Both the position numbers and the translations under genes were made by a program. Shown here piece by piece: positions 1-64,000 of a stretch of 64,000 nt of DNA; the stretch's first letter is position 1; each line of letters starts with the position of its first letter. The stretch covers positions 33,932,277-33,996,276 of the forward strand of contig JASCQW010000119.1 in assembly GCA_030264375.1 (NCBI GenBank), read 5' to 3'. This DNA is from Carcharhinus longimanus. Its lineage: Eukaryota. Below the pieces are notes generated by a model. That model saw nothing but the letters and a program-made list of their open reading frames with translations, did no database searches and was not told the origin of the DNA.

Positions 1-300
1 ATCCAGGGACACTAAGGGGCAATTTCTTAGCATGGCCAATCAACCTAACCCGCACATCTTTGGACTGTTTCCTCCCACAGTCCAAAGATGTGTGGGTTAG
101 GTTGATTGGCCATGCTAAAATTGCCCCTTGGTGTGCTGAGATGCAAAGGTTAGAGGGATTAGCAGGTAAAGTATGTAGGGATATGGGGGTAGGACCTGGG
201 TGGGATTGTGGTCGGTACATATTCGTTGGGCCAAGTGGCCTCTTTCTGCACTGTAGCGTTCTATGATTCTATATGACAATAATAAATCAAATCAAATCAT
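1..300. mobile_element. HE1-type shark SINE pieces in fold-back arrangement (minus 1-68, plus ~69-300)
   Basis: TTTCCTCCCACAGTCCAAAGATGTG.GGGTTAGG...CCATGCTAAATTGCCCCTT core, with a tail ending in TTCTATGATTCTAT. Confidence 0.85.
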
Positions 301-1306
301 TGTAGCAAATGGAAAGGTGAAAAATAAAGCAATTAGTAAGGCCTATAAAGTCAGTAGAAATCAGTCGAGCCCTTGCCTATTATGTGGAAGAAGCTGGGTT
401 TATACTTTGGAATAAGGAATAAATATTTAGTCTTAAATTTAACATCATGGGTAAAAAAAAGATTGAATGATTTATTAACTTCCATAAATATGAGTATGTA
501 AAGACCTAACTGGAGAGACCTGCAGCATAGCACTAAGTGGGCCACTGCACATGCACCAATCTGTCAGAACAGTCCCTGATCGCTGGCCTCCCAGACGTAT
601 TCAGGCAACCTCCCCTTCCCCGTCCCACCTCCTCTCTGCAGGTCCTCTTCTTCCCTCCCTGCAGCCCCAACACACTCTCACCACCACGGCACTACCCAAT
701 GCCTGGTAGACAGTGCCACGGTGCTACCTGGGTATTGCCACTTTGCCCCTTAAGCAGTGGCTGGTGGCCAGGCTGGCAATGCACAGGGGGCACCCCTCCC
801 CTTGCCACTGACCCTCTGGGAGTCTTCCATGGCCCCCTTCATTCCAGCGGGGTCAGGCCGCTAGCTCTTGTTCGTGGGGAACTGTTTTAAACCAAGCTCG
901 AATGAAAGCCTCCTGGCAGGGAGGGACAGGCTAGCAGGCCCAGAGACTTCAGTCCTGGGCCTGCTGATGAACGTTTATATAATTTATTCAGCTTTGCACC
1001 GATTTTTGGCATGGAGTAGGTGACGCCGGAAATCCAGAAGCTTGGCTAGACAGCACTGTGAGCTGGAAGAATCACACCACCACCACTCCACCACCACCCC
1101 ACCCCCCCACCGCCCCCCTCCTCCCGCCAGTGTCTGTAACAGGTGTGCACGCCGGTGGGNNNNNNNNNNNNNNNNNNNNNNNNNNNNNNNNNNNNNNNNN
1201 NNNNNNNNNNNNNNNNNNNNNNNNNNNNNNNNNNNNNNNNNNNNNNNNNNNNNNNNNNNCGGTGGGATGAATTGCATCAGATGCCAGTTTAACAAGGGCA
1301 TTAGCA

Positions 1307-1580
1307 TGGCATGATAGCACAGTGGTTAGCACTACTGCTTAACAGCACGAGGGACCCGGGTTCGATTCCTGGCTTGGGTTACTGTCTGTGTGGAATTTGC
1401 ATGTTCTCCCCATGTCTGCGTGGGTTTTCACCAGGTGCTCTGGTTTTCTCCCACAGTCCGAAAGACATGTTGGTTAGGTGCATTGACCCGAACAGGTGTG
1501 CTGGACTGTGGCGACTAGGGGAATTTCACAGTAACTTCATTGCAGTGTTGTAAGCCTTGTGACTAATAAACAAACTTTAA
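1307..1580 (+). mobile_element. tRNA-derived SINE (HE1/V-SINE group)
   Basis: A-box-like GCACAGTGGTTAGCAC, B-box GGTTCGATTCC, and the TCTGTGTGGA.TTTGCATGTTCTCCCC core. Confidence 0.85.
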
Positions 1581-3139
1581 ATGTTATCTATGTTCGATAG
1601 ACTGATCACAACATCAATCTGCATACAATACTGCTCTGACACTAGTGATGCTACTTTCGAGCTCAGTATACTAGTTATTGCTTTCTCTTAATGTTGCACA
1701 GCTGCATACACATCTAGCAGTAGGATGGAACCCACCAGTACTATTTAAAGGAATCATAAGTTGCTAACAGGCAAGTTGCTGGTTGATTTCTTCTGGCTTT
1801 TAAGATTCAACATGTATTTGGTGCTTTATTGAGTTATTTCAAGTTACAAAGGAAGATTAGGCATGTACCCTGCCCCTCTCACCACAGCCTCAGCAAGCAC
1901 TTTCCTAATAATAGCCATCATGATCTGCTCCATGGTGGTTAGACATAGAATTGTTCCTTTTAGTTAACTCCTGCTGCTTCTATTTGTCTTCTCCTACAAG
2001 AGAAATATAAGCATGGCAATGAATACGGTGCAATCTGTTTGGTTGATATTGTTATAATTTAAAAATCTCTGATTCTTTCAACCAGTTTACTTATTCCAAT
2101 GTTTTACCCCGGTGCCCTTATTTGCAAGATGGACAAAGGACAAACACAAGTAAAGGTTCAACAAGTTTATTNNNNNNNNNNNNNNNNNNNNNNNNNNNNN
2201 NNNNNNNNNNNNNNNNNNNNNNNNNNNNNNNNNNNNNNNNNNNNNNNNNNNNNNNNNNNNNNNNNNNNNNNGGTCTGTCGTCACGAAGGTGAGTCTCGAT
2301 GGCAGCTTCTTTCTTCCTTCCTTTCTTCTCTGGTCAGCCTTCCGAATGGTCAAGGGTCACCTCCTTCATCGAGTCTTTGCTGCTAGTGTCTGAAAATGTG
2401 TTCCTTTATCCCCTGTCTGCTTGCCTTTCCAGAAACTTCTCTGGCTTCCAGCCAATGAAGTCCCAGGAGGGGGTTCCAATACCCAGTGGGTTTCTTGATG
2501 TCTGCCTGACAGGGCACCAGGGTCCGCCCTCAGGTGTCCATCTCCATGCTGCTGCTTACATGTAACCTGTTATCAGAGTAAGCCAACTGCAGAAGCTTGT
2601 GGTGACAGAAAGTCTGGCTCGATCTGGGCTCCTAACAATAGGCTGGTGCATTTCAATGGTGTGCAATGATGTCCTGCTAAGTATCAGTCGGATGCAGCGA
2701 TCTTTGTCGGAAGATTGATAAATCAGGCCCAGACAGGTTTGTGTATTGTACAATTGGCCTGCCTGAGTCTGATTTTTAATATGCCCAATTCTTTAATTCA
2801 GGATATCCAATTTTATCAGCCTTAAAACTAGGCCCTGTTTATGTTACAATATGGCGATCTTGGTTAAATAGCTGACTGTGATTATAAGCTGTGAGATGTG
2901 GGTGAATAGCTTACAACAGTGCTGTATGAGAGGGGGGCAATAGAGTTTATGAATGTTAATTAACTGCTTGATTGATAAGGGTTGTTTAAATGAGTGATGA
3001 GAGTGTGGTGAATTGAAGTGTCTGAGGTTAGCAGTGCAGTTGGTTGGGTATAATATTTGAAGATGCATTCTTACCATTCATCTGAGTTCATTGAACTTTT
3101 TTTAGCGCAACAGGATGGGAGAGTCGCGGCCAACATCTT

Positions 3140-3270
3140 AGCCAGGCCCTATCCCCACAACCTCAAGTATTTATGCTAATCCCCTTAACCTACACATCTT
3201 GGGACACTAAGGGGCAATTTAGCATACCCAATTCACATAACCTGCACATTTTTGGATTGTGAAAAGGAAA
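3140..3270 (-). mobile_element. HE1-type SINE fragment
   Basis: GGGACACTAAGGGGCAATTTAGCAT...CCTGCACAT.TTTGGA. Confidence 0.7.
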
Positions 3271-5907
3271 TAGACCAGTGAAGTAGAGTAGATATAGAAG
3301 TTCTGTCATGACTTTATTGAATGGTAGAGCAGTTTCAATGGGCTGTGTGGCTTACTCTTGCTTCTATTTCTTCTGTTCTCATGGTGATGGTCGTGTCATT
3401 CTATTTACCTGATGGGATCTGAATTACACAACACTGTTCGCATGGATACAAAAGCTAAACCACTTCTGATCAATACATACTGTGGATTAGAATGCACCCA
3501 ATACAATCTCACTATCATCTGAAATTTGGGATTCATCAGCTGCAGTCAACACAAAACTGAAAAAAATGTAACTAATTGTCAGGGCTGAAATCCCATCGCA
3601 TATTTGTCAAGATTTCGTATTTATGAAACAGTTTCTACAAGCTATCTTAAACTGGAATGCAATGTTCCAAGCAAACATCATCAATGGCACACTGCCAGTT
3701 GGAGTAATTTACCAATGGGAATTGAAAAGTTAACAGTTTGTGTTAAACTTCCTCATAAGTAACTCTCACAGGGGATCTCAGGGTTCATAGGCAAAGAGTT
3801 TAGAACAGTCCAGGAAAAAAAGACGACAGAGAATAGTCAAGTCAGGAAATGCTGAAGTAATTAAATCAATGTGACAAACTAGATAACAAAATAGGCGATT
3901 TATAAATTCTGAAGAGTCAACTAACTCCTCAGATATCAGCCGTTCAAGCTTTGGATTTCTACTGGTAAGGGGAGTGCTTTCTGTTTATTTATGTATGGTG
4001 GATCTTGATCTGAATGAATGTGTTTCAAAAACTTGGAATGTTCGAAGAATTCTTGCTATGTCTAACAATGTGATTCCAATTGATAGAATCTGTTGTTCCA
4101 TTATAGTCCACTAGCCAAGAATTAGAAAGCTTGTTAGCTTTGAGAGAAACCAATGGCATTATACTTTCCTACTGCTATGCTGAAGTTAAGTACCTAGAAT
4201 TGTGTGTAAAGCTCTCTGCTTAAGTGAACAAAGAGCAATGAATAATTTAACATTTCTTCTTTCTGTTTTGAGTACAAATTCCATTTCCAGACGAACTAGA
4301 AGATTGCATTTGTTGTGATCTATAATTTGAGATGCACTATATAGTTGTGTAAACTATATAATTTATATATTATTTATTCTGGTTTATTTGTGGAGTGCAA
4401 TCTTTCACCCCTTAACTTCAAGATTTGAATAGAGTGCAAAACATGGCATTTGTATCAGAATGGCACAAGTGAATGATATGATTCTCCTACAGTTTAGTTG
4501 ACAAAATAAAAATCTCAGAATGTGTATAGGTGGTAGAATAAGATCAATTAGCAATTGGGAAGCCTCCAGTTGGGAGGCTTGCATTTTATTAGCAGCACAA
4601 TTTGCAGAGAACATGGACTAACAGGACTGGTTTTTAACATGTGTTGCTATTATGCCTTCGCAACAGCAACCCTTTGTATGTGACCTGAGACCCTCCAACT
4701 CAAACTTGCAGCACATTCAAGAACAGGCTTTAATAAGTAGAAATCAAATGCAGAATTTTAGCATTTCAGGACCAGAACAAAATTTTGCACAGGAAGAATC
4801 ATTACACAATTAGGAGGTGTTGTGTGCAGTGGTAGCATCCCTACTGTTGGACCAGAAGCTCCAGATTCAAGACCAATGCTTGAACTGGTTGGCATTTGTA
4901 ATGCAGTTCAATAAGCTGATAATCAGTCGGGAATCTGGCACCATTTTCCTACTATTTCCCAAAGGCAAAAACAATGTGGGTGTGAAGATATGCCAAATAA
5001 AATTGGACCATTGTTATTAATTGAGTTATAATTGTGCATATTCAACACAGTTCAGTAATTCAAAGATCAATTATCTGGTCAATTATTTTTCTACAAAAAC
5101 TATATTTTTAGAATCATTTTATTCCCTATTATGTATTTCTGGCACTATGTATGCTTGGTTAATATAAGATAAGTAGGTAAAGACTGTTGTCTTTTGGCTA
5201 TCTCCACAACATAGAAAATGCTGAATTGCAATTATTAGGGCAACACTTGTTTATTTCTGGCCCTTATCTTTCTCATCATTTTGGAACAAATGCAATAATA
5301 TTGCTACGTTTACACCACTGTCAAATGGTGTGATGAAGAACTGGCAGCAGTATGAGGTTTGAATTCTGATACCCTATGGACCACTTGAGGAGCAACATGA
5401 TTAAAAATTGTGAGAGTAGGACAAGGGACACAGGTTCAAGCAATTGAAAGTCAAATTTAGGACTAGTATTTGGAAGTACTTCCTAATCTAGAATAATTAA
5501 TACATAGAATGGATTTCTAGATAGGATTGTAGAGGTGACAACCATATAATTATTAAAGAATCAGTTAGATGTTGCATTGGAGTTGGACTTCAGATACTTT
5601 TGGATAGACAAATTAAGGTGGACAAAATTATTTCCTTCAGCTGTAACTGTCTCATAGAGATTACCTAGCAATCTTGTGATTTTCCTCTTGATTGTAAACT
5701 TAGAGAATCCGGTTTTGTATTAAATAAAGCAGGTATTTCCATTCTTGCTGTCAAGACACTTAGAGGTAACAGATAAGAGCAGAATTCTGTTCAATCATGT
5801 AGTGAAGTGATCCATTCTGCCAACAAGAATTAAATTCAGAGTCAGGCAATATAATGCCCAGTGGGAACTAATTCAATAATTATGTTTTCAAGACCTATAG
5901 TTGCACT

Positions 5908-5938
5908 ATACACACACACACGTACACACACACACACA
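5908..5938. repeat. (CA)n microsatellite
   Basis: tacacacacacacgtacacacacacacaca. Confidence 0.9.
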
Positions 5939-6536
5939 AAGTGATTCGTCATCTTGAAAAAGTCAATGCACCAAGATCAATTGAACTGATGAGTCAAAGC
6001 CTGTTCTCGTATTTATTACTGTAGCACATTAGAAAGTCAAAGAAAATCATCCATATTGGTTTTACAATAGAGTACCTTTACTTAGGTTGTGCTGTAAAGG
6101 ACAACCAGTACACTCAAAATTAAACTACCACTGATTTGCAAATGTTTGCCCCTTTGAGCTGAAAATCTCATAGATAATTTAGAGGAATCCATTCCAAGAG
6201 CAAACATTAATACATTAGGTGACCTGACCTGTCAAATCCGATTCAATTTTCAATTGGTTTTGTCATTTTAGGTTACCATGCTGTATTTGTGGGGCAGAAG
6301 AAATTCCTTTGCTCTCCATTCAACCTCAAAGCGCTTAAAATTATTTCTAGTTTAGGTGATGTAATTTCATCAATATACTTAAACTTTTTATAATCAAATT
6401 ATTCACCAATTCAAAACTGAGGTCTTCAAATGTATTTTGCTATTTATTTCTTGTACTTCCTAAAGTATAAATAACTTCACATAAAATATTTTGAATTTAC
6501 TGAAGTAGGCAGTGTTTAATTATTAGACACAATAGC

Positions 6537-8855
6537 TGGGATTTACCACTGTGAGCTTAAATTCCGTGGTGGGCACGGGAAGATGGAGGAATGCCTGCCG
6601 CAGAATGCAGTGGGTAAACTTGCCGGATCATGCAATGTCAAGCTTATTAATTGTGTAGCCAGGTGTTTAACGCCAAATTGTGTGGCGGGGTGGGCAGGAA
6701 GTTTTAGCCTCACCATCATATCCAGGCGCCATATTCAAAAAGCACCCATACATTCATTCATGCACTGTGCAAAGACTCTGCAAGACAGACATGTCATCTA
6801 GAAAGCAGCAGGAACTGGTCCCATCCTTCAGTGATGCCTGACTAGAGACTCTACTGCAGACTGTAGAGAACAGAAAGGACATCTTCTTTTCCAGGGATGG
6901 AGGAGGAGATTCACTTGTCTCACACTCCTGCTTAGGAGGAAGTCACCAGGGTGGTCAATGCCACATGTAGAGAGAGGAGGATCGCCCTGCAATGCAGAAA
7001 GTGAATGAATAACCTGTACTGCTAGAGTTAGTGAGCCCTCTACTCCCCATACGCACCTCACTGGATGGATACTTGAAAGTGGGCATCAATGGCAAGGTCA
7101 ACATCTACCCAAGAGTAAAAGCCTTTTGCAAGGTGCTGGGATGTTCCCCAAAGTTCCTTCGCACTCCTTGTGGTCTGTTGGTAGGTAGGCAGCTGTGGCT
7201 TGCTGACCCAGCCACACTGAAAGTAGAAATTCTTTGAGGAGAAGGGGCATCAGGCAGATACCTTGAGACTTCCACCCAGGACCCCAAGGGTATCCAGGTG
7301 TTCCAGGTCCCCTTTGCCTGCAACCACATCAGCTCCTATCTCTGGAATTGTTAAGGGTGCAGCTGCCCCAGTGCAGAAAACTCAATAAAGGCTGGGACCC
7401 CCTTCAGACCTCAGACCTCCAGAGGATACCAACCAAGAAAGCTTCTTCCACCTTTGTAGCAGAGGAAGCACCTAGGTATAGTAGTAGGGTAAAGAAAATT
7501 AAGTTCTAAGTTCAGTCTGGTAGTGCAGGTGTAGAAGCATTTAAATAGTTGTTGCACCTTTGTAAATATATGATTCCTTTCACTTTACAGAGATCTGCTG
7601 GGCTTTGCTGGCCATGGTTTGTTTTAATGCTTGTGTGTCTCTTCCCTCTACCTTTCAAGGAGGTGAGGCAGGCTGGGTCTAACCTCTTGAATCATACATT
7701 CACTTGGAGGCATGAATTTTGCCAAGGATTTTTGAGCCATGTGCAAGAAGCCTTCAACATTTCCTTTGCCGCACTGACTTTGAGTTTTTAGAAAGACCTT
7801 TCCCATGTCAGGAGAGCTTATTGGATTCCCCCTTCAGTTGTCTAGTTGAGCTGACCTTCAGCAATGCCCACCTGATGATTCTCCTCCTAACCAGCATTCC
7901 CTGAGGACTCAGTGCTGTTGCCTTAGCATCAGGATGGTGCACATGAGCTTTCTGACTGTCACTTTTACTTTCCTTATGTAGCCCTCACTCACTCCCATCA
8001 CTGTTGACCCTACCACAGTGTTCATCCTCCCATCTATCACCCTTGAACTCCCCCTCCACCCCCATGTCACTCTGCAACCCGTCACTATAACCCTTTCACT
8101 GCCTTCCCCGATGAACCCACACCCGTAGGGGTCCCCAGGCCCACCTTATTCTTGCCAGCCCTTGGATGTATGTCCCCTCCAACCATCCAAATTGGTTCTT
8201 CACCAGTCACAGATGGATTTTCACCCTTCCACCCTACTGTGGCCTTCCACCACTTGTACTCTTGATCTGCCCCTGACATCACAGACTGCTTCCTCTGAAC
8301 CCTACCCTCCATCCCCTCAACCACGTTCCCCTCCCAAAGCCTTGCTTTACCCCTGTCCACTGATTTTCCATGGTCTTGGCACAACACTAGTCCCTGCTCC
8401 CTGACCATCTCTTGCTCCACAATTCCTTCTAGCTCCAACCCCCAGCCTCTGAACCTCCCCCTTCAGTTTTTAACCTTCCCGCCTCCGGTGTTCCAGCACC
8501 CTTGACTTGGCTGCCTCTCCCCCCCTACACCCCCCCCCCACGCCCCTCCATNNNNNNNNNNNNNNNNNNNNNNNNNNNNNNNNNNNNNNNNNNNNNNNNN
8601 NNNNNNNNNNNNNNNNNNNNNNNNNNNNNNNNNNNNNNNNNNNNNNNNNNNGCTGCCTCTCCCCCCATCCACCACCCCCCCACGCCCATCCATCCCTCCC
8701 TCTCATGTTCCAGACATACACCCCCGTTGCAAGGCTGTACCAAAGCGGAAAGTCCTCGTCATTACAACACAATGTTAATCCAGTCATATTCTGACCAATA
8801 TGAAATCTCATTGCTGGTGCAGGTGATATGCTGGGTCGGGGAGAATTCTGGTCGG
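6537..8855. mobile_element. Decayed PIF/Harbinger-type element with Myb/SANT-like gene remnant (+, ~6815-7500)
   Basis: 6815+ translates approximately as PSFSDA*LETLLQTVENRKDIFFP (Myb/SANT-like start). It has GGGATTT.../...GGAGAATTC-type termini. Confidence 0.55.
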
Positions 8856-10779
8856 ATTCTCTTTTAAATTCTATTCATTATATGCTAAATGAATTCTCAA
8901 AGGCCTTTGGTGGAAATAGCAACCCACCATTATCCTGCATGACAGTTGGGATAGCAAGTTCCCGTTGTCATTTCCTGCTGTTGGGATTTTTTTTTCATCC
9001 CAACATATTCACCAGCACACCCCTGTTGCACCACAATCCCTACTCTTGGCAGGGATGGACAATTCCAGCCAATATAAAAAGGCTGAAATTGTCCAGTCTC
9101 ACCTGCCTTGAGAATCGTAGTGGGCGAGACAGAAAATTTGGCTGGCCATTTAAAGATCCATTGCACTCAGGAAGGAATTTCCAGTCATGGGGCATATGCG
9201 GCCCACATCTTTACCTCAGTTTCACTCCTTCCTCTTACTGCAAAAAGAGATAGATTCAATCTTGAGGGGAAACCAAAGTGCAAATATTAGTCAAAAACAA
9301 GACCTCCCAGGATTTAATTTTTTAATATAATGCTTAGAATTTCTTTACTCAGACAGTGGTTAGAATGTGGTGCCTAATACTGCCAGAAGTGGTTGAGGCA
9401 AATAGCTTAGATGATTTCAATGGGAAACCAGGCTGACAGAAAAAGGNNNNNNNNNNNNNNNNNNNNNNNNGGCGGGGCAGGCTCGAAGGGCTAGATGGCC
9501 TACTCCTGCTCCTATTTCTTATGTTCTTATGTTCTTATATTACCTGGAAAATATAATTTAGTTATAAGCCACTAAAACAAAAATCTAAAGTGTTTTAATC
9601 AAATACTATTTGCAATAGACTGCAGCAGTTTAAATAGGTGGTTCACCATCATCTTCTCAAGGTCAATTAGTGATGGGCAATAAATGCTAGCCTAGCCAGC
9701 CATAACTCAAGAACGAATAAGAAAGAAATCTGACTAAGAAAATAACAAAAACGTTGTATGCAGTGAAATCCAGTGAGTTAATAATGCCAAGCAGCGCTAG
9801 AGCCAAATAGTCACTTGGAGAACCTGAACTGATATGAATTATATTTGCATTGATTGCTGGATTTTAAATATGTTTTGTTTTTGACAATTTTCTTGCCAGT
9901 TTAAATGGATGGGCAAAGGCCAAATAATAATTGGTGATTTGACATTCTGAGTGAGTATACTGAGATTCTAAAATAATGTATTTGCCTCTCCTACATTAAT
10001 TTCATTTTGTATTTAATGGGTAGTGAAACAAACAATAGCTATATGCTGTCAATTTATTCTGGATTCTGTTTTAGGTTCAAGTAAATGGGGTCTCCTTCTC
10101 TAACTGGATAAAGTTTTAGAAAATATATTAACTAGAATATGGTTTTGTTGGTGTTTTTAAAAAGGGAAATGATATGCAAATAATATTTTCAGCATACATT
10201 GCATCATTAATTTATTTTTTCAGAGCAAATGAATATTAAAGCTGGTGACAGATTTTAATTAGGTAAGGTCCTATTATTTTAACAAGTATAGGATTATAAA
10301 AATGTCTGCTGCATTTATGGATCACAAGCAAAGGAAAGATTACAATAGCCAATGTGCCTCCTTTAGCTACACAAAGCAGCAAGGTCCCAACTTTGATACC
10401 TTGGCTATAAAATTCAGCCTTGTAATGTAAGTGAAAGTGTTACAGTTGCAGAGAGCTCAAGCACAAGTTTGCCAAGTGTGCACCAAAATAATTTTGAACC
10501 TTCTAAGGCCTGGTAATGCACTCTGTCTTAAATACTCCCAGCTAAACGTATGTCAGCTGCACTTTGGGTCCCATGAATGCTGCTTAAAGGGATCAGCATG
10601 GGAATTCATATGAGGTGCTTTTGACTTCCTTTAGCTCCTGCAGGGTGGGTGGAAGTACCATGTTGTTGGAGGAGATCTGAAAAGATGTTACAGTCAGGAG
10701 AGAATGCTCCAGTGCTTCACCAAGGATTGTTGTGAGTTTGAATGTCTGTCAGCATCATTTATTATTTAATGTGTGTACA

Positions 10780-11515
10780 GTCACAGAGCCTAGCAACAGT
10801 CTTGTCAGTGACTAGATGGAGTTCTTCGATCCCGTCTTCAAGCTTAGTCAGCGGACACTCCTCAACAATTTGAGCCTTTGTTTGGACTGCAGAGCTGTAA
10901 CCAGGATAATCTTAACAACCCCACTGATGCTGAATGTCTGCACAGAGGCCTCAGCCAGTCCAAATGGTTTAAAAGATCCCACTTTCACCATGAGAGTTTG
11001 AACTAATTCCTCAGGGGCCAGTGTCCCTTCACAAGGTTACCTTTATTTACAAACTTGTTTCCACTTCTAAGGGTGCTTCTGGTCAGAATCCAGAGTGTCA
11101 GTACACTTGACACTCCTCAAAATGTACACAGGTGAAACTCCCTGATTGGGCAGGTAATTGTTACCACAGGGAGGGAACTCATACTCCATGAGGCCAACCT
11201 TATGGGCCTCATTAAGGTCATTAGAGAGATCAAAGCCAAAAGTGGACGAATGGTCTATGACAAGAGTATGGTTTCTGGCAGATATTTTCCCCTTCTCCTG
11301 CTATAGGTCCTCAGTTGTTACTCCTCAACTTGTGAGTTTAGCCATATGGATTGGTGTGAGAGCAGGTATACAGCTGGTAATTGAATAAAGATAGGCTTGG
11401 ATTGGAGTACAGTTTTTCCAGTGGCTTGCCTGTTGCAATTACCCTCTGGATATGGGCAGGGGGCATGGGGGGCACTGTTGCTCAGGACTGCTAGCCAGGG
11501 AGGTGAGTTGGTCAA
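10780..11515 (-). mobile_element. Vingi/Ingi-clade LINE 3' fragment, interrupted by an LTR-like insert (~10896-11225)
   Basis: Minus-strand peptides PWLAVLSNSAP..HIQRVIATGKPLEKLYSNPSL and QTKAQIVEECPLTKLEDGIEELHLVTDKTVA resemble the Ingi/Vingi ORF C-terminus. Confidence 0.65.
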
Positions 11516-11640
11516 AGAGGATCTGTGATGATGTGCAAAAATCTTATCCCTACTACAGTTGCTTCATAATTTCACACTTGTCATCCCTGTATCCCTGTAC
11601 TACACAGTATCACAGCATTCTCCAGGCCAAAATTCTGAAA

Positions 11641-13170
11641 TACTGTAGATATTGGTATATAAGTCAATGTTTGAAGTCTGAAAAGATTCCTCCAAAAACA
11701 GGAGTCAGCTCATACACCAAGTATAAAAATGGACTACCAGCACAGGTATGATGGTTGCCACCTTTGTCCTTTGCCATATAGGGTCTGCACTGTGTCAGCA
11801 TGTCTTAAACTCCCTTCACAACAAAGCCCATAATGCCTGATTGATCTCTTGCACCCAGTTATAATGTGCTGGAAAGTAAAATATCTATTTGTGGGATGAA
11901 AATTGAAGCTGACAACTAATGCAAGTATATCATATTGTGGCTGAAAAGGGGGTGGAATTATATACCGAGTATATGTAAACAGATTTTGTGGCCTATAAGA
12001 TGGGGTTGTCTCACTTCTCTTCTTCTTTGGCAGTTCCTTGGGGTTGAGGAGGACTTGTTTCCACACTAAAAACAATTCCCAGATGTCTGAGGGGATTAAT
12101 GCACGAACTACTGTCTCTATCATAGGTAGTGATTGGAGGAAACAGGTGGGGGCTGCTCATGTTGTTACGCATTTGCTGTTGGTTCTTGCCTTCAGTTTGT
12201 TCTTAGCGATGAAAAACAAGGTATTCAGCTCCTTCTTGGATGCTTTCCCTCCACTTCAGATGGTCTTGTGCCAGGAAGTTACAGGTGTCGATGGGAATGT
12301 TGCTTTCTTTAAAGGAAGATTTGAGGATGTCCTTGAACCATTTCCTCTTCCTTCTTGGGCTCGCTTGCCATATTGAAGTTCCAAGTAGAGCTCTTGTTTT
12401 GGGAGTCCCGTGTCAGGCATGCAAGCTATGAGACCTGAATATGGTCAATACTTTGATGCTAAGTATGTCAGTCTGAGCGAGAATACTGACATTGATGTGC
12501 CTATTCTATCAATGGATTTGCAAGTTCTTACAGAGGCAGTGCTTGTTGTACTTCTCCGGTGTTTTGAGGTGCCTGCTGCACATTTTTGAGCCATTTGGAG
12601 GGTGTGTATCACTATTGCTCTGTAGACCATGAGTTTTGTGCCTGTTCTGAGGTCCTGGTCTTCAAATATTCTCGTTCTCAAGAGATCAAAGGCTGCGTTG
12701 GCACAATAAGGTGGTGTTAAACCTCTTTGCCGATGTCTACCCTTGTTGACAGTAGGTTCCCAAGGTTGAGGGTGAGATGGAGCATTGCAGCAAGGAAGAT
12801 TAAGAAGAGCATCAGTTCAGTGACACAGGCTTGATTGATCCCAGTCCAAACATGGATTGGTTCTGTGATGAATCCATTGGTCAGGATCACAGCTTGTCAT
12901 CATGGAGCAGGCGGAGGAGGATGGTCACAAACTTTTGGAGGCAGCCAAAATGGAGGTGAATGCACCATAATCTCTTGCAGTTATAATATACTGGAAAGAA
13001 AGACATCCATTTGTGGGATGAGAAATTGAAGCTGACTACCATTCCAAATATAACATGTTGAACTGAAAAAAAGATCAAATTATATACTGGGTATATGTAA
13101 AAATATGGTTTTTGTGGCCTATAAGATGGGGTTGTCTTACACTGGGTTAACCTATGCACTGTGATCAATA
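11641..13170. mobile_element. Tc1/mariner-superfamily-like non-autonomous element with an internal duplication, interrupted by an RTE LINE
   Basis: Terminal motifs ..GTAGATATTGGTATATAAGTC.. and ..GGGGTTGTCTTACAC.GGGTTAACCTAT..; 11850-12013 is similar to 12965-13140. Confidence 0.45.
12015..12765 (-). mobile_element. RTE-clade LINE 3' fragment
   Basis: RIFEDQDLRTGTKLMVYRAIVI resembles the RTE/BovB RT C-terminus; 3' (GAA)n tail at ~12017-12027 on the minus strand. Confidence 0.85.
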
Positions 13171-14494
13171 TTTACCCTTGTTTATTTTCTTAAGGGTGTC
13201 TCATGTTCTTTTGACTATCCTAATGTTCCTAAGCAGTGTTAAGACAATAGCTGTAGGCCAGCTGAGGAAATTATGCTGACTTTTATGGGGGGAGAACCTT
13301 ATAGGAAGCCCTCAAGCAGCTCTTGGTCTTGAGAGCCTAGTATTAGATTGCACCACCTCAACATGGGTGGCAGCACTCTGAGCTGTCAACTTGACAGGTA
13401 ACAGCAAAGGCACTGACAAAGTGGCAGTGGTAGGAGCACAATTGCTGTCATCCTGGGTGAGGATAGCAATCTTGTGCACCATGGAGCCATTGTTAGTCCC
13501 TGTGGTGGCACTTCAGCAACCATAGGAATCTGGGAGAGCACAGTTTGTTGCATTCTATGAGAACCGCTATGCCGCTTTGAGGATTGGTGCTTGCAGTCAC
13601 TGTGGTCTCAGTTTCAGCCTGCACAGCATGAAGTTGGGCTTGCATGGCAACAAGCATGGATCTCATGACCTCATTCTGAGCTTCTACTACTGCACTAAGA
13701 TGTTACAACGATTCTGCTTGTGCTGCAGCTGTGACATAGGCTGGCAGACACTGCATAAAGGTTGGATTTGCAAAGGCTGTCATGGAGTTGGCAGTTCCAT
13801 GATGGAAAGGTTGGATTCCAAGCTCTGTGCAAAGCCCTGTGCCAAGTTGGAACTGATAATAGGCTTTGTGTTAGGCCTGCCAATGCAATAAGCAGGCCTG
13901 TCTGTCCCATCAGTATTTTACTATACACTATCCCATCAAGGCCTCACCTGAGTTCCTGGTGGTAAAGTTTGTGCATGATTCTGTCCTCTAGGGAGCTGGC
14001 CCACACACTACACTTTCTCCCAGGCCTGGCTTCAACCCATTCATGCCTGGTGACTCAGTATGATCTAATCTTGCCTCCATATTGCTCTCCAAAGTATGTA
14101 CAGTGCCAGTATCTGAGTTGGTGATTCCATGGGAGGGATTTTACAACCTGGCTCGGACAAGGCACATAAAATCCCATACAAGGCCAAGGGAGAATTTCAT
14201 TCTGCAAGCCTCACCTGCTCCAATTCTGAGATGGGAGAGATGGTAAAATTCCAGGTCATGTGTTAGATCATGTGAAAATGTTTCATTATCAGTTGTCTAT
14301 CCTTGTTCACATACTCCACAGAGAAATGGAAAGTTTTGAGTATCTGAAGTAGGAAATCAGAAGGGCAGGGAGGTTGGGTGGAAAGCAAGAAGTTCATGGT
14401 CATACCATCTGTTAAGTAATGGGATGAGGGGATGTGGAATTTGGGAAGGTGCAAAATATAGGAACATGTTGTCTTCCGCAATGTACTAGTGATA

Positions 14495-14670
14495 TGGGAT
14501 CAATGGTCTCAGTCAGCTCCTACAGCCAAGCAGCCTTTGCCTGAAGAAGAGAATGTTTGAAGACCAGGACCTCAGAATTGGCACAAAACCCATTCTCTAC
14601 AGAACAGTAGTGATACCCATCTTCTTTTATGGCTCAAAAATGTAGACTATGTACAGCAGGCATCTCAAAT
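14495..14670 (+). mobile_element. RTE-clade LINE fragment
   Basis: LKKRMFEDQDLRIGTKPILYRTVVIPIFFYGS. Confidence 0.8.
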
Positions 14671-15009
14671 ATAATAGAGATTGTCTCCAGTAAGGAACTC
14701 AAATGATGTGACATGCATGTCCCCACCAGTTATGTGTGACTTTGTCCTGCAAGAAATGAGAGAATGTCAGTGAATATACTGTAATATGTTTGGGTGCCTT
14801 TCATAACTGAATAGCTAGAAGTATGTGAAAGCTACAAGGAGACAAAACAATGCTTCTAGCATCATTAAAAGTGTGAGGGTGAGGTTGAGAATCTGAATGT
14901 TCGACATGAGTCCTAATTGCTGATTGTTGAGGCTGCAGTGCATTAAATAGAGCGAAACATTGGCAGTGGGCTGGTTAGCAGATGTCATTAGGAAATGTAT
15001 TCACAGAGC

Positions 15010-15215
15010 TTGACCACTACTGTAAGGGAGTCAAACTTTCTCTGATTCTGCAGTCGGTTTTTTGGAGCCAGGCTTCTGGAATTCACCTCCCTGGCCACTT
15101 ACTGCCATTTCCTTTTCAAGGTATGCCTTGAGAGCCACTGCAGAAACATGACTGCTGTCTTTCTTTCGACCTCCTGACCAAAGGCATCAGAGAACTTTGG
15201 AACCCTCTTTCTCTG
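15010..15215 (-). mobile_element. Harbinger Myb/SANT-like gene remnant
   Basis: RVPKFSDAFGQEVERK...LKRKWQ*VAREVNSRSLAP...RKFDSLTVVVK. Confidence 0.65.
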
Positions 15216-18120
15216 ATCTGTTGTTCCATTGGTGGTTCTTTTCTTTCCCTCAAATACGCCAGCCTGAATGCATTTCCCCTTTTAAGAGGCTAGCAGTCTT
15301 CAAAAAGTGCAGAGTAACTGTGAATCATGCTAGCGATGTATGGAGCTGGGCCCTCTCTGAGCATGCAGCCAGTTAGCAGTGCCACAATCAGTGGGCCAAA
15401 CAGGCACATGAAGTTTGCATATAACTTACATCACCTCAGCTGGGTGCAGAGTAAATACATATTACAATTCCCATACCTGCTAATGGCAAGAGGAAATGGC
15501 AGAAAAAAATAGTTCAATATATTGATTTTCCTGGGGCAGACAGCTCTATTGGTTGCTATCTGTGCAGACCACAAAGGTTTTCCCATTGACATTACTTGAA
15601 CAATACTGCATGGGCCAAGCATGATAGTGACCTGTGGTGCTCTCTGCACACCCCAAGGAATCAATGTAATTTGTGTAGTATTTCTTGAAGCAGCACAGTG
15701 CATTTGAAAGAGCAGGGAAAATTGAAAGGAAAGCACAAAAGTAATTGTTTATAGTGAATGGAGTTAATGAAACATTGGATGAACAGTATCTGACTTTAAA
15801 AAATCAGCAGCAGAAGTGTTAAAACTTCACTGAGTTTAAAATTCAGTCCAGAATGTCTCCCACTGAATTGAACAGAATGCAATGTCATTATAAATTACAA
15901 CACATGAGAGCAAAATGACAGTATGCCAAGCAATCTCAGATAATAAAGCCAAAGCCTTGTTCAATTGGAGAGTGTGGTGTGGAAAATCACCCACAGTCCC
16001 TTTGCCTGGTATTTGTTTCCAGACCCCATGAATGCAGTCTCAAAAAAGGCACTGACCAGGGGCAGAGTGCATCAGTTTCCTATGTTCATTATTCAGAGTG
16101 AAATTATAAACACATTCTTCATACATGCGTTTATGATTTTCTTGCAAATAGCAAACAGGAAATGTTTCCTCCAGAATCAAATATTTAACCAGTTGGCAGA
16201 TCATAATGTGTGAATACATTTACTTGACTGTTAAAGGTGTCTTGTCATCCTGGTAGCACAAGCTGTAAATGACCTGTTCACTAATTACTTGAAGTATTGT
16301 GGCCCAGATTAAAAATTCAGGTTCAATTGATCCCTGCACTAAACTTGCATTCTCATGTCAAAGCACAAATTTCCATGCTTGGAACAGTCCAGCTTACTTG
16401 GCTGTTCCAGGGGATCAGTAGTTCACTGGATTCAATTATGAAATTGGACTGTATTCATAACTACCATAATTCATTCGAAAAATATACCTCTGTATTCCAG
16501 GATCTCACAGTTGTGAAATTGCCGCAGCCTTCCTGTCTTCTTATCTAGGTATTTAAAACTAAGTTCACACCATCAATCCACAATATAATTTATCTACTGT
16601 TTTTTTTCCTATTCTACTCAACCTTCATTCAATAAAAAAGGTATACTTCAATAAGCATAGTATTGGCAATTTATAACATACATTATAACAAATTAAGTAA
16701 AACTGTAACAACTGCCTACACCATATTCCTTACTAAGTATAAAATACCAAGATTCATATAAAAAGGTAACTTGATATTAAAAAAACTTAAGAAAAATAAT
16801 TCTTTTATTTTATGAAGTTATGATAAATATCACACATGATACTGAAAAGTTTACTTGGGAATTGAAGTTGCCAGCACACTATACACAGTGTAGAAAGGAT
16901 GCAATGTGAGAGGGTTAGGAATGTTTAACAAGGGTTCTTTAGGGTTAGCTGGATCAGGGTTCACCAAAGGTTGTTCATACATGGTACTGTAATGGATCTG
17001 AAGGGATGGACCATTGCCACCAAAGGCATTTTAAAATGTGTACTGTAAAACACACAAATAAATTGTAATGTAACCGCATTGCAGCATGGTATCCCTGGAT
17101 TCTTAAATTGCTGAGCCTCTAATAGCAGTCAGCTTAACCTGTAGGTTTGAGCAATTAGATGGAACAGCTGTGATAGTTTTCATTTACATGACCATGATAA
17201 GTTATTAACCATTTTTTGCTGTGTGACAGGAACAGAATTTTTAAAATTCTGTTCTTTGTTGAAGAAAACTGGTCTTTATCTACAAAGGTTTTAAAAGCAA
17301 AAGCTTTTTTTTAGTTTTGATTTCCTGACAACTCTGGAACCAATCACTTACTAGCTAAAATCCCATAATTCTGCGACGAGGGTTCTAAGCAAATGTGGAG
17401 TGTGCATCTAAATTTACTCCATATGGCAAAAATTTTACCTGCCAAGAAAGAGAAGCAGCTCTCCAAAAGCTTAATGTTCAGTTCTACATAAAGCTCAGGA
17501 CAGACACTGCTTACTGATATCAGGTATGTGTCTGCTATATAGGATTCTACTGTGTCTATTTAGTTAGAATAGGCACAACAGGCTTTTTTTTGATCACGTA
17601 TGTTTATAAAACTTTTTTTCTGTGTCAGTTAGTAAGGTTCTGTGAGGTGCAGTAACCAAAGAGATTATGTGTGTAATATGGGAACTCAAAAATGCCCTTG
17701 CAGAATACATGTTTTGTTTTATTTTTAAGTTATTTCAATATTCATCCAGTCTTGTAGCCTCATATCACACATCATCCCTGGCCATAAGGACATGTAACTT
17801 GTTTCTGTGTCTCTATCTGTGCTACTGGGAGGTGTGCAAGAAAGACTCTGGCTGATTCTTTGTTGGATTTTCTCACTACCAATGATGATGCCTGCCCTCT
17901 GCATCATGATACATCATGGCATTCCCATTCCTTAGATTGGATGAAAATATTCGAAGAAGCTTCGTAAGGAGAGAGGGATTGATGCCAAACTATGTGTTTT
18001 ACTTGCTCCTATTCCTTCAGATTCAGGCAGAAACAGCTAGACCTGCTTCTGTATGATTGGGTAATGCAGAACATTTTTATTCAATTAATAAGAATACATA
18101 GAGAAAATTAAGTACAACTG

Positions 18121-18203
18121 TATTGTTGTTGTCCCACAGCTTTTACTCATACATTTGAGTAAAAAGAATGAGTATGAGTAAAAGCTGTGGGACAACAACA
18201 ATA
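18121..18203. repeat. Perfect 32-bp inverted repeat with a 19-nt spacer
   Basis: TATTGTTGTTGTCCCACAGCTTTTACTCATAC (18121-18152) is the exact reverse complement of 18172-18203. Confidence 0.95.
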
Positions 18204-19739
18204 TCAGAAGTTCAGAGATTTGAAGAAAGAACTTTGTTTTAAAATGTGAAACATTATATAACTTGAGCAGCAGAGTCTGGTTTGAGGTAGAGGAGACAAA
18301 AAAATTCAACAGAAAAGCTGAGCATGGTCAGGAAATAAATGGAAAGAGTGTATGCCAGTAATTTTGTTTATGGTATGGCCTTGTTTCTCAAAGTTTTCAC
18401 CCTGGCAATGATTGTGTATTGTGTGTAATAATGGTACAATTTGGATCAGCCAAGGATTTTCTCTCCCTCCAGCCAAATAGTTCTCAGCCAGTTGGATATG
18501 AGTTTGGGACTCACCATCCAGGGAATCAAGGAGGATGGGCATGAACAGAACCAATTTGCAACCATTCCATGACACAGATTATTTGCACCCTTCTCCAAAA
18601 GGCTGCTTGAAGGTCTGTAACTTAAAGTGAATGACCAAATTGTCCTAAAGTGAGTTCTGTCTTTTCGATATTAATTGATGACATGCTCACTGGTTTAGTG
18701 ACAGTGTCTCACTGTGTTAATACACAGTCATGCATGGATACATTAATGTGATAAATAAAAAAAGTTCCCAAGAAACTGACACACATGGAATCTGGAATTT
18801 TAGATGTAACTTTTAGTCTCTCCAAACATACTGAGCCACATTATCAATTTGCTGCCTGGACACAAATTGATGTCACGGGTTGGCAGTTTATTATAGAGAA
18901 CTCCTGATTATCATCTGCATTGAAATCAATGGTAAAAAAGTACATATGTTTCTATAATGCATGTGTGTTCCACAATATTGGTTTTATGCCTGAGCTGCAA
19001 GAGCTTAATCCACTTTAATGTGCTATAGTTCATGAGTTTCTTGCAGACAGTTTAAATCAATATCTTCTTAAGATTATTTGTTTGTTTGTTTCTAAGCTGC
19101 TGGTAGGCATTATCAATATGACCTAACTAGTTCAAGCAGGAAGAAGTCTCTTTCGGCAGGTTTTAAACTTATTCTTATCCAGGCTAAAATAATTTCAAGG
19201 CAGCATTCTATTAGCCTCCTTTCCAGGATTCCAGTAACTTTCGTCTCCCAAAGGCTGAAGTTGATCAAGCAGCTACCAAAACAAAAATTCAGCCAATTGA
19301 TGTCAGCAAGTGCTAAAGAGGTGTGATCTGGGTGCTGTGTGGACTGCCTTATACAAACTGCACAATGATATTATATGAAAGTACGATGGACACATCCAAG
19401 CTGCTTGATTGAATATAATTGTTTACAATGAGCCACCCCATTTACATTGATCCTTTAAGCCTTCAGATGATTAGTTGGAGTGCATCTAATGCTTGTCTTA
19501 AGCGCCATTTTCCCTGTTGTAATATTTCAAACCAATCCTGTGGGAAGATACTCCACTTTCTCAGCTTTAAAGAATATTTATATTAGAAATGCAGTTAACT
19601 TTTTCCACTCTGGAGAAGCTGGAAGATCATTTATTTATGTTGTTGAAGCCATGATAAACAAAGGGAAAAAAAAATCCTTTTATTTTGACACTTGAAACAT
19701 GTCCAAATCTGGGTGAAAACATGATGTGCGCTATATTTA

Positions 19740-20950
19740 GTAGCCCCAACCAACTTCATGCTGTCTGCTATTTTAACAATTTCAGCATCTTGTCAGTGAT
19801 ATCCATGCTGTTGATTGGTGGGACCTCTGAGCCTACCCAGAGGGAACCAATATCGTGAATGGTTAGTACCAGTTAAAGCTAGCTTGAACAGTTTAAAGCT
19901 AACCTGCATCTTTTAAAAGCAAGTGCATTGTGTATTGAGTAGGTTCTGGCATTTGGTCTGGAAATGAATCAGACTTGTGAAACATTGAGCAATTGCAAAA
20001 CATGGGAGAGAGGGGGATTAAATTTTTTTGGATGTCATACTGAAGACTTTTTGGAGGAGATGCAAAGAGAAAGAATGTCCTATATCTACAGGAGGCCAGG
20101 AGCCCAAACCCAATGCAAATGCAGAAGGCAATGTAAGCAGATGATCATGGGGGGGCAATGTCAATGGTCAAATCTCATTGACCTGATGTTGTACTGCAAG
20201 AAATTCAGTGACCTCAGATAAGTGGTCATGGTCATGGTCACAGTCATTAAATGCACCTCCAAATGTTGCATCTGACCAACTGCACCACTAGCCTCAGACA
20301 CTGCTTATTTCATCACATCCCTATTACCCGTTCCAGCATTTACTATCAAATGGAACTCAAATTGGGCCTTTATATGCTTCCTCTTCTTCTTCCTCCTTTT
20401 CACGCTTTTGCTCCTGAACTCTGTTGTCAGAAAATTACTAAATATTCTTTTCAACCTTGTGTTTGGTTAAAGAACTGTGTAATATATTGTGAAATTTGGT
20501 GAAGGCCCAACTTTCTCTCTCTCCTCCCATTACCTGAAACAAAAATGAAGTAAAACATTATTGAATAAATGAATATTTTTAACTAAATAAGAACAATATA
20601 TCTTGAAGGATTTAATACAGTTTTCAAATAACTTGATGCTCAGGTTGCTCCGAAAATCTTTGGGTTCTGGGAAACCCTGGTTAAAAACCCTGCTGTAAGC
20701 AGTTGATTATTCCTTTAAATTGCATTGCTCGGCCATCTTTTCAGCTGCTGAATGCTTATCCAGCCTTGGTTAAGAGAGGGTGCAAGCAGGAACGTTGGGC
20801 TCCAAAATGGCATTGTTGACATTAATTCAGCATGGCATGATGATTAACATCACGAGCTGATTGCTCTGCATACTATTAGTGGCTGTTCACATGCACAAAA
20901 TCTCTCACCAATGTGGCACCTAAAAATATGCACATTGCAGATGCCATTTT
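19740..20950 (+). mobile_element. Harbinger-derived element with Myb/SANT-like remnant (19990-20240); a related copy lies in reverse at ~2830-3110
   Basis: ORF 19964-20221 has ..FLEEMQRER..YCKKFSDLR; 20250-20330 matches the reverse complement of 3000-3075. Confidence 0.6.
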
Positions 20951-21171
20951 GGACAATAGATAAGACCCATAGCCAAGCAACAATTACTACTCATCTTAAT
21001 CTTGCTCCTGTTAATGCTAAATGATTCTATCTTTAGCTCTCATATTTTTCAATATTTTCTAGTGCAGACTTCCATTGTCAGCTATGTCTCAAATTTTCTA
21101 ACTGTTATGACCAATGTATAATTTTTAAATTGAATATATAACATATTATATGTATATGTTATTTTTGTTTG

Positions 21172-22080
21172 TGTGTTATGCAAGGTAAAATGGTTTCAGT
21201 TTTATTTACATTTGTGAGTCTTGGAGCCTGGGAGTCTCCCACCTAAAATGTCAAGTATTTTGGGTTTATTTATCTATTTTGTTTTATTGAGGTTTTATAA
21301 CTCTTGAAGTTAAGGAGATGGGTTAGAAAGGGTTAAAATTTTAGTGATCCTGGGGAAAAAACACAAAATTGAAAAATCTTTACTGCTGCCTCATGACAGT
21401 GGTCCAGAAAAATAGACACAATAAAAGACAGGGTTGAGACAGAAAGAGTTCTGTGTGAATCAGAGAGAAAGGGCATAAATGTTAAGTTCTCTGAGACTAC
21501 AAGATTATTAAGGGCAATTGTTGACTGAATACTTAGTATGGATCTCAGTAAAGTGATTAATTTAGCAGAGGTGCAAAAGGAAGACTGAGTTTAGGGAATT
21601 AATTTGTTTTTTCCATAGTTAAAGAAACAGCGAGTTTAGAGTATGGCTTTTGGGTGTCTTGGGGCGAGCGATACAAGCTGGGTGGAAAGCATCAAGTTAA
21701 TATTCAGGAGTTCACCGGAAGAAAACCATTTGCAACTGTGCCACTACTAAGTGAGAAGCCTTTATGTCAAGTTAATGGTAACTCTTCACTGGATTACGTG
21801 TCTGTAAAGGTGCTGCTGGGGTAAAGAAGAAGTGTTAACTTGAATAATCTTCCTGTGTTTGCATTGTCATCTTTCCAACTTCTTTTTGTCTGGTATAATA
21901 AAATTCACTTTTCTTGTTTTAGTAAAGATTTTATTCTTTGAATTAAATGTTCAGCAGCAGATTCCTGTGAATTTGTTCAGTAGTTCACTTCCAAGTTTTC
22001 TAAAAAAAAATTAGGATCTATCAAGTCAGGTTTCGCTCTAGGATCTGATTTGTGCAGTATTAATATCAGCTGGGATTACA
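21172..22080 (+). mobile_element. Probable solo LTR
   Basis: TGT...ACA ends, internal AATAAA at ~21897, no coding similarity. Confidence 0.35.
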
Positions 22081-24069
22081 AGATTGTATACTTGTTGGGT
22101 TCATCTATCTGTCTAATTATCAATCTATCTGTAGTGATCAGTAAGCTCAGTTGGCTATATGGCTAGAGTGTGTTGTATTATAATTCTAACAGCATGGGTG
22201 CAATCCCTGAACTGGCTGTGGTAGCTTATGGAGACCTGTCTCCTTGTCTTGCGCCACATTTGATCTGGAGCGATGCCCTTCAATGTACATAAGTAATCAT
22301 CTCTCTCTGATTGAGATAGCTCCCAATGGTCCTTTGTGGTCTATGGCTAATTAATTATCCCTTACAATTTTCATTGATGTCATTTTTGGTACTATCCTTC
22401 ACAATCTATTCCCCAAATCTTGAAAATCTTTGATGATTATATATTGGTGAATATTGAGGAATCTATTTAGGGGATTTACACTTAAAAAAAAAATTGTGAA
22501 CATGGATCAGCCTAAAAGAGAGGCAGGTAGTAAACTCTGCTTCCAACTGACTTTAATTGCATGATTTTAATCTCTCCCAAGTGCAGAACTGGAGTGGCTC
22601 ATTTAAAATCTTCTTCAGCAATTCTTAATTAAATCACAGTCAATTTGCACCATTAGTTTAAAGCTGTGTTTCACATTACATGACCAAAATAGAATGAGTA
22701 ATTATTGCACAGGGAATAAGTAAATGTGTATTAACATTTCTATCCTACAAAAAATGACGTACGCATCATTAAATCCTTCAGCTANNNNNNNNNNNNNNNN
22801 NNNNNNNNNNNNNNNNNNNNNNNNNNNNNNNNNNNNNNNNNNNNNNNNNNNNNNNNNNNNNNNNNNNNNNNNNNNNNNNNNNNNTCATTAAATCCTTCAG
22901 CTAAAACACTACACAGTCATTTTAGTCTACTCATGCTGGCACCATCAACACCTGTCCAAAACCGGTTCCTTTAATGGTTTAGCAGTTCTAAAAATGCTTT
23001 AAAAACCTCAGAATTAATGAGTTGCAAAACAAATAAACAATTCTATGGAATATGGAACAGAATGAGGAGCTAATGATTGAAAACAAGCAAGACCATTTCA
23101 GTTATTGCGGCTGTAGATATATCAAGGAACATACACAAAATATTTTCACTGCTTATTATTAACACCACTGGTATACAATTACCTCCTGCTCCTATCTTAT
23201 ATGTTTCTTTGTTTCTATATAAGCTGCTTTTTGAAACATGTGCACGTTTAACTGAATGGTAATGATGGTATAAACTGGAATGATTGTTCAGGGTGAAGAA
23301 GAAATTGATACAATATATTCAATTAAAGATGGTAAAGATATAAATCACAATGGTTGTAAGAGTGCCAGATTACTCATGGCATTGAAGTGTCCAGATGTTT
23401 TTAGACTTTAAAAAAAGGGGGCCTACTGGAGTGTTGGAATGCAGATTCTCCTCCACATGTCCTCCTAATTTCAGCAGCTCACCGGATGAAGTTGTATTTG
23501 TAGACAAGGCAATTTCTCTCAAGAAAGGAGATTGCTTAGGATAGGTTCCAACCAATCTCACATATCTTCCTGTGCTTATTTGAAGGGTGGATGTTACAAT
23601 TCAAACCTTCTAAGTATGCTTTCTCTTTCAACAGTTGCACCAGCCATCAATGAATGAATTGGGTCCCCTTGAAATTAAATGTATGGTCAAATCAAGTGGT
23701 TACAGTTCTCGGAGATCATTCGGGCCATTTTCTCTGTGCTGGCTCTCTGCAAGAGCAGTTAAACTAGTGCTTTTCCCTTGTTTTTTCCCTGTAGTCCTGC
23801 AAATGTTTCCTCTTTGGATGATGATACAATGAAAGTTGCCATTGAATCTGTCCCCGCCACACTTTCAGATAACGCATTCCAAATCCTAACCACTTTCTGC
23901 CTAAAAAAGTTTTCTCCCATATTGGCAAAGAAAAATTGTAATCACCATAAATTGGAATTTGCTGGCCTTCAATCCTTCCACAAATAGAAACAATTTCTCC
24001 CTATCTACCAGACTCAAAAGAGTCATGTTTGCCTACCTCAGAGCCAACAAATCAATAATTTTGTACAAG

Positions 24070-25232
24070 AGAAAAATACTGCAGATGTTGGAAATCTGAA
24101 CTAAAAATAGAAAAGACCAGAGGGGGCAGAGAATCCAGCAGAAGTTCCCAAATGGCATGTACATTAACGGGACTTCCCACTGAGATTGTCCCCACTGGCC
24201 GCCATGACATAATGGCATTCCTGACATGAAAGGCCAGGAACCCCATTGGCAAACATTTGCATGGCATTAGCGGGCATCCCTGCAGTATCATGCCAGATGT
24301 TTACAACAGCTTTTGACAAATGGAGACTTGGCAAAAGCAACCCATCAGGGGCTCCCAGGTAAGTACTGCCCCTGGGGTGGAGCATCATGCCTAGACAGTA
24401 CTGTCACTTCCCCCTGACAATGTCCTGTTCATGGTGGGGGCTTTCCATGATGTGGTGCTTCTTTTATTTATTTATTTTCATTGGGGTGACATTTAAAAAC
24501 AGCACCCGATCTGGCAGGAGCTGGGATTGCTGATGGGTTATGTTCATTCTGCCCTGCCAACATGACATGGTGGGACCCACCTCTTTCATTCCTTTTCCTA
24601 AGTGTTTGAAAATACAGTGGGAAAAGCCAGCAAGACAGCTGGCAGCTGCCATCGCTTTTCTCACCCGAGACAACACTTTGTGTTTCAGATTGGTGGAGTT
24701 GGGAATGTTTACAGAAAGGCTGAAGGGGGAGGGGCAAGGGGTGAGGTAGAGAACAAACAGGAAGGTCCGAGGTGTGGTGGAAGGCAGGGGATCAAGTGAT
24801 AAATTGATGATAGCGATCGAAAAAAATAGGATAGTAGTGGATCAAATATAGAAACAAAGGATATGTCCAGAGGAGGTATGATGGGAAGGCAAAATCACAG
24901 TAACAACTACTATCCAATAAAAATGGGGCAGAAGTAATAATCTGAAATTGTTGAATTGAATGCAGTTTCCAGAAGGCTGTGGAGTGCCTTGCTTAAAAAT
25001 GAGGAACTTTTCCTTGAGCGTATATTGTGAACACATAAAATATGAGCAGGAGTAGACCAGATGGCTGCATGCTTATTTAAAATTACGAGCTTTTGGAGCA
25101 CTGCTCCAAATCCCCTGATGAAGGAGCAGCACTCCGAAAGCTCGTGATTTGAAATAAACCTGTTGGACTTTAATCTGGTGTTATGAGACTTCTTACTGTG
25201 CCCTCCCCAGAGCAATGTTGGCATCTCCACAC
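24070..25232. mobile_element. Penelope-like element fragments (with a MITE nested at ~24120-24660)
   Basis: AAAATACTGCAGATG.TGGAAATCTGAA terminus, GIY-YIG C-terminal remnant on the minus strand at 24900-25010, and terminus CTGATGAAGGAGCAGC.CTCCGAAAGCT...AATAAACCTGTTGGACT. Confidence 0.65.
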
Positions 25233-27830
25233 CTTGAACAGACCCAACAGTAGCTTGTGATATGTCACAACAGTAAAATTCATAGACATACAGGTGGAAT
25301 TTTCTCACTCTGTACACAACAGACAACCCTTTTTCTATTTGCAAATAACCTTTCTCAGCTTCTGAAAGGGTTCTCAGCACATGCAATAGGCATCTCAGAC
25401 TCATCATCCATTCTCTGAGACAAAATTGCCCAACGTCGTATGGGGAGGTGTCATATATCAGTACTAACTCCTTGGAATGATCAAAATGTACCAGTGGGCA
25501 AGATGACTGTAATAGTTGCTTGACCTTAATAAATGCTTTTTTCTGTGGTGGTTTCCAGAATAATGTCTGGTATTTCTTCAGTAACACATGTAAAGGAGCC
25601 AACAGTGTTGACAGATTTGGCAGGAAACGCCTGTAATAATTAACTGTCGCTGGAATGATTTAAGCTCAGAGACTTTTCCCAGGACCAGTGCCTTCTTTAT
25701 TGTACTCATTTTGTCCTCCATAAGATGCAATCCCTATGCATCTACATGGTAGCTGAGGGAAAGCTATTTCATTGGTCTGGAAAGTGCGATTTTCTGTTTT
25801 TAGGTAAAGCCTTGCCTTCTGAAATCTTCTCGGTACTTCTTCCAGATTAATCAAATGTTCTTCAGTTGCAAGCATCCATATATATGATGCATGGCAAGCC
25901 CTCTAATAAACTTTCCATGGTTCTTTGAAATATTGTGCAAGCCGATGAGCAGCCAAAAGGCAAGATTGTATTATTGTTACAGGTTGAGTTTCTCCCAAAA
26001 TAACTCTAAGTCCACAATATTCCTGAAAACAGGAGTAGCTCCTACCAATTTTTTTCTGATTTTCAGAAACACACTGTGCATTACAGAAGCCCTAGCGGGA
26101 TTCCCTCTGGAAATGAGGGGGCAGGGCTATTCCTGTCTGAGAGGTCAGCAACATAGCGCTGAGTGGGCCATTGCGCATGCGCCGATCTGTCAGAGCGGAG
26201 ATCGATACATGTGCAGAGGCCCTGCATTGCAGGCCTCTTGATCGCTGGTGAGTCCTGCAAACCCCCATTGCTGGTTTTGCTGACCACTCCACCCACCAAT
26301 GACTTGGACTGCCCCGAGCCAAGCCCCTAAGTTATCCCCTCCTCTCCCCCTTTTCCTTTTGTGGGGAGCAGTTTTAAACTGTGCTGTAGTGAACCACCGC
26401 TGGCGGTGGGCGGGTGGAGAGGGGGGTTGGGAATGTTTGTGGACCCAGAGACTTCAGTCCTGGGCCTGCTAACGATGTGGAAATGAATATTTCCATATTG
26501 TAATCAGCTCCACGCCAATTTCCGGCACAGAACTAATTGCGCTGGAAATCTTGGACTGGGAGTCATGCGGAGGATGCGGCGCCCAGCGGGAAGCCTGTAA
26601 AACAGCCTCCGCTGTTCTCTGCCAGCCTGCTCTGCTACTAGAGCAGTGCAGTGGGCCGGGAAAATCGTCCCCATAATTTTTATGGGTGTTAGTAGTCACA
26701 TAGCCTCTAGAAGTATCATTCAACTCCGACTGTTGATAGGCTTAGGAATGGGGATCTTATTGAAACTTATAGGATACTGCAAGGCCTGGATAGGGCGGAC
26801 ATGGAGTTGATGTTTCCACTTGTAGGAAAAACTACAACCAGAGGGCGCAACTTAATGGTAAAGGGACGATCCTTTAAAACAGAGATGAGGAGGAATTTCT
26901 TCAGCCAGAGAGTGGTAAATCTGTGGAATTCTTNNNNNNNNNNNNNNNNNNNNNNNNNNNNNNNNNNNNNNNNNNNNNNNNNNNNNNNNNNNNNNNNNNN
27001 NNNNNNNNNNNNNNNNNNNNNNNNNNNNNNNNNNNNNNNNNNNNNNNNNNNNNNNNNNNNNNNNNNNNNNNNNNNNNNNNNNNNNNNNNNNNNNNNNNNN
27101 NNNNNNNNTCTTATGGTCTTAAATCTAATTTTGTGTATGATTGTCCCCCAGGCAGTGTTGCATATAAATTCTCTATCTTTGGGGTAGGGTATTTGTCCAG
27201 CTTTGCAGCCTGGTTTACTAACAATTGATAGTCTCCACAGATGCAGACTGTTTTGCCTGCTTTTATCACAGGCAATATGGATGCTATCCATTCTGCAACT
27301 GGACCCGCTTCTATTCATTTTAGTTTGGTTATGACTTTCTCTAACAAAGTGCGGACACAGGTCTAGCTCTGAAAGATTTTGTGCTGGCTTCTGGGTCTAT
27401 ATGAACTTTTGCCTTCAAGCTTTTAATCTTCCCAAGTTCAGCTTGAAAAATGTCCTGGATTATTTCATACTGGTCTCCTTCATTCTGAAAATTCCCAACA
27501 AGTTGAGTTTTATTTCTTGGATATAATTGTAGCCCATTAGACTTGGCCCTTGCCCAGACATCACAATCAATTGAAGTTGGGCAGATTGTTGCCAATAGCT
27601 CACAGAGATTTCAGTTGTACCCACAATCCTTCCCTCATGTATGTTGCCAGTCTTATTGACTGTTCATTTATTTCAGAGACTGGATCCATTCTCGCAGATG
27701 CCTGTAGGTCTGGTCCCCTACTACAGTAGCAGTGGCTCCCATGTTGACTTCCATTCTTAATGGCGTACCATTGAATAATAGTGGGATCGAAGCAAGCGGG
27801 GCGAGTGAGGTGAATCCCGAGAGCCTTCAT
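25232..27830 (-). mobile_element. Decayed Gypsy (Ty3) pol: protease, RT and RNase H, interrupted by a MITE (~26060-26675) and a CR1 (~26745-27115)
   Basis: APLHVLLKK...W..PQKKAF.KVKQLLQSS..LVHFD.SKELVL..DTSPY (RNase H), EEHLINLEEV..RFQKA (RT), KAGQIPYPK, AELGKIKSLKAKVHIDPEA. Confidence 0.88.
26745..27115 (+). mobile_element. CR1 LINE 3' end
   Basis: FPLVGKTTTRGRNLMVKGRSFKTEMRRNFFSQRVVNLWNS. Confidence 0.9.
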
Positions 27831-28664
27831 GCCTGTCGGAATCTTGATTTTTGACCAATGCACCTTTCGTCGGGGCATCAGGATTCCTACCAGCTGTCTG
27901 AAGAGGTGGGATAATTGGGCCCTTTGTCTCAATTTTAAGAAGATGCTTCTCTCAAGCTATATCTCTTATCCTAGTTAGCCAATAAGTTGTCTGTCATTTA
28001 AAGCTGAGATGTCTTGAACAGGAGCCAATTCAATCCCTCTGTCAAGGTTAATAAGTAATTTTTTTTTTGCCAGTCCACTTATAATTCACACAGCATTTTA
28101 AGAGTCTGTATTAATAATTAAGTATTAATAATATGTTTATAACTATAAAATTTATAAACATATGTGTTCCAGATAACCTTTTCAGCCTTTCTAACATATT
28201 TATTAATGAATTATTTATTCTTTATCTGTCTCACAATTGATGCCACACACTGAACTCATCTGCCTAGTTTGCAATAATGTGGAATTTGTCTTTATTACAA
28301 TGGTTTTTGTCAATTTAGCACAAAATGCTTAATAACGTTAATTCAAACTACAAAATGATAGTCACTCTAAAACTATTAATTTTGAAACTACCAACAAAGC
28401 ACCCTCAAAATCTTATGGGCAGAATTTTATGTGTCCCTCAAGGTGGGGAGGTGAGGGGAATGTAAAATTGAATGGATGGAATTCCCTGGAACCTGCAAAC
28501 CCAAACCCGGACATAATTTCACTCTTGGCAAGCAGGGTCTTAGGTGGAATTCCACCCTTTCACTTATTTAGATCCTTAAGTGACCATTTAATTTTAGGCT
28601 GGTAGGAGCATGTGTGTAGGATGGGGAAGTGAGGTGTCCTGTGCCACTGTCAGAGTGGAGATCA

Positions 28665-29260
28665 GTGCATGCTGTAGGTTGACCCACATTGCTGTTAGGG
28701 AGGGAATTCCAGGATCTTGACTTAGCAACTGCAAAAGAATGGCAATATATTTCCAAGTTGGGATGGTGAGTGGCTTGGAGGCGAACTTGCAATTGGTGGT
28801 GTTCCCATGTATGTGCTGCCCTTCTTCCAAATGGAAGTGGTTGAGGTTTGGAAGGTGCTGTCTAAGAATGTTTGGTGATGCAGTGCATCTTGTAGATAGC
28901 ACACACTGCTGCTATTGAGCATCAGTGATGGAGAGAGTGGATGTTTGTAGATATGATGCCAATGAAGCGGCTGTTTTGTCCTGGATGGTATCGAGCTTCT
29001 TGAGTGTTGCTGGAGTTGCACCCATGCAGGCAAGTGGGGAGTATTCCGTCACACTCCTGACTTGTGCCTTATAGGTGGATTGGCTTTGGGGAGTCAGGAG
29101 GTGAGTTACTCACCACAGTATTTCTAGCCTCTTGACCTGCTCTTGTAACCACTGTGTTAATGTGAGTGCAGTTCAGTTTCTGGTCAATGGTAACCCCAAC
29201 GATGTCGACAGTGGGGGAATTCAGTGATGGTAACACCGTTTAATGTCAAATGGCAGTGTC
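28665..29260 (-). mobile_element. Non-LTR retrotransposon RT C-terminal fragment (CR1/L2 group, clade uncertain)
   Basis: YKAQVRSVTEYSPLA(W)MGATPATLKKLDTIQDK. Confidence 0.75.
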
Positions 29261-30084
29261 ACAAATAACATTGACAGTTTCAACACTGATCTCCTCTTTC
29301 CCTTTTAAAGTGACTTAATTGTCTCTAGTTTCATTGAAAAATAATTCCCTGAGTCTTATATGCTTTTCATCATCAGAGGGACCAAACATTTTTTTGTTAA
29401 TATTATTGTCTCTACTTCCACCGAGCTGTAGTCATCTTGAACTTACATGACAAAACATTTTACAATTGTGCAGCATTCAATAAAGTTGTATCAACATTTT
29501 GCAATGATTTGTTGACAGCATTAATTCTTTTGAAGTAAATGGTTCCACAAAACAACAAAAACACCAATATTGTACTTTTAAAACTTCTCTGTTAGGGATC
29601 TTGCTTCACTTTGACATGTAGTTTATTTGAATTTGATGTGGCTCTGTCTGATAAGGTTTCCTTGATATCAATAAAATTCAGTTTCAATGCCAAAACAGCA
29701 TTTGCATGGTGAACCACCTGATGTCACAAATTATTTTTACCATCAAATGTTTTCCCTGTGTCTGCTCCATCATGATTGCAACATATTCTACTGATGTGTG
29801 GAAACTGAAATAAGTTTTGAACAAAGTCAAAGAAATACACCTGTCTCATAGGATTCAGCTGCAGTGTGGCAGATTAAATTCAAGGGGTGACTGGAACATG
29901 TGATGGATAATGCACAGGGGTTTGCGTTGTTTAGTCCTGCTTGTAGACCTGAATATTTGCCTGCCATATTTGAAGATAGGCCCATGATAGTTTTTGATGT
30001 CCAATTCCAAATCTGCAATGATTTCCAAAACTGTTGTTTTGAGATGATCAGAAGTGTGGGGTTGCAGCTGAACAAAACAGAAAT

Positions 30085-30590
30085 AAGAACATAAGAACCA
30101 TCTGGCCCCTCAAGCTGCTCCACCATTCAAGAAGATCAGAGCCGATCTTTTTGTTGACTCAGCTCCACTTACCCGCCCGCTCATCATAACCCTTAATTCC
30201 TTTACTGTTCAAAAATTTATTCATCCTTGCTTAAAAACATTCAATGAGGTAGCCTCAACTACTTCACTGGGCAGGGAATTCCACAGATTCACAACTCTTT
30301 GTATGAAGAAGTTCCCCCTCAACTCAGTCTTAAATCTGCTTCCTCTTATTTTGAGGCTATGCCCCCTAGTTTTAGTTTCACCCACCAGTGGAAACAACTT
30401 CCCTACTTCTATCTTATTTATTCCCTTCATAATCTTATATGTTTCTATAAGATCCCCCCTCAATCATCTAAATTTCAATGATAATTGCAGTCTACTTAGT
30501 CTTTCCTCATAAACCAACTCTTTCAACTCCGGAATCAACCTAATAAATCTCCTTTGCCCCCTTCAGTGCCAATATATCCTTTCTCAAGAA
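30085..30590 (-). mobile_element. CR1 LINE 3' end
   Basis: RGDLIETYKIMKGI...RGHSLKIRG..F..ELRGNFF.QRVVNLWNSLP, with a TTCTTATG tail. Confidence 0.92.
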
Positions 30591-30764
30591 AATGCTTGAC
30601 AAAAGTAATACATAAAAGGCTGGTTAGCAAAATTGATGCTCATAGACTAGGAGAGTTAATGTCAACTTCAGTAGAGAAACATTGGATTAAGGACAGAAAA
30701 CAGAATGGATAACATGGTTATTTTTTCAGACTGGAGGATGATAGACAATGATCATAGAAACCAA

Positions 30765-31030
30765 CAACAATCCCATCTAGGCCTTATCCCCATAACCTCA
30801 CATATTTATCCTGCTAATCCCTCTAACCTACGCATCCCGGGACACTAAAGGGCAATTCTGCATGGCCAATGCACCTAAACCTCACATCACTGGAGTATGG
30901 GAGGAAACCAGAGCACCTGAAGGAAACCTACATGGACACGGGGAGAACATGCAAACAGTGACCCAAGCCGGAATCGAAGTCAGGTCCCTGGAGCTATGAA
31001 GCAGCAGTGCTAACCACTGTGCCACTGTGC
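30765..31030 (-). mobile_element. HE1-type SINE
   Basis: Reverse-complement head ...GCAGCAGTGCTAACCACTGTGCCAC plus the core sequence. Confidence 0.85.
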
Positions 31031-31261
31031 TATCCTCAGGGCTAGAACCACAGCTTTGTTTAACTGTAAGTTAAAGTTCCAACAATATTGGAATAAGAAA
31101 TAAAACTTTAACAGTTAACAATGATACCAAGCTTGGTGGAATGGCAATGTGGATGTCACCAATCAACTGCAACACAGCAGAGATCAGCGAGCAGAATTAA
31201 CAAGTGGCACATGGAATTTAATATTTGGAGGTGAAGGCAAAGTGATTCAGCTTGACAGAAA

Positions 31262-31715
31262 TATAGAAATATAGAAGGTAGGAGCAGGAGGAGGCCATTC
31301 AGCCCTTTGAGCCTGCTCTGCCATTCATCGCAATCATGACTGATCATCCAACTCAATAGCCTAGTCCAACTCAATTTCACCCCATAACCTTTGATCCCAT
31401 TCACCCCATGTGCTATATCCAGCCACCTCTTGAATACATTCAATGTTTTGGTATCAGTTACTTCCTGTGGTAATGAATTCCACAGGCTCACCACTCTTTG
31501 GGTGAAGAAATGTCTCCTTATCTCCGAATCCTCTGACTGTGACCCCTGGTTCTGGACTCACCCACCATTGGGAATATCCTACGTGCATCTACCCTGTCTA
31601 GTCCTGTTAGAATTTTATAAGTCTCTATGAGATCTTCCCCTTATTCACCTGAAATTCAGTGAAAACAATCCTAACCTAGTCAATGTTTCCTCATACATTA
31701 GTCCTGTCATCCCGC
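31262..31715 (-). mobile_element. CR1 LINE 3' end
   Basis: VVSLWNSLPQEV..KTLNVFKRWLD, with the GGCCTCCTCCTGCTCCT tail. Confidence 0.9.
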
Positions 31716-31719
31716 CAGG

Positions 31720-32600
31720 ACATAGAGTGGCAATATAGACGCAATGGCACAGTTCTAAATGGTGTGCAGGAACAGAGGGATCTGGAGGATACATATGATA
31801 GATCTTTAATGGTGGCAGGACATACCTAGAGAATGGTCAGCAAGGCAGATGGGATCTTAGGCTTCATAAATAGAGGCATTGAGTACAAAAGCAGAGAGGC
31901 AATGCTGAAACTTCAACAAGTGCTGTTTAGCCACAATCAGAGTGTCGCCTACTCTAGGTAGATGGTGAGCTTCCACAAGAGCTTTAGAAACAGTTTACCC
32001 AAATGATTCCAGGGATGGAGAATTTTAGTTACAAAGTTAGGCTGGAGAAGTTTGTATTGATCTTTGAGCAAAGGGGATTGAGGGGGATTTGATGAAGAGG
32101 TGCAAGATTGTGATGAGTAGGCAAGGAAAAATGGTTCCCCTTCTTTGATAGTACAAGGACTGTGGGGATTTAGATAAGATTTTGGAAAAGAGATGCAAGG
32201 GGCAATGTGAGGAGGACTTAATCGGTAAATGACCTGGAACTCGCAGTCCATGACTGCGGTGAAAGCTGAGATGATGTGAAGGTGGTTACCTTTGGCCAGG
32301 ACCCATTCCTTGAAGTAAACTGGTCTCACAGGCTGTGCCAAAGCATAACGAGCCCAGTGCCATCTCCACCCAGTCCGGAAACCATGTACAAGGAGCTGCA
32401 ATTGGACATTGACATCAATTCCATAATTTCAAAAGGAAATTGGGTGGGCATTTGAAGGAAATAAATTTACTGGAGCCACAGGCATAGAGAGCAAAGGTGG
32501 GGGAGAGAAGGGAGGGTTTGGATTTATTGGATTGCCCCCTGGAGACCTGGCGTGGGCTCGATGGGTAAATGGCCTCTTTCTGTGCTCTATATGATTCTAT
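31720..32600 (+). mobile_element. Older CR1 LINE (further pieces at ~30595-30750 and ~31090-31260), hosting the UNG fragment
   Basis: QEQRDL, LGFINRGIEYKSREAML, WNS..., TTTCAAAAGGAAATTGG, and tail AATGGCCTCTTTCTGTGCT..ATGATTCTAT. Confidence 0.85.
32273..32413 (+). pseudogene. UNG: Fragment of uracil-DNA glycosylase (family-1 UDG/UNG) coding sequence inserted inside a CR1 3' end
   Basis: Translates as DVKVVTFGQDPFLEVNWSHRLCQSITSPVPSPPSPETMYKELQLDID, colinear without gaps with vertebrate UNG [47 protein letters not shown]. There is an in-frame TGA just upstream and CR1 sequence on both sides. Confidence 0.85.
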
Positions 32601-33824
32601 ACATTAACAGGAAGACTGAATTTCTTCCTTGCCACTCCAGGACCAATAAGAAACAACATTCCCAATGTGACCCAGCTAAGGCCCTCTTGCAGCTTGACAG
32701 TCACGGTTGGTAATGTTGGCAATGCCTTCAATGAGAAAGCGTCAATGCTACTAATGATGGAGGCCATTGGACCCTTTTTTATCTTCCATACACGAGTCCT
32801 CCATGATTAATGGTGCTTTTCAATAATTTCTTCACGAATGCTTATAAACTATAGAGACAGAATAACGCAGGTCGAGCATTTGGTATGACTAAGAGTTACG
32901 AATGTGATTAAAGCAGATGCTGAAACAAGGACAGAAAATGCTGGAAAATCTCAGAGGTCTGACAGNNNNNNNNNNNNNNNNNNNNNNNNNNNNNNNNNNN
33001 NNNNNNNNNNNNNNNNNNNNNNNNNNNNNNNNNNNNNNNNNNNNNNNNNNNNNNNNNNNNNNNNNGCCATGATCTTACTGAATGGCGGGGCAGGCTCGAA
33101 GGGCTAGTTGGCCTACTCCTGCTCCTATTTCTTATGTTCTTATGTTCTTATGAGAGGACTCATCAATTAATGCTTTTGCAGGAGTCAGGGAATAATTTGC
33201 AACATAACACTAGACTGCCTTTGAGGTTTCTGAAGAAATCAATTTACTCCTAGTTTCTGTCATCCCATTATCTTTACTGTCAGAAAATGGAACTTATGAA
33301 GATTTCTAACCTGTGTCCAGCCTCCAACCTGAAATTTTTTTCTCAATTTTCCATATTACCTACGTTATCTGGTTCATTTAGTATGAAATATTCTACCATA
33401 CCCAGTGGAACAGACTTTCACCATAAGGCAATGTCTTCAGGGTAGGTTCCTTCCCTCGCTTCAGCAGCAGAAGAATCAAGAGTATCTTGTAGCTCCATTC
33501 TGATTTTAGGGTCCACTTCTTCTTGTTCTTGAACTTCTTGTTCAACTTTTTCAAGGATGTGGTATCTCCGAAAATCGGCAAGTTGATATCATTAGATAAT
33601 TTAAAGGTACTTTTGGTGAATGAGGATGAATGTGCAGTTTGTGCACTGCTCAATACTTGAAACATTTTACAGTAAAATGGCAATGTCTTTTTGCCTACCT
33701 TTGTCCTCTTGCCTTGCCTTCAATTTTCTGTGCTTTTCACTGCCAGATTGATAGTGTCGCTTCATGTTGACTGATCTTTCTTGATTTTAATGAATGCATT
33801 TTCTGAATGATCAGACTTTTTATG

Positions 33825-34265
33825 CCCTCCTCAGCCCTCGAGTTCAAGTTTTCCCTGTTCACTTGATGACCTTATGTTCTGCTGGCTCACTGGCTGCCTG
33901 ACTAGGGTATGGTGTTATTCTTGGTTGACAAGCCCTCCTCAGCCTGCTGGCCTGGTTGTGTCACCCCACTACTCCTCTTGATGACTCCTCAGCCCTCCCA
34001 CATCACCCCTGCCCAACAACAACTTTGGAAAACCCACTAGCTCATTCACTGGCTTGCCTCCTGCCTGGCCTCCTCACGTCACCTTTGCCCTTGTTTCATT
34101 GCTCACCAGCCCTCCTCAGCCCTGCTGCTGGCTTGGTTGAGTCACCCACTGCTCCCCTCAATGACTGCTGGCACCTCCTTAGCCCTTGCACCTCACCTTT
34201 GCTCAACGACGATGACCTCAGGAAATGAGCTGGCTCACTCATTGGCTTGCCTGCTGCTTGGTTGG
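33825..34265. repeat. Degenerate direct repeats upstream of the hAT transposase start
   Basis: AGCCCTCCTCAGCC..TGCTGGC.TGGTTG.GTCACCC.ACT.CTCC recurs at ~33930 and ~34108, with partial copies elsewhere. Confidence 0.65.
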
Positions 34266-34799
34266 CCACCACCAACCAGAGCCCAATGTTGCTCTGCATT
34301 TGTGCTGACAGGCTAAAGAAATACAAATGAGCTTATCAGTGATTTTAGAGACTTCAGGCTCTGATTGGTGCCCCAAAGCCAATGGCCAGCATGGGGCACC
34401 TGCATTGGTTGGGGTCCAAGGCACGCTGTGTTTCATTGTAAGTCTGCTTCTGCCATTGGTTCTTATGCAGTCCACAACAATTTGATCTTTCCCCTCCTAC
34501 TAAAGTGCGGGTGTTTCCACTTCCTCGCCCTCACCTGCAGAATGTTTCATGGTGGGAGAGGCAGCCCCCTCATGGGCTGGAATAAAATCTTCCAGTCCAG
34601 CCACTGTCGATGTGTTTTCGACATGTTTTGACATTGTTTGCACCCTCTACCACCGGGGAATCCACAATGGTGCTCACCTTGGACAGGACCGGAAGATCCT
34701 GCTGGCGGGAAAGGCCAGTAAATTTCAGCCCAAATTCCACTTGAGCCTCGAGGTTAATTTAACCTTGATATGAGGCCGGCAACATAGTTTTTAGGGCAC

Positions 34800-35560
34800 A
34801 GGCTCAATGCTGCAGAGAACACTATCTATTTCTTTTTACTGCCTGTTGAATGGTCCCCTCTATCACAATGCTCATGATTCCTGCAGACCCCACTCTTGTC
34901 CACAAAGGCTGCAAGAATCTTGTATTGTTGGTCAAGTACAAGGGCTAAACTTCCTCCAATGTTACCTTCTAAATCCTGTTACCTGCCTCATGCACAGCTA
35001 TACCCTCCTATCCCTGACCATGGAAAAAAATCTGAAGGTTTGTGACTATCTATCTCCTAGAAAAATGTCCATGTAACTTTTTCCTTCCCCAATACATTGT
35101 AGCATCTGACCCTGGCTCATAAACTCTAAACTGAAGTTCCTGTAGCTGCAGCCATCTATTGCAGGTGCAATTGTTGTAAATCACACTGGTGTCTCACATG
35201 TTACAGCTGCAACACCTTATCTGCATTGTTGTCTCTAGTGAATTTTATTTAGCTAATTAGGTTTTTAATTTTTGAAATGTCTCTCAATTGTTACTTTATA
35301 GTTTCTATCCTAAATAATAACCTTGCTCAATTTATTGAGTTGGGTAATATGATTTAGATCTTTACTGTAACTTAGCCCACAGTCCAAATTTAACCCTTTC
35401 GTATTTTTTTATATATATTAAGCAGCACCTTTGATTCTTTACAACTGACTTCCCACATTCACCAAATTCCCTTACACTGGTGAAATCTGCACTCAAGTGA
35501 AAGCTGCTCTGAGCTAATACACCTATTGTAAATTCAATTACAACTTCACATACCCCCAAT
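34800..35560 (-). mobile_element. CR1 5'/ORF1 fragment (zinc finger-leucine zipper)
   Basis: QIRCCSCNM*DTSVIYNNCTCNRWLQLQELQFRVYE at ~35110-35225. Confidence 0.6.
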
Positions 35561-35984
35561 TGAATTATTTAATTTTCTGCATCTTATTTAAACAATTCCT
35601 AGTTTGGAAAGGGAAAAATGGAGAAATGCTCATCAATCACTTTCATGTGACATCACATTTCGAGTTTTCTCTCTGTTTTATAGATTTTTGATTCAAAAAA
35701 GTTCCATTCACCCCACTGCTGCTCCCTACTAGCTTTGTCTGAGCCTCATGTCTCAGGACTTGTTGAAATGCTCCATTGCTGTCAGTTCTCTCAGAAGTCC
35801 ATCCACCTTGGAATATAGTGGTCAGAATTCTCTGGCTGTTCATGGGATTTTCTGGTCCCACTGAAGTGAACAAAGATTTGGCTGATCGTCAAATCCTTCA
35901 TCTTCGCTGGCAGAGGTGGAGGGGCATGAACAGTTGGCGCATTCCGGCCAGTATATTCAATTGAAACAAGTACAAGCAAGCCTC

Positions 35985-36085
35985 AGGAGATGCAACACTT
36001 GTCCTTTAATATCCTCCCTTCTCACCATCCAAGGCCCCAAACACTCCTTCTGAGTTAAACAGCAATTTACTCATACTTCTTTAAG
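35985..36085 (+). mobile_element. Penelope GIY-YIG-adjacent fragment
   Basis: RCNTCPLISSLLTIQGPKHSF*VKQQFTH. Confidence 0.65.
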
Positions 36086-36289
36086 TACATCAACTGCACA
36101 AAGGTGAAAAACACAGGGTTCCTTTATTCCACTGGCATCAAAGTTGTATAAATTGTCAAGGGAAAGCTTAACTTAAAGGAATAAGCTATTTACTGTGAAT
36201 ATTCGCAGTGATGCTCCAGATCCTTGCTGCTGCACTACTCCCCTCTCTCCCTCTCCATGAGCTTTCTTAGAATTCGCTCGAGCTATGTT

Positions 36290-36715
36290 TGCCATAGCTC
36301 AATGGGTAACATTTTCACCTCTGAGTCAGAAGTTGGTGGGTTATATCCCACTCCAGAGAATTGAATTCAAAAAGTTAGGCTGACACTTTGATGGTACTGA
36401 GGTAATGTTGAAAACACTGCTTCAGATGACTTGTTGAACTGAGGCCCATGCTATTCTGTCAACTTGATATAAAATGTTCCATAATACTGTTTTGAAGCTG
36501 ATACAGGGAATTTTCCTGGTATCCTGGCCAACCAAATTTCTAAAAGAACCAGATTACCTGAACATGATCATATTGCTATTTGTGGGAACTTACTGTTTGT
36601 AAATTGGCTACTGCTTTTCTTACATTGCAGCAATGACGATATTTTGTTGGCTGTAAAGAGCTTTGGGACATCCAGAGGTCATGGGAGGCATGATATAAAT
36701 GCAAGTTTATCTGTT
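36290..36715 (+). mobile_element. SacSINE1-like DeuSINE
   Basis: tRNA-like head (GCTCA.TGGGTA..A...CCTCTGAGTCAGAAG), Deu-domain-like centre (TTCAGATGA...AACTGAGGCCC...TCCTGGCCAA) and tail AAAG.GCTTTGGGAC.TCC.GAGGTC...TATAAATGCAAG. Confidence 0.8.
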
Positions 36716-36914
36716 TTTAAAACCAATATTCCCAGTAAAGAAGCTTTGACATGATGCACATTCTGGCAATGACCTGAAGTCCTCTGACACCAGCTGTATT
36801 GGCTTCAGCCAGTTCTGTAATTAGCTTCATACTTAGAAGAACTAGATCAATCCTTACATAAACAGAATTGATTGCTTGTAGCACTTAATCTTGGGGGCTC
36901 AACTATTACTCAAC

Positions 36915-37228
36915 TCTTCCGCATGAAATCCCTATGTGCAGAAGGAGGCCATTCAGCCCATTGAGCCTGCACCGTCAACAATCCCACCCAGGCTTTATCT
37001 CCGTAACACCATGTATTTACCCAGATAATCTGCCTGACACTAAGGCTCAATTTAGCATCACCAATCCACCTAACCTGCACATCTTTGGACTGTGGGAAGA
37101 AACCGGAGCATCCAGAGGAAACCCATGCAGACACAGGGAGAATGTGCAAACGCCACAGTCACCCAAGGCTGGAATTGAATACAGGTCCCTGACACTGTGA
37201 CATAGCAATGCTAACCACTGTGCCGCCT
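36915..37228 (-). mobile_element. HE1-type SINE, near full length
   Basis: AGGAGGCCATTCAGCCCAT...CACATCTTTGGACTGTGGGA.GAAACCGGAGCA...GCTAACCACTGTGCC. Confidence 0.9.
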
Positions 37229-37557
37229 TTCTACATTATTTCTTCTCTTCCATCTTCTTCTGTTTGGATTTTGTTGCACTATTGTCAAGTTATCATTTCG
37301 TCCAGTTAGTCCAATCAGGTTAGTTAATAATATTCATGCTGTGTAATCAAAAGGTTGTGGATTTTCTTGCAATATGCCTTTAAGGGTTAGCAGCATGCCA
37401 CTTTAAGATGAGTGTTCAACAGAGTAAGAGTTAATGTGGAACTGCCCATGGCATGATATAGAGAGTCACATGATAGTAGACTATATGGTAGATTCTGGAA
37501 GGAGCCAGAATGCAGATGGCACCCGTGCATATAGTACTTTGGATACGTTTATAGTTA

Positions 37558-38032
37558 TGGGTTACTTATGTTCAACCATGTAAGTTTCCAGACCTCTGAG
37601 TGACAGATGAAACAATTTTTACAACAGATTTGATTAATTTAATTTAACTTAATGTTAATTTAAATAACATTCCAGTGCAGTGCTAAATGAGTGCTTATCA
37701 CATCAGAGATATTGGGGGCAATTCTCCCAAAAATGTTCTAAGTGCTGAATTCACACGAAAATTGGTACAAATGACGACTGTTTTTTCCGTGAAAAAATTG
37801 TTTCCTGAAAAAAAAATTGTGATTTACACCCGTTCTCATGTGAATTCAGCACTTAGAACATTTTTGGGTGAATTGCCCCCAATATCTCTGATGTGATAAG
37901 CACTCACTTAGCACTGCATGGAATGTCATTTAAATTAATCAAATCTGCAGTGGGGGCAAAATCTATTGTAAAAGTTGTTTAGTATCTCACTAAGAGGTCT
38001 GGAAACTTATATTGTTGAACATAAGTAACCCA
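37558..38032. repeat. Long imperfect palindrome (arms ~230 bp)
   Basis: 37558-37786 is the reverse complement of 37808-38032, for example GGGGCAATTCTCCCAAAAATGTTCTAAGTGCTGAATTCAC / GTGAATTCAGCACTTAGAACATTTTTGGGTGAATTGCCCC. Confidence 0.93.
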
Positions 38033-38807
38033 CATAAGTGAATATCATTAAAAGCTCGGGGGATGGGGACTATTCATGCTGGAGTCGAACACTTCTGAGC
38101 CTCTGCGCATGCGCAGTGGCCCCAAACTGTCAGCTTGCAGTTTGCTGGCTAGCTCAATCACCCAGCAGTGAGGATCCCTTCCATTCCCCTATCCCAGCAG
38201 ACCCCCACCCCCATGGGAGGCAGACACCATCCAGCCCACCCCGATCACTGGCTTCCCTCCTTCCCGAGTGATCCCAGTGGCAGAGTGGCAGCAGGACCCT
38301 CCCACCCCCACCAATTGCCCTTAGGCACTGCCCTATGCCTGATGGGCAGTGCCAAGGTGCCCCTGGGTATGGGAACTTTGCCCCTTGGGCATTACCAGAG
38401 GGCCTAGGCTGGCAGTGCCATGGAGGCACCACCCTCTCCACTGCCTACCCCCTCCTCCCCCCCACCCCAGAGGGCCCCAATTGCCCCTGCTTCACTCCAG
38501 CAGGGCCTTACGCTAGTGGAGAGCTAGTCTGAACCCCGCCAGAGTGAAATTGTACTGACAGGGTGGGAGATGCTGTTGGGCCCTGAAACATCAGTCCTGG
38601 CCCGATAATGACATTTAGATAACTTTAAAATAACTTGCCTGCTGTTCCCATCAATTTCTAGCATGGTCCCAACTGCACTGGATATCTGGTGCTCAAAGAT
38701 GTGTGCATGTCAGGAATGCATGTGTGGGCCCCACGAATCGGCCCACAAATGATTCTCCTGGCCGGACATATTAAAATATTAGCACGTCGGGATGGGAGAA
38801 TCGCCCC
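37715..38807. mobile_element. Non-autonomous TIR element (Harbinger-like MITE family); relatives at ~500-1160, ~26060-26675, ~44830-46000, ~48140-48895, ~49990-50960, ~39478-39594, ~14131-14255
   Basis: TIRs GGGGCAATTCTCCCA...TGGGAGAATCGCCCC, an internal GCGCATGCGC palindrome and GGCAGTGCCA/TGGCACTGCC motifs shared among copies. Confidence 0.7.
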
Positions 38808-38808
38808 C

Positions 38809-39095
38809 ATCTTCTTTCAGATGAACCGTTAAACTGATGCTCTATCTGACTTTTCTGGTTAATGTGAAATATTCCATATCATGATTTAAAGAGGAGTTGT
38901 AAAGTCCACCAGTGTCCTGGCCAACATTTGATTCTCAACACTTCCAAAAAGTAAATTATTTGGGGATGCATTTATTTATTTGTTAATTGGACATAAATTT
39001 GTCATCACAACCAGAAACTGTACTGTAAAATTATCGATTGCGCTTAAAATCCTTTGCGATGTCCTGAGAGTGTGATATAAATGCAACTTCTTTCT
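38809..39095 (+). mobile_element. 3' part of a SacSINE1-like DeuSINE; its 5' part lies at ~37672-37713, split by a MITE
   Basis: CTTTCAGATGA.CCGTTAAACTGA...GTGTCCTGGCCAACATTT...TATAAATGCAA. Confidence 0.7.
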
Positions 39096-40437
39096 TTATT
39101 CTCCTTTAAAGCCTCTGAACATTCTTGTCTTAATGCCAGAATCAGTTCACCTTTGGGGAATGTATTTTGTCTTTGCTGTTATTCGAGTTAGACCACCTAT
39201 AGATGTGAGCTTCCAATTTGGCAGTATCAGTAGATTTTTATTGAGAGCCTTCTAATCTTGTCCAGTATGTGACATTATACTGGAGCTCAGGGTGATTGAA
39301 TATTGTTGTCCATACATGACTTCTTGATTTCAATTGAGCCATTGGGTGTAGTTGTTAGGTGAAGGATGACCATCTCTGACATTAGACAGATGTATTTAAG
39401 ATGAATTTTATTTTAACATTATTTACTGTTTTGGTGGGGTAGTTATGCTTGCTGCATGGAAACTGGGAGAATCATATGGGTTGAATTTTATGCCTCTGTC
39501 ATGGAGGGAATGAGGCTGCAAAATGTGGTGAGCCATTCAAAAGTCCATTGACTTTGATGGAAGTGGAAAGTTCCACTGGCGGAAAATTCCACCCCTATAT
39601 ATAATGAATTTCCCTTTGGTTTAATTTGTTGTGGAATGTGAAATGAGGAAATAGGACTCAATTTGAGTTCTGTCAGTACCTCACAATTAGTTTGTTGTTA
39701 CCATTGCCTGGCATGTTTTGTTTCTTCTCTGGTTTTCACCAAACCTACTTCAGTCCATGTCTTAGTGTCATCCACCCAACCAATTTTTCTTCTTTCTGTT
39801 CCATTCTTACTCTCAATTTCTCATTCAAATGCTGAAAAGACCCTGCTATTAGTCAGGCTGTAAATGGAAGCTCACATAGCCACCTAAATATATACTTGTT
39901 GGAAGGAATGTTTAAACTGAGTATTCCAAGACTGTGTAGAACTTACAAGAAAAATGGCTTTATTCAACATGTATGAGGTTCAGCAGCACTTGGAGCTGTA
40001 ATTCCAGCTTGTTCCTGAGATGCTCTGCTAATCATACGTTCTTACACATTCTTATACTTTTTCACATTACAAAGCTCTACATTTCGATTAGGTCATCATA
40101 TTGTTACTTTAACTTTATTAAAGTTCTGTGTTGATCACATTATGCTGATCCAGTGTCCTGTGTACTTTATCTTTTATTGTTTTCTGAATGTATTCTATGT
40201 TCGCAATAACAAAGTACTGTGGTTATCAAGCCAATTTTTACGGTATGCTAGTTGTCCCCATTTCCCTGATACTTGATTAGTTTTCCGGAGGCACAATGGC
40301 CCCTCCAGACATTGTGGAGTCTTGAAAAGTGATATCAATTTTCTTATTGTTACTGTAACTTNNNNNNNNNNGAAAGATCTCACCTTAGGGGTGACTGTTT
40401 GGTGCCGTCTGGAATGTAGTTATTTGTAAGTTATCGA

Positions 40438-40450
40438 ATGTCTACCCGCA
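40438..40450 (+). CDS. RIPOR3: Candidate upstream first coding exon of RIPOR3 (MSTR + phase-1 A)
   Basis: ATG TCT ACC CGC A is followed by the strong donor GTGAGT. It splices in frame to 41117 (A+GA=Arg), giving [18 protein letters not shown] with no stop. Confidence 0.5.
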
Positions 40451-41116
40451 GTGAGTGTGGATACTACTGTCAGACTGTCTGTTTAACCCTTTCCATTCTT
40501 TCCTCTCCTGCTGCTGTCCACGCTCCCTGAGTTGCCCAACTACAATATCCCAGACGCAAATATAAGGTGATAAGGAGGCAGGCTGCAAGTAGTATGCCTC
40601 AACATGAGCAATATTACTGTATGAGAGTTATAAAAAGCGGTGTCCTCCTACTCAGTTGGTCTGTTAATACAATAACATGGACATGATTAGTTAACGGGAA
40701 TTGTTCAATATTTACACATTAAATGCTTCTGAATTATAGAATCATTCAGGAATGCATTGGAATCAATGCCATTAGTTTAACAAAGATTTTGCATCTGTCA
40801 TAGCTCTGTTGTTCCATGTGTTCCAGTTGTGTTTATTTCTCTATGGAATTCATCTTTCAGATAATTTCCCAGAAATGACTGTAAAAGTGGTGTATTATAC
40901 ATACAAATACATGCCTTTCTAATGTTGAAAAAAGCAGAAAGAGCATTTAAGAATGTTCTGTTAATATGTAATTCTAAAAATGCAAGACTTTGTTTACATA
41001 ACTTCCTTCTAAATGTTAAAAACTCAAAAAATTCTTCCTTTGTCGATGACCCAAGGAATAGACTTTTTTTTAATGTGCTGTCTTGTATCTGATTAATTTT
41101 CCTTACCTATGTATAG

Positions 41117-41243
41117 GATTTATATCAAGATCCCTGGGAATAATGTCTGTGAAACTGCATTTTGCCACTCCTGCTGATTCTAGTGGAGTCAACCGCAGCC
41201 GTTCATTTGCTGGCTTTGGTTCAATGCAAAGCAGAAGAACTCA
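41117..41243 (+). CDS. RIPOR3: RIPOR3 exon with conserved ATG (41143): [33 protein letters not shown]
   Basis: Acceptor ttttccttacctatgtatag| and donor CA|gtgagt; RSxSFAGF motif. Confidence 0.92.
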
Positions 41244-44200
41244 GTGAGTATTAAAGGAGCTTATGCAAGTGTGAATACATTATGCAATAACTGACCAATT
41301 TTCTAATGAATAGAAAATTAAGAAGAAAAATCAAATCAATGCTTTTCTTTTCTCAAGCAAAGTAGTGGATTCTTCTTCACCAAAAGTGCAAATTGGTTTC
41401 TGTACTGTGCTGTGCTGTCAAACATGCTGTGCTTACACTATACAGGAAGCACACACCTGTTGGAATGCTTTGATTCATGCCATTGTCCCTTCCTCCTGAA
41501 GCTAGTCCTCACATTTAGTCAGCACTGCACAAGTAATGCAACTGCTGAGTGAGATTGCATAACAAAACAAGGGACTGAGCTGTTAACTTGCATCCATAGC
41601 TGTAAAGTTCACTCCTTTTTAATCAAGCCTTGTGTTATGGAGTTTTCAAAAATTATTTGCATCAATATGTTAGATGTTTGTTAGTCAGACTTAAAAGAGT
41701 ACAATATATGAAAAATGACTAGGGCTAAGCTATAACACAGATGGTTTAAACACGGACTTTTGATTATGTCAAAACCCATGAGAGCGAAGTTAAAGTGCCA
41801 TACTGAAGCTATCAAAACCCCTTGAGCACAATGCAGGAGTCCACATTTGATTTTATGTGATTTATGTATTTACATTTATGGATTGATTGTAAAATTTAAG
41901 AATAAGTCCAAATATTCATGCATTTCGGAGAAAGCTGGATGAAAAAGAAAGAAATATGGCAATAGGGAGGTAAAGTAAATAGAATGGAAGAAGGTTTATG
42001 TGGAGCGTAAACATTGGTATGACCCTGTTTCTGTGTTGTAAATTCTATGTATAATATTTTAACAAGCTGTTTCTTCATCTTGCAAATACATGGCAGTAGT
42101 TAGAGATACATTTAGGCCAGGGTTCTGAAAATCCACAGGTGTCCTCCCAGTTTTCTGCAGTAATGAGAGAGTCATGGAAACTCCAGAGAAAAAATGTGAC
42201 TGGCCAAAAATAGCCTCATTCAGAGGACTGAAACCTTAGTCCACGCTTTTACCATCTTGAACCTGAAGGATTCCCGGCCAGCTTCTCTGTTGCAATCCCT
42301 TGATTTCAAATACAGCATGGCCTTATCTGAGTGATCTCCAGCATTCCTTCATACATGCATCTATCCTTCATTCTTCAAAGCCTTCTCTTTGTCCCTAACC
42401 TCTGCTTCATGACTATAATAACCCTTTCAAATTTTCTGCGTGGTCAGCTGTCCCTCCCTGTTTATACAAACCTCATTAAAATCCTTCTGTTATACAGTAC
42501 CTTTGGTTCCCCAGCCACAATCTTCCCATTTTTTTTCTTTTCCCTCTGCTCTTTATTTACTGAATTAAGCCCCTAATGATAATTGCTTTAAGAATCCCAT
42601 TACTCATGAAGATCTTATGGAAATGCAGGTTGCTGCATTTAACCCAATTTTATCCCCATTGTTTCTTGCTGTGATGCGATTTTACAAGTTCTGGCAGCTC
42701 AATGCTTATCAAAAAGTGATGAGTGATCAAATCCGTCAAGGAATCAAGAGATATGTGTCATAATGATGGGAAAAAAACCCTGGAATTATATATTGGACTT
42801 TAACAAAGATCTAAGTTGTACATTTAAAAAAATTGATACAGACATTGAAAGTTGCTGAGAACGTACAAATAGGAATGACTGCAGGAGGTTTCTCGAAGGA
42901 GCAACGGAACCTCTCCCTGTGTTTCTAGACAAGGTTCTAGTAAAATATCCAAAGACAAATTACCATATTCAGCACGGACAGAGAGACACAATGGCCCTCT
43001 CATCTCCAAGATTCTGGGTATAATGACGTAGACAGGCTAGTACATTTCAGTCCTTTTGGAATGCGCATTGTGCACATGTACGTGCATGTTGGTGTGTATC
43101 ACACTGAAGGGAATGCAATAACTGAGGCATGGCCCCTGCAAAGATAGCCAGCCTTCGGAGGAATATCAAAACCTATCTCCCCTTTGGTGAAAGTCAATAA
43201 GTTAGCAGAAGGATCACAGCTGGAAAAGAACTGAAACCTCTACCAAATATCCAAACTACACAACACCTGAACCAAAGAATCAGCTGTTCATCAGCAGAAG
43301 CCAACTATACTGAAAATAATCTTAACGGCCACAATACATCATCATCCACCTCCGTAACTCGGAGACTGTTGCGTATAACTTTTTTAATATTTACTTACTT
43401 TTGAACTCAATCTCTGGTCTGAATGAACATAGATGCATTACCATTTCTCCTGACCTTTTATTAATAAATAAACNNNNNNNNNNNNNNNNNNNNNNCCTAG
43501 TTGAATTGTCTCCTTTTTAAACAGAACTATTAGATCTGGAAAAGGTATCCAAGGGAAAGGAAACCTTGTTACATTAAATCTTTGTTACCACCAGGTGATG
43601 GTGGGTTGAATAAAGACACAGAGCCAATCATCTCTCCTCATTTGGGTTTGTGACACTTAGGGGGTATCTCAGCCAGATGGTGACAAATCAAGGGGTCTCG
43701 TCAAGATCAATAGATAACTTTTGGGAAACTGGTTGTAACAGTGGAATCATGCCATGGTTGTATTGAATGGTAGAACAGACTCGATAGGTCAGATGGCCTA
43801 CTCATGCTCCTATTTCTTATGTTCTTTTGTTCTTAAATATGAGCCTGAATTGTGAATATTGGCAGAGGATCCACTTATGTAGAGTATCATGGCTGAACCT
43901 AAAATAATACTTGTTGACAGCCATGTTTTTACCACTAGATAATGATTAGGACCACAGACCTTGGCTGCTTTTTTCTCTTCAAAACCCAATAATACTGAAT
44001 TGAATTGCAACATCCAAACTGTCACACAGTATGAGGTTAGTTATTCGACCCAGAATAGTAACCAAGCCAGGCATTTTGTAGCATACATGTTTGAATTTTG
44101 TACTGGCTATTGCCTCTAAAGTATTCAGTTCTGGGTTTTAAAAAATAAAATTTTATTTTGTAGTTTATTGATTTCAGGAAGACTTACTTGTGCCAAAATT

Positions 44201-47200
44201 AAATGACACAACTATATTTGGGTGTGCCCCCGGACCTTCCCGGCCTCTCCTTAGTCCCTCATTAATGATATGGCTCTGGCCCTGGCTTTTCCTCCAGACC
44301 TCATCTCTCTCCTTTGGTATTGGTGGCACTGGTTTCCCCTATTGATGTCTCCTTCCACCATCAAGCTGGCCTTTCCTGACTGTTTATTCCCTCAATGATA
44401 AGGTGGCCCCAATCGGGGCCTAGTCTGTCTCTGTCTAGCTCTGCCTTTTAAATGAAAAGGCAAAAAAGCTTTTATTTTTGGGCTTTAATGGTCATTTTAA
44501 TAATAATTTTTTTAATTATCAATTTATTTCTTTGATTTTTTAACCTTAGCAAGTTGCTTGTTTCCTTCATACCATAGTTTTTTTTAAAATCTCTTGTTTA
44601 ATGTTGTGCCAACCAGATCTCAGGCAGCTGTTGCCGGGTTTCTTACTGAAGAGGAATGAGAGGCACACGGGAAGTCTCATTGCTTTTTGGAGGTTGGCAA
44701 AAGGGGTTACTTTTGCTCCATTAGAAATGGGAAGTGTTTGAAATGCTCAGCATACCTAGTGGCACATGTGCAGAGAGAAACATCAGAACTATTGGAATTC
44801 GTAGATCTGAAACACTGAGGGGGAAAGGGGTGGGGGAATTTTGTAGCCACGTATAAATGGCAATGTGGGTGCAAAATCCCATGAGAGTTGGGAAGCGAGA
44901 TTCTCATTGGCTAAAATAATTTCCTGATTTTCCCTGCCCTGCTTTGGTGATACAGGCATGAACCTCATTTCCTTATATTTTAATAAATTTCAAATTTATT
45001 AAGTTATTAAATTTAGTCCCCGAAGAGGGGAACATGCCTGGGGAGTGGGGAGAGGAGAGTCCCGAATACTTGTGCGGTGGTAAGTTGGGGGAGGAGAGTC
45101 CCTGAGACTTGTGTACTGGAAAGAGAAGGGGAAGATTCATGATACTTGTGTGGTGGGGAGTTGGCGGGGGGAAGGAGGAGAACCCCCAATACCTCCATAG
45201 TGGGAAAAGTGGGGGAGAGAGCTGACCACTTGTGTAGTGGGGGAGGAAGGTGAGCCCCTGATAGCTCTGTGGTGGGTGGGGAAGGGGTTAGAATCGCCAA
45301 TACTTGTGGGGGGTGGGGGGGGTGCAGATGTGGGAAGGATTAATGCCCCTGAATCGAGGATATTGACTATGAGGAGAGGTTGAACAAACAAGGATTGTTT
45401 TCACTGGAAAGACGAAGGCTGAAGGGAGATCTGATAGAGGTCTACAAAATTATGAGAGGCATAGACAGGATGAATAGTTATAGGCTTTTTCCTAGCATGG
45501 AAGTGTCAATTAGAAGGTGGTACAAGTTCAAGGGGGAAAGTTTAAGAGAGATGTGCGGGGAAGCTTTTCACGCAGAGAGTGGTGGGTGCCTGGAATGTGC
45601 TGCCAAAGGAGGTGGTGAAAACAGGCACATTACCAACATTTAACAGGCATCTGGATGAGGGAGGGAATAGAGGGATATGGACCGAATAAGGGCTGAAGGT
45701 GTTTTCTTTTAATTTAGTTCAGGCATCATAGTCCGCACAGGCTTGGAGGGCCAAAAGATCTGTTGCTGTGCTGTACCTTTCTTTGTTCTTTGAGTGGTTG
45801 CCCCTCTGCTTATGGTGAGGGGAGGCCTCTGTGTCTGTGATGGGGAGGAGTTAATTTTCAGCGCTGATCAGAGCACCTTTTAAAGATAGTGTCCCAATCT
45901 GTGTTAGCCAGCCTTGCCGGCTCCATCAAACCCCACCCCATCAGAGTGCCAGTGTAAACCATGCCCCCAGATTTTCTGTGTACTCAGGGCCAGAAAATCT
46001 GGTCTGATAACTCAGCTGTGCATCTGGAGAGATGCATGCTGGTTTTCAGTCAAAGCCTGACACTAACAAATGTTGGTAATATTCTGTCCATTGACTCTGT
46101 TTCTCTTTCCACGGATGTTGCCTGGTCTGCTGAATCATTCTAGCATTTCCTGTTTATATTTCAGGTTCCCTACATCTACACTACTTTGCCCACCTTCTAT
46201 TAACTCCATGCTGGGCATTTGCAAGTGTGGTTAGTTTCAATTTAAAATGAGAACATAATTCTTGTCCCATTGTTTTGTTAACAAAGCCCACTTGTCTGGG
46301 TAGAAATAGCATATTATTGTAGGCGTGTTGAATGGTGCTAATTTAAAAGTTTGTCATTTTTAAACTTGGAACCAGCAGTGATACACCAATGCAAAATGTC
46401 ACTGTTAGCTCAAGATATTCTCATTTGTATATAGAATTGTTAAATGTGATGTTTGTGAGATTCAAATTGGATGTTGCTGACCGAGTATTGCACAGGACCT
46501 GGTTTGAAGAAACAAAGCTAGTTGCATAATATGAATGACCAAGTTTTGTTAAATTGTCTGACAAAGCCAGAGTTGTAAAGTGTATGGTCTTGAAATCTCA
46601 GCTGTAAGTAGATTTTAGAAATAGAGGCATTTAATAAATAAGCTGATAAATTTTGCTAAAGCTAAATAAAACAGTTTGCCCCCACTGTGACTATGGTTCA
46701 CAATTCTGGGCATAGGAGGATGTGAGGCATGAAGGGGGCTGGGGGAACTAAGGGGCTTGGAAACAAGAGAAATATCAGGGCTCATGATTTCTCTCCCTGG
46801 TCCTGATGATTCTATGATACCACTATAAGTATTTATATTTCACTAGTGGAGATGTGAGGGAACAACATCCAGTTCAATGATAAAATAGGAGGTTTTTTTC
46901 AACAACACCTCCACAATGCCATACATTCAACATATCTTTAATAAATTTAAATAAATGCAGGGAGATATACTCTCTATGTGGGTGAACAATTAACTTGGAG
47001 GCTGCTATTGGGACACTGGGGTGATAAATGTAACAGCCAAAGGATAATCTAGCTTACAAAGCTGTTTTGATTCTGAAAAACAAGATTGTTTACTGTTACT
47101 TATTTTCTAAAAAGATATTTTACAAGAAAACATGGAAATTTTTTGAACAGAATCACATCAACAGATCAGAAAATTCATGAGGCACTTTCTTTCGCAATTT

Positions 47201-50200
47201 ACTAAAGAAACCTTAGTGTTGCAGAATTTTTGGACATGATGCAAAGACTACAATCCTTAAATAAATGATTCATGCAAATAATATGCCTTGTAACTCTTTA
47301 AATTCTAAATTTATTTCCCAATGTTCGAAATATGCATATGCTTCCAATTAAATAGCAAATTCACAAATCACATGCTGTAAAATGTCAACTGTGTAGAATG
47401 ATGAAATTTAGAGGAAGTTAGCACACCAAAAGCAAACTACACAGTCTCCATTCTTGGTAAATTAGATTATGTTTGGGGATTCCACCCTACGTCCACGTTC
47501 AGTGAAAGAAAAAAGACTTGCACTCACAGAGTGCTTTTCATGAAAACCAGACATTTTGAGGTGCTTTAGAACCGGTTTTGAACATTTTTGATATGTATTC
47601 CTTATTGTAATTTGGAAGCCAATCTGCATACAACAGGCTTCCACAAAAAACAATGTGATAATGACCAACTGATCTACTTTACGATATTAATTGAGCGATA
47701 AATATTGGCCAAGACACTAGGGAAAGCTCCCCAGATCGTCAAAATAGTGTCATGCGATTTCTTTATGTTTTCCCAGGAAAACATACAAGACTTTGGATCT
47801 GGAAAGCATTGCCTGAAAATGTAGAGGCTGGTTAAACTAAGGCATTCAAGAGAACATTAGATAATTATTTGAATAGAAACAAAGTGTATGAATATGGGAA
47901 AAAGCCCTCTTTTTAGGCAGTATTCTGACTTAGAGACGTTCAGTCATAATCCCACGGATTGTAGCTTCGCATCATTGGCACCTCAGCCAAGCATGTACAC
48001 TAAATGTTCGAACCTGTGGTTCCTCTCGTACTGAGCAGGATTATTATTGCAACAACACTTTGTAATCATCAGTAGGGTAAAACTAACCTGTCTCACGATG
48101 GTCAAAATGGCACTAAGTCATAACGTTCACTTGGAGAGCCGGTGAGATTGCGATTTCTGATTTTTGCCATGCCTTGCCATTGAAGTACTCAGGTCCAGGC
48201 CCATAATGGGTATGAATCTGATTTTAATACATTTAAACATAATTATAGACCCAATACTCACCAAATCTTCCCCTCTCACTAAATCACGTCAGTAATGTTT
48301 ACAATAGGTTCACCCAGACATGAAACTTTTGAGGGGATCCCCTGGGGCACAAAGGTCACTATAGAGCCCCGAGGAAAGGGACATGGCCTGTCAGGGCCAA
48401 CCTGTGCTGGGAGCAGGCCTTGGTGGGGGGGGGCCTCACTTGTGATGGTGNNNNNNNNNNNNNNNNNNNNNNNNNNNNNNNNNNNNNNNNNNNNNNNNNN
48501 NNNNNNNNNNNNNNNNNNNNNNNNNNNNNNNNNNNNNNNNNNNNNNNNNNNNNNNNNNNNNNNNNNNNNNNNNNNNNNNNNNNNNNNNNNNNNNNNNNNN
48601 NNNNNNNNNNNNNNNNGCTACAGACACCTCCATGGTGGAGGAAGGGCAGAGATAAAAAAACATTTCCAGTAGGGTGCCCTTTAAAAATGGCGTCCCAACC
48701 TCAGTGGAGCCGGCTCCCAGCTTTAAGAGTCTCCGCTTCGCCAGAGTTGGAGTGCAACCCTCAGCCACTCTTTTTTTTTGCAGTTGACCTCACAAAAGCT
48801 GGAGAGAAAACTGGCCAGTGAAGCTACAGAGTCCCATGCCAGTTTTCTCACCAGAACTGACACTCTGCCAAATTGATGTTAGATTCCACCCAATGGTATC
48901 TATCCAATACTAACTCAGCTAATTCAGGTTAGACATGCTGAATACACATGTCTGAAGGGTATGCTAAATATAACTTTTTTCAGCATAGAACATAGTTATA
49001 TTGTAAACATACATTGTTAACATAGCCTTCTTTGCACATAAGGCAGTTATATATGAAAATTAACAGACATTCAAATATGTTTTGTTGATTTAAAATTAAT
49101 TAACAATGTTACAATTTTATTTTGCAGAGTTTCTCCTGTCAGTAGAAGTTCTTCAAGGTCAAGATTCCTATCAGTAAAATTAACAAAGAGGCATATCACT
49201 GCACAAAAAAGCTCCAGTAGCCTGGAGCCACAGCCTAACCGAGTGGAGAAAATATGCAAATCATTGCGGAAAGGACTAAAGTAAGAATGAATATAAATTG
49301 TACAATGACATAAGGGAACCATTTAAAGTATGACATATTCTATTCAGCAATGGTCTATGCTATAGTATTATTTGGTAAAATTAGCCAGAGTGCTAACTAA
49401 TCCTTATAATGATCACGAAGAAAATAAGTTCATGTCTGTGTTATATGCAGACTATATTCTCTGTCATTAAGCCTAGGATGGTATTGAGAGGACGAAGGTT
49501 CTTGTTCCATGGCTTTACCCACCAGAAATGAGTGAGATCAAATGAGCAGAGGATGGTGGTTTAGATAAGAAAGGGGAAGCAGCTGGAAACAATGCTTTGG
49601 GGTGAGCAAAATGAAGAAGGAAGACTGAGAAAATTAGTGCTACCTCAAACTGGAAGAGTGGAAGATGAATAGCAGATTTACTGAATTGGAGGCTGAGGGT
49701 GGGACTGGGAGTACTGCTTAAATTCAGAAGGGAGTGGGAGAGTATTAGTATAAAATGAGGTACAAGAGAAAGAGTAAGAAATTGAAAATGGGATGAGACT
49801 TGTGAGCTAAGTCCTGGAAGGACAATGAATGGGTGGAGATTGGATATGTGCAAGTTACTGTTGAGGTAACATGGTGGTCCGATTGAGGGTCTGTTAACAT
49901 ATAAATGTCACACTGATTTTCCTTTACTAAGCTATATAAAAATGGTAATTGTAAATTCTAAAGCTGCATAAAATTTTACTAAGTGCCCAACTGGGTGAGA
50001 ATATGGAAGATTTTCACATCCTTTTTTTGGGGGAACTTAGTTGAATGAATTTCTGGCATTCAGTGCACCACAGAGGTCATCAGGGGATTTATGCTGTGGG
50101 GGTGAAGGGGTGGGGCCTAACTTCGCACAAGAGGCCGGCATCAGAATGCTGAGGGGGCAGAATGCTTGTGTCGATCTCCTAGTATACTAGGAGATCGGTT

Positions 50201-53200
50201 GACGAGCACAAACCCCCACCCCATTGCTGGCCTCCTAATGGCTGACCTCCCAATCACTAGCATGATTCCCCACCAGCCCTGACATTGCCGGCCCTGACAG
50301 CCACCCCTCTGCCCTGATGCTGACCTTCTAATGGCCGGACCTGGCCTCTGATCTCTGATCTCTGATCGCACCACCAGCCCCCAACCCCCTTGCAGAGATC
50401 TCCTCATTCCCTCCCCTCCTTCCTCCTTCCAACCAGATCTGGCTCCATCCTGTCTGGCTCTGCCTCCTCATGGCCTGACCCACAGCACTGCCTGGTGCCT
50501 GCTGGGCAGTGCCAGGGTACCCAATGGGTAGTGCCAGGGTACTAGGTTGGTACTACCAGAGTGCCAGGCTGGCACTGCCCCAGAGGCACTCCCCTGTGCC
50601 CCCAACCCTCTCAGGGGCTCAATGATCTCTGGTCCCACCAGCAAGTCCATCACACCTAGTTCCCATTGATAGGGACCATGCATGATCCCTGCTGGTGTGG
50701 ACCTCTGCTTGTGGGGTCAAAAACATTAGAGAGCCCAAATAATTGCATCCCAGGCCCACTAAATAGATGCAAAGCAGCTTCTGAATATTGTAATCAGCCT
50801 CAAGCTGTTCCACGGTGCGAGGCTGATTATGTTAAAAAAAAAATGGTCTGGGAAGATCGCAACCAGACACCGGTCATGATTCCTATTTTTGGCCATGCGC
50901 TGACATTTTCCGGCCCGTTGCGCTACTCAAGCAGCACAGCGAGCTGGGAGAATCGTGCATATAATTTGTAAAGGCAAAATTCAACATTTCCATGGACGTC
51001 CTTAGGAATGTATTATTACATGGAATTTTCCATTCTGGACGCCAAGTCTACTTATGGACAGGAAAGTCAACGTGAGTCCCATTTGCTGGAAGGGTGGATT
51101 TTCATGCTTTTTTTTTGCTTTTAAACTAATTAATTATGCATCAACAAGGAGCACATTGAATCTCATGGCAGGGTGGGCAGTGATTCATGTCCATCCATTA
51201 CTTCATAGGGTTAAAAATCCTGGCACCACATTTAAATGGAATCCGTACAGACATTCGCTGAAGGCCATGGATATCTGTACTACTCTGGTGCCCATTACCC
51301 TGGTGCCCAAGCACAACAAAGCCTTGGCTTCACAATTCAGCTAGGTCTCCCTGGAGATTCACCTCTAGGAAAGGCACAGCCTCCTCTTCCTGAGCAATAA
51401 GATCAGGATGCTCTCCCATCTGACTATTCTGGTTCAGGAGGAGGTCCCTGGAGGTTGGAAGGGGGGATGGGGTTCATCACCTATGACATTCAGAAAGTAA
51501 GAAGTGAACATAAACTCACACTCTCATAGGGCATCAGGCAGTCTAATTGTTAGAGTTCACACGGTTGTCATACATTATCAGTGGACTGGAAATTAGCACT
51601 GATTATCTGCCAGCTATTTTAAGATCAGCAGTTCATATAAGATTCTGCACAAACGAAATTTTAATCCCTTATTGGGATGGATTCAGCACATTCAATAGGC
51701 TTGTATGTTTTTGAAATGCTCTTTCCTTCATAGTGCCCACAGGCAATCCATCTGTCTTTATGCAAGGACAAAATTGCTCACAACCGACAGGAGAGAGCAA
51801 AGACTGGAGGGAGACCCCAGAGCCAGAGACATTCACCTCCCAGGAGAAGCAAGTAGCAAGTTCACTGAAGAGGATAGCAATTGCTCCTGCATGAAAGCGA
51901 GATTGACCTCCCTCAAGAAGCCAGTGAGGGTCCATCCAATATGCTTCAACAACATGGAGATAATAACTATGCAACCTACAGTGNNNNNNNNNNNNNNNNN
52001 NNNNNNNNNNNNNNNNNNNNNNNNNNNNNNNNNNNNNNNNNNNNNNNNNNNNNNNNNNNNNNNNNNNNNNNNNNNNNNNNNNNNNNNNNNNNNNNNNNNN
52101 NNNNNNNNNNNNNNNNNNNNNNNNNNNNNNNNNNNNNNNNNNNNNNNNNNNNNNNNNNNNNNNNNNNNNNNNNNNNNNNNNNNNNNNNNNNNNNNNNNNN
52201 NNNNNNNNCAGTGTTGGTGCCTGCCGAGTCAATCACTAGTCAACTTGTTTCTCTGTTCCAGCCACCAGCAAGGAGGAAGAGTTCCAGCTAGCGATCAGCC
52301 TTAGTCCCTGGGGAACCTTAGATGAGAAGCCAGAGAAGGAATTTTATGAAGATCCATTATTGCATTCACATGGACCCTGAACTAGCACAGACACATGCAC
52401 CTCAGTGGAACATAATTCTAGAGTAGGCTTGGAGTCACAATCTGGTGATCGCCTCATGGAAAATTGTCCACTGGGACATGGAAGCAGTGACAACCGAGGT
52501 CTCTGAGACCAGGCCCCTTCAGAGTCTCAGTCTGATGACAAACCTCAGGAATTGGCCCTGAGAGAAATGTGGAGTGCAAAGACCAATTGGGGAATAATGG
52601 TTAGGGTTGTCAGACACCATTACCAGACAAGCACGAAGGATGGAGGAGTCTGTCCACATTCTGACTGATGTCATGGCTCCAGCATGCAAGTCTCCATGGA
52701 AAGGTTGCGGCCATCTTGGAGACCCAGGTCCAGAATTTGGTAACTTTAACTTTCCCTTGCTAGCTATGTGCTTCACAAAATCTCTGTGAGTTCACTGAGC
52801 TCGAATCAATATATCACTAAAACATGACTGTGCACTCATTAGCTTAGGATTCCTAGAAATGATTGGCCTTTGTGAGAAGGCCAATGTCAAGGATTGTCCT
52901 GATATGGAAGCAATATTCTGGTACATCTTCTGAATGCACAGCCATATTGATGAAGGAAATGAATGAAAAAACTGATTGGTCCGCATCTCTCCCAGATGCT
53001 AAGGTAATGCAGCAGGTAAACTTGGCAGGCTTCTGATGAATGTAGGGTTATGAGTGTTTGTCAATAATCACATAATGATCCTGCTGAACTACTTCCTGTG
53101 AGTGCTAACCTAACTTGCAATTTTGTGATTATGCTGTCATGTTTCAGATCATTGTGTCTTGACATCCAATGGCACCTTGGAGCTCAGTATCAAAATGTGA

Positions 53201-56200
53201 TCTCTGTATTAATTGTGCAAAAATGGAGAGATAGTGCTCTCTGGATGCAGCTCCCTCTTTAGACAATCAGCACTAATCAATGAATGTTTCTGTCTCAGAA
53301 TCACCTTGCTAAGCAGCTGTCACATTGGCAAGAGGGCATTAATGTGTGCAATAGTGTTGCATCCTCTTGAAGAATGCAATTGCTTTTGACTTGTTGGAGC
53401 CATGGTTGAAACAACTGCACTGTGTGTAGTTGCCTAATGATGTCTCCTATGTTCACAGAGTGAAATCCTCTTCTACAAATGGATTTCACAGGCTACTGCC
53501 AAGCAGTTCTCAAGGCCACATGTGTGCAGTCAGTTGCGCCCTACACTTGTGGAAAGTGTGAAATTGCTGCAAATCCAACAGTTCTAGCAGCATGGCTTGC
53601 CCCATCCATGTAGAACTGCATATAATGATGAGCTGTATTGAAGAAGGTATCTGTCATCTTCCTTATATGTGTGCATGTCATCAATTGTGAGATTTTGCAA
53701 AGATTACCAATGGAATCCTAGAAGGATCTACAGTGGATCTAAAGTACAGTGTGGTGGTGACCTTCAGAGTGACCTGCATTGGATACATCATTGTAGTATC
53801 AGTCTCGCACAAAGTTGTGGCAAATATGGACTAGCATATCCTGAGACAAGCAAAAATGCCTGTAGCACTGTCTTTCATTTGCCTCCATGTATAAGCTGTG
53901 TCTTCTGTAAATCCTTGGGCACGTCAAACATTTTTGTGGATATGGTCCCTCCTCATTGACATCCAGATCTTCCTGAGGTTTCATTGGCTCTTGTTCCTCA
54001 AAACAACACTCATCCTTGAGCTGTGCTAATTGGCAGTGGGCCCTTCTTCTGCTTGATCTAATTAAATCCTTCAAGGAAGAAGTGTTGTGTGCAACCTGCA
54101 TCATCCATCCACTTTGTATCTGTGAATGGATATAATTGAAGAATGAATGGTTGTTCCCACAGAATGCAATTTCCACTCTACTTTGGAGATGGAGAAGGAG
54201 ACTTTCCCTTCGTCTCCTAAGGCTATTTTCAGAAGGCGTTTGACAAGGTACCTCACAAGAGGTTATTGCAGAAGGTCAGGGGACATGGAGTTGGGGGTAG
54301 GNNNNNNNNNNNNNNNNNNNNNNNNNNNNNNNNNNNNNNNNNNNNNNNNNNNNNNNNNNNNNNNNNNNNNNNNNNNNNNNNNNNNNNNNNNNNNNNNNNN
54401 NCTTATTGAATGGTGGGGCAGGCTCGAAGGGCTAGATGGCCTACTCCTGCTCCTATTTCTTATGTTCTTATGTCCTCCATCCCCTCCAATAACACTCAGC
54501 ACCCATTCACTTGACATCGCCACAGTTCCACTCTCCTACCCTACTGGCTGTCACTGTCCCCTTTAACTGCCACCATCCCTTCTTACCATTGGTACCATCA
54601 GTATGTCCCCAAGGAATCCTCCATTGAGTCCCCTGACCTGTCCCTCTAAACTCCTTTCCCCTCTGAATGAAGATGATCGAGAAGCTCAGAGATCAAATCA
54701 CCAATTTGAAGAGACTGGGAGCCCCTGAAAATGACATGGGACAGTACCAGTTTGACAAGCCCACCCTGAAATAACTGATTGGGAATGAAGTTTGATACAA
54801 TACTGACTTGAGCTCCATTTCCTGTTCTGAACTGTTGCTGTATTTGGAAGTAAAAATATTTATTGTTGACTGTGGTGATGTCAAATGGAGGGATGCTGAC
54901 TGTTGTTGGAGGGGATACAGAAGGTGACTAAGGAAAAGTCATGGAATGGAAATTGCATTCATCCCTTGTATATAGAGGAAGACCCTTCCACGGGAACAAC
55001 CATCATTCTTCAATTGTATCCATTCACAGATACAAGGAGTGGAGCATGCAGGCTGTAAACAACACCTCTTCCTTGAAGGCTTTGATTAGATCAAGCAGAA
55101 GAAGGGCCCCTCATTTCCTGATGGCCATCCACACCCCCACAAGCCTAACCCTGGCCCACACTTTAGCATAACACTTCTCACCCTTCAACTCCATTCTAGT
55201 TCATATATTGTACCACTCCAGCTGAATCTCTTTCTCAACCACCCTTACCCTCCCCCTCCTTTCACTTCTTCATTCCTTTGTTCCCCGTTTATTTTCCCCC
55301 TCCCCAGCACATGCCATGATGTCTCCCAGTATCTCCTGCAATGTTTACGATCCGAGGCCTGTAAGAAGTGACAACTTAAAGGTTCAGACCCTAGGAGAAG
55401 TTCCTGCTTAACGATCCTGAACCTGGGAGAAGTTGCTGCTTGAAGTTCTGGACCCTGACAGAAATTGCTGCTTGAATATCCAGACCCCGGGAGAAGTTGC
55501 TGCAATGAGATTTGGACCCTGTGAGAAGTGGCTATGTTGACAATATCCACCTCTTGGATGTTGCTGTGCATGGATGATCCATGTAGTTGATATTCCATCT
55601 ACCCATTGCTACATTTCGTGTCCCAGGGTTTGATCACTTGAGGCTTCCATGTTTTCCTAATTTTCTCAAACTTCCCCAGGCCTTCCTAAAATAAATGCTG
55701 ATATTTACATACCATGTCAGTCCAGACATGTTCTGGACTGGCATGATTATGCGACACGGTTGTTGGGGGCTGGGGTGGAGCAGGGTGGAGGGGTGAGAGG
55801 AAGAGGGAAGGGGTGGATGTTTGATTCCTATCAAGCTTTCATCTGCATCCCATTAGCAGGATGCAAATTGGTTTCACGCTAGCCTCTGGCAGGAATTGCA
55901 ATCCCAATGGTAAGTGGAAATGGAAGATCCCATTGTCATTTTATACTGACGGGGAACCAAATTTTTTGTAGCTCCTGACAAATTGAACCCCATCTGCCCT
56001 TAAACCCACTATGGGGGGAGGGAGTCTGGAAAATTCCACCTTTGTTTCTGGAGCAGAAATCACAATTTTCTAATTTAGAAGTGAGAGTGCCAAATCATAG
56101 CTGGCACTCCTCCCCAGATCTGATGTTTGTCAATCACTGGAAGTTCAACTCCAAAGGTGTGACTTAAGCCTTTTTTATATACAGCTTTAACTAGGTTTGG

Positions 56201-59200
56201 TTTGCTCAACTGCAAGTACAACCATCCATTCCTAATGTGGTGTTTTGAGCTGGGGCAGATCACAGCTCTTATAGGAATCAAACGTCACTGGAAACCACCC
56301 AGATGGCAACAACTGCCCCCTAGCACAGAGAACAGAACTCTGAGACAGAGTATGTTCCTAGGAAAATATTAGATTTTTGTGGATTGATTACTATCTTCCT
56401 TTTGTTGCAGTGAATTTCTTGAAAGTCATCAGAATGAATTGGATTTGCTAACCATGCAACAGAAAGACGTGAAAAGAAACTCCAGGCTGGTATGTAGATA
56501 AATCGCAAAATTATTGTTCATTTAATTGGATTGATAAGGCCACTGTTGTTTGTATTGTTTCATCATTTCCAACTACCTACTCTTGGTGGAATTTTAAAAA
56601 GCCAATAGCACTAGAGCAGTATAAAATATGAGCTAAATATTCATGTGGGAGGTGGGAATTCAGAGATTGGACTAGTTCCACTTCCCATTCCCACCTATGT
56701 CTTGGAACACCTGAAAGATGGGATTTCTGTAAAGGGTTAATATCAGAAGGAAAGCGCAATATATTATCCAACCGAATGTTATGGAACTAGACCCATATGC
56801 AGCGCCCGACCCCAACACCCAGGTGAATCTCATGGCTTATGATGCTGATGCAATAATTGTAGATTGAATGATCACATGAGAACATGAAGGCATGGCTACA
56901 AGAAAGTTCATGTGGCAGCAACATGGGAGTAATCCCCAGGAGTGTGTTCAGAGCACATGTGTTGAAATTGCTGCTAAACTAAAGTAGGTGCTAAGCTACT
57001 GAATAAACCATTAATTGTTGGAAGTCCTTGCTGTCAACAATTCAGGACCCCACAACATTTACATGGTGCCAGAAGTTGACAGTATGGCACAAGGACTTCG
57101 CCACATTGATTCACTCATTCTTGATGAAAATATTGCAAATATTTGGGAAAAGTTTGAGGAGTGACATAGTTACGGAGATGCTGCATTGTCTGATGAGTCA
57201 AAAAGGGTACAGGCTACAATCTGTTAAGCTTATCAGGCTCTGAGGCATTGAAAACTTTGACTCATTTGCTTTCCAGGCAGAGGAGGAAAGAGTGGACCCT
57301 ACTAAGTTTGTGAATATGTTTCCCAGTTAAAAAAAACATAACCCTAGATGGACATGCATTCAACTCAACTAACCAAAGAGTGGCTAAATCAATACAACCT
57401 TAGACGCCACCTTGAAAATATTGGCAAAGAAATGTGTGTTTGAAACGCTCACTGACGAACCAATCAGCAATTGGATGATGTGTGGAATCCATAGCAATTT
57501 AGTCCACAAGCAGCTGCTGTGAGAGAAAGATCTAACATTACGAACAGCCATTAGTACCTGTATGTTAAACAACCAATCAGAAAAAAGCAGAGATAATAGG
57601 TGGGGAACAGAAATACCCACAGCATGGGATCACCTGCTCCAACTGCAGTGGCCAGCCCCTCCAAACAGAATGGTTTATTTTACATATGGTAAAAGATGCA
57701 ACAAATGTTGGAAATGGAATCACTTTGCAAAGTGCTGCAGATCAAAATCACGCAGCCGTCCTCTGCCATCAGTAACATGACAGCGGGAGGGTACTCCATG
57801 GATAGGAGCATTATTAAGGTGAATAAATTACAGTTCAGCCAAAGCAACAAAACCACAGAACCTTCAACAACACTCTTGCAAAATTGTTGACACTGTCACA
57901 GAAAACGGTGAGATCAACGTAATTGGCAATAACACAAGACTAAAGTTAAAGATTGACACTAGAGCAAAGTGCAACATAATATTCACCCGAATGTTATGGG
58001 AACTAGACCTATAGTGGCCCTAGATCCTAGATCCCAGCACCCAGGCAGACCTCACTGCTTATGGGGGACAAACCACTACATCAAAGGTGTAACCACTGTC
58101 CAATGCACACAGGGCAATTTCGCATTTCATATAGTTGAACAGAATGCAAAAATANNNNNNNNNNNNNNNNNNNNNNNNNNNNNNNNNNNNNNNNNNNNNN
58201 NNNNNNNNNNNNNNNNNNNNNNNNNNNNNNNNNNNNNNNNNNNNNNNNNNNNNNNNNNNNNNNNNNNNAATTGGTAAACTACCAGTTGTATATCAAGTGT
58301 GATTAGGCGATAGCACCACCAGCAGTCAAAGCTTCAAACTGAGTCCAGTAGCCATGAAGCAGAAAGTAGTCAATGAGCTGCATTGGATGATAGCACTAGG
58401 TGTCATAACACCAACAGACAAAACCACGGAATGGTATTCAGTAATGGTGACTACAGTAAAGAAAAATGGCACAGTCAGGATATGTATTGACCCAGTGCAA
58501 CAACGCACTGCTTAGACCTCATCATCCTATAAAGACAGTGGAACACACGATGGCAGACATGTCGAATGCTAAGGTGTTCAGCATTCTCAGTACAAAATGT
58601 GGATTCTGGCAAATCCATCGCGATTTGCAGCACCATACACAACCTGGTGCTCCAGTGGTGGGGAGGCCCCTCCATTAGGCCAAGCCACATTCTCTGATGA
58701 CAACCAGACTTAGGACGACCTGAGGACAAGCAGGGAGTCATCATTGGGCTCAGACCATGAATGGCTCCTCAGTTCAATGTCGGCTGCAAGAAGTAATGCG
58801 ATTTGAAGCAGAAAGTGCTAGAAATAGTCGGTTGATCTTTCAGCCTCTGTGGAAAGACAAACAGAGTTAAATGGCAGAATATGACTCTTTTTCTGAACAT
58901 ATTATTCAGACGTTATTTAGTCTTGGACAAAAGTCCTGAATGAGACACTGCTGACATGAGTCCACACCACAGAATGGAAAAAGCATTTTATCACCTGTTG
59001 CTGCTCCACTGTTTTAGTGTCCCCCCTCAATACTGCTTTCTTCATGGAGTGTTGTCACCAAGCATGGATCATGCATACTTGCTATTTTGTCTTTAAATGG
59101 GTGGCAGGTGGCACAGTGCCAAGGACCTGGGTTCAATACCAACCTTGGATGACTGCCTATATTGAATTTGTATCTTGTCCCTGTGTCTCTGTAGATTTCC

Positions 59201-62200
59201 TCTGAGTGCTCCGGTTTCCTCCCACACTCCAAAGATGTGTGGTGTTAAACTGTCCCTTAGTGTCAGGGGGGTAATCAGGGTAAATAAGTGAGGTCACGGG
59301 GATAGGGTCTGGGTGGGATTGTTGACAGTGTAGCCTCGATGGGCCAAATGTCCTCCTTCGGCACTGTAAGGATTTTATGATCCTCTAACTTCTGGTTCAC
59401 AGCCTAACCCTCTTCCACTGAATGTACACATCATATTGAGTGTGGAGCCACCTNNNNNNNNNNNNNNNNNNNNNNNNNNNNNNNNNNNNNNNNNNNNNNN
59501 NNNNNNNNNNNNNNNNNNNNNNNNNNNNNNNNNNNNNNNNNNNNNNNNNNNNNNNNNNNNNNNNNAAATCCAGTCCTTTAACATTTATAGCATTGTGATA
59601 CTGATGAGTCAAAGTTTTCAAAACCTTAAGATTTGCATTCCTTATTAATTTAAACAATATTAGCTTGGCGTGATTCATATTTCATTAAACAACTACTTGG
59701 TGTTGCTGTTGATGGTGACATATACCTGGGGAATAAAAGTAACTCCATTGTATTTATTAAACTCTAGTCCATCATTTATCATTGGGTTCTGCTAGTTATG
59801 ATTCAGAAGTGCTTCAATAATGATGGTTTAGAATATTATTAATGTATTTATTTTCTCCTCCAGAAACTAGAGTGGAAATAAAGCACTTACTGTGTTTTTG
59901 TTCAAGAAACATTGCAGCAATTTAATTTTGTAGTTCTGTATTAATTAATGGACTAGCATAAAATTTACTTGCAAGATCTTTTAACAGTTATTGCATACTT
60001 TACTACATTTGTTATCCAATAAGCCACAAATAATTTTTATGCAGTTAAATTAACCTATACACTACCAAAGGATTATCAATCCCCATGAACATATTCTTGT
60101 GACAAACTTGCTTGTAATATTGTGGATAAAGAAAACACATTATTTTTGCCTATATCTAACGCACGGATAACAAATATTATGAATGTCATCCATTATATTC
60201 AAGTTCCATCAGAAACCCCGTATCTTTGACATTGACTCCAGCCCCCTCATTAGCCACTGTCTCAGGCAGAATCAGATTATTCATAACCTTGGCATTCTGC
60301 TTGACCCTGAGTTCGACCTCTATTATCAAACAGTCTACTTCTGTCTGTAATATTCTCTAACTCTCCTATGGTACTGATATGGTATTGAAATCAACATCCG
60401 TAAGACCAAAGACATAGGAGCAGAAGTAGGCCATTTAGCCCATTGAGTCTACTTTGCCATTCAATGAAAATTGGAAAGAAGAGACCCTCATAGTGCTAAA
60501 CCCCAGCTCTTGCTGTAGAAACACAAACCCCCACCCCCAACTCTGTTGAGCCATCAGGAAACCCATTTTACAAATTTCCTCCTGCCATTTTCACCAAGGC
60601 CTTGCTCCATCCATGATCCTAAGCCTAATGAGTGTTGTAACAGCAGCAGCAACTACCTCCCCTATGGAATTGCTGTTCAATAGAGATTCCAGTTTATGAT
60701 TGGTCAGCTGCTCATGGTGGGCGGGACTTCCACACCCAGGGTTCTTGATCCTGGGGAAGGTCCCTTACAGTCCTGCAAAATGCCTGAGTGAGACTCAATG
60801 TGATGGATCTTCCCTGAAAAAGGTGACACAAAGACCTCGGCAATTCTCCAGTCAGCGGGCCTACCCTCCTCCACGCTGTCTTCTACTTGCCCAACTCCAT
60901 CTTGTCTGAAATTTTGTAGGAGAGGGTGGAGGGAGGCAACGTTGGACAGCTCAGCCACCCTTACCTTTAAGAGCCATTGAAGGGTCTTATCCTGTCCCTG
61001 CTACTTTATCTGCACTTGCAGGGGGTGTGGGGGGGTGGGGTACTGCTGTGGGAGGCTGCCATTAAAGAGGAAAAGCAACTTCAACTGTGCAGGCTAGTAT
61101 TAGATCTTTTTTGCAGGTCACTTGGTTACATCAGAGATACTCCTTCAACTCCAAACTCCAGAGTAACCCCCAATCTAACTCTCAGCCTGGCCTCTTGAAA
61201 CTGGCTCCCCAACCTTCCACAAACTTGAACTTACCTAAGCTCCTCAGTGTGATACGACTGCCTATTATCCCAGCAGTGGTAACTCTCCTAATTGATGTTG
61301 CTGGGACTACAGCAATCTAATTGGCAGGCAGCTCTCTAAAGGGGACTTCCATCTAAAAGAGAATTAAAATACAGTGGTGCTGCTGTAATAATTGAGGGTG
61401 GGACATCCTGATATTTCAGACGGGGCTTGTGGGGGGGTGTAGGTGTGACTTCTTGGAATCGAGTCAAATCTAGCTCTATGTTCCTTTGCCTTTTTTTTCC
61501 AGTTCACCCTCCTTTCAGGCCACTATATGGATTTGACTCCTTAAACCTCTGCCCTCTCCTTTTCTATGATCCTCCTTAAAACATAGTTTTGAGCATCCTT
61601 TGGTCACCACATCAATTTTCCTCATTTGACAGCAAATATTTTCCTCACAACTCTGTGTAATACTTTGGGATGTCTTTCTGAATTATTAGGTTTTTTAAAT
61701 TCTCAGCACTGATGCTGATATTGTGTTGTCAAGTCTTATCTTTGCTATTGAACATATTACTTACACATTGCATCATTAGATTGCATTATGGGAAGGGTGG
61801 GAAAAGATTGTAATAAATTTCTCTGGTTCATTGTGCTTGTGGCTTGCTTCTGTAGCACTTTTGAAAAAGATCGAATACTAATATTTATATTCCTTATGTT
61901 CCAGGCTTTTTTATATGATCTAGATAAGGTAAGTGTGCATTTAATATATATGGGAAAGGGATTTTCGATTTCCACCGGAATCAGTCACCAAGCTGGAGTA
62001 TTGGCTACTTAGCCTGCCCGAAGCTGGTGTCAAGATGCTTACGCTATTTTCAGATGCTGGTTTCATTTGAAAGAATGCTGGCAAGCTGCAAGTGTCAAAT
62101 GGTGGGTAATTGACCTGGTTCACCAAAGATTACATGTCAGGGAATTGAGCAGGGTCCTGCAGCAAGCCACAATATTTTTGTAGAACCAGCAGGAACCATA

Positions 62201-63696
62201 CAACATCTCCTGGCCCAACAAAAATTCTACTGCACCCAAAAATATTTTGGGCCCTTTCTTGAGCATCAGCCAATTGCTCATTGCCTGCAATTTGCAAAAA
62301 GAACATCCTTTTCATTCATAATGGCAGTCATGGTAAATCTCTGCTTGAGAATGACCTTTTACAAAAGAGTTTTCATATTGTTAAAGTCAAATCTATCATT
62401 GTAAGGAACCAAATGCTGCAACATTGACTTCTTGCCTCTAGAAGCCGAGGGCAGTATTTAATGAAGGCAATAGNNNNNNNNNNNNCCATATGGAGAGCCA
62501 GTGAGAGTCCCACTTTGCTTCTTTTAGGGAAAGCCTGCCAAATTAAGTGTCAATCAGGCAATTAGTGGAACATTAGTGGGCTATCCAATGATCAAGGACC
62601 CTGAGGGTGGAAATCTTCCTGTAAAAAACTACTAATGAATCAAAATCCACAGTTCTATTGAATGTCAGTGCCACTTCGGAGGTAGCGACTACTGCTGATA
62701 CGACATCTGCCTGACGGTTTGTATTGTCGCTGGATGACACGCTAGAGGTGAGCAATGATGTGATAGGGGTCAAGGGGAGGATCAAGGCAGAGAGATGGCT
62801 CTCAGCATGCAACCCCACTCCCCCCCCACTTTCCTGATGCTCAAGCACTTTGTGCCTTTGAATGAAGGACAACACCACCCCCCACCCTTTCGATCTGGAA
62901 GCCCACAAACAAAAGCAATCCTGCAATGGTTTGCTTGTCATACTTTTCAAATGGTGATCTCTATCCATCTACCAGCTGCTGAGTTACTACCAGTGACAAG
63001 AGGAGGAGCCCTAAAGTGTGCATTAATCATCCACTTAAAGGCCTCAGTGGTGCCTGGGTGAGAAGGCTGTCCACAGGCCTTCATGCTACAAACTTAATTG
63101 GGGTGGAGATGAGAAGACAGCAAGGTCCCCAACCTCCGCCTGATCAAATGGCCCCAGCCGCCAAACATACCACATGGGGGGGTCATTCAATTCCTTTCCA
63201 TGTATCGACTAAAGTCCTAAATTTTCCTGAGCATTAGTTCATTTACCACTTGCTTGAAAATTGCTAATGGATCTTACAAATCACATGGGACCCTGACTTA
63301 TTTATGTGACAGCCTCCTGCTCATAAATGGTGGATGAGTTGCTTTCCAATTTAGAAGCCCACCTGGAAATTACATCAAGGGAGCCCAGTTTCAGTGGACT
63401 GGTGGCCAGGCTGTCTCCCTGACCTATAATGTTCAACTCCATGGAGTTTGTTTTATGAACACTTTTGCAAATAATAGATAGAAAAAGACAAAAAGCAGCT
63501 AGAAAGCAGTTTAAATTCTTAGTGGGGATTTTTGAGGGCAGAACTGTAACATAAAGATTGGGAGACTATTTGTATCAGTATACAATCAGCATTAGTTACT
63601 TATTTTNNNNNNNNNNCACTCGTCAATATTATCCTTTTTCAGCAAATTAAGACCACTGAGAGATACATCAGGAAACTGGAGTTTCACATCAGCAGG
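41143..63696 (+). CDS. RIPOR3: RIPOR family member (FAM65), most likely RIPOR3/FAM65C; 5'-part, join(41143..41243,49128..49280,56411..56489,61905..61928,63643..63696), continues past the window
   Basis: Spliced translation: [137 protein letters not shown]. All introns are GT-AG and phases match (2,2,0,0). It carries the FAM65 N-terminal motifs RSxSFAGF, RNSRL, YDLDKQ and LEFHIS. The MSVxLxF start and RNSRLAF are RIPOR3-like. Confidence 0.9.
42756..43707 (+). mobile_element. LTR (TGTCA...TGACA, 42756-43655) followed by a degenerate tRNA-Pro-type primer binding site
   Basis: Inverted termini, AATAAA at ~43463, and AGGGGTCTCGTCAAGAT (43691-43707) resembling TGGGGGCTCGTCCGGGAT. Confidence 0.5.
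45030..45330. repeat. G-rich degenerate minisatellite (~35-44 bp units)
   Basis: Repeated GGGGAG..GAGAG.CCC..ATACTTGTG.GGTGG. Confidence 0.7.
45355..45792 (+). mobile_element. CR1 LINE 3' end
   Basis: [26 protein letters not shown]...RVVGAWN. Confidence 0.9.
47495..47775 (-). mobile_element. SacSINE1-like DeuSINE fragment
   Basis: Reverse complement of the tail and Deu domain (AAATATTGGCCAAGACAC, AAAATAGTG.CATG.GAT). Confidence 0.65.
47795..48145 (+). mobile_element. CR1 3' fragment split by the 28S rRNA insert
   Basis: TGGAAAGCATTGCCTGAAA..GTAGAGGC..GCATTCAAGAG..ATTAGAT..TATGGGAAAAAGC | insert | AATGGCACTAAGTCAT...GGAGAGCCGGTG. Confidence 0.75.
47911..48105 (-). rRNA. Diverged 28S rRNA 3'-region fragment (pseudogene) inserted in a CR1 3' end
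   Basis: The + strand reads ATTCTGACTTAGAG.CGTTCAGTCATAATCCCAC...GGTTCCTCTCGTACTGAGCAGGATT...ATCATCAGTAGGGTAAAACTAACCTGTCTCACGA, the reverse complement of a conserved eukaryotic LSU rRNA core, with substitutions and a short insertion. Confidence 0.92.
49128..49280 (+). CDS. RIPOR3: RIPOR3 exon (153 nt): VSPVSRSS...[18 protein letters not shown]
   Basis: Acceptor ttttattttgcag|, donor AA|gtaaga, phase 2-2. The PQP..VE.I...L.KGL motif is shared by FAM65 proteins. Confidence 0.92.
54218..54472 (+). mobile_element. CR1 fragment (spanning a gap) nested in the Harbinger element
   Basis: [14 protein letters not shown] start and GGCTCGAAGGGCTAGATGGCCTACTCCTGCTCCTATTTCTTATG tail. Confidence 0.85.
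55345..55535. repeat. Degenerate ~31-bp tandem repeat (5-6 units)
   Basis: Consensus is approximately TCC.GACCCTGGGAGAAGTTGCTGCTTGAA. Confidence 0.8.
56411..56489 (+). CDS. RIPOR3: RIPOR3 exon (79 nt): [26 protein letters not shown]
   Basis: Acceptor cttccttttgttgcag|, donor CTG|gtatgt, phase 2-0; KRNSRL motif. Confidence 0.93.
56728..58790 (+). mobile_element. Decayed Gypsy element: 5' LTR (56728-57063), PBS, gag, protease, RT start
   Basis: TGTAAA...AATAAA...TTTACA followed by TGGTGCCAGAAG (PBS-like); gag knuckle [14 protein letters not shown]; [13 protein letters not shown] (protease); [13 protein letters not shown] and [16 protein letters not shown] (RT). Confidence 0.88.
59098..59380 (+). 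mobile_element. HE1-type SINE
   Basis: GGTGGCACAGT...CTCCGGTTTCCTCCCACACTCCAAAGATGTG...GATGGGCCAAATG.CCTCCTTC.GCACTGTA. Confidence 0.85.
61905..61928 (+). CDS. RIPOR3: RIPOR3 24-nt micro-exon: AFLYDLDK
   Basis: Acceptor ttccttatgttccag|, donor AAG|gtaagt; it fills the gap between RNSRL and QIK exactly. Confidence 0.92.
63643..63696 (+). CDS. RIPOR3: RIPOR3 exon (54 nt): [18 protein letters not shown]
   Basis: Acceptor cctttttcag|, donor AGG|gtaaga; highly conserved FAM65 segment. Confidence 0.93.
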
Positions 63697-64000
63697 GTAA
63701 GAATTTGCAGCTCACAAATAACAAAATCATTGTTTGTTTGTTTTTTGATTAAAAGGGTACAATTCAAGTGGCTTCAGATGGCTCATAAAAGCAGTGTCTT
63801 GGATAACCCAGCTGGCTTTTTCCTAACTGCTGCTTCACATGAGTTTTTCAGTGAAATATAATGTATTAAGGGCAATAGGTTTAACTTCATAAGTTATAAA
63901 GTCACTTGAGTTCATTGAATTAAGTGCAGATTTTTGAAATGTGGGAAAGAAATAAAACTTTTGTTGTACAAGCATTTGGAAAGCGGTACAAATGCATTTG

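What the first reader, a model, noticed from the sequence alone, without database searches (positions are those of the whole stretch)
32273..32413. Uracil-DNA glycosylase (UNG) coding fragment embedded inside a CR1 LINE tail
Seen: about 140 bp interrupts an otherwise continuous CR1 3' end (..GGTGAAAGCTGAGATGAT | insert | ..ATTTCAAAAGGAAATTGG). It reads stop-free as DVKVVTFGQDPFLEVNWSHRLCQSITSPVPSPPSPETMYKELQLDID, and the ORF track misses it. Known: this matches the family-1 UDG water-activating loop (GQDPYH) and proline-rich loop (PPPPS). As I recall, the human UNG gene has an intron at [11 protein letters not shown], so the insert would span a splice junction. Inference: it is a piece of spliced UNG mRNA captured by CR1 reverse-transcriptase template switching or by RNA-templated break repair. 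There is no poly(A) or clear TSD, and GAT microhomology sits at the 5' junction. A herpesvirus-like UNG donor is an alternative. The catalytic-loop changes (YH to FL) suggest it is dead here.
Basis: partly seen in the sequence, partly recalled or inferred. Interest (0 to 1): 0.75.

Follow-up and report, generated by a model that had tools for sequence, protein, structure and literature searches.

The report
Spliced UNG scrap inside CR1 fossil
A 140-base piece of the DNA-repair gene UNG, running across an intron position and decaying like junk, sits inside an old copy of a likely CR1 jumping gene in at least four related species; it was likely copied from the host's spliced message when the element's copying enzyme briefly jumped templates, a known kind of accident that no longer does anything.

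Summary
Window 32273-32412 (+) is a family-1 UNG fragment (E 3e-11 to human UNG; herpesvirus UNGs 3e-3 to 0.2) splitting a LINE 3' end. One contig bridges both junctions in 4 of 4 runs laid (four organisms, up to 6.6% apart), and almost nothing else lies on the insert: real, old, no large family seen. It runs through the PPPP-S/LEN point, where 36 of 120 short database proteins break into intron-like sequence, so it came from spliced RNA; the shark intron itself is inferred. It is dead: 14 of 36 invariant columns changed, an orthologue has a stop codon, another lost the catalytic Asp. New details: the 5' end falls on the exon 2/3 border, and 6 bases of the CR1 target are repeated at the 3' junction. 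Capture by CR1 template switching (about 0.5) and RNA-templated patching or retro-insertion into an existing CR1 (about 0.38) cannot be separated. A tidy new member of a known kind; modest interest.

The parts
31725..32275 (+). 5' arm of a decayed, 5'-truncated LINE (CR1-type by recall) : broken C-terminal part of the reverse-transcriptase ORF
   Evidence: Broken frames; paralogous contigs pile up from 31725-31743 on (tables 2, 8); CR1 label recalled, Pfam gave no family for two pieces
32273..32275 (+). GAT shared by the CR1 target and the last codon (Asp) of the upstream ung exon: 3-base microhomology
   Evidence: Family loose-end consensus ends its left part in GAT (table 7); Asp precedes VKVV in 111 of 118 vertebrate UNGs
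32276..32373 (+). Whole ung internal exon (VKVV...PPPP plus AG of the split Ser codon), 98 bases, decayed; catalytic-loop Y-H read F-L, uracil-pocket F reads Q
   Evidence: exon borders from read-through proteins
32374..32412 (+). First 39 bases of the next ung exon, joined without an intron
   Evidence: sturgeon model P0046 repeats a unit that starts at LENMY
32413..32422 (+). Junction filler holding a 6-base repeat (ATCAAT) of the CR1 target; either a degenerate target-site duplication or a templated filler
   Evidence: Window sequence compared by eye with the loose-end consensus table 7
32423..32603 (+). 3' arm of the same LINE: last codons of the ORF, 3' UTR, one octamer 1 mismatch from the CR1 tail motif at 32594
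   Evidence: hundreds of paralogous contigs on 32423-32468 and 32560-32602; octamer; motif from PMC8665684

Best explanation
This is a dead 140-base piece of UNG coding sequence that spans an intron position and sits in sense orientation inside one old LINE copy shared by at least four species; it was likely copied from the host's spliced ung mRNA when the (likely CR1) reverse transcriptase jumped from its own RNA to that mRNA and back during the integration that made this copy. Steps: (1) shown: insert, junctions, presence in four organisms, neutral-style decay; (2) shown in other animals, inferred for the host: an intron at PPPP-S/LEN, hence a spliced template; (3) inferred: the enzyme, copying its RNA from the 3' tail, left it about 180 bases in, copied ung from inside one exon back to the start of the previous exon, and returned by pairing at GAT within a few bases of where it left, repeating about six target bases; (4) inferred: the product lost the last codons of the element's ORF (the insert shifts the frame), made no visible offspring and has drifted since. 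It has no present function that the data support.
For: UNG identity. Spliced: 36 of 120 short proteins have R right after PPPP and then non-UNG sequence, as a phase-2 intron read through would give; 15 of those 36 also have Q right before VKVV, as an acceptor CAG would give; all 118 full-length vertebrate UNGs and the insert have S there and continue; named cases are salmon, platyfish and damselfish, and a sturgeon model repeats a unit starting at LENMY. Real and old: bridging contigs in X1 (possibly the source sample), X6, X9, X17 with 0.2, 1.5, 3.9, 6.6% other letters. Dead: 14 of 36 invariant versus 4 of 11 variable columns changed (Fisher p=1); 6 of 7 listed orthologue substitutions in X6 and X9 change a residue or make a stop, neutral expectation 0.73. 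For switching at integration: same orientation as the element; insert age (0.2-0.3 substitutions per site) is similar to that of the host copy (9 of 28 bases differ from the family loose-end consensus next to the 5' junction, by eye); microhomology at the 5' junction. Double switching with microsimilarity is the model shown for LTR elements (PMC5131818, passages).
Against: Landing inside a CR1 is weak evidence in a genome rich in CR1 (PMC5381603, passage; several similar remnants in this window). Orientation is only a 2-fold argument. The arms rejoin with 0-2 bases lost, whereas LTR-captured retrocopies sit in discontinuous elements (PMC5131818 abstract); a clean rejoin with a repeat of target bases fits a later insertion at a break or staggered cut equally well. 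The host-copy age rests on 28 bases against a mixed-subfamily consensus (agreement 0.56-0.65). CR1 enzymes are described as recognising their own RNA (PMC5470649, passage). The host's own ung gene and mRNA were not seen, so the intron and the true length of the microhomologies are not shown in this species. Among 164 proteins, five non-shark proteins score 147-148 and the best sharks 146, so the donor lineage is not resolved by score.
Confidence: 0.5

Rival explanations
1. Later insertion into an existing CR1 copy: a cDNA of spliced ung mRNA patched a double-strand break (class 2 templated sequence insertion), or another LINE's enzyme primed internally on the mRNA at a staggered cut (tailless retropseudogene). 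The CR1 was a bystander.
For: No poly(A), short microhomology, filler bases and 0-2 bases lost match class 2 insertions; size 137-147 bases lies in the 73-414 range; spliced cDNAs are among known templates (PMC5110952, parts 1-2 of 4 read). The repeated six target bases can be read as a short target-site duplication, as in tailless retropseudogenes (PMC5322556, passages). Cartilaginous fishes hold many retrocopies (14,081 counted; bioRxiv 10.64898/2026.06.26.734816, passages).
Against: Needs the insertion to have come soon after the CR1 landed, since the two ages look alike (rough), and the orientation to match by chance (1 in 2).
Confidence: 0.38
2. The CR1-UNG chimera was itself mobilised, and this is one copy of a small non-autonomous subfamily.
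For: The 3' tail needed for recognition is retained downstream of the insert. One extra low-depth contig (2.8) lies on 32371 onward in X17. At this age sister copies would be about 35-45% apart from this one (inference) and could fall under the 80% threshold.
Against: In the bin 32302-32344 the summed depth equals that of the one bridging contig in 4 of 4 runs (12.2, 8.71, 10.4, 4.7), while equally old arms draw hundreds of contigs on their best-kept patches. No second junction in the window. Contigs show presence, not absence, so a handful of old sisters is not excluded.
Confidence: 0.05
3. The donor was a virus (herpesvirus-like, intronless) UNG rather than host mRNA.
For: Viral genes lack introns, so reading through the intron position does not by itself exclude them. 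Fish herpesvirus UNGs were not compared directly.
Against: Herpesvirus UNGs in PDB score E 3e-3 to 0.2 against 3e-11 for human. Seven of the ten top UNG representatives looked up carry a name and all seven are cellular animal proteins. 22 base changes suffice to reach two shark UNGs, most of them single-base. No relative among viral contigs with the insert as query (close relatives only, weak test).
Confidence: 0.03
4. The fragment is kept by selection, as an exon or antisense/regulatory piece of the neighbouring RIPOR/FAM65-like gene.
For: No stop or frameshift in 47 codons in this species; same strand as RIPOR-like exons 9-31 kb downstream.
Against: Stop codon in X6, catalytic Asp lost in X9, invariant columns not spared; X9 differs at 5 listed sites of 137 in the insert (3.6%) against 3.9% over the whole contig; no acceptor at the exon start and the first GT after the insert is at 32444.
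Confidence: 0.02

Closest known systems
LTR-mediated partial retrocopies by double template switch (Tan et al. 2016, PMC5131818; passages read)
   Same: Internal mRNA piece, intron lost, flanked on both sides by one retroelement, short shared sequence at the junction, a few extra bases, no poly(A).
   Different: The flanking element here is a LINE, not an LTR element; its arms rejoin almost without loss; no sign of further spread.
Class 2 templated sequence insertions (Onozawa and Aplan 2016, PMC5110952; parts 1-2 of 4 read)
   Same: Size, spliced cDNA template, microhomology, filler bases, no tail.
   Different: Fixed and very old rather than polymorphic; a repeat of target bases at the 3' junction; age close to that of the host element.
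U6/L1 and related LINE template-switch chimeras (PMC4476161; passages read)
   Same: A LINE enzyme leaving its own RNA for a cellular RNA, in the same orientation.
   Different: Those are single switches (cellular RNA 5', LINE 3'), mostly snRNAs with L1; here LINE sequence lies on both sides and the cargo is an mRNA interior.
Tailless retropseudogenes (PMC5322556; passages read)
   Same: 3'-truncated, no oligo(A), possibly a short target-site duplication.
   Different: Described for therian L1; the duplication here is degenerate and not certain.
Family-1 uracil-DNA glycosylase (UNG)
   Same: Sequence of the water-activating and proline-rich loops.
   Different: 47 of about 220 catalytic-domain residues, key residues changed, no start or splice context: a fossil, not an enzyme.

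Membership tests
UNG (family-1 UDG) homologue | Significant similarity to family-1 UDG | tested here: met
   (Pfam alone gave no hit on the short piece)
UNG (family-1 UDG) enzyme | Intact GQDPYH loop, uracil-pocket Phe, full domain | tested here: not met
   Y, H, G, F and ten more invariant residues changed; 47 codons only; stop in X6
Processed (retro) pseudogene fragment | Loss of an intron present in the parent gene | tested here: met
   Intron position shown in other animals; host gene not seen, so met by inference from conservation
Processed (retro) pseudogene fragment | Decay without coding constraint | tested here: met
Classical L1-type processed pseudogene | Poly(A) tail and mRNA 3' end | tested here: not met
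   Insert ends inside a coding exon with no A tract
Classical L1-type processed pseudogene | Target-site duplication | tested here: inconclusive
   Six target bases recur at the 3' junction; two alignments fit
Template-switch chimera | Same orientation as the element, element on both sides | tested here: met
Template-switch chimera | Microhomology at both junctions beyond chance | tested here: inconclusive
   3 bases at the 5' junction, about 2 at the 3'; donor mRNA bases not available
Template-switch chimera | Insert and element arrived together (no empty orthologous copy; equal age) | tested here: inconclusive
   All 4 runs laid carry it; ages roughly alike; no deeper outgroup seen
CR1 LINE (host element) | High-copy repeat with broken ORF end and 3' UTR | tested here: met
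CR1 LINE (host element) | 3' octamer microsatellite | tested here: inconclusive
   One unit, 1 mismatch, at 32594; motif from an avian paper
CR1 LINE (host element) | 3' hairpin | tested here: not met
   32530-32610 folds no better than shuffles, z +1.05; expected in a copy this decayed
CR1 LINE (host element) | Placement of the RT in the CR1 clade / match to a curated repeat library | not testable with these tools
   No repeat library; Pfam 0 hits; Atlas hits unnamed and weak. The label rests on recall of CR1 ORF2 C-termini
Mobilised chimeric subfamily | Several genomic copies of the junction | tested here: not met
   One contig per run at 80% likeness, one extra short low-depth piece in X17; blind to few, very old sisters

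The most novel reading that the evidence does not exclude
CR1 reverse transcriptase, thought too strict about its own RNA to make retrogenes, captures interior pieces of host mRNA by jumping out and back mid-synthesis; this locus is one fossil of a hidden class of sense-oriented, spliced gene fragments inside CR1 copies that repeat-masking pipelines discard, giving CR1-rich genomes their own route to shuffle exon pieces.
Probability: 0.4. Interest if true: 0.5.

Novelty: new member of a known kind. Interest (0 to 1): 0.3.

Why it matters
The locus itself does nothing. Its value is as a lead: CR1 is described as poor at copying cellular RNAs (PMC5470649 passage citing Suh 2015, which I did not read), yet retrocopy counts in non-mammals track CR1/Tx1 content (bioRxiv 10.64898/2026.06.26.734816, passage). 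A spliced mRNA piece inside a CR1, in sense, of similar age, is what out-and-back switching would leave. Surveys can miss such cases: one protein-fossil pipeline drops host-gene matches that overlap annotated repeats (PMC9004415, passage). A genome-wide count with an orientation test would make the question directly testable. It is also a clean presence/absence marker shared by at least four species.

Tried and rejected
No whole genome is held for this window, so no genome-wide copy count and no host ung locus. Word-index protein search with the insert: 18 candidates, none significant (too few exact words). Pfam on the insert: 0. A weak tblastn hit to the UNG C-terminus at 42229-42122 (E 0.01) was not supported by the profile search: chance. 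In-window paralogues of the arms were too weak to define the empty site. No RNA holder listed. No contig of the host ung exon VKVV...PPPP was laid at 80% in any of 4 runs (divergence or the human-like filter may explain it). One extra X17 contig (depth 2.8, under the tool's error line of 5) starts at about 32371, on the CAG before the predicted splice point, and carries the working Leu and Asn codons: it may be the genomic next exon of ung, an allele or an error; its loose ends were among 1145 rows not shown, so it is a hint only. The 19 runs of 23 that I did not lay are not used. Hagfish protein P0210 (R then LENF) is ambiguous and not counted as a named intron case; P0255 in the 36 looks like a frameshifted non-animal sequence. 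Splicing of CR1 onto the ung exon as the origin of the 5' junction was rejected: the family consensus has no GT after GAT (table 7). Two paper searches for the UNG exon structure found nothing usable. Searches for a precedent listed no paper on a UNG piece in CR1 or on an mRNA interior flanked on both sides by one CR1; the library lacks most subscription papers, and supplements were not read. Four look-ups in earlier scan findings returned nothing. Hairpin fold not significant. Atlas search uninformative. Viral contig scan negative.

Full report
Observation. Against PDB chains 39 sequences reach E<=1, 38 of them uracil-DNA glycosylases; human UNG residues 54-100 match at E 3.1e-11, bacterial ones at 1.5e-7 to 2e-4, herpesvirus ones (entries recognised by recall) at 3e-3 to 0.2. 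Pfam misses the short piece. An exhaustive search of 1.84 billion representatives gave 43 hits; three are repeat-like, and of ten UNG hits looked up seven carry names, all cellular animal UNGs, including white shark. A profile of vertebrate UNGs finds only this place in the window.

Real, old, and apparently single. No genome is held, so I used public runs. 23 runs hold part of 31700-32960; I laid 4 of them, from four organisms and four studies, at 80% likeness. In each, one contig bridges both junctions: X1 (1 other letter in 597; may be the source sample), X6 (9), X9 (43 in 1101), X17 (39 in 587), i.e. 0.2 to 6.6%. Over 32302-32344 the summed depth is just that contig's in 4 of 4 runs, whereas the arms draw hundreds of paralogous contigs. 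160-221 contigs per run match the right arm from 32426 and continue upstream like the left arm, which defines the empty site. A large chimeric family would have shown on the insert's well-kept ends; a few very old sisters would not, and contigs show presence, not absence.

Spliced origin. Two paper searches did not give the UNG exon map, so I read it from database proteins that run into introns. Of 120 short proteins, 36 have Arg directly after PPPP and then mostly non-UNG sequence, which is what a phase-2 intron (AG|GT) gives; 15 of the 36 also have Gln directly before VKVV with unrelated sequence upstream, which is what an acceptor CAG gives; 83 have Ser. Named cases are salmon, platyfish and damselfish; some unnamed ones resume at SLxNMY after a short in-frame intron. 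A sturgeon gene model repeats a unit that begins at LENMY. All 118 full-length vertebrate UNGs have Ser and continue, as does the insert (AG|T at 32373/32374). So the insert holds one whole 98-base exon (32276-32373) joined to 39 bases of the next.

Dead. 29 of 47 residues match the nearest shark UNGs. Changes do not spare conserved sites: 14 of 36 invariant against 4 of 11 variable columns (p=1), including the loop Tyr and His and the pocket Phe (roles recalled). Neutral simulation puts the divergence at 0.2-0.3 substitutions per site and the chance of no stop at 0.35-0.46. Of 7 listed substitutions in X6 and X9 orthologues, 6 alter the protein, among them a stop (32389, X6) and loss of the catalytic Asp (32300, X9); the table hid 128 rows, so the list is incomplete, above all for X17. 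Since the window and X17 differ by 6.6% over two lineages, the insert is several times older than their split (inference).

Junctions. At the 5' end GAT (32273-32275) fits both the element's consensus and the Asp codon that precedes VKVV in 111 of 118 UNGs; the first UNG-only base is the first base of the exon. The X6 orthologue has C at 32272, as in the family consensus. At the 3' end UNG-like sequence stops at about 32412, then 8-10 bases contain ATCAAT, a repeat of the target, before the element resumes at 32421-32423 with 0-2 bases lost (compared by eye). This reads as a degenerate short duplication or a templated filler. The insert is out of frame with the element's ORF on the 5' side. 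That the 5' end falls on an exon border is unexplained; a rough chance is a few per cent.

Host element and setting. The flanks show a broken ORF end, a 3' UTR and one near-match of the CR1 tail octamer (motif from PMC8665684, passages). The hairpin is not detectable, and no library here could place the element, so 'CR1' is recalled. Next to the 5' junction 9 of 28 bases differ from the family loose-end consensus, roughly the insert's own divergence. Exons of a RIPOR/FAM65-like gene lie downstream on the same strand (Pfam PL48, E about 2e-5, below the curated cut-off, at 49.1-49.3 and 63.6-63.7 kb; a motif-only exon at 41.1-41.2 kb), so the locus is upstream of, or in an early intron of, that gene. 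Of 133 stop-free pieces scanned only a retroelement RNase H and one PL48 piece hit Pfam.

Mechanism. That this is a dead fragment of spliced host ung RNA I put at about 0.93. How it got there is open. Out-and-back template switching by the element's enzyme during integration (0.5) explains sense orientation, similar ages and the microhomology, and mirrors the model shown for LTR elements (PMC5131818, passages). Later insertion into an existing copy, as an RNA-templated break patch (PMC5110952, parts 1-2 of 4) or an internally primed tailless retrocopy (PMC5322556, passages), explains the clean rejoin and the repeated target bases, and needs only that a random insertion hit a CR1 in a CR1-rich genome (PMC5381603, passage) (0.38). 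A mobilised subfamily (0.05), a viral donor (0.03) and a selected function (0.02) are disfavoured.

Comparison and novelty. It works like a partial retrocopy; it is a member of processed-pseudogene fragments, not of classical poly(A)-tailed retrocopies and not a working UNG. LINE chimeras in the paper I read are single switches with snRNAs and L1 (PMC4476161, passages). Six searches listed no report of an mRNA interior flanked on both sides by one CR1, within a library that lacks most subscription journals; supplements were not read. Retrocopies as such are common in cartilaginous fishes (bioRxiv 10.64898/2026.06.26.734816, passages). Verdict: new member of a known kind, interest 0.3; if CR1 switching were shown as a class, 0.5.

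Noticed in passing
window 41137-41250, 49128-49285, 63643-63700 (+): Exons of a RIPOR/FAM65-like gene (Pfam PL48 at two of the three, E about 2e-5, below cut-off; the first by recalled motif only).
   Followed up: partly
window 32276: The first UNG-only base is exactly the first base of an exon; unexplained, may be chance aided by the GAT microhomology.
   Followed up: partly
window 32371 onward, run X17: A second, low-depth contig starts on the CAG before the predicted splice point and has the working Leu and Asn codons; possibly the genomic ung exon, an allele or an error.
   Followed up: no
window 32306-32355: Changes in the insert cluster between the GQDP loop and the proline-rich loop (one codon needs three base changes) while both ends are well kept; clustering not tested.
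   Followed up: no
window 32375-32377: One CpG decayed on opposite strands in two orthologues (C>T in X9, G>A in X6), a sign of methylated, unconstrained DNA.
   Followed up: partly
window 24913-25659 (-): Decayed LTR-retrotransposon RNase H piece (Pfam RT_RNaseH_2, E 1.5e-13).
   Followed up: no
window 31156-31720 (-), 30087-30512, 26711-27187, 45589-45784, 46489-46712: Further LINE 3'-end remnants of similar type, one in opposite orientation directly upstream of the host copy (type recalled).
   Followed up: no
window 53799-54275 (-): 158-codon stop-free stretch that looks, by recall, like a DNA-transposon accessory gene remnant; no Pfam hit.
   Followed up: no
window, 16 N runs (e.g. 32966-33065): Gaps sit beside copies of a very high-copy short repeat (e.g. 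32904-32965, 33066-33151), typical of a short-read assembly.
   Followed up: no
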